From positions 62,008 to 126,007 of the forward strand of contig JBJOKS010000014.1 of the NCBI GenBank assembly GCA_046045965.1: DNA of 64,000 bases, read 5' to 3'. Both the position numbers and the translations under genes were made by a program. The first letter of the stretch is position 1. The number at the start of each line of letters is the position of its first letter. Below the pieces are notes generated by a model that did no database searches, was not told the origin of the DNA, and saw only the letters and a program-made list of their open reading frames with translations. Positions 1 to 64,000 of this stretch are shown here, in pieces. Source of the stretch: Cyanobacteriota bacterium (lineage in GTDB: Bacteria; Cyanobacteriota; Cyanobacteriia; Cyanobacteriales; Nostocaceae).

Positions 1-1652
1 CAAAAAGTCAAAGATTCGAGAAATTTTTCATGCTCTTGACACCATGCAATTGCTGTTTGTAAATTATCATATTCAGCAACGAAGTAATCCATATACTCAT
101 ATTCATACCAATCTTTGTGATCCTTTTTTCTGTATCCTTGAGAAAATTCTAAATACCAATTAATCCATCTTTCTCTTGCTTGCTGCTCAAAAACAGGATT
201 ATTTGTTAATTCAGTAGATACATAATTACGAATTAGAGGTAAAGGAATTTCGTAACGATTTTCATCATACTTAATTAACAAGCGATCTTCTAATAATTGC
301 AAATCCTTGTTTATTTTATCATCATCTGTTACGGTAAGTGCAACATAAGCGATCGCATCTCGCAAAGCAGGTTTAGGAAACATCACCAAAGCCATTAATA
401 AATCATAAGCAGAAGCAGATTCTTCCTTTAATGATTTTAATAAAAATTCCTCTTTATTTGGCAATTTACTTAAACAATTATCATGCTGCAACTGATTCAG
501 AGCATCAATAATTAACCCCGGTATCCCACCAATAATATCTTTTATTTGTTGATATTGGTTTGGTGTAAGATTAACACTTAATTCTTGAGCTTTTTCTGTG
601 ATAAAAATTCTCGTGTCTTCTGCTGAGAGAATTTCCAGATGTAAAGGATGACCTAGCTTAGTTCTTCGACGTGATGTAATTAAGATTTTCACATTAGAAG
701 GCATTTGTTCAATTAGTGACTTAATATCTTGTTTATCTGCCTCAGTTTCCACATTATCTATAATTAACAGAGTATTGATGTTTTTAAATTTAGCAATAAT
801 CTTTTTTAAGAGTTGCTCTTGATTGGACTCATTAATAATTTTTTTCTTAATTTCCAAAGTAAGTGCAATGTCTTTATAAACATTCTCTAAATTAGATTCT
901 CGACTCTCACAATGTTGCTGTTGTTTAATAGAAGTAAAAATAAAAGCATCAAACATTGGTAAATCCAAGCTGTGATTACTCTTTCTAGCTTGTAAAAAAC
1001 GCAAAGCAGCTTCTTTTACTAGAGTAGTTTTACCAAAACCAGGCAAGGCAGTTATACTAATTATAGGTATATAAGGATTATCAATTAAGTTTAATAATTT
1101 TGTAACTTCTGTTTCCCTAGCAATAAAATTATTATAATTTTTGACTAAATTACTGTAAATAATATCTTTTCTGCTTTCTGCTAATTCTTGCCAATTTGTT
1201 AAACCTAAAACATGACAATAAGCTATAAAAGCAAGTTGATTAATGAATAAACCACGTACAAAGCTATTCCAAGTTCTATATGATATTCCCGTAAAATATA
1301 TTTTCCTGTCTTCTATTAAATCTTCTATAGTTTTATAGAAAGAAATTTTGCGTTTCTGTTGATTTTGAAAAAGTTTAATCTTTATCAGATTAAAAAGTCT
1401 GGCTCTTTCTGAATTAATCTTGGTTCTATCATCCTTACTTACGTTAACTAGAGGCACAAAATAATATTCAAGTTCGTTATACCATCTTTGATCATTTTCT
1501 CCCCAATTATTTTCCCTTGCATGTTGTGCCATTAAAAACTTGGAAGCTTCACGGAAAGGTGCATTTTCCATTGTATATTCTCTGTCTTGTCTAGCCGCTT
1601 CAACCTCTTTCCGTTTCCCTTCAAGTACCCTGAAAGTTTCCACTACAAGCAT
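1..1652 (-). CDS. NB-ARC/STAND ATPase with N-terminal HTH-like domain (partial, runs off the window start; absent from the ORF track)
   Basis: Manual translation from ATG 1652 is open to the window edge: MLVVETFRVLEGKRKEVEAARQ...GISYRTWNSFVRGYFINQLAFIAYCHVLGLTNWQELAE...FIARETE...ISITALPGFGKTT (Walker A)...LLIIDNVE (Walker B)...ILITSRRR...GGIPG (GxP-like)...ARERWINWYLEF. Confidence 0.85.
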   Translation of the reverse strand, partial: MLVVETFRVLEGKRKEVEAARQDREYTMENAPFREASKFLMAQHARENNWGENDQRWYNELEYYFVPLVNVSKDDRTKINSERARLFNLIKIKLFQNQQKRKISFYKTIEDLIEDRKIYFTGISYRTWNSFVRGLFINQLAFIAYCHVLGLTNWQELAESRKDIIYSNLVKNYNNFIARETEVTKLLNLIDNPYIPIISITALPGFGKTTLVKEAALRFLQARKSNHSLDLPMFDAFIFTSIKQQQHCESRESNLENVYKDIALTLEIKKKIINESNQEQLLKKIIAKFKNINTLLIIDNVETEADKQDIKSLIEQMPSNVKILITSRRRTKLGHPLHLEILSAEDTRIFITEKAQELSVNLTPNQYQQIKDIIGGIPGLIIDALNQLQHDNCLSKLPNKEEFLLKSLKEESASAYDLLMALVMFPKPALRDAIAYVALTVTDDDKINKDLQLLEDRLLIKYDENRYEIPLPLIRNYVSTELTNNPVFEQQARERWINWYLEFSQGYRKKDHKDWYEYEYMDYFVAEYDNLQTAIAWCQEHEKFLESLTF

Positions 1653-1673
1653 ATATAAACCCTGTTCCCTGAC

Positions 1674-1708
1674 CAAGATCACTTAGTATTCCATTTTAAC
1701 TGATCTTG
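1674..1708. promoter_or_regulatory. Palindromic operator-like site 1, CAAGATCAC-N17-CTGATCTTG
   Basis: Perfect 8-bp inverted repeat CAAGATCA/TGATCTTG between divergent genes; same motif at 2864 and 8343. Confidence 0.7.
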
Positions 1709-1774
1709 TTGGCTGCCAAGTCAATTGTGAAAATAAAAACAAGGTGTCTACATATATGTCAGGAGTTTACATTT

Positions 1775-2077
1775 ATGGCTCGTGTGGATTGGAATGGTCC
1801 GGTTTATCACTCTAAAAACGGGCGTTACTACTGCTATGGTACTGATAGGGATGGTAATAAGCATATTTTAGATGGGGATAGTCAGCGAGATTTGCAAGTA
1901 AATTATCTTGGTGAACTATCACCAGGTGGACTTCATGATCATCACTACACAAAAAACGGTAGGTGGTACACCCAGACACGAGTTGATACTGGACATCTAT
2001 TTAATGATGGTGGAGTTGCGAGCGATGCAGGTGGATATTTAGATCATCTGTTTGATGAGCTAAAAAGGTTAGGCTAA
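1775..2077 (+). CDS. Small (100 aa) hypothetical protein with an internal duplication
   Basis: AGGAG RBS precedes ATG 1775 (track start 1706 overlaps the operator); repeats YHSKNGRYY and HYTKNGRWY. Confidence 0.7.
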   Translation: MARVDWNGPVYHSKNGRYYCYGTDRDGNKHILDGDSQRDLQVNYLGELSPGGLHDHHYTKNGRWYTQTRVDTGHLFNDGGVASDAGGYLDHLFDELKRLG

Positions 2078-2125
2078 CTCTCAACTGATTATATACCGAG
2101 GATGTATCTATAAAACTAACCTAGT

Positions 2126-2149
2126 AGGGGTTTAGCATTGCTAAACCCT
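2126..2149. repeat. REP-like palindrome GGGTTTAGCATTGCTAAACCC
   Basis: Hairpin visible directly; degenerate copy at about 16138-16161. Confidence 0.6.
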
Positions 2150-2186
2150 CTAATCTTGAACAAAAATTATTTTACAGGTCAAGGAA

Positions 2187-2726
2187 ATGCACATAGCAAC
2201 CTCCCAGCGAAAATACATCTTTTTCTGTCTCTTCTGCATTAGTTCCTCACTCGTTATTAGTGGGTGTGCTAATACATCAATTGCCAAGCCTATTTCCGAA
2301 AGTGATCCTCTATTAACACAGAGGTCTTTAGCTCTTGTATTAACGATTATATTGGGATTTATACAACTTGGAATTTTATTGATTAAAAACCCCCAAGCTC
2401 CACAAGTTGGAGAGGCTTGGTTTCAGCAAAATATACCCTCAGTCATTGCAATTCCATTAATATGGTCAAAACTGGGTGAATGGGGTTATATGATTTCCAA
2501 TTGGTTATTCAACCTATGGAATCCTTTGGTGTTGATATTGGGATTTTTTAATGGTGTACTTGGAAATGTAGGACTAGCTCTATCTTGGATTGTATTATTT
2601 GGGTTTGTTTTCCCTTCACCAGATTTATTCGCTTGGGCAGTTTTACCAACATTAGCAGGTTTAATTGTCAACTTATTTTTACTAGCTTTTGCAAAAACTG
2701 GTAATAATGCAGGAGGTAATTCATAA
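2187..2726 (+). CDS. Hypothetical multi-pass membrane protein with possible lipoprotein signal
   Basis: Hydrophobic leader ending LVISG-C, followed by 4-5 hydrophobic segments. Confidence 0.7.
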   Translation: MHIATSQRKYIFFCLFCISSSLVISGCANTSIAKPISESDPLLTQRSLALVLTIILGFIQLGILLIKNPQAPQVGEAWFQQNIPSVIAIPLIWSKLGEWGYMISNWLFNLWNPLVLILGFFNGVLGNVGLALSWIVLFGFVFPSPDLFAWAVLPTLAGLIVNLFLLAFAKTGNNAGGNS

Positions 2727-2863
2727 ATACCTTGCATAGCAGAAATATAGTCAGGTTGGGTTAAGCAACAGCACAACCCAACTACAACTACAACTTTGAT
2801 TATTTTAGGGTTACTTGCTATAAGAAATAGCAATTATTCAATAGAGCAGTTTTTATAATTTGT

Positions 2864-2898
2864 CAAGATCACCAGTAACTAGCGCATAGGTGATCGGA
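2864..2898. promoter_or_regulatory. Palindromic operator-like site 2, CAAGATCAC-N17-GTGATCGGA
   Basis: GATCACC...GGTGATC inverted repeat with the same spacing as site 1; ends 66 nt before ATG 2965. Confidence 0.7.
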
Positions 2899-2964
2899 TT
2901 TTCTATATACAGAATTTGTGCAACGTGCCAAAATTATTACAACAATGAACCTTGAAAACAAAAT

Positions 2965-4044
2965 ATGACTTTGAACTTTGATAAAAAGCGTGAAGAAGGT
3001 TTCACAGAAGTATTGTTAGCACCTGTTAAAGCAATAATAGGTGATCCTAAAGAACTCTACGGTGAATATTACGTTACCGACGAGATCAAACAGTCTGCTA
3101 AAATTACAAATTCTGCAATTGTAATTAGTAACAATATTGACGGAATCAGTCTAATACCACTGCTGCAATTTTCTTTTTCTGATTGGGGCGATTACAGTCT
3201 ACCAGCAGCTATTTTTCTAGCTGCACTGATTACATATTTTGCCAATATCACTGGAACTGCTACAGCTAAACGCAAACCAGGTAATATTATTTGGTCAATG
3301 TCTGCTACTGCTGGTTTTCTAGCAATGAACGCACTCATGACTATGACTACACCAGTTGCTCCTGAACTCACTTTAAATCAACACGGACTAGCAGAAATGC
3401 GAGCTAAAGAATTAATTGAAATTAAGGAACAAGAAGTCAAGGAGAAGATTAAACCCAGTGCTGAAGGATTAGTAAAATTAAACCAAGTTGAAACCGAATG
3501 TAAACGTTTAGAAAATGAACTAAAAAAATACCCCAGAGGCAGTGTACAGCGTAATGATTTTTATATTAATGCCTATGGAGAATACAGCAAAGTTCGTAGT
3601 AATTATAACTGGAGTGCTGTTCCAGAAGGTAAAAGACCTGTATGTGCAAATGCCAAAATTTTAAATCAAGAAATTCGGGAATCAGCTATACAAGCACAAG
3701 AAATTTGGGCGCGTCAAAAGCAAAAAATTCTTCTTTCTGCTAGTTATGTAGTTGGTATTCGCAATACCTTACCTGAGCTTTATGAACAGGAGTTTAACGA
3801 AAAAGGAGAAGTAAATTCAGGAATAGTAAAAGCACGTTTAGCGATTGAAAGTACATATACTAAATTAGGACAAGGAGAGTGGACAAACTTAGGATTTAGT
3901 ATTTTTTGTTTTGCTTTATCTATCCTTACTTCCATCTTTTCTTGTGCTATGGCAATATCCCACTCTATGAGAAAAGATGTACAGATGAGTTTTGATGAAT
4001 CTTTACCTATTGCTCTGGAAGAGTTTTGTCAAAACGACTACTAA
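2965..4044 (+). CDS. Hypothetical membrane protein: N-terminal TMs, coiled-coil soluble domain, C-terminal TM (DUF4407-like architecture)
   Basis: Hydrophobic segments near aa 60-130 and 310-330 flank a charged helical region; family is inferred from architecture only. Confidence 0.7.
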   Translation: MTLNFDKKREEGFTEVLLAPVKAIIGDPKELYGEYYVTDEIKQSAKITNSAIVISNNIDGISLIPLLQFSFSDWGDYSLPAAIFLAALITYFANITGTATAKRKPGNIIWSMSATAGFLAMNALMTMTTPVAPELTLNQHGLAEMRAKELIEIKEQEVKEKIKPSAEGLVKLNQVETECKRLENELKKYPRGSVQRNDFYINAYGEYSKVRSNYNWSAVPEGKRPVCANAKILNQEIRESAIQAQEIWARQKQKILLSASYVVGIRNTLPELYEQEFNEKGEVNSGIVKARLAIESTYTKLGQGEWTNLGFSIFCFALSILTSIFSCAMAISHSMRKDVQMSFDESLPIALEEFCQNDY

Positions 4045-4162
4045 AATTACTCGGCTAATATTTAGCATTTATCGGGGAATCACGCCTGTAGATAAAATCA
4101 CATAGGCTGATTTTTTAACACTTAATTCAATTTTTTCTTTTTTTAGTTCAAGGGTAATCTAT

Positions 4163-4861
4163 ATGCGTGAAATGAATCCACAACGCCGGAATAATGTTGC
4201 TAATTTATACCCCGTTAATTATAAAGGTTATATTAGGATAGACGTTCTCAAGCTTTATTTGCAAACTGGTGAATGTAATGATCCTCGACTCAAGGGAATA
4301 TTACTCCGACTACATCAAGGGGAAACTTTACTTTCACCAAAAAAAGCAGAAGATTTGCTGAAAAAATTGTCTACAAGTTTAAAGTTGATTAATATAGTAA
4401 CATCAGAATTACTAGGAGAATCTATCCCGCAAGTAGAAGCACTAGGACAACTACAATGTGAAAATGAAAGCTTTTGCTTGGAGGTTGAGACAAAAATTAG
4501 AGAAAATTTGCAAGAATTAGATTTCTTTCTTAATCAATTGTTGGAAATTAACAAAAAGTATGGATATTTAGCTTATGATACTCAACCAAAAAAACATCCT
4601 CAGAATTTAGAAACATTTCAAGAGAACTTAGATGAATCTAAAGAATTAGTGAAAACAATTTCTTATATTCAGCGTTATCTCAATTATCAATTTAATACAA
4701 CTCAATCATTATTTGACCGCACTGCTTACCCTTTAGCCTATTTTCTAAGGATTCGCAAATATTTGGAGATATTACCAGGAGAATGTCGGAGTTTAGCAGC
4801 TATAACTCGTCAAGCTATAGCAAACCGTGTTCCAGGAACTGAATCTGATAATTTAACTTGA
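4163..4861 (+). CDS. Hypothetical helical protein
   Basis: 232-aa ORF, Leu/Glu-rich, adjoining or overlapping the next gene. Confidence 0.7.
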   Translation: MREMNPQRRNNVANLYPVNYKGYIRIDVLKLYLQTGECNDPRLKGILLRLHQGETLLSPKKAEDLLKKLSTSLKLINIVTSELLGESIPQVEALGQLQCENESFCLEVETKIRENLQELDFFLNQLLEINKKYGYLAYDTQPKKHPQNLETFQENLDESKELVKTISYIQRYLNYQFNTTQSLFDRTAYPLAYFLRIRKYLEILPGECRSLAAITRQAIANRVPGTESDNLT

Positions 4862-5523
4862 AGGAATTTAACTATATGTTTAGAGGGTTAAGAAAACAAT
4901 TAAATCGCCCTAGTAGAAAAAATTTTGCAGTAAATACAAGTTTACACACATCAATCACAACTCTTACAGATGACCAATTTAAACAGCAGTTCAACAATGG
5001 TAAGAGAAACTTTTCCGGTTGTGATTTTCGTCAGGTTAGAAATCATACTTTAAGAGAAGTTTCACTTCATGAAGCTAATTTGAATCAGGCTATTTTTAGT
5101 GGAATGCAACTGAATAAAATTAATTTTGAAAATGCTAGTCTTTATCAAGCAAAATTTGTAGGTGCTAACCTAGCAGGAGCGAATTTAATTAGAGCAAATT
5201 TGAGTGAAGCTGACTTATCTAATGCTAACTTGGCAGATGCTTATCTAATTAATGCCAATTTATCAGAAGGTTGTTTGTATAAAGCGCAACTTCATTGTGC
5301 TAACTTAATGGGTGCAAATTTGAGTTATGCTAACTTAAATTCTTGTAGTTTAACCTGGGCAGATTTGAGTGCAACTACTCTATGTTGGGCTGATTTACGC
5401 AACACTAATTTAAGTGATGCTGACCTTTATGGTGCAGATTTACAACACGCTGATTATGGTTTTACAACTATTATCAAATCACGGATTCAAGGTTTAATCA
5501 CTCTCAATAAGAAAACCAGATGA
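4858..5523 (+). CDS. Pentapeptide repeat protein (start may be ATG 4876)
   Basis: A(N/D)LxG/A pentapeptide repeats such as ANLAGANLIRANLSEADLSNANL. Confidence 0.9.
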   Translation: MKEFNYMFRGLRKQLNRPSRKNFAVNTSLHTSITTLTDDQFKQQFNNGKRNFSGCDFRQVRNHTLREVSLHEANLNQAIFSGMQLNKINFENASLYQAKFVGANLAGANLIRANLSEADLSNANLADAYLINANLSEGCLYKAQLHCANLMGANLSYANLNSCSLTWADLSATTLCWADLRNTNLSDADLYGADLQHADYGFTTIIKSRIQGLITLNKKTR

Positions 5524-5557
5524 CAAAATAATCTAGCAATTCTCAAACCTTGGAGAA

Positions 5558-5585
5558 GTAGAGATGTTGTATACAATATCTCTGC
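5558..5585. repeat. REP-like palindrome between convergent genes (possible terminator)
   Basis: GTAGAGATGTTGTATACAATATCTCTGC imperfect hairpin. Confidence 0.5.
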
Positions 5586-5602
5586 TCCATCAACAGATAT
5601 TT

Positions 5603-6946
5603 TTATTTTATAAACAACCGTCTTCTTTCCTGAATCAACACTTTAAATAATGCCACTATTCCATAAATACCTAAATTCCTAATCAATCTCAACCACTCAA
5701 ATAAATTAGCTGATTTCTTCCTATGTATTCTCACTAAATGCACACCAGCATCCGCAGCAGTATTTATGTATTTTTTCATTTTAGCTATTTTTAACAATTT
5801 TAAAAATTCATGAATCGCATTATCCCAATCTCCTAAATATTCATAAATTCTCGCTCTATTTGCTAATACATTAGCTAACTTCTTTTCATTAAAATCTATT
5901 TGGAGAAAAAGCTTTTCCGCTTTATCTAAATAAGTATATGCTGCTGAAAAATCAGGATTTTTGCATTTCATAGCAACAGCACCAGCTAACAAATAAATAG
6001 TCCCTTCTGATTCAGGATATGCAGCTTGAGTAAATCCACTGGTTGTTTCTTTGGTTTCTGTAAATTTAGTAATTGCTGTTTCTAATAACCTGCGGGATTC
6101 ATCAAAATTACCTTTTTTATATTCCAACCAACCCAAACCATAAAAAATCAAAGATAAAAAATATAAATTACCCGTACTTTCAGAAACTTCTTTACCTTCA
6201 ATAAAAGTTAATTCTGCTTTAGCTAAATCATTGACGTTCAAATAAGCAACACCTAAACTATACAAAACCCTACCTAAATCAAAAATATTACCAAGCTTCC
6301 GTAAAATATCAGCAGCTTCTAAATAACTAGATATAGCTTTTTTACTTTGATCAAATCTATCATAGCAACTCCCTAAATTCAGCAAAGTATTTGCTTGCTG
6401 ATAAAGATTATTTTGTTGTTGAAATAAATCTAATGCTTGTTGTAAATGCCATTCTGCTTCTTGAGATTTTTGTGAACGTTGTAGAGTAATACCTGCACCT
6501 AAATGGTTAAAAGCTAAAAATTCCTGATTATCAAATACACGACTAGCTAAAATTCCTTGTTCATGATATTTCAACGATTCTGTAAATTGACCTTTTTCTT
6601 CTAAATAACGTCCTAAAGCACAAAATAACCATGAACCATCTTTATCCACACCTTTAGCAATTTCTTGTTGTACCCAATTTCCCCAATCTCGATAATCTTG
6701 ACTAACTTCACAATAGTAAAATAAGGCTTGACAAAATTTACGCTGGTTAATATTATTAACATCATCAATCATATTATCAAACACAGCACGAAAATCTTGA
6801 ATAACTTGGTTGATATCAATATTTGCTGAACTGTGATTACCAAACAGAAGTTGATTATATTGATAAGCTTGAGTTACCCAGTGATCTGATAATTCATCGT
6901 CAGACGACTTGAAAAAAGCACGCACATCAAAAAGATTATTACTCAT
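5603..6946 (-). CDS. Tetratricopeptide repeat protein, putative sensor partner of the upstream STAND ATPase
   Basis: Multiple TPR-like units (ANTLLNLGSCY, GRVLYSLGVAY, LIFYGLGWLEY); start overlaps the STAND stop by 8 nt. Confidence 0.85.
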   Translation of the reverse strand: MSNNLFDVRAFFKSSDDELSDHWVTQAYQYNQLLFGNHSSANIDINQVIQDFRAVFDNMIDDVNNINQRKFCQALFYYCEVSQDYRDWGNWVQQEIAKGVDKDGSWLFCALGRYLEEKGQFTESLKYHEQGILASRVFDNQEFLAFNHLGAGITLQRSQKSQEAEWHLQQALDLFQQQNNLYQQANTLLNLGSCYDRFDQSKKAISSYLEAADILRKLGNIFDLGRVLYSLGVAYLNVNDLAKAELTFIEGKEVSESTGNLYFLSLIFYGLGWLEYKKGNFDESRRLLETAITKFTETKETTSGFTQAAYPESEGTIYLLAGAVAMKCKNPDFSAAYTYLDKAEKLFLQIDFNEKKLANVLANRARIYEYLGDWDNAIHEFLKLLKIAKMKKYINTAADAGVHLVRIHRKKSANLFEWLRLIRNLGIYGIVALFKVLIQERRRLFIK

Positions 6947-8285
6947 ATTGTTCCCTCAAAGTTTCTCCAAAATAACGAGCGGTAAAAGAGTGTAAAGAAA
7001 CTTGTTTATTAGAACCAATAGGAGTAATTTCAATCAACGAAAGCTGATATAACTTTCTAATTGATTCATCAACAACTTGACTAGATAAACCTCCTAAGCC
7101 ATATAATATACGAATAGGTACTGGTCTAGACCTCGTAGCTAAATACAGCAGCAACTTTTGAGTATTAATTGCATTTTCTTGTTGTAATTCTTGCCAGTTA
7201 TCTTCAAACAAATAATTATATAATTGTTGTTCTTCTGATAAATTTTGCAACCGTTGAATAATTCTATCTATATCTAATTTACCAGCTTGACTGACCACTA
7301 ATTTCATCGCTAGTGGCATACCATCAGTAATTTTAACCAGTTCATCAATTTCTCCTGGCGTGGCTTTGAGAATCGGATTTTGACTAGGTAGTAAATATTT
7401 TTCTTCAGAAATGACTTGAATAAATTCTCTTGATACCTTTTGATTTAATTTAGATAATGCCAATTCTGTAACATCAGCATCTATTCTTCGACGACTGGTG
7501 ATAATTAAAGAACTTTTTCCTAAAATACTTTGTAATTCTGCTGCTAAGACTCTAGGACTTTCGGCATCTTCTAAACCATCAATAACTATTAACCAAGGAT
7601 GTGAATTAAGAATTCTAGTAATTTCTATTCTGAGTAAATCTGGTTGTAACAAGATATGATTTGGTAATTGTAGCTCTTTACCTATTTCTTGTAAAGCATC
7701 CTCAAATGATAAACGATAAGCCCGATGAGATGCTAATTCTCCTAAACCTTCTGATTGATATTGATATATTTTTGCCCTTACCCAAGCAATTTTTGTAAAT
7801 ATTTTTTTATGATAAGCTTGAGATACTAACTGATGACAAAAAGCAGTTTTTCCTAATCCTCCAATACCCGTAATACTAAATATTGTAGATTGGTTTTTTG
7901 ATTCTAATACCTGAAGAATCTCTTGTAAATCATCACTACGTCCAATAAATTGTTGATATTTTTTCTCTAGTTGCCAAGTTAATAAATTTGATGTGTGTTC
8001 TGTGTCTTCATCATCATTTTCTACTTCTAACATTGCTAAGGGATCAGTATCAACAATATCCTCCCAATTTTCAATCCCTACAGCTTTACAGATACCAATA
8101 AAAGCATCTCTATTTACTGCTTTCCCTCTTCGGAAACGCCCTAATGTTGGTTCAGAAACATTAATACCAGCAATATCACTAGCAATATCACACCATGAAA
8201 GTGATCTTGCTGTCCAGCCCTTCTTTTTTCTCTCTATTTCAACTTTTTCTAAACCTTCTTGAGATGCTTTGAGAGTAACTGCCAT
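6939..8285 (-). CDS. NB-ARC/STAND ATPase with N-terminal HTH-like domain, lacking C-terminal repeats
   Basis: FIGR motif, GIGGLGKT Walker A, LIVIDGLE Walker B, IITSRRR, GMPLAM, terminal LHS (MHD-like); N-terminus VSEPTLGRFRRGKAVNRDAFIGICKAVGIENWEDIVD. Confidence 0.9.
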   Translation of the reverse strand: MAVTLKASQEGLEKVEIERKKKGWTARSLSWCDIASDIAGINVSEPTLGRFRRGKAVNRDAFIGICKAVGIENWEDIVDTDPLAMLEVENDDEDTEHTSNLLTWQLEKKYQQFIGRSDDLQEILQVLESKNQSTIFSITGIGGLGKTAFCHQLVSQAYHKKIFTKIAWVRAKIYQYQSEGLGELASHRAYRLSFEDALQEIGKELQLPNHILLQPDLLRIEITRILNSHPWLIVIDGLEDAESPRVLAAELQSILGKSSLIITSRRRIDADVTELALSKLNQKVSREFIQVISEEKYLLPSQNPILKATPGEIDELVKITDGMPLAMKLVVSQAGKLDIDRIIQRLQNLSEEQQLYNYLFEDNWQELQQENAINTQKLLLYLATRSRPVPIRILYGLGGLSSQVVDESIRKLYQLSLIEITPIGSNKQVSLHSFTARYFGETLREQYE

Positions 8286-8342
8286 ATTGATCCTAGTATT
8301 TTTATGTAATTTCAGAAATGGATACTACTTCTCATTCTTTGT

Positions 8343-8377
8343 CAAGATCACAAACAATCCTATTTTAGCTGATCGTG
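8343..8377. promoter_or_regulatory. Palindromic operator-like site 3, CAAGATCAC-N17-CTGATCGTG
   Basis: Between the divergent STAND and PEP-CTERM genes; shares TTTGTCAAGATCAC with site 2 and ATTTTA(A/G)CTGATC with site 1. Confidence 0.7.
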
Positions 8378-8565
8378 CTAAATGACACAAAATAAGTTAA
8401 AAAAAATTTATACCGCCAACTAGCTACTACGAATAAACGGTTAAGTCCAACTTTAATGACTTCATTTTCCCCTGTTTACCAGGGGAATACTAACAGAAAT
8501 TAATACTTGTCAAACTAGCCACAAAATCATCCTAGTCACAATTATTAAATACAGGAGTTTTCAAC

Positions 8566-9522
8566 ATGAAAAAGTCAACATTTTTAACTTACGGTTCTAG
8601 CCTAGTAATAGCTACAAGTTTAGCATTCACGAGTGGACAAATAGCGGCAGCAGGACAGAATATCAATGGTTGGAATAAGTCAATAGACTCCAACAATGAT
8701 AGTTTGTCTAGAACTCCTGGAACTGACATATTTGAAATGTATGTGATGGGAACAAAAGAAGATGAACAATTTTTCTATGTAGCAATTAATGGCAACTTAC
8801 CTGTCACAGGTTTAGATACTGGAAATCAAGTATGCAATACAAGCACTGGGCAATGTTTTAATGTTAGTAACCAAAACATTGGTTATGGTGATTTATTCCT
8901 AGATTTTTCTGGTCAAAATAACTTTCTCAATGCTAGTAATTCTCGTAGTTTAATAGGTGTGAGATTTGCTCCTAATAACGATTCTAAAGTTTCTGGTACA
9001 GGTATTTTTGATTATGTAAAAGCTACAGATGTGGAAAGAGAAAACGCTGGTTATTGGAACTTCGGAACTCACAATCAAATTGTTACTCAACAAGGTGGTA
9101 CTGCATCATTAGGAGATTTAGCTTGGGATGATCCTTATTATGCACCATATAATGGTTCTTTTACCTCAAATCCTATCCCTAATGTAATTGAATCAGGTAA
9201 TAAAATAGGTGATATTACCATGTTAAATAGTGCAGAATTAGCTGCTGCCGGATTTGATTTAAGTTCTTTATCTCAAATAGGTTCAGAAACTTTTGGTTTC
9301 AAGTTTTCCAAATCTCTGTTACCTATTGGTAAATATCTTGCTACTTTGATTTTGGAATGTAATAATGATGCGATCGCACTCCGAGGAGAAACAACTAAAA
9401 TAACTGTACAACCTCCACAAGAAGTACCTGAACCTTCTACTATTTTTGGAATCATGACAACAGCGTTAATTTTTGCAGCAACCAAATTTGGTAAACTCCG
9501 TAAATTTGAATTGAGTAAATAG
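8566..9522 (+). CDS. PEP-CTERM exosortase-dependent surface protein (resembles the cyanobacterial XDD3 type)
   Basis: Signal peptide; C-terminal VPEPSTIFG + TM + basic tail; core motifs YVAINGNLP, IGYGDLF, ECNNDAIAL. Confidence 0.85.
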   Translation: MKKSTFLTYGSSLVIATSLAFTSGQIAAAGQNINGWNKSIDSNNDSLSRTPGTDIFEMYVMGTKEDEQFFYVAINGNLPVTGLDTGNQVCNTSTGQCFNVSNQNIGYGDLFLDFSGQNNFLNASNSRSLIGVRFAPNNDSKVSGTGIFDYVKATDVERENAGYWNFGTHNQIVTQQGGTASLGDLAWDDPYYAPYNGSFTSNPIPNVIESGNKIGDITMLNSAELAAAGFDLSSLSQIGSETFGFKFSKSLLPIGKYLATLILECNNDAIALRGETTKITVQPPQEVPEPSTIFGIMTTALIFAATKFGKLRKFELSK

Positions 9523-9540
9523 CAAAATTCAACGATATCA

Positions 9541-9580
9541 AACTCCTGATTTATTTAGTAAGTCAGGAATTTAATTTTTT
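9541..9580. terminator. Hairpin terminator between convergent genes
   Basis: TCCTGATTTA...TAAGTCAGGA followed by a T run. Confidence 0.55.
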
Positions 9581-9990
9581 TATCCCCCTTTCTTCAAAGC
9601 TGCAATAATTTCTACATTCGCTTCTGGAAAATCAAAATTATCCAACTCATCAACACTGACCCAACGAATTTCTGCACATTCTATAGCTTGAGGAATTCCT
9701 GTCAAGTGATGACAATGATATACATTTAAAGTTACTCGTAAATGGGGATAAGTATGATCAATAGTAATCAAATGTTTCCCTACTGTAATTTTAATTCCTA
9801 ACTCTTCTAAAATTTCCCTTTCTATACATTCTTCTATAGTTTCCCCTGATTCAATTTTACCCCCAGGAAACTCCCATAAATTAGCCATTGTACCTTTGGG
9901 AAGACGACGATCAATTAAAATCTGTTTTTCTTCATTCCAAATAACAGCAACACCAATGATTTTATGTGGGACAGTAGATATTTCATTCAT
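9580..9990 (-). CDS. mutT: 8-oxo-dGTP diphosphatase MutT
   Basis: Nudix box WEFPGGKIESGETIEECIEREILEELG. Confidence 0.92.
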   Translation of the reverse strand: MNEISTVPHKIIGVAVIWNEEKQILIDRRLPKGTMANLWEFPGGKIESGETIEECIEREILEELGIKITVGKHLITIDHTYPHLRVTLNVYHCHHLTGIPQAIECAEIRWVSVDELDNFDFPEANVEIIAALKKGG

Positions 9991-10145
9991 GACTATAACT
10001 ATGACAATTAAATTAAAATCCGGTTCGTAGTTAGGACTTTAGTCCTGTAAATTCTGACATATAGCGATAAATCGCTTACTACAAACCAAATTCTTAGTTT
10101 ACAGTAATAGACCCTCGACTTCTCAAAGAAATCGAAGGTCTGATG

Positions 10146-10304
10146 CAATACTTGTCGGTTAAGCTCAAAAAATAGAATTACGTAGGTTGGGTTGTTCGCG
10201 TTAGCGTTGCGAAGCAATGGAACAAAACCCAACATTTATAAGCATTTGTTGGGTTGCGCTTTCTTCAGACCCAACCTACAAAAATCCTTAACCGAACAGT
10301 ATTG
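10146..10304. mobile_element. MITE (Nezha-like), copy 1, 159 bp
   Basis: 18-bp TIRs CAATACTTGTCGGTTAAG / CTTAACCGAACAGTATTG; perfect 10-bp flanking duplication AGGTCTGATG (10136-10145, 10305-10314). Confidence 0.88.
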
Positions 10305-10426
10305 AGGTCTGATGGATTATTGGAAAATATTAACATTTATTCAATAAAAACACCAATTAGTCAAATTCTGCTGATTAAATGATAGATTTCGCAGAGCATT
10401 TATTTAACTGGCGTTAATTCATTTAT

Positions 10427-10774
10427 TTACTCAGCAATATCACTGCTGTTTGCTTCTGTTCCTTGCAAAGCTAGATCAAAGTCCATTCTCTGTTCTGCAT
10501 TCCGTAAAAAATAACCACTAATCATTGCAGAAGCTAAAAGCCGACCTAGATTTTCGCGGTTGGTGGTAATAGTAATACCAAAGTGTTCTGAAGGCAGATT
10601 TCCCAAAAGTCCCACAATATTCCGTTCCATCACTTGAAAAACTTCCGCAGAAGTAGGTTTAGATAACTGAGTAACAGTTTCTGGACTTAAAGATTTAACG
10701 TATTCCCATAATAGGTTGCTATTTTCAGATTCACCGTTAAAAAATTCTGATACTCGATTTGGTTGGTTACTCAC
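10427..10774 (-). CDS. DUF760 family protein
   Basis: NLLWEYVKSLSPE...LGRLLASAMISGYFLRNAEQR signature. Confidence 0.85.
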   Translation of the reverse strand: MSNQPNRVSEFFNGESENSNLLWEYVKSLSPETVTQLSKPTSAEVFQVMERNIVGLLGNLPSEHFGITITTNRENLGRLLASAMISGYFLRNAEQRMDFDLALQGTEANSSDIAE

Positions 10775-10951
10775 TTTTGATCTCCTTTGCTACAACTACT
10801 GTCTATGGTAATTGTGACTACAATGATAAATAACCTGTTTTCTATTTAATGACGACGAAAATTTAACTTTGTGTCTATGTCACTCAATGTAACAGGTTAT
10901 TTCCGTCGAGGGAGTCGGTTTAACCGTACCAAAAGCAGCGTAGTTTTGCGA

Positions 10952-11030
10952 ATGGGTAATTGGTAATGGGTAATGGGTAATTGGTAATTGGTATAATTTC
11001 TCTCCATATCCCCAGTTCCCAGTCCCCAGT
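10952..11030. repeat. STRR heptamer arrays (TGGGTAA/TGGTAAT, CCCCAGT)
   Basis: Tandem 7-mers downstream of the sigma factor gene. Confidence 0.8.
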
Positions 11031-11040
11031 AAATAGTCCC

Positions 11041-12039
11041 CTAACTTGCCAAATACTCATTAATACTGTGTTTGGATTTGCGAAGTTTTGTTAAGGCTTC
11101 CCGTTCAATTTGTCGGACTCGTTCCCGACTAATATTGAGGATTTCACCTATTCTCGCTAGAGTCAAGGACTGCCCATCTAATAAACCAAACCGCAGCTTA
11201 ATGACTTCCTTCTGTTGTGGGGTGAGTTCTGACATCAGACGTTCTATGTCGTAAGATAGAGAAGATTGCATCACAAAATCTTCTGGTGATGCCCCTGTAT
11301 CTTCCAACATTTCTCCTAGTTCGGTGTCATAATTATCTCCTAACCGTAAATCAAGAGATAAAGGCAGACGGGCTTTTTCTAAACACTCCCGCACCTGTTT
11401 GGGTGTTAATTGCAATTCTTCAGCCAGTTCAGCAACTGTGGGCGCACGTCCCAGTTTTTGTGAAAGTTGTCTTTGTGCTTTCTTAATTTTGTTTAGTTTT
11501 TCAGTAATATGAATAGGCAGTCGAATTGTGCGTGCTTTTTCGGCAATGGCGCGGGTAATAGCTTGGCGTATCCACCAATAAGCATAGGTAGAAAATCTAT
11601 AACCTTTGGTGGGGTCAAATTTTTCCACACCCCGTTGCATCCCAATACTACCTTCTTGGATTAAGTCGAGTAAATCGACATTGCGCTTAATGTACTTTTT
11701 GGCAACAGATACCACTAAACGTAGATTGGCTTCTACCATTTTACGTTTAGCGATTTCACCTTCAGCGATCGCCTGATTTAATTCTTTTAGTTCTAGCTGT
11801 GCCGCATTTGCCCACTCTTCTAAGCTGGGTTGACGATCTAACTGTTCAGTCAGATTATCTCTGAGCTCATACAACGCAGTACATCTTTGTACCTGTTTCC
11901 CATAACGAATTTCTTCTTCGTGGGTGAGGAGTGGCACACGGCCAATTTCACGCAGATAGGTCCGCACGAGGTCTGTGGGTGTCTGAGCCGTTTTCATGGC
12001 GCTACTCTTTGGTGATGATGGGTTTGCTGGTAGTGTCAT
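11041..12039 (-). CDS. sigD: Group 2 RNA polymerase sigma-70 factor (SigD-like)
   Basis: [52 protein letters not shown]; no region 1.1; carB-sigD-mutT order as in Anabaena. Confidence 0.8.
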
Positions 12040-12471
12040 TAGCTGATAAATGCCTTAAGAGGTTGCTATCCAGGTATCCTGGGAAACTACGCTAGGGTTT
12101 GGGATTTACACGCCCGATCAACTCGGCTGCTTATATTTGATCAATATTTTAGATTAGGCTTCTTAACTGCTGGAAGTTACAGTTATTTCCCAGTAATCAC
12201 AAGTATCTATAGTCAGATTTTTGGTAATACATTGAACATTTGCAGTTTTATGAGATTGTTAAAAATTGTAACATTTATGAGAAAAGTTTGACTACCGAGA
12301 AACCCGAAATTTCCTGACTAATTCAGGTGTCCTCATGCCGTAATTGTACTTAAAATATGATGAATTATGCCCCTAGAGCAAATTCTCTAGGGAAAAAACT
12401 GCTTCCTCATATTTGTTAAAATATCTCAATGTTAACTATAATGATTTGCCTATAATAATTGCTTAATGTTT

Positions 12472-12609
12472 CAGGGGACAGGGAACAGGGAACAGGTGAC
12501 AGTAAGAAGGCAGGAAAGAGGCAAAAGGCAAGAGTTTATTCTTACCCATTACCCATTACCCATTACCCATTACCCATTACCCATTACCCATTACCCATTA
12601 CCCATTACC
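12472..12609. repeat. STRR arrays (GGGAACA; about 9-10 x TTACCCA)
   Basis: Tandem heptamers at the carB 3' end. Confidence 0.85.
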
Positions 12610-15600
12610 TAACTCGCTGGACAGTATTCTTGAATGACTTTCACATCCAAGGTTGTGTTTTGCAGGGAACGAATTGCAGCGACAGTGGCTTTAGCACCAG
12701 CGATGGTAGTGATGATAGGAATTTTGTAAGCTAAGGCTGTACGACGGATTAACCGCCCATCAGTATGGGCTTCTTCCCCAGAAGGTGTATTGATGATAAT
12801 TTGGATTTGTTGATTTTTGATGGCATCAAGAACATGAGGACGGCCTTCATGGAGTTTAAGTATTGACTCAATCTTTAAGCCTTGTTCCTGAAGGAATTGG
12901 CGTGTACCTTGGGTAGCGATGATGTTGAAACCCAGGTTGATAAATTCTTTCACCACATCTACGGCCAGGGATTTATCGCGATCGCTCATGGAAACAAATA
13001 CAGTACCCTGGAGAGGTAGCTTTTCTCCTGCACCCATTTCTGCTTTCGCAAAAGCACGACCAAAATCGCTATCAATTCCCATCACTTCCCCTGTTGAGCG
13101 CATTTCTGGTCCCAAGATCGTATCTGTACCAGGGAATTTACCAAAGGGTAAAACTGCTTCCTTCACCGCAATATGAGAGGGAATGACTTCTTGTGTAAAG
13201 TTCAACTCCTCTAAGGTTTTACCCGACATAATTAAGGATGCTAATTTTGCCAGTTGTACACCTGTAGCTTTAGAAACAAAAGGCACAGTGCGAGATGCTC
13301 TGGGGTTAGCTTCCAAAATGTAGACTTGGGGAGAATAACCATTTGCACCGACTACCGCAAATTGAATATTCATCAAACCCACAACAGACAGAGCTTGTGC
13401 TAGTTGGACTGTCCAAGTTCTAATTTGGTTGAGAACGGCTGGAGATAGGGAAATAGAAGGTAAGGAACAGGCCGAATCTCCTGAGTGAATACCCGCTTGT
13501 TCTATGTGTTCCATAATGCCACCAATCACGACTCTGCCAGTATGGTCAGCGATCGCATCCACATCAACTTCAATGGCATTTTCTAAGAACTTATCAATTA
13601 AAATCGGGTGTTCCGGTTCTACCTGCACTGCAAAAGTCATGTAGCGTTCTAACTCAGCATCAGAATAGACGATTTCCATCGCTCTTCCCCCCAAAACATA
13701 GCTAGGACGCACCACCACAGGATAACCAATGCGTTTAGCAACAATTAAAGCATCTTCATAACTTCTGGCGATACCATTAGGCGGTTGAGCAATATTTAAT
13801 TTGTTGAGAATCTTTTCAAATCGCTCCCGGTTTTCTGCCATGTCGATAGAATCGGGGGATGTACCCCAAATTTGGGTGATTGGGGACTGGGGACTGGGGA
13901 CTGGGGACTGGGATAATTGCTGTAGGTAGTGTTGTAATGGTACGGCTAATTTTAGGGGTGTTTGTCCACCGAACTGGACGATGATACCAACGGGGTTTTC
14001 GGTGTCGATGATATTGAGAACGTCTTCTTTGGTTAACGGTTCAAAATACAAGCGATCGCTGGTATCATAATCTGTAGAAACTGTTTCAGGATTAGAGTTA
14101 ACCATGATTGTTTCATATCCTGCACCATGTAAAGCATAAGCAGCATGACAACAACAATAATCAAACTCAATTCCTTGACCAATGCGGTTTGGACCTCCAC
14201 CCAAAATCATCACCTTGGGTTTGGTGGTGGCTAAAACTTCCGTTTCTGCTTCGTAGGTGGAATAGTAATAAGGAGTCAGAGCTTCAAACTCAGCCGCGCA
14301 GGTATCCACAGTTTTGTAAACTGGAATCACGCCTAAATTTTTGCGGTATGCTCGGACTTCATCTTCGTTGGTTTTAGTAGCGTAGGCAATTTGGCGATCG
14401 CTAAACCCATCCCTTTTCACAGCATACATTTGCTCTTTTGTCAACTGTTTTAAGGGCGTGCGTTTCAGGAATTTCTCCACTTCTAGCAGTTGTTGTAATT
14501 TATCTAAAAACCACGGGTCAATAGCCGTTAGTTCATAGATTTCTTCATTACTCATTCCTAGTTGCATCGCATGACGCACTGCAAAGATACGTTCTGGGTT
14601 TGGTGTCCGCAATTGAGCGCGAATTTGTTCACCACTCGGTAATTTTTCGGCTTTGTCACAACCCCAACCAGCGCGACCGGTTTCTAGAGAACGCAAAGCT
14701 TTTTGGAAAGATTCGTTAAATGTCCTGCCAATGGCCATTGCTTCCCCAACAGACTTCATTTGGGTAGTGAGTACAGGTTCAGAACCAGGGAATTTTTCAA
14801 ACGCAAACCGGGGAATTTTTGTCACCACATAGTCAATAGTCGGTTCAAAGGAAGCGGGGGTTTTCTTGGTGATATCGTTTTGCAGTTCATTCAAGGTGTA
14901 ACCCACAGCTAACTTAGCCGCTATTTTGGCAATAGGAAAACCTGTAGCTTTAGAAGAAAGGGCGGAACTGCGGGATACACGGGGGTTCATTTCAATGACG
15001 ACTACATCCCCGTTGACGGGATTTACGGCAAACTGAATATTAGAACCGCCAGTTTCTACACCAATTTCGCGGATAATTTTAATCGCCATATCCCGCAACC
15101 GTTGATATTCTTTATCGGTGAGGGTTTGGGCGGGGGCGACGGTGATAGAATCGCCTGTGTGAATACCCATTGGGTCGAGGTTTTCGATGGAACAGATAAT
15201 AACAACGTTATCTGCTAAGTCACGCATGACTTCTAGTTCATATTCTTTCCAACCTAACAAAGATTGGTCAATGAGAATCTGCGACACGGGACTGGCATCA
15301 ATCCCTACTTGTGCCATTTCTTCAAATTCTTCTTTGTTATAGGCTATACCGCCTCCTGTACCACCCATTGTAAAGGCTGGACGGATAATTAAGGGATATG
15401 TACCAATTCGCTGTGCGATCGCTTTCGACTCTTCTAAAGTTGAAGCTGTACCACTAGGACAAACTTTCACCCCAATTTTATCCATCGCTTCGTTAAACAG
15501 TTTCCGGTCTTCCGCTTTTTCAATCGCTGGTAATTTAGCACCAATTAACTCAACGTTATATTTATCCAAAACACCATTTTTCGCCAAAGCTACAGCGAGG

Positions 15601-15890
15601 TTGAGGGCGGTTTGTCCTCCCATTGTTGGTAATAGGGCATCTGGTCGCTCTTTAGCGATGACTTTTTCTACTATTTCTGGTGTCAGCGGTTCGATATAGG
15701 TGCGGTCTGCTGTTTCTGGATCGGTCATGATCGTGGCTGGGTTAGAATTGACCAACACCACTTCATAGCCTTCTTCTCGTAAGGCTTTACAGGCTTGAGT
15801 TCCAGAATAATCAAATTCACAGGCTTGGCCAATTACAATTGGACCTGAACCTAACAGAAGAATTTTTCGGATATCTTGGCGACGAGGCAT
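12609..15890 (-). CDS. carB: Carbamoyl-phosphate synthase large subunit
   Basis: [17 protein letters not shown], two ATP-grasp halves, MGS C-terminal domain. Confidence 0.98.
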
Positions 15891-16166
15891 AGTTTTTACC
15901 TTGAAGTATAAGAATACAAATCTTGACTATTTTAAGGGTCTTTAACCCTAGTCCTTATATTTATTATTAAGTTTTCTTGGTTCCTATGGCTGGTTAGGGT
16001 GTATAAGGTTTTTCCTGCTGTAGAGTGCGTTGGATTTTCTCCAGGACTGAGGTTACGCAAAGGAAGCAGAGAACACTGAAAAGCAAGAGTTTCAGAGAAT
16101 TTTTACATATCCTCTAATCTCTACCAATCGCTATATAGGGTTAGCATTGCTCAACCCCTACACACC

Positions 16167-16302
16167 CAATACTTTTCGGTTAAGCCCAAAAAATATAATG
16201 ATGTAGGTTGGGTTGACGATAGGAAACCCAACATTTACAAGGGTTTGTTGGGTTTCACTTTGTTCAACCCAACCTACGAAAACTCTTAACTGAACAGTAT
16301 TG
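16167..16302. mobile_element. MITE (Nezha-like), copy 2, 136 bp
   Basis: TIRs CAATACTTTTCGGTTAAG / CTTAACTGAACAGTATTG; perfect 10-bp duplication CCTACACACC (16157-16166, 16303-16312). Confidence 0.88.
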
Positions 16303-16656
16303 CCTACACACCGCTGCTGTATAAGTTGGTAATTTAGTAAGTTGACAAATTTTCCTGATTGATTTTTACTCAAACGAAAGTTTATTTAATTCTCATCAGA
16401 TTATATCCCCAAGCTTTGGGAAAATATTTATATTTATATTTATATCTATTTCTATTTAATGATTTTTTTAAATAAAATTAATTGTCAACAAGAAGTTGTT
16501 AGCGGTGTATTCATATCTCTATCAAAAGATAAAATCAGATATTTCTTGGTTGTATTGAAATTAATTTTCAATTTTTAATTTTTAATGATAAATACTTTTA
16601 TTAGATAAATATTCCCAATATTTAGATCAAAGTAAATGCTTTCCATTGCGTGATAT

Positions 16657-16701
16657 TAAAAATGGCAGACAGGCATAAATTTACCTATCTGCCAAATTTT
16701 T
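16657..16701. terminator. Hairpin terminator downstream of dpsA (possibly bidirectional)
   Basis: AAAAATGGCAGACAGG...CCTATCTGCCAAATTTTT. Confidence 0.6.
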
Positions 16702-16772
16702 ATCCTGTTTTCTAATCTACAGTGCTAAATTTTGCATCAGTCTAAATGCAGAAATTTAAGATGAGGTTAAAT

Positions 16773-17327
16773 TTAGTTTGCAGCAGGTTGAACAAAACCC
16801 AAGGTTAAACTATCCTTAGCTAAGAAGTGAGCTAAATGGTAAGCTCTTTCTTCTGTCTTTAACAGGATTTTTTCGTAGAGATATCTTGTACCTCTGTCTC
16901 CCAAACTCTCAGCCTGAGAGGCTTGACGGCGAATCACACCAATAATTGCTTGTTCTGCCACTAGGTCATTTTCTACCATCTTCCGGGAAGAAAATGTACC
17001 ATCTACTTCTGGTTCAAAGCAGCATAATTCGGCTAATTTGCTAAATGAAGCAGCAGGAACACCACCCAAGCCATTTAAACGTTCACCGATTTCATGGATG
17101 TGATCTTGAACTTCTTCGTAACTTTCTTTAAAAAATTCATGCAGTGAATAAAATTCTGCACCTTCAACTACAAAATGGTGTTTTTGGTACTGCAAGTACA
17201 GAGCTTGGAAACTAGCTAATACAACATTGAATCCTTCTACTACTGGCGTGGTAACACTGCGATCCAGTAATACAGGATTGTCATATACTTGACCAAAGTT
17301 TTGTAATAGAGTTTGAGTATCAGACAT
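16773..17327 (-). CDS. dpsA: Dps family DNA-protection/ferritin-like protein
   Basis: [20 protein letters not shown] and HEIGER ferroxidase motifs. Confidence 0.92.
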
Positions 17328-17648
17328 TGTTCTCCTCGCTTTTTAGCAGTTAGATTTTTTAACCGCTGAATCTTTTATATCTTAACATTAAAAAAAATTA
17401 ATGCCAGTCTATTAAATATGACAGAATTTCTGATTTTTAAAGGCTATAAGTATTCGTTTTTCTTCTATGTCTAGTTAATTTATTTCTATTTGTCTCATCT
17501 CGTTCTTGACTTAAGTAACAAAATATGATTAGGCACTGAAAAAAGTTTCCTGCAAATTTTTTGCAAATTTAATGACAATAATTTGCACTTACGCTATTCT
17601 TATTTATGAGGGTCAACTCCGACAAACTCCCAAACACAGGGAGTAACT

Positions 17649-17939
17649 TTGTCGTGGTTACTGCAAGTTTGTTGCACTTTAAGGGTAATTCGCTTGAAAT
17701 CTTTTAGTTCAGAAGCAGAAATAAAGCACATTGTAGAAGTGAACTGGTCAGACCGTTGGCAAGTTTATCAGCGTTTAAATGAATTAAATATTCCTTGTCG
17801 TTGTGAAACAAACCAACCATTGCAAGTAGAAATTGCCAACCCACAGGTAGCTGTACAGCTTTGGAGTGTGGTGAGACAATTTAAAGCTTCTCGTCAAGAT
17901 TTAATTTTTACTCTTGAAAATTCTTGGCAGATGCGCTAA
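17649..17939 (+). CDS. Asr1405/Asl0597-family small protein (start probably TTG 17694)
   Basis: DRWQVYQRLNELNIPC...VQLWSVVRQF...LENSW. Confidence 0.75.
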   Translation: MSWLLQVCCTLRVIRLKSFSSEAEIKHIVEVNWSDRWQVYQRLNELNIPCRCETNQPLQVEIANPQVAVQLWSVVRQFKASRQDLIFTLENSWQMR

Positions 17940-17991
17940 CAATTTGTTTAATGCCTTAATAAATTGTGTTGTTTAAAAATAGGTCAAAAAA

Positions 17992-18600
17992 ATGAGTGTA
18001 TTCTACAGTAATGAAGTGACGGAATTTTGCCTTGAGGGTAGATTTTTAGATTTTGTGATTAAAGACGGTTATAAGTTAAAAGGCTTTTTATTAGCGACTT
18101 CTGAGGGTGAATGCTATGTAAAACTAGCCAAACATTTACGAGTAGCTTTTGATTTGCGTCTACCACGTGGAACTTGGTTGCAAGTTGTCGGCACTAAAAA
18201 GTATGATTCTAAACATGATCAAGTAATGCTAAAAGCTGAACGGGTAATGGCTGCAAGTTCTCAGCGGGAAATAGTTTCACCATCACCATCTTTAAATAAA
18301 CCTCAAGCTAAACCAGCGAAGACGCAAACTATATTAATGTGTCAAAAATCTGATTGTATGAAGCGTGGTGGTAAGGCTTTGTGTCAGGCTTTAGAATCTG
18401 AGTTGAGCGATCGCGGTTTACAGGATACAGTTAATATTAAAGGTACTGGTTGCATGAAAAATTGTAAAGCTGGACCTAATTTAGTTATGCCAGATAAAAC
18501 TCGTTATACAAAGGTTAAACCTGAACAAATTTCTATTTTGGTAGATAAGCATTTTGGAAAGGATGTGGAAATAGAAAAACGGCAATTTATAGAAGTTTAG
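17992..18600 (+). CDS. Thioredoxin-like (2Fe-2S) ferredoxin domain protein
   Basis: CQKSDCMKRGG...GCMKNCKAGPN. Confidence 0.88.
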   Translation: MSVFYSNEVTEFCLEGRFLDFVIKDGYKLKGFLLATSEGECYVKLAKHLRVAFDLRLPRGTWLQVVGTKKYDSKHDQVMLKAERVMAASSQREIVSPSPSLNKPQAKPAKTQTILMCQKSDCMKRGGKALCQALESELSDRGLQDTVNIKGTGCMKNCKAGPNLVMPDKTRYTKVKPEQISILVDKHFGKDVEIEKRQFIEV

Positions 18601-18601
18601 C

Positions 18602-18994
18602 GTTGTCAGAATCAGGATATCCAGGATTTAAGGATTTACAGGATTTAATTATTTGTCAGAATCAGGATTTACAGGATTTGAGGATTTTCAGGATGTTTGA
18701 TTTTCTTTCATTGATGATGATTTTTGGCATTTAATTATTTATCTGAAAGAAGAAAAATTTTTTCAAAAATCCTGTCAATTTTAGATTTTTTTAAGAAAAG
18801 CAAGAAAATACAATTAAATAAAAAATGATATCATCAGATTATCAAATCAGAAAATAATAGTATTCAAATAACATCCTGAAAATCCTCAAATCCCGGACAT
18901 CCTGATTCAGACAAATAATCTGACAAATAAAAATATTAACTTCCCATCTACATCCCTGTAAATCCTCAACTCCTAAAAATCTAATTCTGACAAC
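18602..18994. repeat. Nested long inverted repeats (MITE-like) built of AGGATTT units
   Basis: 18602-18644 pairs with 18952-18994; 18648-18696 pairs with 18871-18919. Confidence 0.7.
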
Positions 18995-20365
18995 TTACTC
19001 CCCTTTCAATTTCAAAGCTTCAGTCGTTGACATCCCCTCACTCTGAAGACCAAAATATGATAAAGCTGCACCAGCTTCCGCACGAGTCACCGCTTTTTTA
19101 GGTTGAAAAAGTGTCGTATATCCAAAAACTCTTCTAATATTTGATTGTTCTGCATTTTGAAAATCAGCTAAAATTGCTCTTAATGCTTTGGGGTCAATTT
19201 TTTCTGTATCTTGAAAACCCCAAGTTTGTTTGACAGCTTCTAAATTAGCCGCAGGTAAAGCTTGACGAGTATCTAAAGGAACTTTCCACATTAACAGATT
19301 TTCCCTTGTTAAAGGTGCATCAGGACGAAATAAAACTGCTGTTGCATCTCCAGATAAACTACTAGGAATTAATCCCGCTTCTGCTAATCCTTGAATTGCT
19401 GGAAAATCAGGATCATTAGGTAAAACATCTCTAAAAGCTGGTTGTGTATTTGTTGAAGCCAAGCGAATTTTTTTAGCTGTATTATTAGCATACATGACAT
19501 TATTCGCAGCAACTAACCAGCGAGCATATTCTCTACGAGTAACGATTTTATCAGGTTCAAATTGTTGATTATTTGTTGCGGGAGAATTACTCTTAATTGG
19601 CTTTGATTCTATTGATAAAACCCCCAATTTACCTAAATCTTCAATCTGTTTCCGCCATTCTGGTGGTACTTTATTCAAATCACTAAATTCTTGAGATTCT
19701 GATATTTCAACTCCACTATTCTGCTGATTGACGACATTAACACTGGGTGAAACTGGTCCAACAAATTGGTCATTTCCTGGGGGGGAAACTGTGCCAGAAT
19801 TTGTATTTAAGTTAGGTTTAGTTGCGGCAATACTATTAGGTGTATATTCAATTGTTAATTCTGTGGCTGTTTGCGGTTGATCTGGTGTCGGGTTAGTAAC
19901 TGATTTTGGTTTAATTTCTACTTTCAACAACAAATCATTTCTCTTAACTTCAAAAGTTCCTTCTGTATCATCTTTTGGTTGTTGTAAAACTTGCCAATTC
20001 TGATTTTTAAATTCGCTACTGTAAAAACTGGCAATCATATTGCTGGGGTCAGAACTTTGCCAACGAGTTAAAATTTTATTTTCTGTTGTATTTTCTGAAT
20101 TGTTAACTGGTTGAACTTCTGCTAATTTGGCATTGGGATATATAGGAATTTCTTTAGGAAACTCAGCAGGTAACTGAACTGTAGGTGCAGTTGATATTTC
20201 TGGCTTCTTGGTTGCACCAAAAACCGTAGGGTTGCTTTGCAGTCTGGGATCTGCCGCTAAAGACTGTTCTAGATTTTTAGCGGCTGGTCCGTTAGTACAG
20301 GCTGTTAAGGTAGAGAGCAAAACAGCCATACTGAGAAAGATAGTTGGACGTTTATAAAACACCAC
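18995..20365 (-). CDS. S-layer homology (SLH) domain lipoprotein
   Basis: Lipobox LTAC; SLH motifs FSDL...IEDL, VTRREYARWL, FRPDAPLTRE, VTRAEA. Confidence 0.9.
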   Translation of the reverse strand: MVFYKRPTIFLSMAVLLSTLTACTNGPAAKNLEQSLAADPRLQSNPTVFGATKKPEISTAPTVQLPAEFPKEIPIYPNAKLAEVQPVNNSENTTENKILTRWQSSDPSNMIASFYSSEFKNQNWQVLQQPKDDTEGTFEVKRNDLLLKVEIKPKSVTNPTPDQPQTATELTIEYTPNSIAATKPNLNTNSGTVSPPGNDQFVGPVSPSVNVVNQQNSGVEISESQEFSDLNKVPPEWRKQIEDLGKLGVLSIESKPIKSNSPATNNQQFEPDKIVTRREYARWLVAANNVMYANNTAKKIRLASTNTQPAFRDVLPNDPDFPAIQGLAEAGLIPSSLSGDATAVLFRPDAPLTRENLLMWKVPLDTRQALPAANLEAVKQTWGFQDTEKIDPKALRAILADFQNAEQSNIRRVFGYTTLFQPKKAVTRAEAGAALSYFGLQSEGMSTTEALKLKGE

Positions 20366-20474
20366 AGGAAATTACAAATCTATTTATTATCAACTTCTAC
20401 ACTAGCATTTGGGTTAACAGTTATGAGTTGTCATTAGGTTATTAATCGTCCCCTACCCTCTTCCCAGTCCCCAA

Positions 20475-20998
20475 TTACCTCTTGGAAAAGTTATCATCAA
20501 TCATCTTCAGTGCTAAACTAGGAGTAAAATCTCCTTTAACCTCACCCACAGAGGCAAAAGGATAACGCTCAATAATACTGGGTTGCAATTGATTCTCTAT
20601 AGTATTCCACTGACGACGGTAAGCTGAATCAGGTAACACTCGAAACATTCCCGTGTTACGCAGTTGCCAAAACTGAGCGTAGATTTGTTTTTCTTGGGAA
20701 TTAATGTCGTAAGCAATGGGGAGAACTTCAATAATTCCTGGTCAGAAGCATACAAAGAGCAGTAAATTTGTAATTGAGAATCAGTTAACTGCACAGGTAA
20801 AGCATACTGTTGGGATAATTCTCCTTTTGCGGTACACAAAGTTTTAGGGCTTGGGTACTGACGTTTGAGAAAAATTGCTACAGAATGGTTATGAACAGTT
20901 AATTACCCCCTAACGAATCTCATTTTGTTGGGGTCTAGGCTGCTCAATATTTGCTCAAGTCGAGCAATTCCATAAATCTGCTGCTGTACTAGCCCCAT
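20475..20998 (-). pseudogene. Probable pseudogene of a hypothetical protein
   Basis: ATG 20998 frame has an in-frame TAA after codon 31, continues open, then needs a frameshift near 20740 into an 88-codon frame PGIIEVLPIAY...FWQLRNTGMFRVLPDSAYRRQW...NFSKR*. Confidence 0.4.
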
Positions 20999-21260
20999 GC
21001 CTTTTGGATAAAATATATTGTCTTCTCCAGACTCAGGACTTTAACTCAGGTCTGGTGGCGACTGATATTCTATAGCTAAGGCACAGTTGGGAGCAAAACC
21101 TAGTGTTAAAGGAAGCAAAAGTCCCAAAAAGATTTTTCTCATGTCAAAAACGCCGATCTGAATAGGTGTATGAAAAATCTAAAATAGATATTAAATTGGA
21201 AGAAAACAACGACCATCGACAACCGTCAGTTTATTTGACTTTCTGTAAAGCGTCGCCAGG

Positions 21261-22475
21261 TTGTTACCAGTGCTGAAACAAGATTACATGCAAGTTTCCC
21301 AGGATCAGCCTATCTATTCTGAGGCTCCACTCCAGCTGTTGCTGTTTGTCGATGGACGGCCAAAGTCCCGGCAACAGGTACAGCGAATACGCTCTTACTT
21401 AAGAGAATTAGAAGCAGAGTATAGTTTTGAACTGCAAATTATTGATGTCGGGCAACAACCGTATTTAGCGGAACATTTTAAATTGGTAGCAACGCCCGCT
21501 TTAATCAAAATTCATCCAGAACCTCAACAGACTCTGGCTGGAAGTAACATCATAGCCCAATTGCAAAACTGGTGGCCTCGTTGGCAAACTGCTGTAGACT
21601 TATTTTTAAAGTTACAGGAAGACTTGCAAGATCGTAGAGATGAAAATGTTCGGGTAACATCACCCACATCTACAATACATTCTGTCGCTGTTTCTGCGGA
21701 GTTGATTAAGCTTTCAGATGAAATTTTTCACTTGAAGCAGGAAAAAGAGAAACTTCAAGAACAGTTGCAATTTAAAGACCGGGTGATGTCAATGCTGGCG
21801 CACGACCTCCGTAATCCTTTAACTGCTGCTGCAATAGCTATAGAAACGCTTCAGAATAACTATAATGCAGAGAAGGGAGAGTTTCAACGTCTGAAACCAG
21901 GAATGGCGGAACATTTATTAAAACAAGCCCGTAGTCAAACACGAATAATTGATCGGATGGTTGCTGACCTGTTGCAAGTAGGAAGAGGTAATGATAAACA
22001 GTTCAACATCATACCGCAAAAGTTGGAATTAGGGAAACTAACCTATGAAATATTGGAAGAATTACGCGATCGCTATACTAATAAATCTCAGAAAGTAGAA
22101 ACAGATATCCCCAATGACTTACCCTGTGTATATGCAGATCCAGAGCGCATTCGCCAAGTTTTGGTAAATCTGTTGGATAACGCCATTAAATATACGCCAG
22201 AGGGAGGCATGATTAGTTTAGCGGGACTGCACCGCACAACCCAAAAAGTGCAGTTTAGTATTGGTGATACTGGTCCTGGTATTCCCCAGGAAAACCGCGA
22301 TCGCATCTTTGAAAATCATTTCCGTCTCCAACGGGATGAAGGAACAGATGGTTATGGAATTGGTCTGGCTTTATGCCAACGCATTATTCTAGCGCATTAT
22401 GGTCAAATTTGGGTAGATTCCAACCCTCATGGTGGCGCATGGTTCCATTTTACTTTACCAGTTTATCCATCTTAA
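21261..22475 (+). CDS. sasA: Circadian output histidine kinase SasA (true start probably 21270 or 21288)
   Basis: KaiB-like N-terminus ([15 protein letters not shown]), [10 protein letters not shown]-box, HATPase_c. Confidence 0.93.
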
Positions 22476-22480
22476 TTATT

Positions 22481-22560
<80 letters not shown>

Positions 22561-22566
22561 TAAAAA

Positions 22567-22827
22567 ATGCCACATTCATTAATGTATGAACAGGACAACT
22601 TTGTTGTTCTCGAAACAAACCAAGAAGAACAGTTTCTCACAGCAGCAGAGTTATTAGAAAAGTTGAAAAATACTTTACAGCAACTTGCTTTTGATGACTT
22701 ACCACCTGATGTCCAGAAATTTCAGTCAGTCACAGAACAAGCACAATATTTAATTGATACCAGTTGTGAGTTAGATGTTGGACGAGGAAAGTATTTACAG
22801 TGGTATGCAGTGCGATTAGAAAAGTGA
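22567..22827 (+). CDS. Chlororespiratory reduction protein 7 (CRR7) homologue
   Basis: FVVLETNQEEQFLT...YLQWYAVRLEK. Confidence 0.85.
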   Translation: MPHSLMYEQDNFVVLETNQEEQFLTAAELLEKLKNTLQQLAFDDLPPDVQKFQSVTEQAQYLIDTSCELDVGRGKYLQWYAVRLEK

Positions 22828-22900
22828 TTGGGGATTGGGGATTGGGGATTGGGAAAAATATTACCCATTACCCATTACCCATTACCCATTACCCATTACC
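22827..22900. repeat. STRR arrays between convergent genes (TTGGGGA, TTACCCA)
   Basis: Tandem heptamers. Confidence 0.8.
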
Positions 22901-22905
22901 AAAAA

Positions 22906-23454
22906 CTACTGTGGGGTAGTAATTAACTCCAGTTCAATTTTATTTTCACCAGGTTGGGTAATTTTCACCTCAACATTAGGGGCAAAGTATTTAGTCATTT
23001 TCTCCTGTTTTTGTTGCCAAATATCGAGAGGAATAAGAGGCGAATCAAATTCTAAAATTAAAGAATAAGCACCGTTAATCTCTGTTTCTCTCAAACCAGT
23101 CACTATTGGACGTTCTTCATCGCTAGGACTCAGACCCAAGTAAGTCAGCGCCCGATCTAAGTGACCCTCTTGTCCGTAGCAGAAGCGGGTGATGTCCTTG
23201 CGGATTTTATTTTGAGTTACAGTAGCTTGCTGTTTCCTGAGTGCCAATACTGATTCTGTGGTAGTTTGACTAAAGGGTATAGGTTTGAGTTCATTAGCTT
23301 TGAGTGCTAGACCTCCTAGCAATAGAGGAAAGCCATAAAAAAAGCCGACCAAGTTGAGAGTCGCGTTATCCGCAGCATAGGCCACGAAGCCGACAATGGT
23401 TAATATACTACCCAGGGTTAAACCGAGTGTTCCCAAAGAAATGATGCCCAGCAT
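22906..23454 (-). CDS. DUF2854 family membrane protein
   Basis: GFFYGFPLLLGGLALKANELKP...ATVTQNKIRKDITRF. Confidence 0.85.
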   Translation of the reverse strand: MLGIISLGTLGLTLGSILTIVGFVAYAADNATLNLVGFFYGFPLLLGGLALKANELKPIPFSQTTTESVLALRKQQATVTQNKIRKDITRFCYGQEGHLDRALTYLGLSPSDEERPIVTGLRETEINGAYSLILEFDSPLIPLDIWQQKQEKMTKYFAPNVEVKITQPGENKIELELITTPQ

Positions 23455-23596
23455 GATTTAAGGTATTTATTATTTCTTAACATCTTACCCATATCCCCGA
23501 CTTCTTTGAGAAGTTAAGTCTATCTATTCTGATTGATCAGCTTCAGTCCATTTTGCGTTAAGTTTATTTAAGAACAGGAAATATAGAAATAAAACA

Positions 23597-23779
23597 ATGG
23601 ATCTGCAAACAATCAAAGAAAGAATTGCCTCAGTCCAAAGTAAACGTGAATACCTACTGAGTCTACTGGAACAACCCAATTTAGGCACTTTGAGAGTTGA
23701 CGTAAATCAAGCTTTGGAAGAATTAGATGATTTAATTGATGAGTTTAGACGCACCATACCAGAAGCAGAAGCTAATTAA
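23597..23779 (+). CDS. Conserved small hypothetical protein
   Basis: LLEQPNLGTLRVDVNQALEELDDL helical ORF. Confidence 0.75.
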   Translation: MDLQTIKERIASVQSKREYLLSLLEQPNLGTLRVDVNQALEELDDLIDEFRRTIPEAEAN

Positions 23780-23813
23780 GCGAGAATAAAGAATAAATTA
23801 ATAATAAAATATA

Positions 23814-23853
23814 CGTCGGCAACTGTATTTTTACGCAAAAGCCGACGCTTTTT
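23814..23853. terminator. Hairpin terminator
   Basis: CGTCGGC...GCCGACG followed by CTTTTT. Confidence 0.6.
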
Positions 23854-23868
23854 GTTAAATGTAGAATT

Positions 23869-24297
23869 TCAGCCTACAGTTGAATTGTTAGCAGCACGCT
23901 GGCCTAGCTGTCTTACTAAAGCGATGAGTTCAGTGGTCGGTGCATCTTTTTTGCAAACGTCATCAAAGGTAGACATTGCCTTGGTTTGCTGTAAATGTGC
24001 ATCATCTACTGAGGAATAAGCCAGAATTTGAGTATTTGGAGATATGGATTTAATATAACCGGAAGCGCGCCAACCATCCATAACTGGCATATGTAAATCT
24101 AGCACAATTACGTCAGGGTGGGAACATTTGACCATTTCTATAGCTTCTTGACCATTACTAGCTAAACCTACAACTTGCATATTCTCTTGGCAAGAAAAAG
24201 CTAATTGTAGGCTTAAACGAGTTAGTTCGTGATCATCAACCAATAGAACGCGCAAGCAAGAAGACTCAAAGGACAACATTACCATTCCCGGAAACAC
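23869..24297 (-). CDS. Single-domain response regulator (NarL-type receiver)
   Basis: VLLVDDH, VIVLDLHMPVMDG, KK. Confidence 0.88.
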   Translation of the reverse strand: MFPGMVMLSFESSCLRVLLVDDHELTRLSLQLAFSCQENMQVVGLASNGQEAIEMVKCSHPDVIVLDLHMPVMDGWRASGYIKSISPNTQILAYSSVDDAHLQQTKAMSTFDDVCKKDAPTTELIALVRQLGQRAANNSTVG

Positions 24298-24414
24298 AAA
24301 ATTATATACAAGAGTTTCTATAGTGTATGGGAGTGAGTGCCAATCTTGACTCTATCTTACGGTTGAATAAATGGCGTTTTTAGATGAAGTAATCATGAAG
24401 TAATGGGCAAAAAT

Positions 24415-24523
24415 GTCAGAATTCAGAATTCAGAATTCAGGAGTCAGGAGTCAGAATTAATTTTTCACACCCTGTTCCCTGTTCCCTATTCCCTGTTCCC
24501 TGTTCCCTGTTCCCTATTCCCTG
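24415..24523. repeat. STRR arrays (TCAGAAT/TCAGGAG, CCTGTTC)
   Basis: Tandem heptamers. Confidence 0.8.
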
Positions 24524-24524
24524 T

Positions 24525-26690
24525 TTATGTAATGCTTGTAGAACGCAATGCCATAGACATAAGAATTTTTTGAGAATTACCTTCAGGACAATCATCACCG
24601 GGTCGTCTTTGGATATAACTACCATTCGGTTGTAAATCCCAAGCTTGACGATTATCTGCCAACATAATTCCCAGAACTTCTTGCAAATCTTTAGCAATAT
24701 CAGGGTCTCTAATGGGAGTAATAACTTCAACTCGACGATCTAAATTACGACGCATCCAGTCAGCACTACCAATATATATTTCTTCTTGACTATTGTTGTA
24801 GAAGTAAAAAATGCGGGAGTGTTCTAAAAAGCGGCCGATAATGCTAATTACGCGAATATTTTCACTGATGTCTTTAAGTCCAGGACGCAAGCAACATATA
24901 CCCCGGACAATGAGATCAATCTGCACACCAGCGCGAGAAGCTGCATATAAAGTGGCGATAATTTCGGGATCAACAAGGGCGTTCATTTTGGCAACTATGC
25001 GACCAGAAAATCCATTTTGGATATTTTCAATTTCGCGGTTAATCAGTTCGATAAAGCGATCGCGCATATTCACAGGTGCAACTAATATTTCTCGATAAGT
25101 TTTTTGGCGAGAATATCCGGTCAAAAAGTTAAACACATCTGTTAAATCTGCACCTAATTCTTCCCGACAACTCAACAACCCTAAATCTGTATATAGTCGT
25201 GCTGTTTTCGGGTTATAGTTTCCAGTTCCAATATGCACATAACGACGCATTCGGTCTTTTTCGCGCCGTACTACCATGACAATTTTGCTATGGGTTTTTA
25301 GACCGACTAAACCATAAACAACATGGACACCAACTCTTTCTAAACGTCTAGCCCAGTAAATATTATTTTCCTCATCAAACCGCGCCTTTAATTCCACTAA
25401 GACAGAAACTTGTTTGCCATTTTCTGCCGCAGCAATTAAAGCATTAACTATGGGTGAATCTCCAGAAGTTCGGTAAAGAGTCATTTTAATAGCTAATACA
25501 TTGGGGTCCCAGGCTGCATAGGTAATAAAACGTTCTACAGTACCGGAAAATGATTGATAGGGATGATGTAAAAGTAAATCTTTTTCCCGAATTACCGAAA
25601 AAATATCTTTTCCTTCTTCTACTTCTAAGACATCTGGATCTACACAGGGTTCTTTAAGGCGTTGTAAGCGGGAAGGGACTACAGACTGACGTGGTGGTTC
25701 TTTGAGTTCTGGTAATGGTAAAGCCATAAAATACATCAAGTCTCGCAGTCCCAATAAACCATCTACTTGGTAAACATCATTGTCGGTTAATTCTAAATCT
25801 TGTAATAATCTTGAACGCAAAATTTCTGGTGTTTGGGAGCGAATTTCTAACCGGACTGGAGTCCCACCCATGCGACGTTTCCGCAGTTCTTGTTCAATAG
25901 CTAATAATAAATCATCGGCTTCGTCTTCTTCTAGTTCTAAGTCAGCATCACGGGTAATGCGGAAGGGGTGATATTCCTGAATATTCATCCCTGGAAAGAG
26001 GTGTTCTAAATTATGAGCGATCGCCTGTTCCAAAGGTACACCGATCCAGTGAACCGCTTTTCCGTTGTTTTGAATTCCTAACTCTGATGGTAAAGGAATA
26101 AATCGCGGTAACACACTGGGAACTTTAACTCTGGCAAAAAATTCTTCTTCTGTTTCTGGGTTTTTTACCACCACAGCTAAATTTAAACTGAGATTAGAAA
26201 TGTAGGGAAAAGGATGACTAGGATCAACTGCTAAAGGAGTCAACACCGGAAAAATTTGTTCTTTAAAATAGTTATCTAAATAACTCCGCTGTTTATCATT
26301 CATTTCTATGTATTTAATGATATGAATACCATGATTAGCTAACAGCGGTTGGAGAACTTGTTCAAATTGTTCGTTATGTTTTGTTACCAACGGACTCAAG
26401 TGCAACCGAATATCATCTAGTTGTTGTTGCGGTGTGCGACCATCAGGAGTTAAGAGGTTAACCTTTGCTTCTACCTGTTGCTTTAAGGCTGCAACTCGCA
26501 CCATAAAGAACTCATCTAAGTTAGAACTAAAAATAGCTAAAAATTTCAGGCGTTCTAGTAGTGGGGTGCGGTGATCACAAGCCTCATGTAATACTCTACT
26601 ATTAAACTCTAACCAGCTTAACTCGCGGTTGATATAGTATTGTGGATCACTTAAATTAATGCTGGGGTTGGTCTTTTTGGGTTTTGGCAT
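24525..26690 (-). CDS. ppk1: Polyphosphate kinase 1
   Basis: NRELSWLEFN, LLHHPYQSF, ELKARFDEENN, GRFLEHSR, GSADWMRRNLDRRVE. Confidence 0.97.
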   Translation of the reverse strand: MPKPKKTNPSINLSDPQYYINRELSWLEFNSRVLHEACDHRTPLLERLKFLAIFSSNLDEFFMVRVAALKQQVEAKVNLLTPDGRTPQQQLDDIRLHLSPLVTKHNEQFEQVLQPLLANHGIHIIKYIEMNDKQRSYLDNYFKEQIFPVLTPLAVDPSHPFPYISNLSLNLAVVVKNPETEEEFFARVKVPSVLPRFIPLPSELGIQNNGKAVHWIGVPLEQAIAHNLEHLFPGMNIQEYHPFRITRDADLELEEDEADDLLLAIEQELRKRRMGGTPVRLEIRSQTPEILRSRLLQDLELTDNDVYQVDGLLGLRDLMYFMALPLPELKEPPRQSVVPSRLQRLKEPCVDPDVLEVEEGKDIFSVIREKDLLLHHPYQSFSGTVERFITYAAWDPNVLAIKMTLYRTSGDSPIVNALIAAAENGKQVSVLVELKARFDEENNIYWARRLERVGVHVVYGLVGLKTHSKIVMVVRREKDRMRRYVHIGTGNYNPKTARLYTDLGLLSCREELGADLTDVFNFLTGYSRQKTYREILVAPVNMRDRFIELINREIENIQNGFSGRIVAKMNALVDPEIIATLYAASRAGVQIDLIVRGICCLRPGLKDISENIRVISIIGRFLEHSRIFYFYNNSQEEIYIGSADWMRRNLDRRVEVITPIRDPDIAKDLQEVLGIMLADNRQAWDLQPNGSYIQRRPGDDCPEGNSQKILMSMALRSTSIT

Positions 26691-26834
26691 AATTATTTAC
26701 AGGCTATAGTTGGTAGTTAATAGTTGGTAGTTAATTAATCTAATTAATATATTAAGTTTTAGTTAAGAGATATTTAAGAACAGGAAATTTAGCCATTGTC
26801 AGTTGGATGAAAACAGACTTTTAAGCTTTATTTT

Positions 26835-26873
26835 CCCTATTCCCTATTCCCTGTTCCCTGTTCCCTGTTCCCT
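26835..26873. repeat. STRR array (CCCTATT/CCCTGTT)
   Basis: Tandem heptamers upstream of the kinase. Confidence 0.75.
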
Positions 26874-26879
26874 GGTGTC

Positions 26880-28244
26880 ATGTTTCAAGCTACTCGTCGC
26901 CGTCTTGCTCTTTGGTACACTGCTGTTACTGCTATCTTACTACTCTTGTTTGCAACTGGAGTGTATTTATACGTCCGCAGCACTCTAGTTGAAAGGATTG
27001 ATGATACTTTAAATCATGTGGTGGAAGTGGTAGAGCGTTCTTTAGTCATTGAACCTGTAAATTTCCAACCTGATAAACTCCGCGTCAATGTCGAAGCGAG
27101 TTTTCGCAATAATGCAGATGCAGCGGAAGATGACCACATTGACCTAGAATGGTTTAGCTCCACTGGTGAATTACGGTGGTCAACTTTTTCTGAACCTTTA
27201 GATATTCCTATTCATGGTAATACGGGTGAAACTGTACGCTTGGTGGGGATGGGGGGATGGGGAGACTCAGAACTGCTATTGCGACAAGTTACCCATCGGG
27301 TAGAAATGGGAAGACAGGTTTTAGGTTATCTACGGGTGAGTCATCCTTGGTTTGAAGTCACTAAACCCAGTCGTCAGTTAATTTTTGATTTGGGTTTGGG
27401 TACTGGGTTAATGGTGCTGTCAGTAGCTGCTAGTGGTTGGTTTCTGTCTGGTAAAGCTATGGAACCGGTGGGAGAGTCTTATCAACGTCTCAAGCAATTT
27501 ACAGCTGATGCTTCCCATGAACTCAGAAGTCCGATAGCTTTGATTCAAACTAATGTACAAGTGGCGCTGGCTGATTTAGACTTAGAAACCAGTAGTATTT
27601 CTCATTATCGTCAACAATTAAAATTAGTAGAACGACTTACTCAACGTTTGGGTAGGTTGGTGAATGATCTATTGTTTTTAGCACGACAGGATAGTGGTAT
27701 TAGCAAGGTTGTATTTTCAGCTTGTCCTGTGGATGCTTTGTTGATGGAAGTGGTGGAAGAACAACAACTTTTAGCTACAGAAAAGCAAATTAACCTAACT
27801 CTTAATTTAGTTGATCCTCCCTTGGAACTTGATCCAGAATTGCAGGAAAATTGGTTTACTTTGATGGGAAATTGGGATCAATTGGTGCGGTTATGTACAA
27901 ATTTGATTGGTAATGCTTTGCAATATACCCCAACTCAGGGAAATGTACAGGTGGAATTAGCGAGAATTTCACCTATGCGGTATGGTGTTGCTTGTTTACA
28001 AATTAAAATTATTGATACGGGAGTTGGTATTCCTGGTGAGTCTTTACCAAAACTGTTTGATAGATTTTATCGTGTAGATCCAGCGCGTTCTCATCAAAGT
28101 CGGGAAAGTACAACTGGTTCAGGTTTGGGTTTAGCGATCGCTCAAGCTATTGTGGAACATCATCAAGGACAAATTCAAGTCGAAAGTGTTGTTGGTAAAG
28201 GTACTACTTTCATCGTCATTTTACCCATCTCTCTTGAGTATTAA
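26880..28244 (+). CDS. Membrane sensor histidine kinase
   Basis: Two TMs, FTADASHELRSP H-box, NLIGNA, DTGVGI, GSGLGL. Confidence 0.93.
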   Translation: MFQATRRRLALWYTAVTAILLLLFATGVYLYVRSTLVERIDDTLNHVVEVVERSLVIEPVNFQPDKLRVNVEASFRNNADAAEDDHIDLEWFSSTGELRWSTFSEPLDIPIHGNTGETVRLVGMGGWGDSELLLRQVTHRVEMGRQVLGYLRVSHPWFEVTKPSRQLIFDLGLGTGLMVLSVAASGWFLSGKAMEPVGESYQRLKQFTADASHELRSPIALIQTNVQVALADLDLETSSISHYRQQLKLVERLTQRLGRLVNDLLFLARQDSGISKVVFSACPVDALLMEVVEEQQLLATEKQINLTLNLVDPPLELDPELQENWFTLMGNWDQLVRLCTNLIGNALQYTPTQGNVQVELARISPMRYGVACLQIKIIDTGVGIPGESLPKLFDRFYRVDPARSHQSRESTTGSGLGLAIAQAIVEHHQGQIQVESVVGKGTTFIVILPISLEY

Positions 28245-28325
28245 ATTGCAGATTAAATATTCATTCAACATTTGTTTCTTGCGGTAGATGGAGACAAATA
28301 TATTTACTTATTAGCGTAGATATTA

Positions 28326-28488
28326 GAGGATGTTTTAAAAGTCCCTGATGGTGGATCAAATATTTATAGATCCCCCTAAATCCCCCTTCAAAAGGGGGAC
28401 TTTGAAAGAATTTAGCCCCCCTTTATAAGGGGGTTGGGGGGATCATCCAGTGTTTCACATCACAAACCAATACTTTTGAAACAACCTC
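28326..28488. mobile_element. MITE with 17-bp TIRs and TTA duplication (IS5/IS1031-type ends)
   Basis: GAGGATGTTTTAAAAGT ... ACTTTTGAAACAACCTC with TTA on both sides; internal CCCCCTT..AAGGGGG hairpins. Confidence 0.75.
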
Positions 28489-28526
28489 TTATAGTTCAAC
28501 AGAAGAGATAAAAAAATTAGGAACAG

Positions 28527-29393
28527 ATGCCAATTACTATCAGACAAGATATTACCTACACTTTACTCAAAAAGATTAATGAAACTGGTCAGGGAATGCA
28601 CGAAGTTCATTTTAATCAAACTGACTTTCCTGAACATAGAATTACAATAGCTGAATTTTTAGGACATTTAGATTATTTGCATCAAAAACATTATATCAAT
28701 GCTGAATTTACAGGTAATGCTTACGCAACTCAAGAAGATGTTCCTGATTTAATTCATCCCCAAGAATTTGATTTACGAATTCCTAATACTCTTGGCGCAC
28801 CGGATGGACCTTTACCGCATTTGATTACTTTTAAAAAAGCGGAAATGACGGAAAAAGGAAAGAAGTTATTAGATAAATTAGAAGTTAATCCCCCAACAGT
28901 ATCAGAGGAAAAACCAGCAGTAGCTATTGCTGACAAAGATTTACCTTTTTTAGAAAAAGTCATGGCTAAAAGTGGCTTACCAGATATTTTTGATGCACGA
29001 GATTTAACGGAAGTTGTTTTTCGGGTCATGCGGGATTTAATGACAACAGAAGCTGCTGATAGAGTTGAAGCAGAACTGCATGAACCAGCAGAAATAACAA
29101 CAGATAAATCTCTACAATTAGAAATTGCTGATTTATGGCATGATACTAATCCAATTGTGGCATTTATCAGCCGGGTGCGTCCACCTTGGCAAGGTCCAGG
29201 CATTTTTAAAATTGATAGCGATCGCTTTTTATTTCGAGTTGCAAATGAAGGGGGAATGCCGCCAAATGTAGATGCAGAAACAGTAATTAAGTCTGTATTT
29301 TCCGCCACAAAAGATGAATTATCAGCCGAACGAATTCAAGAAGTTTCCACTTGGTTGCCTGATAAAATTCGCCAACTTTGGGAACAAGCTTAA
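28527..29393 (+). CDS. DUF2267 domain protein with N-terminal extension
   Basis: FLEKVMAKSGLPDIFDARDLTEVVFRVMRDLM...VFSATKDELS...WLPDKIRQLWEQA. Confidence 0.8.
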   Translation: MPITIRQDITYTLLKKINETGQGMHEVHFNQTDFPEHRITIAEFLGHLDYLHQKHYINAEFTGNAYATQEDVPDLIHPQEFDLRIPNTLGAPDGPLPHLITFKKAEMTEKGKKLLDKLEVNPPTVSEEKPAVAIADKDLPFLEKVMAKSGLPDIFDARDLTEVVFRVMRDLMTTEAADRVEAELHEPAEITTDKSLQLEIADLWHDTNPIVAFISRVRPPWQGPGIFKIDSDRFLFRVANEGGMPPNVDAETVIKSVFSATKDELSAERIQEVSTWLPDKIRQLWEQA

Positions 29394-29436
29394 GAAGGTG
29401 ACAGAAGTTATTTAGTTTCGACTTTTGACTTTTTAA

Positions 29437-30225
29437 GTGTCACCTATTCCCACAATTACAGGAGCAAAAATAATGAATCTTCAAAAATATGCCCAATTCA
29501 TTGGGACTGTTGGTAGTGGGTTACTGATTAGTTTATCAGCCATCCCCCAAGCAGTAATAGCACAACAAACGACTTCTAAAGTTAACCCTTGTCCCGGCAT
29601 TTTTTACGAAGAACCACATAACAGTCGGGTATTAGTTCCCCCCGGATGTCCTCCTAATGCTTTAACTCTCATGCTCATGCAACTAGGATTAATACCATTT
29701 ACTATTATTCCATTACCAGGTCAAAGCGGTTTAGGTGTTGGTGGTGAAGCACCTTCCGCACTTAATCCCAATCCTACAATATTTAATGAACCGCCTTATA
29801 ATCGTTCTCAACTAGGGTTTCGTCCAGGTGGTCAGATACCAACATTACCAACTCGTCCCCCTTCTAGTGGGGTGATACAACCACCAGCACCAGAACAAAG
29901 ACAAGACCCCAGTACCAAAATTGCTCTAGCAGATGGCAAAGCAAATATCAGGTTAATAAATAATACAGGGGCAAATATCACTTATGAAGTAATTGGGGAT
30001 ACAGCCTCACGCACATTAGAAGATAAATCAGATATCACTCTACGCGGTTTAAGCACACCAGTAACGGTGACATTTCAACGGGAAGACGGTGGACTTTTGA
30101 TGGTGACACCTCAACCTGGTAGAGAAAGAGGAAGTGTAGAAGTGACATTAAAAGCAACAACTGATGTCAACCAAGATAGAAGTGCAATGAGAATTCAATC
30201 AAATGGATCAGTTTTTTTGAATTAG
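29437..30225 (+). CDS. Secreted Pro-rich hypothetical protein (start probably ATG 29473)
   Basis: Signal-peptide-like N-terminus; NPCPGIFYEEPHN motif repeated as NPNPTIFNEPPYN. Confidence 0.75.
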   Translation: MSPIPTITGAKIMNLQKYAQFIGTVGSGLLISLSAIPQAVIAQQTTSKVNPCPGIFYEEPHNSRVLVPPGCPPNALTLMLMQLGLIPFTIIPLPGQSGLGVGGEAPSALNPNPTIFNEPPYNRSQLGFRPGGQIPTLPTRPPSSGVIQPPAPEQRQDPSTKIALADGKANIRLINNTGANITYEVIGDTASRTLEDKSDITLRGLSTPVTVTFQREDGGLLMVTPQPGRERGSVEVTLKATTDVNQDRSAMRIQSNGSVFLN

Positions 30226-30278
30226 TCGTTAGTCATTAGGAATAGAGAATGTTTTTCTTTCTCCTGACTCCTGAATTC

Positions 30279-31361
30279 TTACCTTCCTTTCAATTCGTTG
30301 AGACTGTTGAGTATTTTTGCTTCTTGTTTGATGTCATCTAATTTTCGCGCTAGTGAAAGTGCTTGTTCATAAGAATTACGTGCTTGAGGATAATTTTCGA
30401 GTTTTTCATAAAGTTCACCGGAGGATACTAAAGATTTTAGTTCTTCACTGGGATTATTTAATGATTTAGCGATCGCCAATCGTTTTTCTATCAATTCCAA
30501 AGCCCGATCATAACGACTAACAGCACTATGAGCAGTGACTAAACCATCAATTGCTCGTAATTGGTTAGGGCGATTTAAATTAATGTTTGCTAAACGCATT
30601 GCTGCCCCATAATTGCCTATGGTATTTGGATAATCTCCAGCAAAAAGATAAGCATCACCTAAATTATTCAGGGTGTTGATTTCACCAATCACATCACCTG
30701 TTTTGCGGCGAAAAAATAAGGCTGTTTCCCCTAATTGAATGGCTTGATTATAATCACCCAATCTGGTATATACCAGACTTAAATTACTGAGTGAAAGTCC
30801 TTGTCCTTCAATGTTTTCAAGATTCCGAGCCATTACTAGAGCATCTTGAATAGTTTGTCCTGCGGCTTTTGGTTCGCCTTTTTGTAGCAACAGAGTACCA
30901 AGATTATTAAGGGCAAAAATCTGATTTTGAAAATCCTGATTATCACGAGCTATTCCTAACCGACGACGTATAGCATCTTCGGCATCTTTGATATTACCTA
31001 ATTGCAGATAAGCACCAGCCAGTAAATCATAAGTGAAACCCTGTGATTTCATATCACCAAGAGAGTGATAAATCTTGAGTGCTTCTAATCCAGACTCAAT
31101 GGTTTTATCAACAGAACCCGAAGCATATTGTTGTTTACCTAGATACAATAATCTATCAGCTTCGTCTCTGGTTTGTCTGGTATTTAATTGTTTGCCGATA
31201 GGATGATTTAAAGGACTATGAATTTGTTTGGTAATGTCAATAGCATTAGCCGCACCAGGTATGAAAAAATAAGTAAATAATAGACTATAAACAATCCCCT
31301 GTTGCCATTTACTAACTTGCTGTAAAATAGTACAATTCGATAAAAAAGACAGATGTTTCAT
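30279..31361 (-). CDS. Secreted tetratricopeptide repeat protein
   Basis: ALNNLG, SLSNLS, TLNNLGDAY repeats. Confidence 0.88.
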   Translation of the reverse strand: MKHLSFLSNCTILQQVSKWQQGIVYSLLFTYFFIPGAANAIDITKQIHSPLNHPIGKQLNTRQTRDEADRLLYLGKQQYASGSVDKTIESGLEALKIYHSLGDMKSQGFTYDLLAGAYLQLGNIKDAEDAIRRRLGIARDNQDFQNQIFALNNLGTLLLQKGEPKAAGQTIQDALVMARNLENIEGQGLSLSNLSLVYTRLGDYNQAIQLGETALFFRRKTGDVIGEINTLNNLGDAYLFAGDYPNTIGNYGAAMRLANINLNRPNQLRAIDGLVTAHSAVSRYDRALELIEKRLAIAKSLNNPSEELKSLVSSGELYEKLENYPQARNSYEQALSLARKLDDIKQEAKILNSLNELKGR

Positions 31362-31463
31362 AACACTTTACCGTGAAATTTTGGCTCTAAATCAAAGGTG
31401 TAAGCAAGAGAGTTAATTTTTAGGTACAAAATAGATAATTTCACGTTGATACTTAAGTTAAAC

Positions 31464-32087
31464 TTAAACAGTATCTTCACCTAAGTAAATAGCGCGAATA
31501 TCATCTGGTAATTTGTCTTCTAGCATACGATAACCTTCTTGGATAAAATTCGCTACTTCGTCAGGGGAAATTTTTTCGCCTTCAGCTTGCAGATAAGCAG
31601 CAATGCGAGTTTCGCTCCAGTGGAAAGTTTGCGCCATTAAGACAATTAAGCGTAATATTGGCGGTAATTGGTCTAAAGCCTGTTCTATATAAAACCATAA
31701 CGGTGGAGAAGTATCTTTAAGTGAATAATGAATAGCCTCCGTTGGCGGTAGTTTAATTTCATTAATGCAGAAAGCAGTCATGTTGATTAACCAATTTTGC
31801 AAGGTTAACACTTCTTCGCCAGTTTCTGGGTTAGTTAAATAAAGTCCACCGAGTTCATAGTATATATGTTTCCAGGTAAGCGCAAAAAGATAATCTGCCT
31901 GGACAGGCGATCGCGCTGAATGTTGAATTAAGGTGTAAACTATAGGGCTATAACGGCAAAAAATGGCAGTAAAATATTTGCCATGATCGGGATAGCGCCT
32001 AAACAGATTTAGTAGTTCTTGGTCACTGTGATGAAACAGCGACTTTACCAGAGGATGGTTAGCTTCAGGAAAAGAAGGTATTTGCAC
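31464..32087 (-). CDS. ECF-like sigma-70 family protein
   Basis: FTAIFCRYSPIVY region-2-like segment; ALDQLPPILRLIV...WSETRIAAYL region-4-like segment. Confidence 0.75.
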   Translation of the reverse strand: MQIPSFPEANHPLVKSLFHHSDQELLNLFRRYPDHGKYFTAIFCRYSPIVYTLIQHSARSPVQADYLFALTWKHIYYELGGLYLTNPETGEEVLTLQNWLINMTAFCINEIKLPPTEAIHYSLKDTSPPLWFYIEQALDQLPPILRLIVLMAQTFHWSETRIAAYLQAEGEKISPDEVANFIQEGYRMLEDKLPDDIRAIYLGEDTV

Positions 32088-32139
32088 AAGCGTTTTAGTA
32101 GATGGTTGTTAAAATATACAGAGTATTGGCTGGTAAACA

Positions 32140-32230
32140 GTAATTGGTAATTGGTAATTGGTCATTGGTCATTGGTCATTGGTCATTAGTCATTAGTTAT
32201 TCTCCCCCTGCTTCCCCTGCTTCCCCTGCT
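32140..32230. repeat. STRR arrays (GTAATTG/GTCATTG, CCCTGCTTC)
   Basis: Tandem short repeats. Confidence 0.75.
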
Positions 32231-32355
32231 TTATTCCTAGTTCCCTGTTCCCTGTTTCCTAACCCAGAGTATGAGATAAACTAAAAAAGAGGACTTAATA
32301 TTAGTCTTTATCGACAATACTAAAAGCGGCTCCCTTATACAATCTTTGTTTATTC

Positions 32356-32952
32356 ATGGTTATAGCAGCTAATTTGATACCTTTCCTGCTTAGTCCTGTT
32401 ACTCTAGGCTCTTTCTTGCCCTCTCTGCCTTTGGATAGCCTTTTCTCTACCCAAGGCATTATGATTATGCTGTTGGCGGCTTATGCTGGCGCTATGTGGA
32501 TGTTTTTGACCAGCGCCCCCAAGGTCTATACTGTGATGGTGTCGGACTTGGAAATTGCCCGACAATTGTATGAAGGTTTGCTAGATTTGCCCGCAGCAGA
32601 AGTACCTTTGCACTATTATTACAACTACGAACAAACTATTGGTGCAACAGGGATAGACCCGCTTTATATGTCCTCTAGTCCCAGTTGGTCAAATAAAGCG
32701 ATGAGTGGTGGCAACGATGGACTATGGTATCAATTAAAGAAAAATACTCAACTGCACATCATTACTGGTGCGAGTATTGGTACTAAAAATCAACAGCGTC
32801 ATGTTTGTTTTGACCATGACTGTTTAGAGTTGATTTTAATGCGGGTGGAAACAAGAGGTTTAAAATTCAAAATTCGCAATCAAAAGCCTTTGAATTTTTT
32901 GGTGAAAGACTACGAAGGACGCGTGATTGAATTGGCTGAAGTTAACGGTTAG
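32356..32952 (+). CDS. Glyoxalase/VOC-like domain protein
   Basis: VMVSDLEIARQLYEGLL...RHVCF...VKDYEGRVIEL. Confidence 0.8.
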   Translation: MVIAANLIPFLLSPVTLGSFLPSLPLDSLFSTQGIMIMLLAAYAGAMWMFLTSAPKVYTVMVSDLEIARQLYEGLLDLPAAEVPLHYYYNYEQTIGATGIDPLYMSSSPSWSNKAMSGGNDGLWYQLKKNTQLHIITGASIGTKNQQRHVCFDHDCLELILMRVETRGLKFKIRNQKPLNFLVKDYEGRVIELAEVNG

Positions 32953-33201
32953 TTATTAGTCATTAGTTATTAGTTATTAGTCATTAGTCATTCTAATCTC
33001 GTTCCCAGTCTCTGACTGAGAATGTCTATCAGGAGGTTCTACCTCCCATCCAAATAGTCAGTTTTAGGGTGTGTTGGGGTTTTTCCTGATGCACCCTAAT
33101 TTTTTATTTAATGAACCACGTTCGCGAAGCGTCCCGAAGGGATAGACACGAAGGAAGCGAAGGAAGAAGAGAAGAAGAGAAGAAGAGAAGAAGAGAGATT
33201 T

Positions 33202-35889
33202 TTAGTTTGGTGGCCAAGGTCCTATTATTTCTATTCCCTGTTTCTCTTTTTCTGCTAGTTCTTTATTTAAGTTGAGCAGTTTTTCTAATATGTCATCTTC
33301 TGGTTGAATTTTATAAGCTTCCATTACCAGTTTATCTAATTGTTTATGTAGTTGATAAAGTTGGCTGCTCGGTTCATTAAAGAATTTATTATATAATGTG
33401 GTGATTCCCCATTGTTTGGACTCCATTTGTTGAGTACGATATTGATGTAGTTGTTCGGCTTTGGTGCGAATTTTTTCTACTATTTTAATATCTGCTGTTT
33501 GCGGAAATGGGAAGGTTTCAAAACAGGTGTTGTGAGTGTAAGCTATGCTTAATCCTAATGTTGATTTTTGAGATTGTATCCATTCATGATGTACATTAGA
33601 TGAGAGAATACCAAAGATATAATCATCATCTGATCCAACTACAACTGATTTATCACCTGGTAGCCAATTTAAAGGTGCGGGAATAAATATAGCCCATTTA
33701 GAAACTCTAGGAACTGTAAAGTAAAATGATAGTGATGAAATAGCTTTTCTCATTGCTGGTCTTTTTTCCCCATATTTCCACCAATTCAATTTGGTAACAT
33801 CTCTACGGTTATTATCTCTTTGTGGTTTAACAGTTTGTTTAATATGTTCAAAAGGTAATTTATATTCACTAGCATCCTCAATACTCATATCATTAAAATC
33901 AATAATCCATCTTTCAGGTTTACCATGAGGATTTTTCGCTAAATTTGCCCCCATTGAAAATAATTTTAAAACCCCTTTATTTTTAGTATCTTTGTTTATC
34001 CATTCCTGTACTTGTTGTTCAGTTATTATAAATCCTTCACCTACTGGAATTACACCTTGAAAACACTTATTCAAATTTGCTTGTAACCTAACAGCTTGAG
34101 AAACATCAATACTAGATTTCAAGGAAGAATTGATTTGTGATACTATCTGATTATCTAAATAATACTTTTCTGGTTTCTGCTTACACCAATTAACAATACT
34201 CACATGAACTTTAGCAGCACCCGACCAAGGTTGTGTAGAAACAGCTTCATGAATATAACCGCCATTTTGAGTAATATAATCTAAAGCTGCAATTCTGCTT
34301 TTACCTTGACTGATAGAATTAGTTGCAACTAAACCAACTCTACCTTTTTCATCAATTTTATCATGAGCTAATCTAAACCAATAAGCACAAAAATCTACAG
34401 AATCTTTCACATCTGGGAAAGTTTGAAAAATTCTATCTACATATTCATCATTTAATGTAATTCTAATATGTTTACCACCCAAAAAAGGTGGATTTCCAAT
34501 AATAGCATCTGCTTTAACCCATTCACTAAATAAAGCATCCTGACAAATAATATTATTATCCAAACTATCCAAAGGTAAAGCCGGTTCAGTTAACTGTAAA
34601 TTATCAATCGCAATTTTTCGCGCTATCATTAAAGTTACCCTTGCTAACTCCACCGCAAAAGGGTTTGTGTCCATTCCATAAAATTGCAAAGGAGTCACCA
34701 AACCCATCTGCATTTGTTTGTCTTTAGATTTACTCAAAGATTGAATTTTCTCTAACAACAATATTTCAATTCTTTTTAATTCCTGATATGCTAAATAAAG
34801 AAAATTACCTGAACCGCAAGCAGGGTCTAAAACTCGATAACTTTGTAATTCTATTTGCAATTTTGAAAGTTCTTTAATAGTATTTGCTGTTTCTATTCTA
34901 TCTTCCCAAAAACGGCTAATTGTGGGGCGGACAATTTTCATAATATCCGCTTCTGATGTATAATGAATTCCTCTAGCGTGACGTTCTTTTTTATCTAACA
35001 TTCCTTCAAATAAATTCCCAAAAATAGCCGGACGGACTTTACTCCAATTTTCTCGCGCAGAAACATCTAAAAAATTTAATTCTTCTCTCGTTAATTCAAT
35101 TGCATGAATTTGTGAAAATAAACCACCGTTAAAATAATCTACACCTTGATAACGTCCTGCGGGTGTAATTCCTGGTTGATTCATTTCCCGAAATAACCCA
35201 CCTAAAATATCATAATAACTTAACCCATTCATACAGTCTTGCACACAAGAAACAAACATATCACGGGGTAAAAGTTGTCTATCTTCCGCAAACATGACTA
35301 ACACACATTGCAAAATAAAACGCTGTGCTGTTAATTTTTCAATTCCTCTTTTTTCTAATTCTAATAATAATTCTCCCATCCTTCGAGCAGCGCGTTCTGT
35401 CACCTCTACCTGGTTATTTTGGAATACAGGGGTTTTTTGCCCTAATTCCATAAATGCCAATGCTCCAGCCCTTTCTGGTAGTTGCTCCAGAGATATTTTA
35501 TCTACGGGTGTATCTAATTGAATATCAAAATCAAAAATCAAAAACTCATCAAAATTACATAAAATCACATATTTAGGACGATTTGGTACTAAACGAGTCC
35601 AATAATCAAAAGCTTGGGAATAATGTTTATTTAAATCTTCTCCCCGTTTTTTCATTTCAATTAAAACGCGGGGTTTCCAAACTAAATCAGCAAATCCTGT
35701 TTTACCTGTTTTACTACTTTTTTTAATAGCTTCCTCATAGGTTGCACCAGCTTCTAAAGCACCTTCATGACCAAAAGCGCGAAAAAAACGATCCAGAAAT
35801 GTTTGCGCTTCTTTCCGTTCTTGTCCGGTGATGTGTTGTTTGCAGAATTGAACGAATTTAGATAAACTTTCTGGTGTAGATGATGTCAT
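33202..35889 (-). CDS. MmeI-like Type IIL/IIG fused restriction endonuclease-N6-adenine methyltransferase
   Basis: N-terminal ADLVW...LIEMKK nuclease motif, DPACGSGNFL motif I, GNPPF motif IV, C-terminal YTHNTCFETFPFP. Confidence 0.9.
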   Translation of the reverse strand: MTSSTPESLSKFVQFCKQHITGQERKEAQTFLDRFFRAFGHEGALEAGATYEEAIKKSSKTGKTGFADLVWKPRVLIEMKKRGEDLNKHYSQAFDYWTRLVPNRPKYVILCNFDEFLIFDFDIQLDTPVDKISLEQLPERAGALAFMELGQKTPVFQNNQVEVTERAARRMGELLLELEKRGIEKLTAQRFILQCVLVMFAEDRQLLPRDMFVSCVQDCMNGLSYYDILGGLFREMNQPGITPAGRYQGVDYFNGGLFSQIHAIELTREELNFLDVSARENWSKVRPAIFGNLFEGMLDKKERHARGIHYTSEADIMKIVRPTISRFWEDRIETANTIKELSKLQIELQSYRVLDPACGSGNFLYLAYQELKRIEILLLEKIQSLSKSKDKQMQMGLVTPLQFYGMDTNPFAVELARVTLMIARKIAIDNLQLTEPALPLDSLDNNIICQDALFSEWVKADAIIGNPPFLGGKHIRITLNDEYVDRIFQTFPDVKDSVDFCAYWFRLAHDKIDEKGRVGLVATNSISQGKSRIAALDYITQNGGYIHEAVSTQPWSGAAKVHVSIVNWCKQKPEKYYLDNQIVSQINSSLKSSIDVSQAVRLQANLNKCFQGVIPVGEGFIITEQQVQEWINKDTKNKGVLKLFSMGANLAKNPHGKPERWIIDFNDMSIEDASEYKLPFEHIKQTVKPQRDNNRRDVTKLNWWKYGEKRPAMRKAISSLSFYFTVPRVSKWAIFIPAPLNWLPGDKSVVVGSDDDYIFGILSSNVHHEWIQSQKSTLGLSIAYTHNTCFETFPFPQTADIKIVEKIRTKAEQLHQYRTQQMESKQWGITTLYNKFFNEPSSQLYQLHKQLDKLVMEAYKIQPEDDILEKLLNLNKELAEKEKQGIEIIGPWPPN

Positions 35890-36045
35890 ATTCGTGAGTT
35901 AAAAAGTAAGCAATCAGCAATCATTTTTAACCTAAATGTAGTGTTTTACAGCCTATTGCTTACGGCTAAATACTTACGAAATGTTCCCCCTGTTGGGGTT
36001 GGGGGGATCTAATATCTTGCTAACTTAAAACGAGTCACTATAACT

Positions 36046-36489
36046 TTACCTACTACCATCCAGTAAAGCATGATGAGCAAAAATTCCCTTCAATTTCAAA
36101 TTAGTAAAATCAAAAATTGCCTTGATTAAATCTCGTTGTTCAGAACTTAAATTCAACTGTGCCAATGCTTCCTTAAATTGACTACCTTTATGCAAATTTT
36201 CAGCTAGGTTTTGCCGTTGTTCATCATCTAAAATAGCCAAAATATCTTTGTTACGACGTTGACGGATAGCTTGCATTTTTTGTCTTTCCTGGGGAGTTAA
36301 ATCATCTTCAGAAATATTCATAATATTTTTCCTATTTTCTTTAGTTGCAGTGAAAATAACTTCAGTCAAAATAACTTGAGGAGAATTAAACACATTATTC
36401 GCTGAAGCTATCTTAACTTCTGGGAAACACACAGCTAAAAAAAACACAATTAAGAACACAAAAAAGCGCGATGCAACTTGAATCATCAT
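36046..36489 (-). CDS. Secreted helical protein (Spy/CpxP-like LTxxQ motifs)
   Basis: Signal peptide; DLTPQERQK, LDDEQRQ, LNLSSEQR. Confidence 0.65.
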   Translation of the reverse strand: MMIQVASRFFVFLIVFFLAVCFPEVKIASANNVFNSPQVILTEVIFTATKENRKNIMNISEDDLTPQERQKMQAIRQRRNKDILAILDDEQRQNLAENLHKGSQFKEALAQLNLSSEQRDLIKAIFDFTNLKLKGIFAHHALLDGSR

Positions 36490-36750
36490 GTTGATAAAAT
36501 CTGAATTGTATTTAAGAATGGCGTATAAGTCATACCCTGATAATTTTCCTACTTTTAGGGACAGGGATTCAAAACCCGGTCAAATTTTACCAATTACCCA
36601 TGACCAATTACCAATTACCCATATTTTTTCTCTATGACTAAATTCAGGAATTGATAATAAAGAAATATATATCAGACCTATTAGAATTACATTCTTTTAT
36701 ATTTACCCACTCAACGCTATCATCAAAATCATTGCTAGAGGTGATAAGTC

Positions 36751-37689
36751 ATGAGTGGACAAATTTTGGAAACAGCAGCAGTGACTACCGTTACCCAAGA
36801 TGGTGAAATTGATTTAGAGGCCGCTTTCCAGGAATCTCAAATCCAAGATATTTTAGATAAGTTGGATCAGGAGTTAGTCGGTTTAAAGTCCGTCAAAAAC
36901 AAAATTAAGGAAATGGCGGCCTTGTTGTTGGTTGACCGTATCCGTAAAAGTTTGGGTTTAACCGCTGGTGCGCCTAGCTTACACATGACTTTTTTAGGCA
37001 ACCCAGGTATGGGTAAAACTACTGTAGCAATGCGGATGGCGGAAATTCTCTATCGTTTAGAATACATCCGCAAAGAAAATGTGATGTTGGTAACACGAGA
37101 TGATTTAGTTGGCCAAGGTATTGGACAAACAGCACCCAAAACCAGGGAAGTTTTAAATAATGCAATGGGTGGTGTTTTATTGGTTGATGAAGCTTATACT
37201 TTATACCGTCCTGATCATCCCGGAGATTTTGGTTTAGAAGCGATTGAAATTCTCATGCAGGTAATGGAAAATCAGCGTGATGATTTGGTTGTCATTCTTG
37301 CTGGTTATAAAACCCAAATGGAGCATTTTTTCCACAGTAATCCAGGGATGAATTCTCGCATTGGCTTACACATTGAATTTAATGATTATAGTGTTGATAA
37401 TTTGATGATTATTGCCCAATCTATCGTCAAAAATCAAAACTATTGTTTTAGTCCAGATGCAGAAACAGCTTTCCGTGAATATTTAATTAGACGGAAGACA
37501 ATGCCCCATTTTGCTAATGCTCGCAGTGTCCGCAATGCTATAGATAGAGCGCGTTTACGTCAAGCTAATCGTTTGTTAAGTAGTGGCAAAAAATTAAATA
37601 AACAGGATTTAATTACTATCGAAGCAGTAGATATTCTCGCAAGTCGAGTATTTAGAGAAGGTGTTCCTGACTGCGAAACGGAAAGCTGA
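36751..37689 (+). CDS. cbbX: CbbX-like AAA+ ATPase
   Basis: LDQELVGLKSVK, LHMTFLGNPGMGKTTVA, VTRDDLVGQ, LLVDEAY, VVILAGY, HFANARSVRNAIDRARLRQANRL. Confidence 0.8.
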   Translation: MSGQILETAAVTTVTQDGEIDLEAAFQESQIQDILDKLDQELVGLKSVKNKIKEMAALLLVDRIRKSLGLTAGAPSLHMTFLGNPGMGKTTVAMRMAEILYRLEYIRKENVMLVTRDDLVGQGIGQTAPKTREVLNNAMGGVLLVDEAYTLYRPDHPGDFGLEAIEILMQVMENQRDDLVVILAGYKTQMEHFFHSNPGMNSRIGLHIEFNDYSVDNLMIIAQSIVKNQNYCFSPDAETAFREYLIRRKTMPHFANARSVRNAIDRARLRQANRLLSSGKKLNKQDLITIEAVDILASRVFREGVPDCETES

Positions 37690-37806
37690 TTGGGGACTGG
37701 GGACTGGGGACTGGGGACTGGGAAGATGAATAACCTAATTACCCATTACCCATTACCCATTACCCATTACCCATTACCCATTACCCATTACCCATTACCC
37801 ATTACC
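37690..37806. repeat. STRR arrays (TGGGGAC; about 9 x TTACCCA)
   Basis: Tandem heptamers between convergent genes. Confidence 0.85.
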
Positions 37807-38768
37807 TATTCTGACTTTTTTAATCTATCAATTTCTCGTTGTAATTCTTCAAGTTGTTGGCGTAATTTTTCCGCTTCATTTTCAGGTGTTTCAACTTTGA
37901 CATTAACTGCTCCGGTGGCGGGTGTTTGCTGATAGTTACCTTGGCGAATTTGCTGATATTCTTCTGATACCGCCCAAGTGCGTAAATAATGCACTCGTTC
38001 TACTGGGAAAGGATGACTAAGCATCATTCCTTGAGCGCCGTTGTAATTCAGAAATTTATATACTTGATTAAGTCCGTCTTCATCCAGTGCCTGATATTTT
38101 TCTGACTGCTGGATAAATTCTTGTAAACTACATTCGTGGGCATATTTGTTACTACCGCCTGATATTTTCATCATGGTTGACATGACTGTATTGAGGTCAT
38201 CCATGACTAATAATGCTGCGCGATCTGCGGATAATTCGGCTTTACGTCGCCATTCAAAAAAGGCATAAATTAAAGCTTGACTGACAAAATTACCCAAACC
38301 AAAGGTTAATTCGCCAATGGTGGAAGCGGCGCTCATTGCCCACATTGCCATTTGAATTAAAATAGTATGACCACATTTAATATGACCCAGTTCATGGGCT
38401 AACACCGTCCGAATTTCGGCTTCATTGAGTAAGTCCAGTATCCCTGTGTTAACGACTATGTAAGGATTTTCTTGCCCCAATGCGTAGCTGTTGGCTTGGG
38501 GGTTGTTTGAGATAAACAGTGTCGGTTCGGGGTAAATGTCTAAATCTCGCACACATTCCCGAAACATCTGGTAAATAGTGGAATATTGGCGCGGTCCGAC
38601 TTGGATGTTATTGCCCATGAGATAAATTAATTGAGGGCGTTCATAGACAAATTCCACAAATTTACGAGCGATTAAATCAAATCCCGGTAAACTTCTCAAA
38701 GCTTGCTCGGCTTGACGATCTAATGGATGCCTGAAGGCTTCGCTGGAAATTCCTTTGTAAGTTGGCAT
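37806..38768 (-). CDS. M48 family zinc metallopeptidase
   Basis: LAHELGH, AELSADRA, LSHPFPVER. Confidence 0.92.
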   Translation of the reverse strand: MPTYKGISSEAFRHPLDRQAEQALRSLPGFDLIARKFVEFVYERPQLIYLMGNNIQVGPRQYSTIYQMFRECVRDLDIYPEPTLFISNNPQANSYALGQENPYIVVNTGILDLLNEAEIRTVLAHELGHIKCGHTILIQMAMWAMSAASTIGELTFGLGNFVSQALIYAFFEWRRKAELSADRAALLVMDDLNTVMSTMMKISGGSNKYAHECSLQEFIQQSEKYQALDEDGLNQVYKFLNYNGAQGMMLSHPFPVERVHYLRTWAVSEEYQQIRQGNYQQTPATGAVNVKVETPENEAEKLRQQLEELQREIDRLKKSE

Positions 38769-38789
38769 AATTAAGGGAAGTTGGTAAAT

Positions 38790-38916
38790 GGTGATTGGGG
38801 ACTGGTGATTGGGGATTGGGGACTGGGGACTGGGGACTGGGGGTAAGAAGAAGAAAAAAAGATATATATTCCCTGTTCCCTATTCCCTATTCCCTATTCC
38901 CTATTCCCTATTCCCT
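38790..38916. repeat. STRR arrays (TGGGGAC, TTCCCTA)
   Basis: Tandem heptamers that produce a spurious N-terminal ORF extension. Confidence 0.8.
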
Positions 38917-38976
38917 GACAACATAATAGAAGTAGGGAAGTTCGGAAAAAGTCACTTGTTATGGGATGAAAAGCGT

Positions 38977-40548
38977 GTGATTGAGGCAGAAGTTCATTTA
39001 TCACTACATAACTTCCTGCGATCGCAGGCCGGGTTCCCTTCCTGGAACCATCACTTAACGATGGCACGGTTGGTAGCACGGGCTTTGCGGTTGGGACGTA
39101 GTGCTTTAATTCAAGTCGGGGCTGTTTGTGGCTACCAAGGGCGATATCGCACAAGTTTTATCGCATCCGCCTTGATGTGGCAGGGTCCTGTAATTATTGT
39201 GGCATCGGAAACTGTCCAGCAACGCTTACTAAATATAGAAATTCCTCGGCTACAGCAGTGGTTATCAGCTAATAAACCGATCAGAACAGGTGCAGTTTGG
39301 CCTGGTTCTGATTTTCAAGGGTTGTTGTTAACATCCCCCCAAGCTTGGTTAAAAGGGCAGTTGGCTGATCATGATAGTTTTCCCCTAAATATTCCTACTA
39401 TTATTGATGGTGTTGATGATTTGGAAGATTGGGTACGTGATCAGCTAACCCAAGATATTCAACCTCATGACTGGGATCAACTTATGTTGGCCTGTCCCCA
39501 GGAGGCTGAGGTTATTCGGGAAGCTAGGGTAAAACTAACACATGAATTATTCCAGCATCCAGAAAATCCATACCACTGTTATCTGATTTCTCAAACGGAA
39601 ATTGAGATTTTACAAGGTCTGTTTTTGGCTTTAGACTCAGATATTGATAATTTGCCAGATGTTTGGCGCAACTTGAGACAACAATTCCAAAACTGCCTAG
39701 ATCATTGTGCTGATCCCATCTCCCCATCTCCTGCTCTCTTCTGGGCTACTATTGCCCGTCGTCAAGGGTTATTTTCGTTACATTATGCCCCGATGGAATT
39801 GGCTAAAATACTTGCACCAATTTGGCAGCGTCAACCTGTAGTCTTACTTGGCAGTGCTTTGGAACCAGAAACGGAAGCTCCTTTGTTCCGTCAGCGTTTG
39901 GGGTTAGAGGATGTAACTTGTTTGAAGTTTTCTACTGATAGTCAAGGGGAAGCGATTCAACTTTATGCGCCCTATAAGTTGCCTTTACCGAATACACCGG
40001 AATTTCAAGGGGCGTTTATTCACCAAGTCCGTACTCTGGTTTGTTTAAGTGCCACATCCCCAGGAATGACTGTGGTTTTAGTGGGAGATGTGCCGCTTAA
40101 ATCGAAGGTGGGGGCAATTTTGGCTTCGGAGTTTGGTTCGCGGGTGCAGGTGGAAAAAACTTGTTTGGATGAAAATGGAATTTTGGTGACAGGTTGGGAA
40201 TTTTGGCGATCGCATCAAAATGTTTTACCCGCACCCCGGTTGTTAATTATTGCGACTTTACCTTTACCATCTTTAGAAAATCCTTTGGTGGCTGGTAGGG
40301 TAGCTTATTACAAGCGATCGCACCAAGATTGGTTTCGGTTATATTTATTGCCGACTGCTTTGAATGAATTGCAACGAGCGATCGCCCCAGTCCGAGAACA
40401 TCAAGGTATAGTGGCTTTACTTGATAGTCGTGTTGCTAACCGGAGTTATGGCGTTCAAATTCTCGCTGTCCTTAGTCCTCTAGCACGCTTGAACTATCTT
40501 GATCCCAGCTTGTTTTCTCAACCTAATGAGGAAAATTCCGATGGGTAA
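38977..40548 (+). CDS. DinG-like helicase-family protein (Helicase_C_2 C-terminal domain)
   Basis: GTG start at VIEAEVH; LIIATLPLPSLENP...ELQRAIAPVR...VALLDSRVANRSYG. Confidence 0.8.
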   Translation: MIEAEVHLSLHNFLRSQAGFPSWNHHLTMARLVARALRLGRSALIQVGAVCGYQGRYRTSFIASALMWQGPVIIVASETVQQRLLNIEIPRLQQWLSANKPIRTGAVWPGSDFQGLLLTSPQAWLKGQLADHDSFPLNIPTIIDGVDDLEDWVRDQLTQDIQPHDWDQLMLACPQEAEVIREARVKLTHELFQHPENPYHCYLISQTEIEILQGLFLALDSDIDNLPDVWRNLRQQFQNCLDHCADPISPSPALFWATIARRQGLFSLHYAPMELAKILAPIWQRQPVVLLGSALEPETEAPLFRQRLGLEDVTCLKFSTDSQGEAIQLYAPYKLPLPNTPEFQGAFIHQVRTLVCLSATSPGMTVVLVGDVPLKSKVGAILASEFGSRVQVEKTCLDENGILVTGWEFWRSHQNVLPAPRLLIIATLPLPSLENPLVAGRVAYYKRSHQDWFRLYLLPTALNELQRAIAPVREHQGIVALLDSRVANRSYGVQILAVLSPLARLNYLDPSLFSQPNEENSDG

Positions 40549-40666
40549 TGGGTAATGGGTAATTGGTAATAGCTAAAAATTTTCACTTCTGTCTCCTTTT
40601 CAAAATCGCCTGGATTCCTGCGAACATATATTAAGAACCTAAACCGAAATTAAATTACTGATTATT

Positions 40667-40882
40667 ATGGGTGAAGCAAAACGTCGTAAAAGCACACTAG
40701 GAGAACAATACGGTCAAGATACCCGCATCTTACCCTGGGTTCCCATCACTAAATCTCAAGCTGAACTGTTTGTGAGTTTGACCACTCGTGGAGCTTGGAT
40801 TGGTATTGGTGTTATGGTCGTAGTCTGGGTAACAATCCGTTTTATCGGTCCTGCTTTTGGTTGGTGGCAAGTAGTATTTTGA
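40667..40882 (+). CDS. DUF2839 family protein
   Basis: MGEAKRRK...TTRGAWIGIG...RFIGPAFGWW. Confidence 0.85.
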   Translation: MGEAKRRKSTLGEQYGQDTRILPWVPITKSQAELFVSLTTRGAWIGIGVMVVVWVTIRFIGPAFGWWQVVF

Positions 40883-41608
40883 AGTAGTGGGGTTGAAGAT
40901 GTGGAGTGCAGGGAAAAAGAATTAATTTTTAACCCACATTCCACACCACTCCTTTCTGTGTTTCTGTGACTTTCTCCAAACTATTGCCTAAATGGCTACC
41001 ACCTCATCCTCAACTCAGCTATGTTTAGAGGATGTGTAGACTTGGGGTTCTCCAGGCTCAATTATTCAGTATAAAATTTAGCTATCTTTACTTAAATCCT
41101 GGCATTAGTCCCCAGCCTGAAATATCCAACTTCCCGATTTATCAGGACAAGTCTGTCTTTTCTGCCATGACTATCAATTCTAGACCCAGAAGGAATTCAC
41201 CGAAATAGAGATGGAACAAAAACGGCGAAAAGTTACGCTAGAGTAAAGAAATACTGCTAATTTGCTTAAACAATACTGATAAAACTGTAATATGCCACTG
41301 TTCCCCAGTTGACTAGCAGGAGATTTAAGTTAGGCTGAAAGCTGATTGCTTGAAAGACTCAGGAGATGAGAGCTAAACATCTAAAAACAATGTTAACTTT
41401 ACCAGTTCTATCTGAGATTTATATCTTGCAAATTGAATAGTTTGATACGACAAACACAATGCCTATCGAGTACCCTAAGCAGGGTAGCTGATGATAAACG
41501 TAACTATCTGAGAGGAATTGTAATGAATAGTTTACAATACCAAAGGATGGCAAAATCTAAAGAAAATATAAAAGATACTCAAATGACTGTGGTGTCTGGA
41601 GGAAAAAA

Positions 41609-41950
41609 GTGTTTCTGAGACTGGCACATCAACATAGAGAATTTGTCCAAGACTTGGTAATGAACCTACAAGCTTTGGCAATTGTATTAGAGCGCAACGG
41701 CTATCTAGCCTCTTGCTATACCTGTGGCGACCAAATGAACAGTGCTTCATTCATGGTAAGCTTAGGAGACAATCACCTAATTCGCTTTTTAGTATCAGAT
41801 TACGGAATTACTTGGACTGAAATGCGGGATGACCGGGAATTGATGAAATTAGAAGGTGCAGAGGCAATTAACCAATTGCAGGAATTGGCTAATCTTGTCC
41901 AACAATCTATACAAACTTCTACAAGTCATAAAACCCTTGTTAAGAAGTGA
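41609..41950 (+). CDS. DUF1815 family protein
   Basis: MFLRLAHQHREFVQDLVMNLQALA...ASCYTC. Confidence 0.85.
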   Translation: MFLRLAHQHREFVQDLVMNLQALAIVLERNGYLASCYTCGDQMNSASFMVSLGDNHLIRFLVSDYGITWTEMRDDRELMKLEGAEAINQLQELANLVQQSIQTSTSHKTLVKK

Positions 41951-42223
41951 TAACTTGCCCAAGAAGATACAGCATCAGCAGTAAAACGCTCTTGGTGCAT
42001 CCCTTGTTGCGCTTCTGTTGGTATCTAATTGACCTGCAATACGCTGTAGTAAGTATGGACTGGTGTTTCGGTAATTGGTAATTGGTGATAGCGGCTTTGT
42101 TTGTTGAACGCTTAACACCTATTCACCATTACCGTAAATAGCTCGTCTTTGTAGTGTTTGTCAAGTGTTTTGCAGTGTCTGTTAAAATCTGATGGGTAAG
42201 AACTAAACCCATTACTCACAAGA

Positions 42224-42730
42224 TTGAATATGACTCAAGAAACACCCAGCCAACCAAAACTACCACCAACTAGCGCCATTGATCAGGTGACGAAGGCTGA
42301 ATTTGATAATTGGTTTGAATATCCTATCAGAGTGCAGCCTCACCATACAGATTATGCAGGAATTGTATGGCACGGCGCTTATTTAACTTGGATGGAAGAA
42401 GCGCGGGTAGAATGTTTGCGCTCTATAGGTATTGATTTTGCGGATTTAGTAGCTTTAGGTTGTGACTTACCAGTGGTAGAATTGTCTGTACGCTATCATC
42501 GTTCTTTGCAATTAGGGATGATGGCGCTGGTAAAAACTCGGATGCTGGAAGTAACGGGTGTTCGCATTAATTGGGATTATAAAATTGTTTCCACAGATGA
42601 TCAAGAATTATATATTACTGCTCAGGTAACCCTGGTGGCATTAGACAGGGAAAGAGGTAAAATTATGCGTCAGCTACCTCCTGCTGTTAAAGATGCACTG
42701 GCTAAAATTTCTACATCATACAGTAGTTGA
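42224..42730 (+). CDS. Acyl-CoA thioesterase (YbgC/4HBT family)
   Basis: RVQPHHTDYAGIVWHGAYLTWMEEAR. Confidence 0.9.
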   Translation: MNMTQETPSQPKLPPTSAIDQVTKAEFDNWFEYPIRVQPHHTDYAGIVWHGAYLTWMEEARVECLRSIGIDFADLVALGCDLPVVELSVRYHRSLQLGMMALVKTRMLEVTGVRINWDYKIVSTDDQELYITAQVTLVALDRERGKIMRQLPPAVKDALAKISTSYSS

Positions 42731-42771
42731 TTAAAAATTGAAAATTAAAAATTTATCCTCCTGAAACAAGA

Positions 42772-43032
42772 TTAATTACGTACAGGTGTTTGGGAAATGT
42801 TTTGAGTAATCTCTGATATTTTCTGTAAAATATCTTGAGGTGTAATCCCAAAACCAAAGTATAATAAAACCACTATCGCTGCACAAGTCACGGCAGTTTT
42901 GATGGTGGTTTTTACTAATTTCCACAGGATGACAAATATTATCCAAGCGACTATGAAGGTAATGATCATGATATGAGCAGCTTGAAAATCATGGTTGTTA
43001 AATAGGCTAACTATTATATTTAAAAATGGCAA
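42772..43032 (-). CDS. Small membrane hypothetical protein (start uncertain)
   Basis: Two TM segments and FGITPQD motif. Confidence 0.6.
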   Translation of the reverse strand: MPFLNIIVSLFNNHDFQAAHIMIITFIVAWIIFVILWKLVKTTIKTAVTCAAIVVLLYFGFGITPQDILQKISEITQNISQTPVRN

Positions 43033-43074
43033 GATATTAATTGTGTTAATTATTTTTTAAACATTCATCTGTGA

Positions 43075-43179
<105 letters not shown>

Positions 43180-43288
43180 AAATAATAACAATATTCAGTA
43201 TATTCTTATAGATTAACTGCCGATGATAGTAAATGAGCAACATCGGTAATTGATAGCCTAAAATTACCATTATTTAGGAGTCGGGATA

Positions 43289-46200
43289 ATGACAGATACA
43301 CAAAAACCCAATAAACCCTTATTTTCTCAACATTATTTAAGATTTCGGATTCAAGAATTACCAGAATGGCAATTAGATATTACCTCAGAATTTGCACAAT
43401 TAAATAAACTCTATCTTGCTAAAAAAGCAATTTTACCCACATTAAATGAATACCAAACAGAAGAAGAATTTATTAAACCTGTATTAGAAATATTAGGTTT
43501 TAAATATATTCCTCAAGTAATCATTCGTGGAAAAGGTAGATCCCAACGTCCTGATTATGCCTTATTTAATAACACAGAAACAAGAGATATTGCCTACACA
43601 TTACAAACTAATGAAACCGCATTTTATAGTCAAGTATTAGCTATAGCAGAAGCTAAATATTGGGAAAGACAATTAAGCAAAGTTTCTGCTAATGATAAGC
43701 GGGATATCTTCAAAAATGAAAACCCATCTTTTCAGATTTCTAGTTATTTAACAGGTACAAATGTTGACTGGGGAATTTTAACCAATGGGAGAGAATGGCG
43801 GTTATATTATCGTTTAGCATCTTCTACTGCAACAGAATTTTATCCCATTGATTTGGTAGAATTATTAGAAAGTGAAGATGTAGATAAACTGGAAAAATTC
43901 AAATATTTTTGGTTATTTTTTAGACGTGCAGCTTTTGAAAAAGATAGCTATAATAAAAACTTTTTAGAACGAGTCAGAGAAGGAAGTACAACCTACGCGA
44001 CTCAAGTAGGAAATGAGTTAAAAACATTAGTATTTCAACAGATATTTCCTGACTTAGCGGGTGGTTTTGTTGCAGATGCAGCAAGACGGGGAAAAACTAT
44101 CAACGAAACACAAGTTTATGCGGCAACTTTATCATTTTTATATAAGTTGTTATTTCTATTATATGCTGAAGCTAGAAACTTATTACCAATAAACACAGCT
44201 TACCGTGATTATAGTTTGATTAAAATTACCCAAGAAATAGCGGAAAGTGTTGATCAACAAAGAACATTAAGTCAAACTTCTACAAAAATTTATAAAGGTA
44301 TTTTGAGTTTATTTGAAATAGTAGATAGAGGTGACGCAGCTTTAGAAGTACCTCGTTATAATGGCGGTTTATTTCATTTTGAATTTCATCAAAACCAAGA
44401 TATTAAAGATTATCCAGATAATTATTTTTTGTATGAACATCAATTATCAGATGCGGTGTTAGCACCTGCTTTAGATAAATTAGCAAGATTTCAAAAATTA
44501 CCCATTGACTACAGCTTTTTAGGTGTACGACAATTAGGTTCAATTTATGAAGGTTTATTAGAATATCGGGTAGTTGTTGAAGATGGAAATACGGGAAAAG
44601 TTCATTTAGAAAATGATCAAGGTGAACGAAAATCTACAGGTTCTTATTACACACCTGATTATATTGTTAAATACATTGTTAGTCATACCCTCAAACCAAT
44701 TTTAGAGGAGAGAAAACAAAAATTTGCTGATTTAATGACGCAAATTAATCAAATTCAAGAAAATCTCAAAGATGGTAGATTAGGTGTACAAAGTCGTAAC
44801 GGTTTACAAAAAGATTTACAACGTTTAGAAAGAACTGCACAAAATATACTGTTAGATATTAAAATTTGTGATCCTGCGATGGGAAGCGGACATTTTTTAG
44901 TAGAAGCTGTGGATTTTTTAACTGATGAATTAATTAATATTTTAAATGAATATCCTGAACATAACCCTGTTTTGGAGATGTTAGAAATTACCCGCAATAG
45001 TATTTTAGAGAATTTGCAAAACCAGGGAATTACTATTGATATCAATAAATTAGAAGACACTCAACTTTTACAAAGGGTGGTGATGAAACGCTGTATTTAT
45101 GGTGTGGATTTAAACCCGATGGCGGTAGAATTAGCAAAGGTGAGTTTATGGTTACATTCTTTCACAATTGGCGCTCCTTTGAGTTTTTTAGATCATCATT
45201 TGCGTTGTGGAAATTCCCTTATTGGTACAGCTGCAAAGGAAGCGGAAGCGAAAATGCAGCAAGAAGAAAGTGGCCAGTTGAGTTTATTAACTGGTCCATT
45301 TAAAGGGTTATTGTGTGCTGCGGAAATTATGCGCGGTGTGAGTACATTAAGTGATGCGACTTTTGCGGAAGTGGAAACCAGCGAAAGGTTATTTAAGGAG
45401 TTTGATCAAGCTGCAAAACCTTATAAAAGATTGTTAGATGTTTATGTTTCTCAGTTTTTTGGTGTGAAACAAGCTAAGAATTGGTTAGAAAGGTTTGGTA
45501 CAAATGCAATTTATGTCAATCCTGAAAATCTCAAAGATGATGATTTTGCAGTTTATGAAGATGCGAGAAAGTTATTTGAGGATAAGCGGTTTTTTCATTG
45601 GGACTTGGAATTTCCAGAGGTGTTTATTGATTTAGAAAATACAAGTTGGAAGGATAATTCTGGGTTTGATGCTGTGATTGGAAATCCTCCTTATGGAGTA
45701 ATTGATAAAGAATATACATCTGCCAATCAAGAATATATTAGTAATACTGTTATTTCCAAAGATATTTATTTATTTTTTATAGAAATGTCATTAAATATAA
45801 GCTGTAAAAGTGGTAATGTTGGCTTAATTACTCCTAATACATGGATGACTTTAGAAAGTGGCTATAATTTCAGAAAATTAATGTTACAAACAACTAAATT
45901 AATGAATATAGCTGAATTTAGATCAGCTTTTCAGGATGCAATTGTGGAAACTGCTGCATTTATAGTTTCTAATAACATTAATTATGATGAAAATACAGAA
46001 GTTGTAAATTTTGCCAATGAAAAAATTATTTCTAGATATTTCCGTTATGCTTCAGAATGGCTATCAAATGAAGAATATGTCATTGATTATTACTTAAATT
46101 CATCGGAAATCAATATTTTGAACAAGTCTAGTAATCAATGTATTAAGTTAGAAGAATTAGTCAATATATGTGGCGGTACAAAATTATATCAGAAAGGAAA

Positions 46201-47209
46201 AGGTAATCCCCCTCAAACACAGTTAGTTGTGAAGGAAAAACCATATACATCAAATAAATTACTACCAGATTTTGAACCAATAATTACTGGTGGAGATATA
46301 CAAAGATATGTCACTCAAAATGAACTTACTTATGTTAAATATGGTGTATGGTTAGCTGAACCAAGAAACGAAAGTATATTTAGAAATCAAAAAATTATAG
46401 TGCGACGCACTGATGATTCAATTATTGCAAGTATTGATAGTGATCAAAGGATTTGTCAAAACTCTGTACATTGTGTCATACAAAAAGATAATAGTGATTA
46501 CTCTGATTATTTCTTGTTAGCTATTTTAAATTCTTTTTATATTAAATGGTGGTATCAGAAGAAAAATTTTCAGATGGTTGGTAAACCTTTTGCTGAGGTT
46601 AAAGTTATCTATGTGTCAAGAATACCAATGCCAAAAATTGAATTTACAACTACCCCAGAAAAACGCGAAACCTATCTACAAAATCTGATTAACCTTTACC
46701 CACAATATCAAATCAATTATAACCCTAATAACCTACTTAACCAAATTGAAAACCACCTTAACCAACAACCATTTCCAGCAGATATAATTCATGATTTTCT
46801 CGCATATTTAGCAGAACAAATGATAGAATTAAATAAACAAAAACAAACAGAAATGAAAGGATTTATCACATGGTTAGAAAGATTTATTGGTACTGATATT
46901 GATAACCTAACCAATAAATCGAAAATTCAAAATTATTTAGGTGATTATTATAAACAAAAAGCAGGAGATAATCATTTAAGTTTAGATGAATTAATTGATA
47001 TTCTCAAGAAAAACAAAAAGAAAATCAAAATTGATATTACCGCTAGAAAAGAACAGGAAACATTAGGTAATGAATATCAATCAAGTTTAAATATTCTCTT
47101 ACCTATTAAACAGCAATTAAAACAATGTGATTGGTTAATTGATGAAATTGTGTATCGTTTGTATGGTTTAACAGAGGAAGAAAAAGCGATTATTGAGGGT
47201 AATCTGTAG
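43289..47209 (+). CDS. Type IIG (Eco57I/TaqI-C-like) fused restriction-modification enzyme
   Basis: RPDYALF...IAEAKYW nuclease motif, WGILTNGREWRLY, TGSYYTP, DPAMGSGHFL, GNPPY, C-terminal IDEIVYRLYGLTEEE. Confidence 0.92.
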   Translation: MTDTQKPNKPLFSQHYLRFRIQELPEWQLDITSEFAQLNKLYLAKKAILPTLNEYQTEEEFIKPVLEILGFKYIPQVIIRGKGRSQRPDYALFNNTETRDIAYTLQTNETAFYSQVLAIAEAKYWERQLSKVSANDKRDIFKNENPSFQISSYLTGTNVDWGILTNGREWRLYYRLASSTATEFYPIDLVELLESEDVDKLEKFKYFWLFFRRAAFEKDSYNKNFLERVREGSTTYATQVGNELKTLVFQQIFPDLAGGFVADAARRGKTINETQVYAATLSFLYKLLFLLYAEARNLLPINTAYRDYSLIKITQEIAESVDQQRTLSQTSTKIYKGILSLFEIVDRGDAALEVPRYNGGLFHFEFHQNQDIKDYPDNYFLYEHQLSDAVLAPALDKLARFQKLPIDYSFLGVRQLGSIYEGLLEYRVVVEDGNTGKVHLENDQGERKSTGSYYTPDYIVKYIVSHTLKPILEERKQKFADLMTQINQIQENLKDGRLGVQSRNGLQKDLQRLERTAQNILLDIKICDPAMGSGHFLVEAVDFLTDELINILNEYPEHNPVLEMLEITRNSILENLQNQGITIDINKLEDTQLLQRVVMKRCIYGVDLNPMAVELAKVSLWLHSFTIGAPLSFLDHHLRCGNSLIGTAAKEAEAKMQQEESGQLSLLTGPFKGLLCAAEIMRGVSTLSDATFAEVETSERLFKEFDQAAKPYKRLLDVYVSQFFGVKQAKNWLERFGTNAIYVNPENLKDDDFAVYEDARKLFEDKRFFHWDLEFPEVFIDLENTSWKDNSGFDAVIGNPPYGVIDKEYTSANQEYISNTVISKDIYLFFIEMSLNISCKSGNVGLITPNTWMTLESGYNFRKLMLQTTKLMNIAEFRSAFQDAIVETAAFIVSNNINYDENTEVVNFANEKIISRYFRYASEWLSNEEYVIDYYLNSSEINILNKSSNQCIKLEELVNICGGTKLYQKGKGNPPQTQLVVKEKPYTSNKLLPDFEPIITGGDIQRYVTQNELTYVKYGVWLAEPRNESIFRNQKIIVRRTDDSIIASIDSDQRICQNSVHCVIQKDNSDYSDYFLLAILNSFYIKWWYQKKNFQMVGKPFAEVKVIYVSRIPMPKIEFTTTPEKRETYLQNLINLYPQYQINYNPNNLLNQIENHLNQQPFPADIIHDFLAYLAEQMIELNKQKQTEMKGFITWLERFIGTDIDNLTNKSKIQNYLGDYYKQKAGDNHLSLDELIDILKKNKKKIKIDITARKEQETLGNEYQSSLNILLPIKQQLKQCDWLIDEIVYRLYGLTEEEKAIIEGNL

Positions 47210-47265
47210 TATATAATGACGTTTGAAAAGTCAAATGTTCGTAAGCATTCAGAAATAGAGTGCTC

Positions 47266-47298
47266 AGATCCCCGACTTCTTCAAGAATTCGGGGATCT
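47266..47298. repeat. REP-like palindrome AGATCCCCGACTTCT-tca-AGAATTCGGGGATCT (likely terminator)
   Basis: Near-perfect hairpin between convergent genes; relatives at about 10109-10141 and 23492-23514. Confidence 0.7.
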
Positions 47299-47303
47299 AG
47301 AAC

Positions 47304-48500
47304 TTAAAGCACAGAAACTATCTGAGGTTGACTTGCTAACTTTTCAGTTGCGGTAAAAACCTCTTGCCTAGCCCATTGATCTGCTGCTAAAATGTCATCT
47401 AAAGAAGGATTTTGTTTGTTATCATTTTGATGGCGATCGCACACAAATTCAATACAGCGAGCAATATCCAAATAGCCAATTTTTTCTTCTAAAAATAGCG
47501 CCACAGCTTGTTCATTTGCAGCATTCAAAACCGCCGGCATCGAACCACCTGCTCTACCCGCAGCATAAGCTAAACTCATGCAAGGATATTTTTGATGATC
47601 TGGTTCACGGAAGGTTAAATCACCAGATTTTACTAAATTCAATCTTTCCCAATTTGTGTAAATTCTTTCTGGCCAAGATAAAGCATAAAGCAAAGGTAAA
47701 CGCATATCTGGCCAACCAAGTTGAGCTAAAACTGAAGTATCTTGTAACTCAATTAAAGAGTGAATAATACTTTGAGGATGAATGACAATTTCGATATCAT
47801 CATAATCCACTCCAAACAAATAATGAGCTTCAATTACTTCCAACCCTTTATTCATCAAAGTTGCAGAGTCAACAGTGATTTTTCGACCCATTGACCAGTT
47901 AGGATGTTTAATAGCATCAGCAACTTTCACTTGCGGTAACTTTTCCACAGGCCAGTCTCGAAAAGCACCACCGGAAGCAGTTAACAATATCTTTTTTAAA
48001 CCACCTTTAGGAACACCTTGCAAACATTGAAAAATCGCCGAATGTTCCGAATCTGCGGGTAATAGTTTCACTCCGTGTTTTTCCACCAAAGGTAACACCA
48101 CAGGAGCGCCGGCAATGATAGTTTCTTTATTTGCTAAAGCAATATCTTTACCCGCTTCAATAGCAGCGATAGTGGGAAGCAAACCCGCGCAACCAACGAT
48201 ACCAGTAACTACACTTTCAGCATTACCATAACGAGCAACTTCGATCACTCCCGCTTCCCCAGCGAGTAAAATAGGTTGGGGGTTGAGGTCTTTAATTGCC
48301 TCCTGAAGATCTGGTAACTTATCAGCAGCGGAAATAGCGGCAATTTGAGGACGAAACTGGCGAATTTGCGCTGCGAACAACTCAACATTACGGCCAGCAG
48401 TCAGACCAACTATGCGGAATTTATCAGGGTTTTCAGAAACGATATCTAGAGTCTGAGTACCAATAGAGCCGGTAGAACCAAGAAGAGTAATAGCTTTCAC
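47304..48500 (-). CDS. dxr: 1-deoxy-D-xylulose-5-phosphate reductoisomerase
   Basis: [45 protein letters not shown]. Confidence 0.98.
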
Positions 48501-48627
48501 AATGATTTAACAATTTACGGATACTCTTAACTATAAATTGTTAAGGACTCACTTTGAAAGTCAGTTGCTAGATAAGTGACAGGGAATAGGCGACCAGTGT
48601 TTTGGAATTATGAATTATGAATTATGA

Positions 48628-50133
48628 CTAATTTCCTGATTTTTTAAGAAAAGAATTGATATCACGATTTTTAATTTGGCTACAAGAACCCGGACGTTTA
48701 TAAACACAAGTTCCTTGCCAACATTTCTGCAAAGAATAATTTTGATATGCGGATGGTAGAGGCAAATTACCAACAACATAATTAAAGCCGGAATTTAAAA
48801 GTTGAAAATCTTTTTTGGTGTCAATTTGATATATAGGCACATCACGGTGAAAATAAGTATAACCTCCTGATAAAGCCCAATTAACACCCCACAGACCAAG
48901 ACCACAAACATTTTTTTCTGTACTTAAACTTTGCAAAGCCAGGAGGTGGTTAGCCGTAGCATAGAGGTGTGTCATTTGTAAATTTGTGCCAAAAGTAGAG
49001 AAACTTAAAGGAGCATAAATATTAAATCTAGTCAGGAGAGAAATAGAAGCAGAAGTCCAAAGAATAAGAGAAAGTGATATTGCTATTATTTTAATTTGTA
49101 GTGAATCCCATCTGCGGGAAAATTTTAAAGAAAATTTTACAACTAATTCACCTGTGCCTATTCCTGCTAATATCAACAACATTGGTAATGCTGGATAAAT
49201 AAAACGATATTCTTTATGACCTAAAAAACTGTGAGACAAGATAATAATTAATGCAACCCATCCCAAAATAGGAAGACGACGAAAACCTATCATAGCAAAA
49301 ATAATCATAGGTAGAGATAACCAAGACCAACTTTTGAGGAAGAAAATAAAATATTCATACCAAGGTGAAACCCCATAAATTTTACTTCTGCCTTCTACAA
49401 TATTTACCCAAACATTCAACCAAAAAGATTGAAAAGGATAAGTCCATGAAAAAGCATCCACGGTTCCAAATAAAAGTATGGGAGCGAGGATACCTAACAT
49501 CATTGGCAACCATTTATTATCCCAATCTTGTCTGCAAATATAGACTACTGCAAATGCAATAGCTGGGATAAAATGAAATCTTAATGCTATAGATGTTCCT
49601 AACAAACATCCTGATAATAATAACCGATCTCTGGATGAAAATGATTGTGGTTCAACTCCTAAATAAAGTCCTGGTAAAAGGAAATGAGTAGCGACAACTT
49701 CGGTAAAAGCTTTAGGTGAAAAGTAGATAATTTCAAACCAGACGGTACAAATAGCAGCACAAATAAAAGCTGTAATTGTTCCTCCTATTTTTTTACCCCA
49801 TACATAAGCAACTAAGATATTACTCAGGGAAAGTAAAGACAAAAATAAATTAACTCCTATGAGGTATCCCGTAGAACCTTCTCCCATCCATGCTGTGAGA
49901 CGCATAACACCTGCTAAAATTCCTGGTAATACCCAGGAACGAATACCATCTCTAAATTCCCAGGTGACAATACCATTACCAAAAGCTAATCTATGTGCAG
50001 GTTCTAGAGTTTGGAAAATTTCATCTGCCCAAAATATATTGGGGAATTTTACAGCCATACCCACACGCAATATTAATGCGATAATAATTAGGCTGCCTAA
50101 TAATAGGTAATCTTGTTTAAATCGCCGATTCAT
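48628..50133 (-). CDS. Alg9/PIG-B-like (GT22) membrane mannosyltransferase
   Basis: WADEIFQTLEPAH...TWEF...IRSW and HKEYRFIYP. Confidence 0.85.
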   Translation of the reverse strand: MNRRFKQDYLLLGSLIIIALILRVGMAVKFPNIFWADEIFQTLEPAHRLAFGNGIVTWEFRDGIRSWVLPGILAGVMRLTAWMGEGSTGYLIGVNLFLSLLSLSNILVAYVWGKKIGGTITAFICAAICTVWFEIIYFSPKAFTEVVATHFLLPGLYLGVEPQSFSSRDRLLLSGCLLGTSIALRFHFIPAIAFAVVYICRQDWDNKWLPMMLGILAPILLFGTVDAFSWTYPFQSFWLNVWVNIVEGRSKIYGVSPWYEYFIFFLKSWSWLSLPMIIFAMIGFRRLPILGWVALIIILSHSFLGHKEYRFIYPALPMLLILAGIGTGELVVKFSLKFSRRWDSLQIKIIAISLSLILWTSASISLLTRFNIYAPLSFSTFGTNLQMTHLYATANHLLALQSLSTEKNVCGLGLWGVNWALSGGYTYFHRDVPIYQIDTKKDFQLLNSGFNYVVGNLPLPSAYQNYSLQKCWQGTCVYKRPGSCSQIKNRDINSFLKKSGN

Positions 50134-50156
50134 CTGTTGTTATAATTGGATGAGAT

Positions 50157-50759
50157 TTAACTATTGTTTTTTGGTTCAGATTCCACAGCTTCAAACTTTA
50201 CTTTATTATATAAATCCCCTAAAGAAATTTCAAAATGTACAGTTACCAGAGATATTTTTTCATCTTCTTCATCGTATTCACACAAATTCCATCTTTTATT
50301 TCCAGTTTTAGAAAAATGTTCTACATGAATGCGGTTTTGATCAATTAATAAATATTCTTGAAAACTGGGAATTGTTCTGTAAGCAGTAAATTTATCTTCT
50401 CTGTCATAACCTTTGGTAGATTTAGATAATACCTCAATAATTACCTGGGGATTAGTAATTGTATCTGTCCGATTATTGAAAAATTCTGGTTCATCTGCAA
50501 TAATGATCACATCTGGATAAGTGTATATTAGTCTTTGAGGTATCCACAGACGTATATCACCCATAAAAACTTCGTAATTTTTATCTCTAAATGCAAAATT
50601 CAGTCCAGAACTTAGATTTAAAGAGATGCGGTTATGATTGATAGATGCACCAGCCATTGGAATGATTTGTCCTTCAATATATTCGCTTTTGTAGTCAGCA
50701 GTTGCTTCTAATTCCAGATATTCCTCTGGGGTGTAATATTGCTTTTCTGTGAGTTGCAT
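50157..50759 (-). CDS. Uma2 family endonuclease-fold protein
   Basis: YTYPDVII...IEVLSKST...REDKF..Y..IPSFQEYLLIDQ. Confidence 0.92.
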   Translation of the reverse strand: MQLTEKQYYTPEEYLELEATADYKSEYIEGQIIPMAGASINHNRISLNLSSGLNFAFRDKNYEVFMGDIRLWIPQRLIYTYPDVIIIADEPEFFNNRTDTITNPQVIIEVLSKSTKGYDREDKFTAYRTIPSFQEYLLIDQNRIHVEHFSKTGNKRWNLCEYDEEDEKISLVTVHFEISLGDLYNKVKFEAVESEPKNNS

Positions 50760-50930
50760 ATTTTTGATTAGAAAGCTATGTATGTTAATTTAGCATATAA
50801 GTTTAAATTATTATTTAAAGAGATTGAATATTAACTTTTTCATATTTATAGACTATTGCATTAGTGATGTAGCCCAATTAGGGTAGACTTACATAAGTTT
50901 GTAAATATCATTGTTACCATTGCTAAAACC

Positions 50931-52481
50931 CTAAATATGACCATCATCAACAGGTGAAATCAGAGTAAAACCATTAACCTCACCTAAGATTTTACTCTGA
51001 TTTAAATTCATTTTTTCCCAAGTCTCACTATCCACCAACAAATTAAATTTCTTAGACCACATTTCTTGTAAAACCGAAACAGGAACAGCAATAACTTTAC
51101 AATCACTATAAAAATCTAAACTAGGACGACTATAACCAAAAGAAGTGTAAATTGTTGTTCCCGCTGGAAGATGTTGACGAATTAATGCAGCAACTGGTTT
51201 AACTGGAAACGCTTCATTTAACTCCCATATCCAAGAGTTTGAACTCATTAACAGCAATAAAACTAAATACATTCCAGTAAATAAAACAGGGATAAAATTA
51301 CGATTTCGTTTGATAACTAACCATGTAGCAATACCCATACTGATAGCTAAAACAATACTCATAATAATTAACGCAGGTTGTGGATCAGCAAGAAAAAAAT
51401 AAACACAACCTCCCAAACCAGCAACAGTTAAAAAAGTAAAAAATCCTCCCAAAAATTTAATATGAAACTTACTTTCCTGCCAAATTTCGCTCAAATTCAC
51501 ACCAATTGCTAAAGCTAAAAATGGATAGATAGGCATGACATACCAGGGCAGTTTTGTACTCATCAATGAGATAGTAGCAAAGTACATAAATGTGCCGATA
51601 ATAATTAAACAACCCCAAGCAGTTTGACGTTTTCTCCAAGCTAAATATAACCCTCCCGGCAAAAACAATAACCAAGGAAAACCATATTTCAAAATTTCTA
51701 TTAAATAATACCAAACAGGTCCACTATGACCTTCTACAGATTCTGTCACTCTGGCAAAAGTTTGTGATTGAAAATTTATTTGTAAAAAATTCTCACCATA
51801 ATGTTGCCATTGGGCAATATACCAAGCAACTGGTAAAGCATTACCTAATAATATTCCTATCCATAAATATAAACTTTTCCCTAAATAAAACTGTCTATTT
51901 GCTAGTATAAATAAACTAGCAATTCCCCCCAACAGCAAAACTATCATCCCCTTAGTAAGAGTAATTAATCCTAAACTCAAGCCAATTCCTAAAGCATAAA
52001 TTCGCTGGTTTCGGGATTTGAAAATACAAAATAACAACAACAAAAAAAATGTAATAACTGCACCATCTAACATTGCTAGTCGTCCATGACGCACCACCGG
52101 TAACATAGTCATGTAAACTAAAGCAGTAAATAATGCAGGTAAATGTTGATTAAAAACTAAATTACCTACTGAATAAAGTAAAGGTACACCTAACGAGGTT
52201 AATATTGCACTTGGTAAGCGCGTTGTCCATTCATTTACACCTCCCAAGGAATAAGCAACAGCAATTAACCAATGTATTAAAGGTGGTTTATTATGATATG
52301 GTTCCCCTCCTAAAGTTGGATAAAGCCACACCATTTTATCCACTGGGTTACGCCAAATTTCACGGGCGACTTGGGCAATAGTACCTTCATCCCAATCTCT
52401 TAAAGGTAAGTTTCCTAAACATATCAGCCCCAGGAATAAAGATGTAAATAATAATCCTAAAAACCAGTGTTTATTCCTCAT
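50931..52481 (-). CDS. ArnT/PMT-family (GT-C) glycosyltransferase
   Basis: LRDWDEG, YHNKPPL, TRLPSA, TKLPWYVMP. Confidence 0.9.
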   Translation of the reverse strand: MRNKHWFLGLLFTSLFLGLICLGNLPLRDWDEGTIAQVAREIWRNPVDKMVWLYPTLGGEPYHNKPPLIHWLIAVAYSLGGVNEWTTRLPSAILTSLGVPLLYSVGNLVFNQHLPALFTALVYMTMLPVVRHGRLAMLDGAVITFFLLLLFCIFKSRNQRIYALGIGLSLGLITLTKGMIVLLLGGIASLFILANRQFYLGKSLYLWIGILLGNALPVAWYIAQWQHYGENFLQINFQSQTFARVTESVEGHSGPVWYYLIEILKYGFPWLLFLPGGLYLAWRKRQTAWGCLIIIGTFMYFATISLMSTKLPWYVMPIYPFLALAIGVNLSEIWQESKFHIKFLGGFFTFLTVAGLGGCVYFFLADPQPALIIMSIVLAISMGIATWLVIKRNRNFIPVLFTGMYLVLLLLMSSNSWIWELNEAFPVKPVAALIRQHLPAGTTIYTSFGYSRPSLDFYSDCKVIAVPVSVLQEMWSKKFNLLVDSETWEKMNLNQSKILGEVNGFTLISPVDDGHI

Positions 52482-52486
52482 ATTTA

Positions 52487-54934
52487 TCAGTGAATTAATG
52501 GCAGAAATTTCATGATATTAGTCACGGTTTTTAATGTTTTTAGTTCTGGTATATCTGGTTTAATTTTTTCGGCTATAGCTAATGGTTTTTCAGCTTTTCT
52601 GGGTTGAAAGCTATACAAATGTATAAAGCTTAAGTAAGTCCATAAATAAGGATTTTGACTATCATATTTAGTTAATTCTATTAAATTTTGAATTAATTCT
52701 GATGCTTTACGCTGTAACAGTTGTGAGATAACTAGAGTATAACGCCAATTGAGGTTATTTGGTTCGGTTTTTAGGTAATAATTAGCTGCAAGTTCAATTT
52801 GTTTTAAATAATCTAACGTCGGATCGTATTGATTGAAATTATCTATCTGATCAAATATATTTTCTAATTTACCATTTTGTAATTCCGGTGCTAATTGGGA
52901 GATACGGGAAACTAAATCTAAAGGTGGAGATTTTTCTATGTTTCCTTCATCTGTCACCGTTACTGTCACATCTTGAATACTTAAAGGTTTAACTTGACCA
53001 CTACTTCTATCTAAATATAAAGCAGAAAGTTGATATTTACCTAAAGGTAGTGTTTTGGGAATAAATGTAGATAAATTCTCAATTACTCGAAAATTTCCTT
53101 GGGGATGACATTTCACACCACAATATAAATGTCCCAAACCAATAGCATGATCATGATACCATGCACCTTGCTGATTTTGCCATTTTAAGAGTAACAGACC
53201 ATTTTGCAATTCATCCCATTTACCAGTTATTTGATATGTAACAGGGTTATTGTTTTCTCTGATTAATTGATTAGAAATTTTAACTTTCTCGAGAGTAACT
53301 GCTGCATCAACAGAATTTAATTTTTCAACGACTACAAAGGGATTTTTACGATGATATAATCTGAGTGTATCATTATTTGGTAATTGCCAATCAGCTTGTA
53401 ATTTCAAATCAGGGGAAGATTCGACTAAAGATTTTAATTTGCGTTTAACTTCTCCTTTTTCTCCTGGTTGTTCTGGTTCATTCTCTCTGGTGATATACCA
53501 AGAAAAATACTGTAAATCTTGATTAACGTCCGCTAATTTTGTAGTTAACTTTCTCCCATGTACGCGAAAATCTGCTAATTGACCAAAGTAGTCTAAAGTA
53601 AACTCATTTATTTGCGATGTCGAAACTGGAATTATCCCTAAATTTGAGCGTAAATAAGGAGTTGTTTGGTTAATTTCATCTATCAATTGAGAAAGGGGAT
53701 ATTTTTTAGCTTCATCGTTAGGTAAATGCTTTCCTCCCCATGCTTGTATTACGGGTAAAGGAAACAAGTTATTAAGTAAAAATATGCCACTTAATCCTAA
53801 AGTTGCTAACCTCAATTTATTAAAACTTATATTTTCTATCAGATGGAAAAAATAAGCTAAAATTAAACTAATAATCGGAAATACAGGAAGTATAAATCTA
53901 ATATCTTTATTTGTACCCAGGGAACAAAGTATATAACTGCTGAATAGAGAAATTAATAACCAACCTAAACCAGAATTTCCCCAACTCTGTTTAATTGCAT
54001 CTTGAGAAAACTTATGTTTAGTTAGATAAACTAATAAAATTCCTAAACTCACACTTAATATTGGTAAACCTACAGTTTCTGGTAAAATTTGCGGATAAAA
54101 TAACCATCCAGCAATAGTTGTAGCAGCAGGATCACCTTCCCGTTTTCCTACACTGTTAGCATGTAAAGCAGAAGTGATAATTGTTAACCAATTTACACTA
54201 TACCAAGAACCACAAATTAACCAAGCTACAATTAAAGCTAAACCTGAGTGAATTAGTTTAATAAATTTGCGGTTTTTGACCAAGTTAATTAATGTCCATA
54301 TCCCAGGGATTAATATAAAAATAAATCCTGTGGGTTTGGTTAACATAATTAACCCTATTCCTAGTCCCAATAGGGTAGTTAATAACCATGATCTCAACCC
54401 AGTATAGCTATCTTTCCAAATAGTTAAAATGGTAAATGTGAAAATTACAACTGCTGTTAAACCATAATCTAATAAATAATCTGTTCTGACAATTCCCAAA
54501 ATCGGAAATAATAAACAGAATAAGCTGGCAGTTATACCAATTTTTCGATGATCAAATAAATATTTTCCTAAATGATATACTGACAAAATAATGATAGCTG
54601 TATATAATAAATTGACTAAACTGGATTGCTCATATCCCTTACCAAAGAGATACAAAAAAGGTACAGTGCAAATATATACAAAAGGAGCGCGATAACTAGG
54701 ACTTAACTGCCACAGAGATAACCACCATTCACCTGAGAAAAAATTAAAATTATCAAAAAAACTATCAAAGATGCGATAATGACTTAATGCTCCTGTTAAA
54801 TGTGCGCTTTGATCATGGGCTGGAATAGAATCATCTAAAAAGAACCAAGTTCTATCTATGACAAATGCTAACAACCAAATTATAAATAGGATGAAATAAT
54901 CTTTTTTTAATTTAGAATCAGTGAAATAATTCAT
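52487..54934 (-). CDS. Phospholipid-carrier-dependent (PMT_2) glycosyltransferase with TPR-like C-terminus
   Basis: PAHDQSAHL, YRAPFVY, YLLDYGL, MLTKPT, NKDIRFILP. Confidence 0.85.
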   Translation of the reverse strand: MNYFTDSKLKKDYFILFIIWLLAFVIDRTWFFLDDSIPAHDQSAHLTGALSHYRIFDSFFDNFNFFSGEWWLSLWQLSPSYRAPFVYICTVPFLYLFGKGYEQSSLVNLLYTAIIILSVYHLGKYLFDHRKIGITASLFCLLFPILGIVRTDYLLDYGLTAVVIFTFTILTIWKDSYTGLRSWLLTTLLGLGIGLIMLTKPTGFIFILIPGIWTLINLVKNRKFIKLIHSGLALIVAWLICGSWYSVNWLTIITSALHANSVGKREGDPAATTIAGWLFYPQILPETVGLPILSVSLGILLVYLTKHKFSQDAIKQSWGNSGLGWLLISLFSSYILCSLGTNKDIRFILPVFPIISLILAYFFHLIENISFNKLRLATLGLSGIFLLNNLFPLPVIQAWGGKHLPNDEAKKYPLSQLIDEINQTTPYLRSNLGIIPVSTSQINEFTLDYFGQLADFRVHGRKLTTKLADVNQDLQYFSWYITRENEPEQPGEKGEVKRKLKSLVESSPDLKLQADWQLPNNDTLRLYHRKNPFVVVEKLNSVDAAVTLEKVKISNQLIRENNNPVTYQITGKWDELQNGLLLLKWQNQQGAWYHDHAIGLGHLYCGVKCHPQGNFRVIENLSTFIPKTLPLGKYQLSALYLDRSSGQVKPLSIQDVTVTVTDEGNIEKSPPLDLVSRISQLAPELQNGKLENIFDQIDNFNQYDPTLDYLKQIELAANYYLKTEPNNLNWRYTLVISQLLQRKASELIQNLIELTKYDSQNPYLWTYLSFIHLYSFQPRKAEKPLAIAEKIKPDIPELKTLKTVTNIMKFLPLIH

Positions 54935-55064
54935 ATTTACAGAAACGTCAATTTTTAACGAGTTTAATTATCTATCTGTTGAAAACAATCTCTCTTCAAA
55001 AAAAAGTGTTGATTTTATGCCTTTGTGTGAATTAAAAAACCTAGATTAACAATCAATAATAACA

Positions 55065-55430
55065 GTGAATCAGCCCATCTACTTCCTAGTCATCCCCATT
55101 TACAACGAATAAAAAAATATCAGAGAAATGTATAGCCGTTTAACTAATGTCATGGAAAAGTTAGACGGTGAAACTGAACTGATTTTAATTGATCATGCAT
55201 GGTAGCCGCGATAGCTCTTTGAGTATGATCCGCGAATTACACCATCATAATAGTCGAATCCGTTACCTAAGTCTAGCCAGAAAATTTGGTGATCAAGTCG
55301 CAGTCACCGCAGGTTTAAAATTTGTCCCAGGTAACAGCATCATTGTCATCGATGCTGACTTACAAGACCCACCAGAATTAATTTTAACAATGATTGACAA
55401 ATGGCATGAAGGATATCAGGTAGTTTATAC
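55065..55430 (+). pseudogene. Pseudogene of a GT2 polyprenol-phosphate-sugar synthase (ArnC/GtrB/DPM1-like)
   Basis: VIPIYNE then TAA (55110-55112); frameshift at the duplication-like GATCATGCATGG near 55191; then GSRDSS...FGDQVAVTAGL...IDADLQDPPEL...GYQVVY and abrupt truncation. Confidence 0.85.
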
Positions 55431-55937
55431 AGAAGTATCCATCTTAACAAATAACTCATCCTCAATTATGGGAAACTGTCATCAGTTGTTTTTTGTCTAT
55501 TTCATAGACTTCTAAAAACAACAAAATGCAGTTAAAAATCTCATTTTTTATTTAAAAACTAGGCAGTAACTTAAGCAATAAAATATACATTTCCAGTAAT
55601 GTTACTGATAGTTCGTGCCGTTATTTTGGAGTAGATACTCTATTCCTAAAGACTGGTTATGTGAAATAATCATTGATTCATTATCCGAAGATGTTGACAA
55701 AAATAAAAATACAAAAGTCACAAATTCCTTACTTAAAGGGGTAACTGCATGGTAAATGCTAGGGTTGGAGGCAAATAAGTATAATTTATCTTCTTAAATT
55801 TCGGAATTTCTGTAATGTTGTATCACACTTTTGATGATTAACAGTCAATAACTGAATATCTAAATAGTTGGACAAAATGTGTTATAACCTACCGTCAGAA
55901 ACCTGAGCGACGGTTCAACCCTTGAAGGAGCTATGTA

Positions 55938-56846
55938 GTGGAAAACAAAAAGTCATTTTTTTGGCCGCAGGGAATATTAATTGTATTGTTGTGCTTAACT
56001 GGTACGGTGGGTATAGGTTTGATGATGTTTCTCAAGCCAATTGCTTCTGAAGCTCAAAATAGCCAGAATATCATTACCAATGATATTACAGCTAACGTAG
56101 AAACTCAGGAGCGGATTGAAAAATTCAAGTCAGCAATGCTCACTACTTGGCAGCATGAAGCACAAGCAAAAGGTATTATTACTGACGTACCATCAAGCTT
56201 TCAAGGGGTAACAATTAAAGCCGCAACACTCTCTTCAGATCAGAAAGTGATTGCACTTACCTTTGATGATGGTCCTTGGCCCACAAGTACAGCCAAAGTG
56301 CTGGATATTCTCAAAAAAAATAATATTAAAGGCACATTTTTTGTTGTTGGACAAAATGTCAAACGTTACCCAGACTTAACTAGGCGTATAGTTGCTGAAG
56401 GCCATTCTATTGCTAATCATACTTGGCATCATTGGTATCATCAAATGAACCCCCAAGTTGCAGCCTATGAAGTTGCCAATACTTCAGATATTATTTTTAA
56501 GACTACAGGCATAAAAACAGGTTTATTTCGCCCACCAGGGGGGATTATGTCTAATGGAGTAGTATCTTATGCCAGAAGTAATAAATATGCCATTATTATG
56601 TGGTCTTCTGACTCCATAGACTATTCTCGTCCTGCTGTACCAAAATTAATTAACAATATATTTAGGTCAGCAAAACCAGGTGGTATTGTGTTAATGCACG
56701 ACGGCGGAGGCGATCGCACCCACACCGTCAAAGCCCTACCAGAAATTATCAGCAGGTTTCGCAAGCAAGGTTATCAGTTTGTCACAATTCCCGAAATGCT
56801 GGAAATGCAAGACAAACACCAACAGCTAGTTGCTAAGAGGAAGTAG
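55938..56846 (+). CDS. Polysaccharide deacetylase (NodB/CE4)
   Basis: ALTFDDGP, NHTWHH, FRPPGG, IVLMHDGGG. Confidence 0.93.
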   Translation: MENKKSFFWPQGILIVLLCLTGTVGIGLMMFLKPIASEAQNSQNIITNDITANVETQERIEKFKSAMLTTWQHEAQAKGIITDVPSSFQGVTIKAATLSSDQKVIALTFDDGPWPTSTAKVLDILKKNNIKGTFFVVGQNVKRYPDLTRRIVAEGHSIANHTWHHWYHQMNPQVAAYEVANTSDIIFKTTGIKTGLFRPPGGIMSNGVVSYARSNKYAIIMWSSDSIDYSRPAVPKLINNIFRSAKPGGIVLMHDGGGDRTHTVKALPEIISRFRKQGYQFVTIPEMLEMQDKHQQLVAKRK

Positions 56847-56934
56847 TGAATGGTGAATGGTGATTGGGGAAAAGGTGATTGGGAATTATAAAATTGATTA
56901 CCCAGTCCCCAGTCCTCAGTCCCCAGTCACCTAA

Positions 56935-59900
56935 CTACACTGAACTTAACTGTTTACCTGCTTTCTCAGTTTCCGCATTAGCTTCTGGACTGTCAGCTTC
57001 TGAAGGTGGAACAACTTGCCAGAATTTAAGTAGATATTCTGACCAGTTCTGTAAAATTAACTGCGCTTTTGGTGAACCAGTGCGATCGCTATGAGCTTTA
57101 ATCAAATCATACAATTGCTTCGCACCAGCTTCCGTTGCTACTCGCTGAATTTTCACAATGGTTGTATTTACCAACTCAGGGAAAGAACCATCTTCATCCA
57201 AGAAGTAACCTAACCCCCCAGTCATCCCAGCACCGACGTTGCGTCCGACTTTACCCAGGACTACAACTACACCACCAGTCATATACTCGCAGCAGTGATC
57301 CCCAGCCCCTTCAATAACTGCCGTACCTTTAGAGTTACGCACAGCAAAGCGTTCTCCCGCTAAACCATTGGCAAATAACACCCCACCAGTCGCACCATAC
57401 AAACAGGTATTACCAACAATTACGTTTTCGGCTGAGTTATATTTCGCATCTGCGGGGGGTTTAATAATAATCTCCCCACCGTGCATACCTTTCCCTACAT
57501 AGTCGTTAGCTTCCCCTTCCAGGGTTAAGGTTAAACCAGGTAAGATAAACGCCCCAAAGCTTTGACCTACGCTACCTTGGAAGTTCAAGTTAATTTGTCC
57601 TTCAAAACCACTATCACCGTATTGAGAAGCAATAGCACCCGCTAACCTTGATCCTACTGTTCTATCAGTATTTACAACTTTGTAAGACTTGGTGACAGTA
57701 GATTGATTTTTGATGGTTGCTTGAATTTCTGCATCCGCTAAAAACTGATCATCTAACACAGGTCCATTGCTGTGAACTTCTTCATGGTTTAACCAGCTAC
57801 GGTTAGATTTAGCATCTGGCAACTTAGTTAAACAATCTAAATTCACAGATTGCGTTTTTGTTAGCTTGACATCAGAACGCACAGTTAACAGATCCGCCCT
57901 ACCGATCAACTCGGTTAAAGAACGATATCCCAGTTTCGCTAACAGACTCCGCACTTCTTCAGCAATGAAATAGAAGAAGTTAACAACATGATCAGGAATA
58001 CCTGTAAAGCGTAGACGCAGTTCTTCTTTCTGAGTCGCTACACCTTTGGGACAGGTGTTTAAATGACACACCCGCGCCATAATACAACCTTCGGCGATCA
58101 TGGCGATCGAACCAAAACCGAACTCCTCAGCGCCCATTAAAGCAGCGATTATGACATCCCAACCACTCTTTAAACCGCCATCAACTCTAAGAATCACGCG
58201 ATCACGCAATCCATTATCCATCAACACCCGATGCACTTCTGATAATCCAAATTCCCACGGACTACCAGCGTGTTTAATAGAACTCAAAGGAGATGCACCA
58301 GTACCGCCATCATGGCCAGAAATCTGGATAATATCAGCGTTAGCTTTTGCTACACCAGCAGCAATCGTACCAATACCGATTTCTGACACCAACTTCACAG
58401 AAACCTGGGCTTTGGGGTTAATTTGATGCAGGTCAAAAATTAACTGCGCTAAATCTTCAATTGAGTAAATATCATGATGGGGAGGGGGAGAAATCAAAGT
58501 TACACCGGGTTTAGAACGGCGCAACATAGCGATATAAGGACTAACCTTTGGACCTGGTAACTGTCCACCTTCACCGGGTTTTGCACCTTGGGCGATTTTG
58601 ATTTCGATTTGTTTAGCACTGGCTAAATATCCCGGTGTGACACCAAAACGACCAGAAGCGACTTGTTTGATGGCACTGGAAGCGGTATCACCATTTCTCA
58701 AACCGTTGAGGTGGGGCAGAGTGGGTGAATGTCCATTTTCGTCAACATCATTTAATATATTGTAACGAACTGGATCTTCGCCACCTTCACCAGAGTTAGA
58801 TTTACCACCGATGCGGTTCATGGCGATCGCTAAAGTTTCATGTGCTTCCCGTGATAAAGCGCCTAAAGACATACCACCAGTACAGAAGCGTTGAGCAATC
58901 TCACTGACTGATTCTACCTCTTCAATAGGGATAGAAGGGCGTTGGCGAAGCCCGCCGTAGGCATCGCTGGTAAAATCTAATAAATCTCTTAAAGCCGTGG
59001 CTGGTCTACCTTGCAGATGCTGTTTATAAACTTCATAATGGTCATAATTCTTACCATCTACAGCTTTATGCAGCGCCTTCACCAGTTCCGGGCTATTGCT
59101 GTGATATTCACCACCGGGGCGATACTGAACAAAGCCCAAATTTTCCAACTTCTTAGCAGACAACTCTGGGAAAGCCTTACTGTGGAAAGAAAGCACTTCT
59201 TGAGCCAGTTCAGCACAACTTAAACCACCGATGCGGGAAGTAGTACCCCGGAAAGCCAAATTTAACAAATCGCCACCAATACCGATCGCCTCAAAGATTT
59301 GCGCCGCTTGATAGCTAGAAAGCAGCGAAATTCCCATTTTTGAGAGAATTTTCAACAAACCTGATTCTACAGCTTGACGATAATTAGCGATCGCCTGATC
59401 CAGACTAATATCATTCAGTTTACCCCGTTCCCTAAACTGTTGAGTCTTAGGATCAGCCCACCAGTCACGCACCGTATCCAAAGCCATGTAAGGGCAAACC
59501 GCACCCGCACCATAGCCCAACAAACACGCAAAATGGTGTGTACTCCAACATTGAGCAGTATGCACAACTAACGAAGTCTTCATCCGCACACCTTCGCGGA
59601 TCAGGTAATGGTGAACTGCACCCACAGCCAACAAAGGCGGAATATAGGTAAAATCAGCACTGATACCCGCTTCTTTGCACCCCTTTTCAAGAGAAGTTGT
59701 GGCAATATTGCCCCCCTTTTCAAGGGGGGTTGGGGGGATCTTATCACTCAAAATCAGAATCTTCGCACCAGCCCGCACTGACTCAGCAGCTTGTTTTTGT
59801 AAAGCTTCCACAGCTGCTTTCAAACCATCAGGACCGGCAGCAATAGAAAACAGAGTTGATAACTCAGCAGTTGCAAAACCAGATAATTTGATTGCTTCTA

Positions 59901-61707
59901 ACTCAGCATCAGTCAAAACCGGCGAATCTAGCTTTAATCTTCTCGCGTGTTCTGGTTGCGGATCTAATAAATTACCTCTTTCTCCCAGTTCCACCGTCAA
60001 AGACATTACCAATTTTTCCCGTAACGGATCAATGGGTGGGTTTGTCACCTGAGCAAAACGTTGTTTGAAATAGTTGTAAAGTAAATGGGGTTTTTCTGAC
60101 AACACCGCCAAAGGAATATCATCACCCATAGAGAAAGTCGGTTCAGCACCAGCGTTAGCCATCGACTGAATGATCATTTCTACATCTTCACTGGTGTAAC
60201 CAAAAGCAATCTGTTGTTGCAGTAAAGTTTGTTTATCTACTGTGTTAGTGGTTAGTAGTCCGTTGTCAGTGGAATGATGACCATTACCATTACCATTACC
60301 ATTACCATTAGATGATGGGTTTACTAACTGTTTCAGTTCTTGGCGATATTTTTGCAACCAATCGCCGTAAGGATGTAACTTAGCAATACGCTGTTTAATT
60401 TCCCAGTTCTTCAAAATTTCATTGCTGCTTAAATCTACAGCAATCATTTGTCCCGGTCCTAATCTGCCTTTTTCCAGAATATTCGCTTCTGGGAAATCAA
60501 CTACACCCGCTTCAGAACCAACTACAATATAGTCATCATTAGTAATGACATAACGCGCCGGTCTTAAACCATTCCGGTCTAAAGTCGCACCAACTCTTTT
60601 ACCATCACTAAATACCAACAGCGCCGGACCATCCCAAGCTTCCTGTAAACCGCTGTAATATTCGTAGAAATCAACAATTTCAGGATAATCTTTTAAAGAA
60701 GGTTGATTTTTGTAAGCCTCTGGAACCATCATCATTAGAGCTTCCAAAGGACTCCGGCCTGAACGCACCAACAACTCTAGCACGTTATCAAGAGTCGCAG
60801 AATCACTGCTTTCTGTATTTACCAGTGGTTTAAATTCTTCAGCGCGTCCTTTCCAAATCGGATGATCTAAAGTTGCTTCTCGCGCCATCATCCAATTAAT
60901 ATTACCCAACAGAGTATTAATTTCTCCATTGTGACCTAGTAACCGCATGGGTTGAGCTAAAGGCCACTTGGGCATGGTGTTGGTACTAAAGCGACGATGG
61001 TAAACAGCAAAGGCACATTTGAAAGCGGGATTTTTTAAATCTTGGTAAAATTCTCCCAATACCGCTGAACGCACCATACCCTTATAAACAATTGTGCGGC
61101 TGGATAGGGAGCAGACATAAAACTCTTCGGAAATATTTTTCGCAGCTTTGACAATGCGACGACGGGTAAGATACAGTTCCCGTTCTAATTCATCACCGCT
61201 TTTATCAGCCGAACTCAGAAAAATTTGTTCTATGTGGGGTTGGTTTTCTCTTGCTTGTACCCCTAAAACCTCTGGACGCACAGGAACTTTACGCCAACCC
61301 AAAACAGTTAAATTTTCTTCTTTTGCGACTTGTTCAAAGATTTCTTTAGCTTTTTTGGCGGATTCCCCATCTTGGGGTAAGAATATCATTCCTACAGCCA
61401 TGTTACCAGTGTTAGCAACATTAAATCCTTCTTGTTGCAACAATTCCCAAGGAATTGCCGTCAAAATCCCTGCACCATCCCCAGAGTCTTGATCCGCGCT
61501 GCAACCACCCCGATGTTCTAAACAAGTCAGAGCAGTTAAAGCCTTGTCCAAAATTTCATGGTTAGCACGATTTTGGCGATGGGCTATAAACCCTACACCA
61601 CAAGCATCCCGTTCTTCTACTAACCATCTTTGTCCTGGATAAGTTTCCGTAATTTCTACATTTGACATTGTGATGTTTTGACCCTGATTTAATGATTGAT
61701 GATTCAT
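56935..61707 (-). CDS. glsF: Ferredoxin-dependent glutamate synthase (Fd-GOGAT)
   Basis: DACGVGF Ntn cysteine, [29 protein letters not shown] 3Fe-4S motif, GXGXG domain; no small subunit adjacent. Confidence 0.93.
58942..58962. repeat. 21-nt short dispersed repeat inserted into a HIP1 site inside glsF
   Basis: GCG[TTGGCGAAGCCCGCCGTAGGC]ATCGC; removing it restores GCGATCGC; adds AYGGLRQ. Confidence 0.8.
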
Positions 61708-61939
61708 ATTCTATTCCTGAAGTTATCCTGAAAATTATTGAGTTACGAATTCTGCACTGTTGCTACTGCTAAGTAAAAAATTTCAATTTAGCGATCGCGA
61801 AATACATAATCACGAAAATTTAGGGAAAAATTAGGGAAAAAAAATTTTAACTTCGGGTTTACATTTCTGCTCACCCGTGTTAAAATCACCGCGTTATTTT
61901 TTTAAGTGTTGATGCACTGCACTCTTAGAAAAATTACCT

Positions 61940-62130
61940 TGATCTGAACAATCTGCTTTCCGCTATATAAAACCTACTCAAATCTACTTTGAGCTTTGTT
62001 TACTTCCTGCTTCATCTTGGAAGTGTCGGCACTACCCAATCCACAGGCTAACACTGCCTAACTGACAGCTTTTGAGAGATTTATAGCTGCATTTAAATCC
62101 CTGTCACATTCAAATCCACAGCCATCACAC
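61940..62130 (-). ncRNA. Putative TnpB omega/reRNA from the tnpB 3' end through the element right end plus flanking guide (boundaries approximate)
   Basis: Inferred from the IS607-like right end ...GTAGATTTGAGTAGGTTTTATATAGCGG ending at 61960. Confidence 0.5.
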
Positions 62131-63146
62131 TTAAACACTCTTTCACTTAATGAGAGAGTTTCTTTTTTTACTCCACAATGAGAGCAGGTTCTAGAACTAG
62201 GAAACCATCTATCAACAATTACTAATTTTGCTCCGTAAAGTTGACATTTGTACTCTAATTGTCTCCTAAGTTCATAAAAACCCATATCGGAAATTGCCTT
62301 TGCTAGTTTATGATTAGCTAACATCCCAGAGACGTTCAAATCTTCTATCACTATCACACCGTGGTTTTTGGCTAACAGTGTAGTTAATTTATGTAATGTA
62401 TCTTTCCTAATATTGGCTATCTTTCTATGTAACCTAGCTATCTGGATTTGGGCTTTTTTCCAATTGTTTGAGCCAATTACTTTATGTCTGTTTAACCATT
62501 GTAATCTCCCTAATTTAGATTGATATGTTTTATAAGATTTTGCCCCGGTAACTACTTCACCTGTTGATAATGTCGCTAGGTTTTTTACTCCTAAGTCTAC
62601 ACCAACAGTATTAGTTAAATCAGATAGTTTTGGTTCTACTTCTATCCGAAAACTAATCAACCATCTATCGGCTTGGCGACTGATGGTAACAGACTTTGGT
62701 TGAACTTGAGGCAATCTTTCATAAGTCTTTAATATACCTAGTTTGGGAACTTGAATTTTGTTATTACTTAAAATTTTTACTGTTCCTTCTAGGGTACAAC
62801 TGTCATGTTTTCCTTTCTTTTTAAATCTGGGAACTCCTGAGATTTTTTGAAAACATCTATCCCAAGATTTTCTTAAATTTCTGAGTGATTCCTGTGGTGC
62901 TGACTTAGAGCATTCATAATACCATTGGTTTTCAGGTTTGACTAATGCTACTAACCACTTATGTAAATCTATAGCTGTGGGGAATTTGATTTTTTCGTCT
63001 GGTTGTTGTTTTTGGTTATGCTCTAAGATTTGTTTAGTTAATGCTAATCCCCAGTTCCAAGCATGACGAGCTACTCCACAGTGTTTAACTATGTTGACTC
63101 GTTGAGTTTGATTTAACTTTAACTCGGTTTTAAAGCCTAGTAGCAA
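62058..63146 (-). CDS. tnpB: RNA-guided endonuclease TnpB
   Basis: RuvC D (GVDLGVK), E (IVIEDL), D (DRDLNAA); Zn finger CSHC/CDGC; GGAGGT RBS before TTG. Confidence 0.95.
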   Translation of the reverse strand: MLLGFKTELKLNQTQRVNIVKHCGVARHAWNWGLALTKQILEHNQKQQPDEKIKFPTAIDLHKWLVALVKPENQWYYECSKSAPQESLRNLRKSWDRCFQKISGVPRFKKKGKHDSCTLEGTVKILSNNKIQVPKLGILKTYERLPQVQPKSVTISRQADRWLISFRIEVEPKLSDLTNTVGVDLGVKNLATLSTGEVVTGAKSYKTYQSKLGRLQWLNRHKVIGSNNWKKAQIQIARLHRKIANIRKDTLHKLTTLLAKNHGVIVIEDLNVSGMLANHKLAKAISDMGFYELRRQLEYKCQLYGAKLVIVDRWFPSSRTCSHCGVKKETLSLSERVFKCDGCGFECDRDLNAAINLSKAVS

Positions 63147-63151
63147 TGATT

Positions 63152-63217
63152 TTACACCTCCTGTACTTGGTTTAGTATTTTACAACTTTTCGACCAATAA
63201 AGTCTAGTAGAAAAGAC
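63152..63217 (-). pseudogene. C-terminal remnant of IS607 serine recombinase TnpA
   Basis: VFSTRLYWSKSCKILNQVQEV* resembles the VFSARLYGxRS tail of IS607 TnpA. Confidence 0.65.
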
Positions 63218-64000
63218 ATAGTAGCCAGGTCAAATGTTGGTGATTAGATGTATGAATTAATTTGTTAGATTCCTGGTTATCTAAGTGTGAACAATGAAAT
63301 TTTTAGTTCTGTTACGGAGGAGCTAGTTAATTTACTCATATCCTCATAATAGGTGATTGTTTAATCAGACATGAGTAGATCTAGATAGATATTTTGATTC
63401 AGTTACTAGCCCTGACATTACGTTTATTTAGATGATGAAGCTAAGTATTTTTCAATCCCCTTTTAGCCAGATAAAAGGTATCTATCAGGATAACCTGCCT
63501 TGGCGTACCTGAAATTCAATCTCAACTAAACATTCCACTGTCTCTAAAACTGCAATTTTCCTATTGCGGTTCCCCAAATACAGCGTATTACAAAATATAA
63601 CACTATATACCCATTTGACTATTCCTAAACCACACCTATTGTCTATATTTTTGCTGGTTGCCAACTAAACCTCACTCAAGTGATTGCAACATTATCAACC
63701 AATAGCTTAGATCACGCTGCGCTATCGGCGAGGATGAAATATTTTGATTTAGGCTGAAGCACCAAGACTACTATTATATAATAACCTGTTTGTAACAAGG
63801 TGTTATTTCAAACAATTAGCCTTAGTATTTTTGGCGGGAAGGTTGCTTGCCAGGTTCTACAGAATATAAATAGCCAACTTATATAATATCACTTTTATTG
63901 CCAGTTAAAATCATAATTTTTGAAGATTTCCTGATAATTGCTTCAAACATCCTCTGGGATGGTAACTTTAGTTCACAAGTCAGGAAGGGACAGGGAACTG

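Follow-up and report, generated by a model that had tools for sequence, protein, structure and literature searches.

Do the STAND ATPases gathered at one end of a 64,000-nucleotide stretch of Nostocaceae DNA (the window) act as immune effectors, or do they regulate the genes among which they lie? Cyanobacteria are described as exceeding most bacteria in NLR-like proteins, which are usually taken to be immune effectors, and NACHT proteins are reported to be encoded by 58% of cyanobacteria, with up to 23 per genome (10.1101/2022.07.19.500537). The earlier note on this DNA proposed instead that two HTH-headed ATPases switch on an envelope, antagonism or defence programme through a shared palindrome. 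We consider it most likely that these STANDs switch neighbouring membrane and surface genes on a signal and are not direct phage killers, because a DNA-binding head is found together with an adjoining box that occurs just three times in the genome. That they are locally acting, ligand-gated STAND transcription factors, resembling AfsR and MalT with another DNA-binding fold, has by our estimate a probability of about 0.7. A predicted operator and target gene would make the XRE-headed class open to simple binding and reporter tests, and a reporter on the predicted operator could reveal what the sensors detect.

Organization of the island

STAND1 and STAND2 are NB-ARC proteins with a predicted N-terminal HTH. 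To the left of the window the island extends for about 6.4 kb and includes a third HTH-STAND (STAND3, an HTH-NACHT protein whose WD40-TPR partner is encoded by the overlapping next gene). The GC content of the island is 33%, versus 38%. The open reading frames are positioned as first described and are intact, but the original gene list omitted a 447-aa TPR gene (TPR447; 5603..6946, minus strand).

The 5′ two-thirds of STAND1 (1..1652, minus strand) encode a predicted XRE-type HTH with two insertions, followed by NB-ARC. Retrieval of the sequence left of the window, which the earlier note had called for, completed the gene (L001:17214-19652; 812 aa in total, ATG at 1652) and gave it a C-terminus of TPRs. 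Divergent from STAND1 is the gene for a 100-aa soluble orphan (1775..2077, plus strand), for which a single homologue was found, at 86%. The description of its product as a repeat protein holds in that copies of a motif, H-x-[ST]KNGR[YW]Y, exist, but there are just two, imperfect and 7-9 residues long (5/7 identical; E 0.007 for a single comparison). A 179-aa membrane protein (2187..2726, plus strand), likewise a near-orphan, has four hydrophobic segments, the first of which ends in ISGC, a lipobox-like motif. It is followed by a three-gene membrane operon on the plus strand, encoding a 359-aa membrane protein of the C3a124 family (2965..4044), a 232-aa helical protein (4163..4861) and a pentapeptide-repeat protein (4858..5523). 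STAND2 (6939..8285, minus strand) consists of an XRE/Cro HTH (about residues 1-80), NB-ARC and a winged helix and carries no sensor; its stop overlaps TPR447 by 8 nt (ATGAGTAA). The gene divergent from STAND2 encodes an XDD3-family, exosortase-dependent PEP-CTERM surface protein (8566..9522, plus strand), and a terminator-like hairpin (9544..9568, plus strand) between it and mutT marks the right border of the island. Counts of terminator-like hairpins were overall no higher than in shuffles, and a sigma-70 promoter scan returned fewer sites than shuffles (28 vs 41.8).

ATPases, sensors and DNA-binding heads

Against a Pfam NB-ARC cut-off of 23.5 bits, STAND1 scores 39.7 and STAND2 42.3, as their first annotation as NB-ARC ATPases would lead one to expect. 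STAND1 is atypical, having lost the first Gly of Walker A (ALPGFGKT), and it has LPL at the MHD-latch position, likewise the case in most aligned relatives; one orthologue in genome G211 also has an altered Walker A. The motifs of STAND2 comprise Walker A GIGGLGKT, Walker B LIVIDGLE, GMP, and LHS at the MHD position, where the His is kept. The NACHT signature D[GAS]hDE is fitted by VDALDE of STAND3, and not by the Walker B regions of STAND1 (IIDNVE) or STAND2 (VIDGLE). As had been suspected, scans with Pfam and PADLOC profiles revealed no nuclease, TIR or SIR2 effector in STAND1 or STAND2, and with STAND3 included they likewise turned up no effector of an enzymatic kind. Avs STANDs are defined by an N-terminal enzymatic effector and an Avs profile, a combination found in neither STAND1 nor STAND2, which matched 0 PADLOC families when the check proposed in the note was run.

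The repeat sensor is supplied by fused TPRs in STAND1 and by the overlapping gene TPR447, a separate arm and TPR sensor, in the case of STAND2. STAND2 and TPR447 are kept as a pair in three other genomes (G465, G478 and G211). A model of their complex scored 0.65 (best of three controls, 0.00), a mark reached by 116 of 157 solved pairs and 2 of 215 mismatched ones, although the halves of a split gene may pass through likeness to solved structures. At least 70% of contacts agreed between model runs, and the partner pLDDT was at least 83. These predictions support TPR447 as a separately encoded sensor paired with STAND2.

The N-terminal modules of the two proteins were correctly recognized as homologous (BLASTP E 6e-14, 23% over 326 aa, beginning at the segment first quoted), and a 14-row alignment places the start of the common module at residue 1. 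The same alignment bears out the insertion reported for STAND1-type modules, except that there are two and not one. For STAND2, the proposal that this module is an HTH agrees with an AlphaFold model of residues 1-82 (pLDDT 89), for which the best Foldseek and VIA matches are nearly all of XRE/Cro fold (HipB, C.AhdI, P22 c2, CapH), with 58-67 residues aligned at an rmsd of about 2. This support is at the level of fold, with a Foldseek E value of 0.01 at best and VIA Z scores of up to 6.6, below the tool's bar of 8. Profile matches are weaker: Pfam HTH_26 scores 17.9 bits against a cut-off of 22 and matches 4 of 14 members, and PezA is matched with an E value of 0.026. From the alignment, we infer that the STAND1 head is also of XRE type; a full-length STAND1 model built without an alignment (pLDDT 37) was set aside. 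No Pfam or NCBIfam match to a SARP domain (OmpR-type plus BTA) was obtained at the STAND N-termini. Across genomes, the NB-ARC-TPR core bears XRE, LuxR-like or other HTH heads.

A rare palindrome in front of regulators and cargo

The shared palindrome of the earlier note is real: GATCA-N19-TGATC occurs at 1677, 2867 and 8346, which are three of the eight exact sites in the genome. Site 1 (1674..1708) is a perfect 8-bp inverted repeat, CAAGATCA-N19-TGATCTTG, between STAND1 and the 100-aa gene, with its GATCA 25 nt from the STAND1 ATG. Site 2 (2864..2895; CAAGATCAC-N17-GTGATC) is a secondary site, adjoined by no STAND gene, with the three-gene operon 70 nt downstream. About 60 nt from the ATG of STAND2, in the gap that separates it from the PEP-CTERM gene, is site 3 (8343..8374; CAAGATCAC-N17-CTGATC). 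The extended box CAAGATCAC-N(15-19)-TGATC occurs three times in 5,292,358 bases, each time with N17 and each time inside the island. With a single word and spacing, at least three boxes in 9.5 kb would arise by chance with a probability of about 1e-7, which rises to 0.004 once 41 spacings and 1024 words are allowed. The three sites share the same 9+5 bases and spacing though the intergenic regions are unrelated, which suggests selection after arrival.

A search of 301 genomes with the pattern alone gave 23 matches, versus 6 for a reversed control, and the pattern was found in 17 genomes. Outside the source genome there are 20 distinct sites, of which nine lie directly upstream of a divergent XRE-STAND start, seven within coding frames and four in other places, with two secondary sites among these four; three of the 20 (from G211) helped to shape the pattern, and without them the count at XRE-STAND starts is 7/17. 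Secondary sites like site 2 are present in G211 and G642. No half-site pair was found in front of 25 NB-ARC-TPR relatives with other HTH types or of 29 other copies of the three-gene operon. Against an operator role, the pair is also missing from three STAND1-type relatives (L077-L079). The part of the earlier proposal that cast the palindrome as a regulatory site has strong comparative support, though with few independent contrasts: judged by its sequence context, it behaves like a cognate operator across cyanobacteria. A TTGACA flank beside the STAND-proximal half-site is conserved in 23 of 88 W-class loci; its interpretation as a -35 element was rejected, there being no -10 at 16-18 nt.

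Cargo genes and the three-gene membrane operon

The 359-aa protein matches the PADLOC profile C3a124 with an E value of 1e-61 (positions 34-357 of 371). C3a124 (cluster 124) is presented in PMC6546367 as a type III CRISPR accessory family without a known domain, defined beside type III cassettes. Its gene heads a three-gene operon, here and in most loci seen, at a distance from cas genes. Scans of 12 island proteins gave no cas match, and the cas neighbours seen elsewhere are those of L011 (Csx3, APE2256) and L304 (Cmr2). An atlas search gave a weak DUF4407-like lead for the protein, and among 30 long relatives one is fused to CHAT and one matches MadL weakly. Relatives of the 359-aa protein accounted for 0 of 18 candidates on viral contigs. 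A homologue of the helical protein, for which atlas searches named no family, follows C3a124 or is fused to it in 27 of 29 other loci. The pentapeptide protein was considered as HalA of the Hailong system and rejected, the match (E 3e-4) being confined to the repeats; among the island proteins scanned there is neither a channel domain nor a HalB-like partner. The three-gene operon is present in 58 of 401 genomes of the order. The PEP-CTERM protein scores 184 bits with NF041930 (cut-off 80) and 18.1 with TIGR02595 (cut-off 16), and in G249 a 42% homologue is preceded by the same box together with a split XRE-STAND. In the XRE-STAND family, the upstream gene is divergent in 71 of 90 loci of a first set and 73 of 86 of a held-out set, and in a scan of 41 of the 71 divergent genes the cargo frequently proved to be of metabolic or secreted kinds (PNPOx-family, GST, GNAT, DUF4347, peptidoglycan-binding).

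These cargo data bear on the possibility that the STANDs are anti-phage sensors like Avs or bNACHT proteins, with an HTH that autoregulates or arrests the cell through DNA or partners and with incidental cargo. bNACHT proteins are reported to protect against phage and to be most numerous in cyanobacteria (10.1101/2022.07.19.500537), STAND3 has the D-A-L-D-E signature of a NACHT and a weak match to PADLOC STAND_TPR (E 4e-12), the island is variable and low in GC, and C3a124 was first defined next to type III CRISPR cassettes (PMC6546367). Nevertheless, we regard this explanation as unlikely, given that all three STANDs are without an enzymatic effector, that site 2 precedes a cargo operon with no adjoining STAND, which autoregulation alone leaves unexplained, that such secondary sites recur in G211 and G642, and that cargo is so frequently metabolic or secreted.

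A mosaic across genomes

One coherent, co-evolved programme, as first envisaged, is not supported by the distribution of the genes, which do not co-occur as a set in other genomes. For example, G211 has orthologues of STAND1, TPR447 and STAND2 in the same arrangement with different cargo. In G573 the three-gene operon accompanies STAND3, the WD40 partner of whose orthologue was located through the NACHT locus. Elsewhere this operon travels with WYL, CHAT/DUF1822 or CRISPR genes; conserved and unstudied, it is kept under signal-responsive regulators of several sorts. The 100-aa and 179-aa genes have almost no relatives. In G249 and G211, mutT adjoins the CBS gene and the island is absent between them. 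The island therefore appears, from these sequence comparisons, to be a mosaic of regulator-cargo modules whose cargo is swapped between genomes. The XRE-headed STAND class itself is widespread: 121 of 201 genomes sampled from the family have a member, as do 111 of 201 from the order.

A mosaic could also be a decaying one, in which modules accumulated at a hotspot, the regulators are partly dead and the sites are relics. G001 and G184 retain only a 3′ remnant of TPR447 at the island position, STAND1 lacks the first Walker A Gly, and C3a124 is found in 0/27 and 0/36 other sampled genomes of the same family. Against these observations stand the intact state of every reading frame and the preservation of 9+5 bases and spacing at three sites, one of them before an operon whose 29 other copies lack the pair. 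RNA-library contigs over parts of STAND1, the 100-aa gene, STAND2 and the PEP-CTERM gene weakly point the same way, with DNA as a possible source. We therefore find decay improbable as an account of the island.

Recognition helix and half-site

Among 176 homologues (90 loci collected protein-first and 86 held-out loci from other families) the upstream half-site tracks the recognition helix, with GATCA for Gly and GCTCA for Ala. In the first set, Gly-type loci (n=42) carry 1.74 GATCA and 0.50 GCTCA per 300 nt and Ala-type loci (n=32) 0.38 and 1.78, compared with 0.22 and 0.31 in a coding control; the held-out values are 1.75 and 0.43 for Gly (n=28) and 0.30 and 3.62 for Ala (n=47). At least two GATCA half-sites are present in 27/42 and 16/28 Gly-type loci, in 1/32 and 3/47 Ala-type loci, and in a background of 16% of 3254 genes in the source genome. 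In the short-HTH class, Lys or Arg at +3 is accompanied by GGCTCA (2.26, n=70), and Asn or Ser never is (0.0, n=8), being accompanied instead by G[TC]NTCA-type words (3.5 vs 0.54).

Concordant rows number 106 of 115, yet there are only three (supported) to five independent pairs, and a tree-aware test is not significant (same way 2.1, opposite 0.0, sign test p 0.5). For the +3 switch there are one or two independent pairs. Clustering at 60% gives p 0.054 in the held-out set, and at 50% one clade per state is left in the first set. Half-sites are absent from 5/42 and 4/28 Gly-type loci, and the Gly-type STAND2 orthologue of G211 (75% identical) has none within 300 nt. At the position tested, the helices of the window's own STANDs carry Arg, Pro and Ser, and the Gly/Ala rule therefore does not assign them.

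It is very improbable that some other, unlinked regulator reads the box, or that the box serves as a signal for methylation or recombination, with the XRE-STAND genes as targets and not readers. The GATC in both half-sites is the target of DmtA, described as a near-universal cyanobacterial methylase (PMC4390886), the source genome encodes a D12-class methylase and the TTGACA flank is unaccounted for, but an extended box found three times in the genome, with a pattern in 17 of 301 genomes, is unlike a global regulon, and the half-site varies with the helix of the neighbouring STAND, the STAND3 orthologue in G573 having a different helix and different repeats (AAGTCA/AACTCA).

Proposed mechanism and relation to known systems

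Starting from what was computed (the domain content, a rare box placed at XRE-STAND starts in other genomes as well, and the match of HTH type to half-site), we infer the following steps for local, ligand-gated transcription factors. The island would be a stack of one-component regulator modules, each an NLR-like switch made of an XRE-type head, a STAND ATPase and a repeat sensor, either fused or on the overlapping next gene. The HTH may bind GATCA half-sites as a dimer or oligomer, and a ligand at the sensor would drive ADP/ATP exchange and alter operator occupancy, as in AfsR and MalT, thereby controlling the cargo gene on the divergent side and, in all probability, the STAND's own gene; that cargo is activated while the STAND represses itself is a guess. 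All three N19 sites are most likely read by STAND1, given that its orthologues have the same site design. It could then act as a master regulator on a small scale, governing the 100-aa gene, the 179-aa gene, the three-gene membrane operon and the STAND2/PEP-CTERM promoter, with a change of membrane and surface proteins on stress or contact as the likely output. More tentatively, cyanobacteria may possess a large, unstudied NLR-like class of programmable transcription factors with a code from helix residue to half-site base, an exchangeable sensor that often has its own gene, and exchangeable cargo. Here they would form an NLR-to-NLR transcriptional cascade, possibly gated by GATC methylation, that responds to an invader by inducing the C3a124-helical-pentapeptide genes as a module for defence or antagonism. 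One receptor would in that case have taken over the promoter of a newly arrived membrane operon as well as that of a second receptor.

MalT binds arrays of sites, a feature resembled by the half-site arrays phased at 10 bp in L075, L076 and many Ala-type loci, and its HTH is C-terminal and of LuxR type. MalT and GutR are described as activated by inducer plus ATP (PMC10936776); unlike them, XRE-STANDs are mobile and multi-copy, with heads and cargo swapped. There is a likeness in domain order to AfsR of Streptomyces (SARP-NOD-TPR), which, as described in PMC10936776 and 10.64898/2026.09.02.748808, has an N-terminal DNA-binding domain, an NB-ARC-type NOD, an arm and a TPR sensor, is inhibited by NOD and TPR until ATP binds, and recognizes a short repeated box at its target promoter, the counterpart here being a predicted operator. 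As in STAND transcription factors generally, a DNA-binding domain is fused to NOD and sensor, and TPR447 weakly matches an AfsR model (E 3e-10). The differences are that the island STANDs have an XRE/Cro HTH in place of SARP (OmpR-type plus BTA), half-sites that are inverted and spaced by 19 nt where AfsR has 11-bp direct repeats, a sensor that is often on a separate gene, and local, divergent cargo. The F/Y-HD (MHD) latch defined for the AfsR/SARP family (10.64898/2026.09.02.748808) has no HD in STAND1 (LPL), and STAND2 has LHS.

Avs and bNACHT systems share the tripartite effector-STAND-repeat layout, and STAND3 is a NACHT, but the STANDs here have no nuclease, TIR, SIR2 or peptidase and do have an operator-like site. 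Among the effector types of NACHT proteins, Kibby et al. include DNA-binding domains, for which they suggest that the response is transcriptional (10.1101/2022.07.19.500537). PADLOC STAND_TPR (PDLC01173; ATPase, Xre-HTH and TPR, from cas1-less I-E loci of Streptomyces) has the same domain order; it matches STAND3 weakly and neither STAND1 nor STAND2 at E 0.001, and the island differs in being without cas genes. One study reportedly found that a CARD-NLR system controls gene transfer agents. No earlier description of XRE-STAND regulators was found in the literature searched, which mostly excluded subscription papers; the domain tables of two papers by Kaur and of the Kibby preprint may already include HTH-STAND fusions.

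The RNA data consist of contigs, from which strand, start and level are not readable. One contig spans 1746-2101, which includes the 100-aa gene, without differences, a weak sign of transcription. Site 1 is crossed by single records in X2 (RNA runs).

A probable ligand-gated transcriptional switch

We give a probability of about 70% to the reading that the island's XRE-headed STAND ATPases are ligand-gated transcriptional switches, running from sensor to cargo (the non-STAND neighbor genes) and to the regulator itself. Its computed basis consists of the domains, sensors encoded apart from their ATPases, a rare box shared by three promoters of the island, the link of that box to XRE-STAND starts, and a half-site that changes with the head. 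A ligand bound at the TPR or WD40 sensor would switch the ATPase, the XRE heads would then engage or release paired half-sites, and the changed occupancy would in turn adjust how the divergent cargo and the regulator are transcribed. Among characterized STAND regulators, AfsR has a NOD and TPR that hold its DNA-binding domain inactive in the absence of bound ATP, and both inducer and ATP are required by MalT and GutR (PMC10936776; 10.64898/2026.09.02.748808). The proposed mode of working is similar to that of AfsR and MalT, but the island STANDs fall outside both families because DNA-binding fold and box design differ. No earlier description of the cyanobacterial XRE-STAND class or its operator was found in the literature (supplements excluded), and passages from PMC8195603 offer nothing closer. 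The switch model is directly testable.

Island setting and split sensors

The island noticed in the earlier note is real. It spans 15.9 kb at 33% GC, versus 38% for the 5.29-Mb cyanobacterial genome (lineage inferred from gene content), in which the window occupies C14:62008-126007; the genes noted at 1-9522 form the island's right part. Its flanks, a CBS-domain gene and mutT, are adjacent in G249 and G211. Between them, a genome of the same genus (G001) has only a 120-aa TPR-gene remnant, G184 has a TPR-gene remnant as well as, beside mutT, a GRDP gene and an XRE-STAND unlike those here, and G002 carries unrelated genes at the island's site. This site is a hotspot.

STAND1, a minus-strand NB-ARC ATPase with its start ATG at 1652, leaves the window; the sequence to the left completes it at 812 aa, with TPRs as its C-terminus. 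The long insertion described in its N-terminal module is present, but an alignment of heads reveals two insertions, not one. STAND2 (6939-8285, minus strand) stops after the winged helix, and the next gene, TPR447 (5603-6946, minus strand), overlaps it by ATGAGTAA, a pairing of NB-ARC and TPR genes kept in G465, G478 and G211. The identical overlap joins STAND3, an XRE-headed NACHT with D-A-L-D-E, to a separate 1050-aa WD40-TPR gene (L001:11633-16178, about -6367 to -1822 relative to the window). Upstream of STAND3 lies the array GGATCAGTTTGGGATCAGTGATCC, and divergent from it is a GRDP-like gene (PF07173; L001:16364-16963). The pairing of a GRDP gene with a neighboring STAND gene is repeated in G147, G184, G211, L077 and L078. 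The closest STAND1 orthologue (L047:8-2128) has a degenerate Walker A (SCAFFSKT), a shorter TPR region and a perfect 9-bp operator repeat.

A complex model of STAND2 residues 101-448 with TPR447 scored 0.65 (best control, 0.00), on a scale whose mark is reached by 116 of 157 solved pairs versus 2 of 215 mismatched pairs. Contact agreement across runs was at least 70% and partner pLDDT at least 83, and the modeled interface sets the STAND2 winged helix against the first 62 residues of TPR447, the expected arm-domain position. The model supports binding rather than demonstrating it, because split-gene halves can pass by likeness.

Direct killing in the manner of Avs is unlikely. Kibby et al. count DNA-binding domains among the effectors of NACHT proteins, and Kaur et al. 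describe bacterial STANDs as studied mainly as transcription regulators (PMC7159879). The island STANDs do not qualify as Avs by effector or by profile: domain and PADLOC scans agree with the first reading that nuclease, TIR and SIR2 effectors are absent, and neither these nor peptidase domains occur among the island ATPases and proteins scanned.

The head, the box and their correspondence

Sequence evidence that the shared N-terminal module is an HTH is weak (HTH_26, 17.9 bits, below the cut-off of 22; PezA, E 0.026). Structure searches with an AlphaFold model of STAND2 1-82 (pLDDT 89; 14-row alignment) retrieve almost exclusively XRE/Cro folds (lowest Foldseek E 0.01, highest VIA Z 6.6). These scores are middling yet concordant, and by its predicted fold the STAND2 head is an HTH, as had been proposed; the STAND1 head is assigned to the XRE type through alignment. 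The module segment quoted earlier comprises the recognition helix and the following helix.

The shared palindrome also held up. The box CAAGATCAC-N17-TGATC has three copies genome-wide, all at island intergenic regions, with half-site pairs at 1677-1705, between STAND1 and the 100-aa gene; 2867-2895, ahead of the C3a124 operon; and 8346-8374, between STAND2 and the PEP-CTERM gene. Among this genome's 3254 genes, 16% have at least two upstream GATCA half-sites and 0.4% have the pair. GATCA-N16..19-TGATC adjoins the start in four STAND1-type relatives (L047, L048, L075, L076) and is lacking there in three (L077-L079). When 301 genomes were searched with the pattern alone, it matched 23 times, versus 6 with the reversed pattern. 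Nine of the 20 distinct sites outside this genome lie immediately upstream of an XRE-STAND start (7/17 when three G211 sites that helped shape the pattern are excluded), seven lie within coding frames and four elsewhere; among these four, one is an additional site behind an orthologue of STAND1 and another precedes a cargo-gene paralogue. That the box sites are mere relics is unlikely.

Directly next to the proximal half-site, TTGACA (in the direction of the STAND gene) is present at 8340-8345, at 2861-2866 and in 23/88 W-class loci, often just 16-32 nt from the start and with no -10 at 16-18 nt. GATC is part of every half-site of the three boxes. Because a D12-class adenine methylase (L306) is also encoded in this genome, binding could depend on methylation.

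A head profile search gave matches in 121 of 201 family genomes, and the first set comprised 90 upstream regions (30 returned loci and 60 hand-picked, among the matches listed). GATCA and GCTCA half-sites per 300 nt averaged 1.74 and 0.50 for Gly-type recognition helices (S-x-G-T, n=42), 0.38 and 1.78 for Ala-type helices (n=32), and 0.22 and 0.31 in coding controls. Clustering at 70% identity gave a permutation p of 0.0005 and clustering at 60% one of 0.007, with a single clade left per state at 50%. An order-wide search matched 111 of 201 genomes; the held-out set combined 26 returned loci (three more belonged to the window's family and one had served in the first set, so these were dropped) with a consecutive run of 60 matches that scored lower and came from other families, among the matches listed. 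Values were 1.75 and 0.43 for Gly-type (n=28) and 0.30 and 3.62 for Ala-type (n=47) helices, and p was <0.0001 with clusters formed at 70% but 0.054 with clusters formed at 60%. In the short-head class, Lys/Arg at +3 (n=70) went with GGCTCA at 2.26, and Asn/Ser at +3 (n=8) with G[TC]NTCA-type words at 3.5 and GGCTCA at 0.0. On a tree for which the tested columns were masked, 106/115 rows agreed (61 tied or other-residue rows excluded), yet these reduce to only 3 to 5 independent pairs; no pair ran the other way (p 0.5). As judged from these comparisons, operator type tracks HTH lineage; a residue-level code from helix to half-site is no more than plausible. Exceptions are the G211 STAND2 orthologue, with no half-site upstream, and some Gly-type loci that also lack one (5/42 in the first set, 4/28 in the held-out set). 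Among NB-ARC-TPR relatives of STAND1 whose heads are LuxR-like or of another type, 0/25 show the pair, and GATCA averages 0.04 per 300 nt. A foreign reader of the box is very unlikely.

Four Ala-type loci (L243, L253, L212, L215) carry long tandem GGCTCA arrays, whose half-sites lie about 9-12 bp apart and number up to 19 in 300 nt, which suggests binding by an oligomer.

Exchangeable cargo

A divergent upstream gene is present at 71/90 loci of the first set and 73/86 held-out loci. Of the 71 proteins, 41 were scanned (near-duplicates skipped), and Pfam recognized 19 of them (PNPOx-family, GST, GNAT, DUF4347, peptidoglycan-binding, vWA, GRDP and others); many of the remainder are small and secreted-looking. 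Orthologues of STAND1 (45%), TPR447 (73%) and STAND2 (75%, lying across two contig ends) occur together in G211, but flank a 55-aa zinc-finger gene there versus five genes here. In G249, an XDD3 PEP-CTERM gene (42%) follows the same box and faces another split XRE-STAND. Further STAND1-type regulators (L075:1-4206; L048:4442-9878) lie opposite an RHS/YD-repeat protein longer than 1400 aa or, in a second genome, opposite an operon for DnaJ-like-TPR-RDD, coiled-coil and Hsp70 proteins. The cargo of XRE-STAND regulators is exchangeable.

The largest XRE-STAND clade sampled (L085-L109, about 1200 aa) is mostly divergent from a PNPOx-family gene, in one member from a GST gene instead. The PNPOx-family gene is likely a conserved detoxification target and makes a good test case for XRE-STAND regulation.

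The membrane operon

The C3a124 operon (2965-5523, plus strand), encoding a 359-aa membrane protein (C3a124), a 232-aa helical protein and a pentapeptide protein, is a conserved unit. The C3a124 family occurs in 58/401 order genomes and in 0/27 other genomes of the window's family, with a helical-protein homologue after or fused to it at 27/29 loci. The GATCA pair is upstream of the operon at 0/29 other loci; the window's copy bears a STAND1-style site. That copy is sister to the G573 copy (support 100/100, long branch). The G573 operon is immediately divergent from a NACHT gene whose product shares 58% identity with STAND3 and has its WD40 partner, but a differing helix and differing repeats. 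STAND3 and the operon therefore probably arrived together; here GRDP, STAND1 and two small genes separate them. STAND3 is a possible reader of the operon site, because three GATCA half-sites, arranged differently, also lie upstream of STAND3 itself.

Elsewhere the operon sits beside AAA_33-WYL, CHAT/DUF1822, NACHT-associated or CRISPR genes, neighbors that hint at a defense or stress role. The gene divergent from it is often AAA_33 kinase-like and matches WYL weakly (L012, L278, L299, L302), and L303 has a 633-aa long form in which C3a124 is fused to the helical protein. Cys-rich membrane genes of ~80 aa precede the operon in L277, L286, L290 and L295, and similar genes face Ala-type NACHT regulators in L152, L156 and L159; this resemblance, judged by eye, suggests a shared cargo pool.

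Follow-up and report, generated by a model that had tools for sequence, protein, structure and literature searches.

Described systems closest to the locus

Most discussion of HTH-STAND proteins treats them as NLR-like factors of defence or signalling, and our literature search revealed no characterised member of the family treated here besides XssQ. The DNA analysed, called the window below, is a 64,000-nucleotide stretch of a Nostocaceae genome (contig JBJOKS010000014.1, positions 62,008 to 126,007). It carries part of a gene island in which a preliminary description had counted two HTH-STAND genes, S1 and S2. There are actually three. The third, S3, is found beyond the left edge of the window, and its own GGATCAG/TGATCC array stands about 1.8 kb ahead of window base 1.

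XssQ (Slr5058), encoded on pSYSM of Synechocystis sp. PCC 6803, is an activator of proven function, whose sites were tested by EMSA and have the consensus AAGTTXXAC (PMC8205485). Like the island proteins it has a homologous N-terminal HTH on a STAND ATPase, its gene is divergent from the target xssP, single or tandem sites are described near target promoters, and the regulon is small, local and includes cell-surface genes. However, the same paper describes XssQ as having a NACHT core and working with XssS/XssR (PMC8205485), while S1 and S2 are of the NB-ARC/TPR kind, the S1 HTH carries a long helical insert, and the island sites are inverted GATC arrays. The AAGTTXXAC consensus was absent from all three sites, and among the island proteins scanned we found no XssS/XssR-type two-component pair and no sulfated-EPS genes.

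MalT of E. coli is a STAND activator with a repeat-type sensor, whose ligand-induced oligomer binds several promoter sites cooperatively (PMC10427625). Multiple phased sites per promoter were also found in homologues of the island STANDs. The DNA-binding domain of MalT is C-terminal and of LuxR type, whereas the island HTH is N-terminal and of XRE type, the C-termini are TPR or absent, and the site differs. XRE/Cro regulators (HipB, restriction-modification controller proteins, P22 c2, SinR) share the fold of the DNA-binding head and have operators overlapping the promoter of the regulator gene itself, but they are small dimers on compact palindromes, whereas here the head is joined to an ATPase and the inverted half-sites are separated by 23-35 bp. 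Dam-gated operators of the agn43/pap type combine GATC in the operator with a host GATC methyltransferase; both features are present here, the specificity of the enzyme being assigned from its family only. Bacterial NLR-related anti-phage proteins have a STAND core, a repeat sensor, many cyanobacterial paralogues and HTH among their domains, but the output of the island STANDs appears transcriptional, and no operator is given in the passages covered (bioRxiv 10.1101/2022.07.19.500537).

The literature search showed no description of GATC or GGCTCA/TGAGCC operators; further consensus sites may be shown in the supplementary material and figures of the paper on XssQ. The earlier view that no cyanobacterial regulon with this motif is described thus stands for the motif, but not for the protein family, which has a described regulon in that of XssQ.

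Genes of the island

The island has a mosaic composition and occupies a variable locus (Table 1). In a whole-island DNA search of 300 genomes of the family, a large part of it was present only in genome G470. NB-ARC scored above the Pfam cut-off in S1 and S2, with Walker motifs readable in the translations (GFGKT/GLGKT and LLIIDN/LIVIDG). PADLOC at 1e-5 gave no match for S1 and S2, and matched S3 partially to its Xre-HTH/STAND/TPR model.

Site 2 precedes an operon that begins with a C3a124-family gene, a family listed as type III-B CRISPR accessory cluster 124 with function unknown (PMC6546367). A single-protein query with the ORF 2965 product found nothing in 200 genomes of the family; a family profile matched in 44 of 281 genomes of the order. 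The ESM Atlas placed this protein in unnamed clusters only, and gave no reliable match for the ORF 4163 product. The pentapeptide gene follows C3a124 in 16 of 30 loci. Homologues of the PEP-CTERM protein adjoin HTH-STAND genes at loci L172, L226, L239 and L241.

Table 1. Genes and predicted regulatory features in the island part of the window.
Feature	Position	Strand	Remarks
S1, 5' part	1..1652	-	812-aa XRE-HTH (helical insert) + NB-ARC + TPR; helix ISYRTWNSF; continues beyond window edge
Operator site 1 (predicted)	1670..1708		between S1 (ATG 1652) and divergent ORF 1775; GATC cores 1677, 1702; top-scoring (28.1) in genome by homologue-trained matrix
Predicted -10 box TAAAAT, S1 promoter	1693..1698	-	within operator spacer; from sequence
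Candidate weak -10 AATTGT, divergent ORF 1775	1723..1728	+	21 nt past right GATC; proposed by eye
ORF divergent from S1	1775..2077	+	100 aa; no family match; no homologue in fetched loci
Hydrophobic ORF	2187..2726	+	179 aa; probably membrane; no family match
Operator site 2 (predicted)	2861..2898		TGTCAAGATCAC...GTGATC; upstream of C3a124 operon; matrix score 24.1
C3a124-family membrane protein	2965..4044	+	first gene after site 2; PADLOC PDLC01074, E 1.1e-61
Partner ORF of C3a124 operon	4163..4861	+	homologue adjoins or is fused to C3a124 in 4/30 loci
Pentapeptide-repeat protein	4876..5523	+	third gene of C3a124 operon; Pfam PF00805
TPR protein encoded separately, split sensor of S2	5603..6946	-	S2 + TPR gene pair also in L003, L004, G470
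S2	6939..8285	-	448-aa XRE-HTH + NB-ARC; helix VSEPTLGRF
Operator site 3 (predicted)	8340..8377		between S2 (ATG 8285) and PEP-CTERM gene; matrix score 25.8
Predicted -10 box TAAAAT, S2 promoter	8362..8367	-	within operator spacer; inferred from sequence
XDD3-family PEP-CTERM surface protein	8566..9522	+	divergent from S2; NCBIfam NF041930 E 4.6e-54, TIGR02595

Three sites in the window

As first described, the 35-bp sites lie at 1674-1708, 2864-2898 and 8343-8377, share the identical left arm CAAGATCAC and have a spacer of 17 nt in all three. That the window holds no further full copy was confirmed: a scan allowing up to 2 mismatches gave 5 matches, namely sites 1 to 3 and a second reading of two of them on the opposite strand, vs a shuffle mean of 0.12, and 0 of 100 shuffles reached 5. 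Genome-wide, GATCA[CG]-N17-[CG]TGATC has 5 copies in the 5.29 Mb assembly, 3 of these within the window. The three sites are non-random.

The arms are symmetrical at 8/9 (site 1), 6/9 (site 2) and 7/9 (site 3) positions. A longer left arm, TTTGTCAAGATCAC, is common to sites 2 and 3, and ATTTTA occupies the same spacer position in sites 1 (1693-1698) and 3 (8362-8367). Sites 1 and 3 lie, as the preliminary description held, between a STAND gene and its divergent neighbour; site 2 is without a leftward gene and its spacer is without TAAAAT. All three copies are intergenic and face their downstream gene in the same orientation. The stated 66 nt from the end of the site to the start codon holds for site 1 (ATG 1775) and site 2 (ATG 2965), but the distance is 188 nt at site 3 (ATG 8566); the 66 nt are thus no rule and probably a coincidence.

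A -10-like hexamer was found in the operators of homologues in 8 of 28 GATC-type loci (expected 2.2) and in 10 of 23 GCTCA-type loci (expected 1.0). The closest relatives of S1 have CATTGT 23 nt past the right GATC. TTGACA (TGTCAA on the opposite strand) was considered as the -35 of the STAND genes and rejected: in many homologues its distance to the start codon is only 11-21 nt, and the hexamer also occurs at site 2, where no leftward gene exists. Among the RNA contigs, run X1 gave exact contigs over 1397-1673 and 1746-2101 with site 1 uncovered, as with divergent promoters. In run X2 two 151-nt records (1542-1692 and 1684-1834) extend into site 1, and the gap in X1 was given no weight.

Site 1 could be the true operator of S1, with sites 2 and 3 as passive copies of an S1-type promoter brought in by recombination when the island was assembled. 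The mosaic nature of the island and the lack of a site-2-like motif upstream of the 30 homologous C3a124 operons examined fit this idea. We consider it improbable: arms and their distance are constant among copies that differ in spacer sequence and flanks, as when a binding site is under selection, and all three copies are intergenic with one orientation towards the gene downstream.

The N-terminal HTH domain

The HTH-like N-terminal domains noted earlier were assigned to the XRE/Cro type by structure model and fold search. The models (pLDDT 88.6 and 94.2) have a four/five-helix XRE fold, and the top fold-search matches were HipB, C proteins, P22 c2 and HigA2, all of them weak (no E <0.001, Z <=5.8). 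Pfam HTH_26 was detected in 23 of 57 family members at E <=0.1, S2 staying below the cut-off, and the HTH profile, run against PDB sequences, gave nothing below E 0.2. This HTH was found in 131 of the 301 genomes searched in the order.

The relationship with XssQ came from profiles, at E 1.4e-12 for the whole family and 8.7e-8 for the S1 clade. As single proteins against XssQ, S2 (1.7e-6) and S3 (6.3e-5) matched, and the S1 N-terminus alone gave 0.025, which is not significant. In a quick, unfinished tree of 71 columns S1 sits on a long branch and groups with SYRTW proteins (L092-L094), all carrying GATC pairs; S2, S3 and the S2 orthologue form a small group of their own with support 87.

Predicted operators upstream of homologues

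Across the order, sites of this type precede S1-clade genes, and the motif is conserved upstream of S1 homologues identified by protein search. The usual layout is a half-site array with GATC at offsets 0, 10-11, 23-26 and 34-35. Homologue arrays include direct repeats at 10-13 bp steps, and the window's sites keep two clear half-sites. The 17-nt spacer, exact in the window, is not fixed in homologues; the most frequent start-to-start distance from left to right is 25 bp (= N17), seen at 8 of 28 loci. That wide spacing suits an oligomerising regulator, as was proposed, agrees with the phased half-site arrays, which fit an oligomer. The arms have also to be considered as RNA hairpins or recombination sites, given their inverted symmetry within a variable island, but we give this hardly any weight: the direct-repeat arrays do not fit it, 5 loci had no Rfam match, and the sites lie away from the island ends.

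Two operator types were revealed. The clade with an SxGTW helix has the GATC pair in 28 of 49 representatives (the other 21 lack it by the pattern used) and the GCTCA type in 1 of 49, vs 27 of 61 with GGCTCA/TGAGCC and 0 of 61 with the GATC pair in the SxATL-helix clade, a contrast that is one phylogenetic split. Shuffles gave GATC-pair counts of <=2. The half-site type changes with the HTH clade, and the layout is preserved. When a matrix built from 28 loci of other genomes was scanned over the 5.3 Mb assembly, the three window sites ranked first (Table 1), with the next site at 22.4 and shuffle maxima of 22.1-22.4; this ranking and the clade counts are partly circular because the patterns were written after the sequences had been seen and the training set was chosen with them. 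In 300 other genomes, TGTCAAGATC-N21-GATC had 24 matches, of which 8 are upstream of an HTH-STAND gene, 4 of these 8 not previously seen, which bears out the proposed link of motif and STAND genes; 16 of the 24 are without an adjoining HTH-STAND, vs 8 for the reversed control.

Another host protein might read the sites, or they might matter mainly as clusters of methylated GATC, the STAND genes being mere targets. The genome encodes a Dam-family methyltransferase above the curated cut-off, and DmtA methylates GATC in most cyanobacteria (PMC4390886). We rate this as quite unlikely, as the sites of a host regulon would be expected elsewhere, yet the three best-scoring ones all fall within the island, and in the other HTH clade the half-site is a non-GATC word in an unchanged layout.

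Proposed binding protein

The three sites are very probably operators of HTH-STAND regulators, and most likely one form of the operator that goes with the XRE-HTH STAND proteins, a family widespread in cyanobacteria and related to XssQ. The N-terminal HTH of both STANDs had been named as the binder. The XRE HTH and the conserved sites agree with this, but S1 and S2 are not equal candidates. The S1 orthologue in G470 (45% identity) retains the site, and ATTTTAGCTGATC is common to its operator and site 3. No such site was found within 330 nt upstream of the S2 orthologue (75%), and a 57% relative of S2 has the GGCTCA operator type. The S2 HTH was also run against metagenomes, where the 3 loci recovered were of GCTCA/GACTCA type throughout. 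S1 falls within the GATC clade and has an orthologue in which the site is retained, while neither holds for S2, and S1 is therefore the likeliest binder; as main binder of all three sites it is slightly favoured.

Alternatively, each STAND may bind its own operator, S1 at sites 1 and 2, S2 at site 3 and S3 at its own array, as three parallel cassettes with possible cross-talk and no hierarchy, the HTH lineage of S2 and S3 having shifted to GATC half-sites. Outside this genome, an HTH-STAND gene is normally preceded by an operator of its own, and this family pattern argues for S2 at site 3 and against S1. The HTHs of S2 and S3 are mutual best matches (48%) in a separate group, both helices are without Lys/Arg before RF, and both genes have GATC arrays; with the helix of the S2 orthologue, which carries a Gly typical of GATC binders, this speaks against S1 as sole candidate. 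PEP-CTERM homologues elsewhere are paired with SxATL-type STANDs. However, the GATC pair is absent from the SxATL representatives, the relatives of S2 lack it as described, and site 3 has 13 nt in common with the S1-orthologue operator and 14 nt with site 2. We therefore regard separate operators as a less likely arrangement, though the foremost of the alternatives.

With S1 as the main binder, and by analogy with XssQ and MalT, a ligand at the TPR sensor would cause ADP/ATP exchange and oligomerisation, and the oligomer would set several HTH heads on phased half-sites. From the geometry, the half-sites of sites 1 and 3 would flank the -10 box facing the STAND gene and repress S1 and S2, and the right half-site, near the -35 of a weak divergent promoter, would activate the divergent genes; site 2 would have the activating side only. 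S1 thus probably represses the STAND promoters and activates the PEP-CTERM gene and the C3a124 operon. This geometry would give it a small island regulon: besides S1 itself, it would control S2 and the TPR partner, the PEP-CTERM protein, the two orphan ORFs and the C3a124 operon.

Implications for the HTH-STAND family

The window may show regulon growth in progress, because site 2 precedes an operon whose examined homologues are without it. We might speculate further, with little confidence, that S1 is an NLR-like transcriptional immune switch: an infection or envelope cue would place an oligomer on GATC arrays and reprogram the mobile island with S2, the PEP-CTERM gene and the C3a124 operon, only the last being newly recruited, via site 2, under a family-wide helix-to-operator code. 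Methylation gating of S1-site occupancy would be possible, because every half-site is a Dam target.

The family would have two clade-specific operator types, a layout that predicts autorepression with divergent activation, and an operator that names the targets. An operator-reporter fusion would be a ready assay for inducers of bacterial NLR-like sensors. If the recognition-helix-to-operator code is true and readable, HTH-STAND regulons would be predictable from sequence.

Operator-like sites in the STAND island

A sequence check found the three palindromes of the preliminary description, their identical left arm (CAAGATCAC) and their 17-nt spacer all as described (table), and the sites are real. 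With two mismatches allowed, the window gave five matches, namely the three sites with two of them also read on the other strand; shuffled windows gave a mean of 0.12 and never reached five. The core GATCA[CG]-N17-[CG]TGATC occurred five times in the whole 5.29 Mb assembly, and three of these were the window sites. A distance of 66 nt to the next ATG held for sites 1 and 2 but is not a general rule, being 188 nt at site 3. Across the assembly, GATC pairs with a 23-nt gap were in excess (128 vs about 30-85 at neighbouring gaps), which is probably a repeat family with no relation to the operators.

Positions of sites, genes and related elements (L, fetched loci; other coordinates refer to the window)
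Feature	Position	Description
Site 1	1674-1708	left arm CAAGATCAC, spacer 17 nt
Site 2	2864-2898	left arm CAAGATCAC, spacer 17 nt
Site 3	8343-8377	left arm CAAGATCAC, spacer 17 nt
S1	start 1652	812 aa, NB-ARC + TPR
S2		448 aa, NB-ARC; TPR on separate gene
S3	left of window	intergenic region with own GGATCAG/TGATCC array
Gene divergent from S3	L001:10402-10971	GRDP-like protein
C3a124 operon	2965-5523; L278-L307	conserved cyanobacterial operon
Second palindrome	L001:10310-10320	S3 intergenic region
Second palindrome, more loci	L016, L017, L021, L043, L046, L062, L063, L079, L171, L263, L264
XssQ target-promoter repeats	L090:24020-24075, 22457-22490, 14388-14400

The sites lie within a low-GC stretch of ~16 kb bounded by genes for a CBS-domain and a NUDIX protein (GC 0.31-0.36 in most 1-kb bins and 0.38 in one; flanks 0.38-0.45). 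The island is variable, since a same-genus genome has only a TPR remnant at this place and in another family member a different STAND gene adjoins the NUDIX gene. Three STAND genes of the island (S1, S2 and S3) have related N-terminal domains. No other gene of the assembly matches this domain significantly, and a target gene lies divergently beside each of the three. Downstream of the window sites are two orphan ORFs, the C3a124 operon (C3a124 protein, partner and pentapeptide protein) and an XDD3-family PEP-CTERM protein. The family of the GRDP-like protein beside S3 is also divergent from HTH-STAND genes at L062 and L236. Other genomes have the S2 NB-ARC core and its split TPR partner with different N-terminal domains (L003, L004, L270, L271), showing head swapping on one core.

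The predicted models of the N-terminal domain were confident (pLDDT 88.6 for S2, 94.2 for S1) and resembled XRE/Cro repressors, namely HipB, controller proteins, P22 c2 and HigA2, at weak scores (Foldseek E never below 0.001, Z at most 5.8); the S1 model has a long helical insert. At E up to 0.1, 23 of the 57 family members matched Pfam HTH_26, and the domain was present in 131 of the 301 genomes searched in the order.

Conservation upstream of homologues

Upstream regions were gathered for homologues from a protein search. After own-genome loci, 8 motif-search loci, regions below 200 nt, duplicates and 6 frames with the N-terminus not placed were dropped, 200 were kept, or 113 after clustering at 80% HTH identity. 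The recognition helix divided them into two clades, SxGTW (containing S1) and SxATL. The motif is kept upstream of homologues, as the preliminary description proposed to check: in the 80% set the inverted GATC pair preceded 28/49 SxGTW and 0/61 SxATL representatives, and a GCTCA/TGAGC array 1/49 and 27/61, respectively; shuffles gave at most 2. Clustering at 65% gave 14/26 and 0/44 for the pair and 0/26 and 16/44 for the array. Fisher values for this contrast are overstated, because the patterns were written with the sequences already seen and the two clades form one phylogenetic contrast. Within SxGTW, 28 of the 42 representatives whose third helix residue is Gly or Arg had the pair, against 0 of the 7 with another residue there. 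The sites are very probably an HTH-STAND operator.

GATC cores in the homologue operators cluster 10-11, 23-26 and 34-35 from the first core. The 17-nt spacer is the commonest left-to-right distance (25 = N17, 8/28), but others occur. The left-flank consensus TGTCAA is present in sites 2 and 3.

Some SxATL-clade operators have grown into long tandem TGAGCC arrays in 9-12 bp steps with eight or more copies, the number varying among close relatives (L186, L188, L192, L196, L018, L025). In the related loci L016, L017, L019 and L021, helices whose second residue is Arg (SRSTL, SRPTL, TRPTL) pair with GACTCA/TGAGTC half-sites, possibly a third specificity class. A large SEGTW subclade of HTH-NB-ARC proteins with a long C-terminus (L057, L122, L128, L140, L147, L153) keeps a GATC operator; the divergent gene that follows it encodes a glutathione S-transferase or a pyridoxamine-phosphate-oxidase-like protein.

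From motif to gene, TGTCAAGATC-N21-GATC gave 24 matches in 300 other genomes vs 8 for the reversed control. Eight preceded an HTH-STAND gene, oriented as in the window (4 were loci used to choose the pattern, 4 were new), and 16 had no such neighbour. A matrix from 28 loci of other genomes ranked the window sites first in the host assembly (28.1, 25.8, 24.1); below them came the next site at 22.4 and, in three shuffled genomes, maxima of 22.1-22.4. The test is only partly independent because cores and spacing range were set by hand. It indicates that strong sites outside the island are absent from the host. Intergenic GATC arrays without an adjoining HTH-STAND gene (L081, L082, L077; the first two precede a pentapeptide-repeat gene) may be remote members of the regulon, as site 2 may be.

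Which STAND would read the sites

S1 clusters with SYRTW proteins from Microcoleus and Tychonema, whose operators are GTCAAGATCAG...TGATCGTG. Its orthologue in another genome, G470 (45% over 714 aa), has TGTCAAGGATCAG...ATTTTAGCTGATC upstream, the last 13 nt identical to site 3. In the same genome the GATC pair was absent from 330 nt upstream of the S2 orthologue (75%); a remoter relative of S2 (57%) carries GGCTCA. In four loci PEP-CTERM homologues adjoin SxATL-type STANDs, and GCTCA...TGAGCC operators are visible at three of these. Together these point to S1 as predicted binder of all three sites. Against S1 reading them all stand the family norm of one operator per cassette, the GATC array upstream at S3, Gly at the third helix position in the S2 orthologue, and the small group in which S2 and S3 join the S2 orthologue (support 87 in a quick, unfinished tree). 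The preliminary description had named the N-terminal HTH-like domain of both window STANDs; of the two, S1 is the likelier binder.

The C3a124 family was reported as an accessory cluster of type III-B CRISPR systems with unknown function (PMC6546367), and its profile matches 44/281 genomes. Since 30 fetched loci, from 56 listed places, had neither operator type upstream of the C3a124 homologue, site 2 looks like a local gain. L305-L307 have the operon's first two genes as a fusion, and the L287 copy comes after an HTH-STAND gene on the same contig. Every half-site contains GATC and the genome encodes a Dam-family enzyme; almost all of these cyanobacteria have DmtA (PMC4390886). Binding might possibly be gated by methylation. 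The sister clade has the same operator layout without GATC.

Promoter geometry and comparison with XssQ

TAAAAT lies on the minus strand inside the spacers of sites 1 and 3, both facing a STAND gene, and is not found in the spacer of site 2, which has no leftward gene. With a pattern chosen by eye, a similar hexamer fell within 8/28 GATC-type operators (expected 2.2) and 10/23 GCTCA-type ones (expected 1.0). This location inside the spacers suggests that the regulator would repress its own promoter. The plus strand of the homologue operators shows a weak nAnnnT hexamer roughly 23-28 nt past the last half-site, and candidate hexamers at the window sites were read by eye at 20-22 nt. The right half-site would thus stand near the -35 of the divergent gene's promoter, activator-like.

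Just past the predicted -10, the leader of the divergent gene contains a second, conserved palindrome (GTTGGCCAAC or GTTAGCGCTAAC); CTTCTCCT and a ribosome site of GGAGA type often come after it. This palindrome is possibly an element of an RNA leader; 5 loci tested had no Rfam match.

The preliminary description knew of no described regulon, but the protein family has one with another motif, that of XssQ (Slr5058) of Synechocystis sp. PCC 6803, through which cyanobacterial HTH-STAND transcription factors are already known. XssQ is needed for target transcription and binds its consensus, AAGTTXXAC, in EMSA (PMC8205485); this motif differs from the GATC sites. In its target promoters we saw TA[A/G/T]AC-like repeats extending beyond the published consensus in steps of about 11 bp, the same phased layout as in the family of the window sites. 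XssQ homologues are mentioned with no new motif in passages of PMC12267927 and bioRxiv 10.64898/2025.12.18.694786; further related papers are bioRxiv 10.1101/2022.07.19.500537 and PMC8195603. Neither a literature search covering few subscription papers nor the text of the XssQ report described GATC or GGCTCA/TGAGCC operators or tied them to the HTH clade.

In E. coli, the ligand-induced oligomer of the STAND activator MalT binds several promoter sites (PMC10427625). For the island proteins we infer the ligand, the oligomerisation and the direction of control. The putative activating role at the right half-site is supported by XssQ, which shares their HTH, is needed for transcription of its targets and likewise has its gene divergent from a target.
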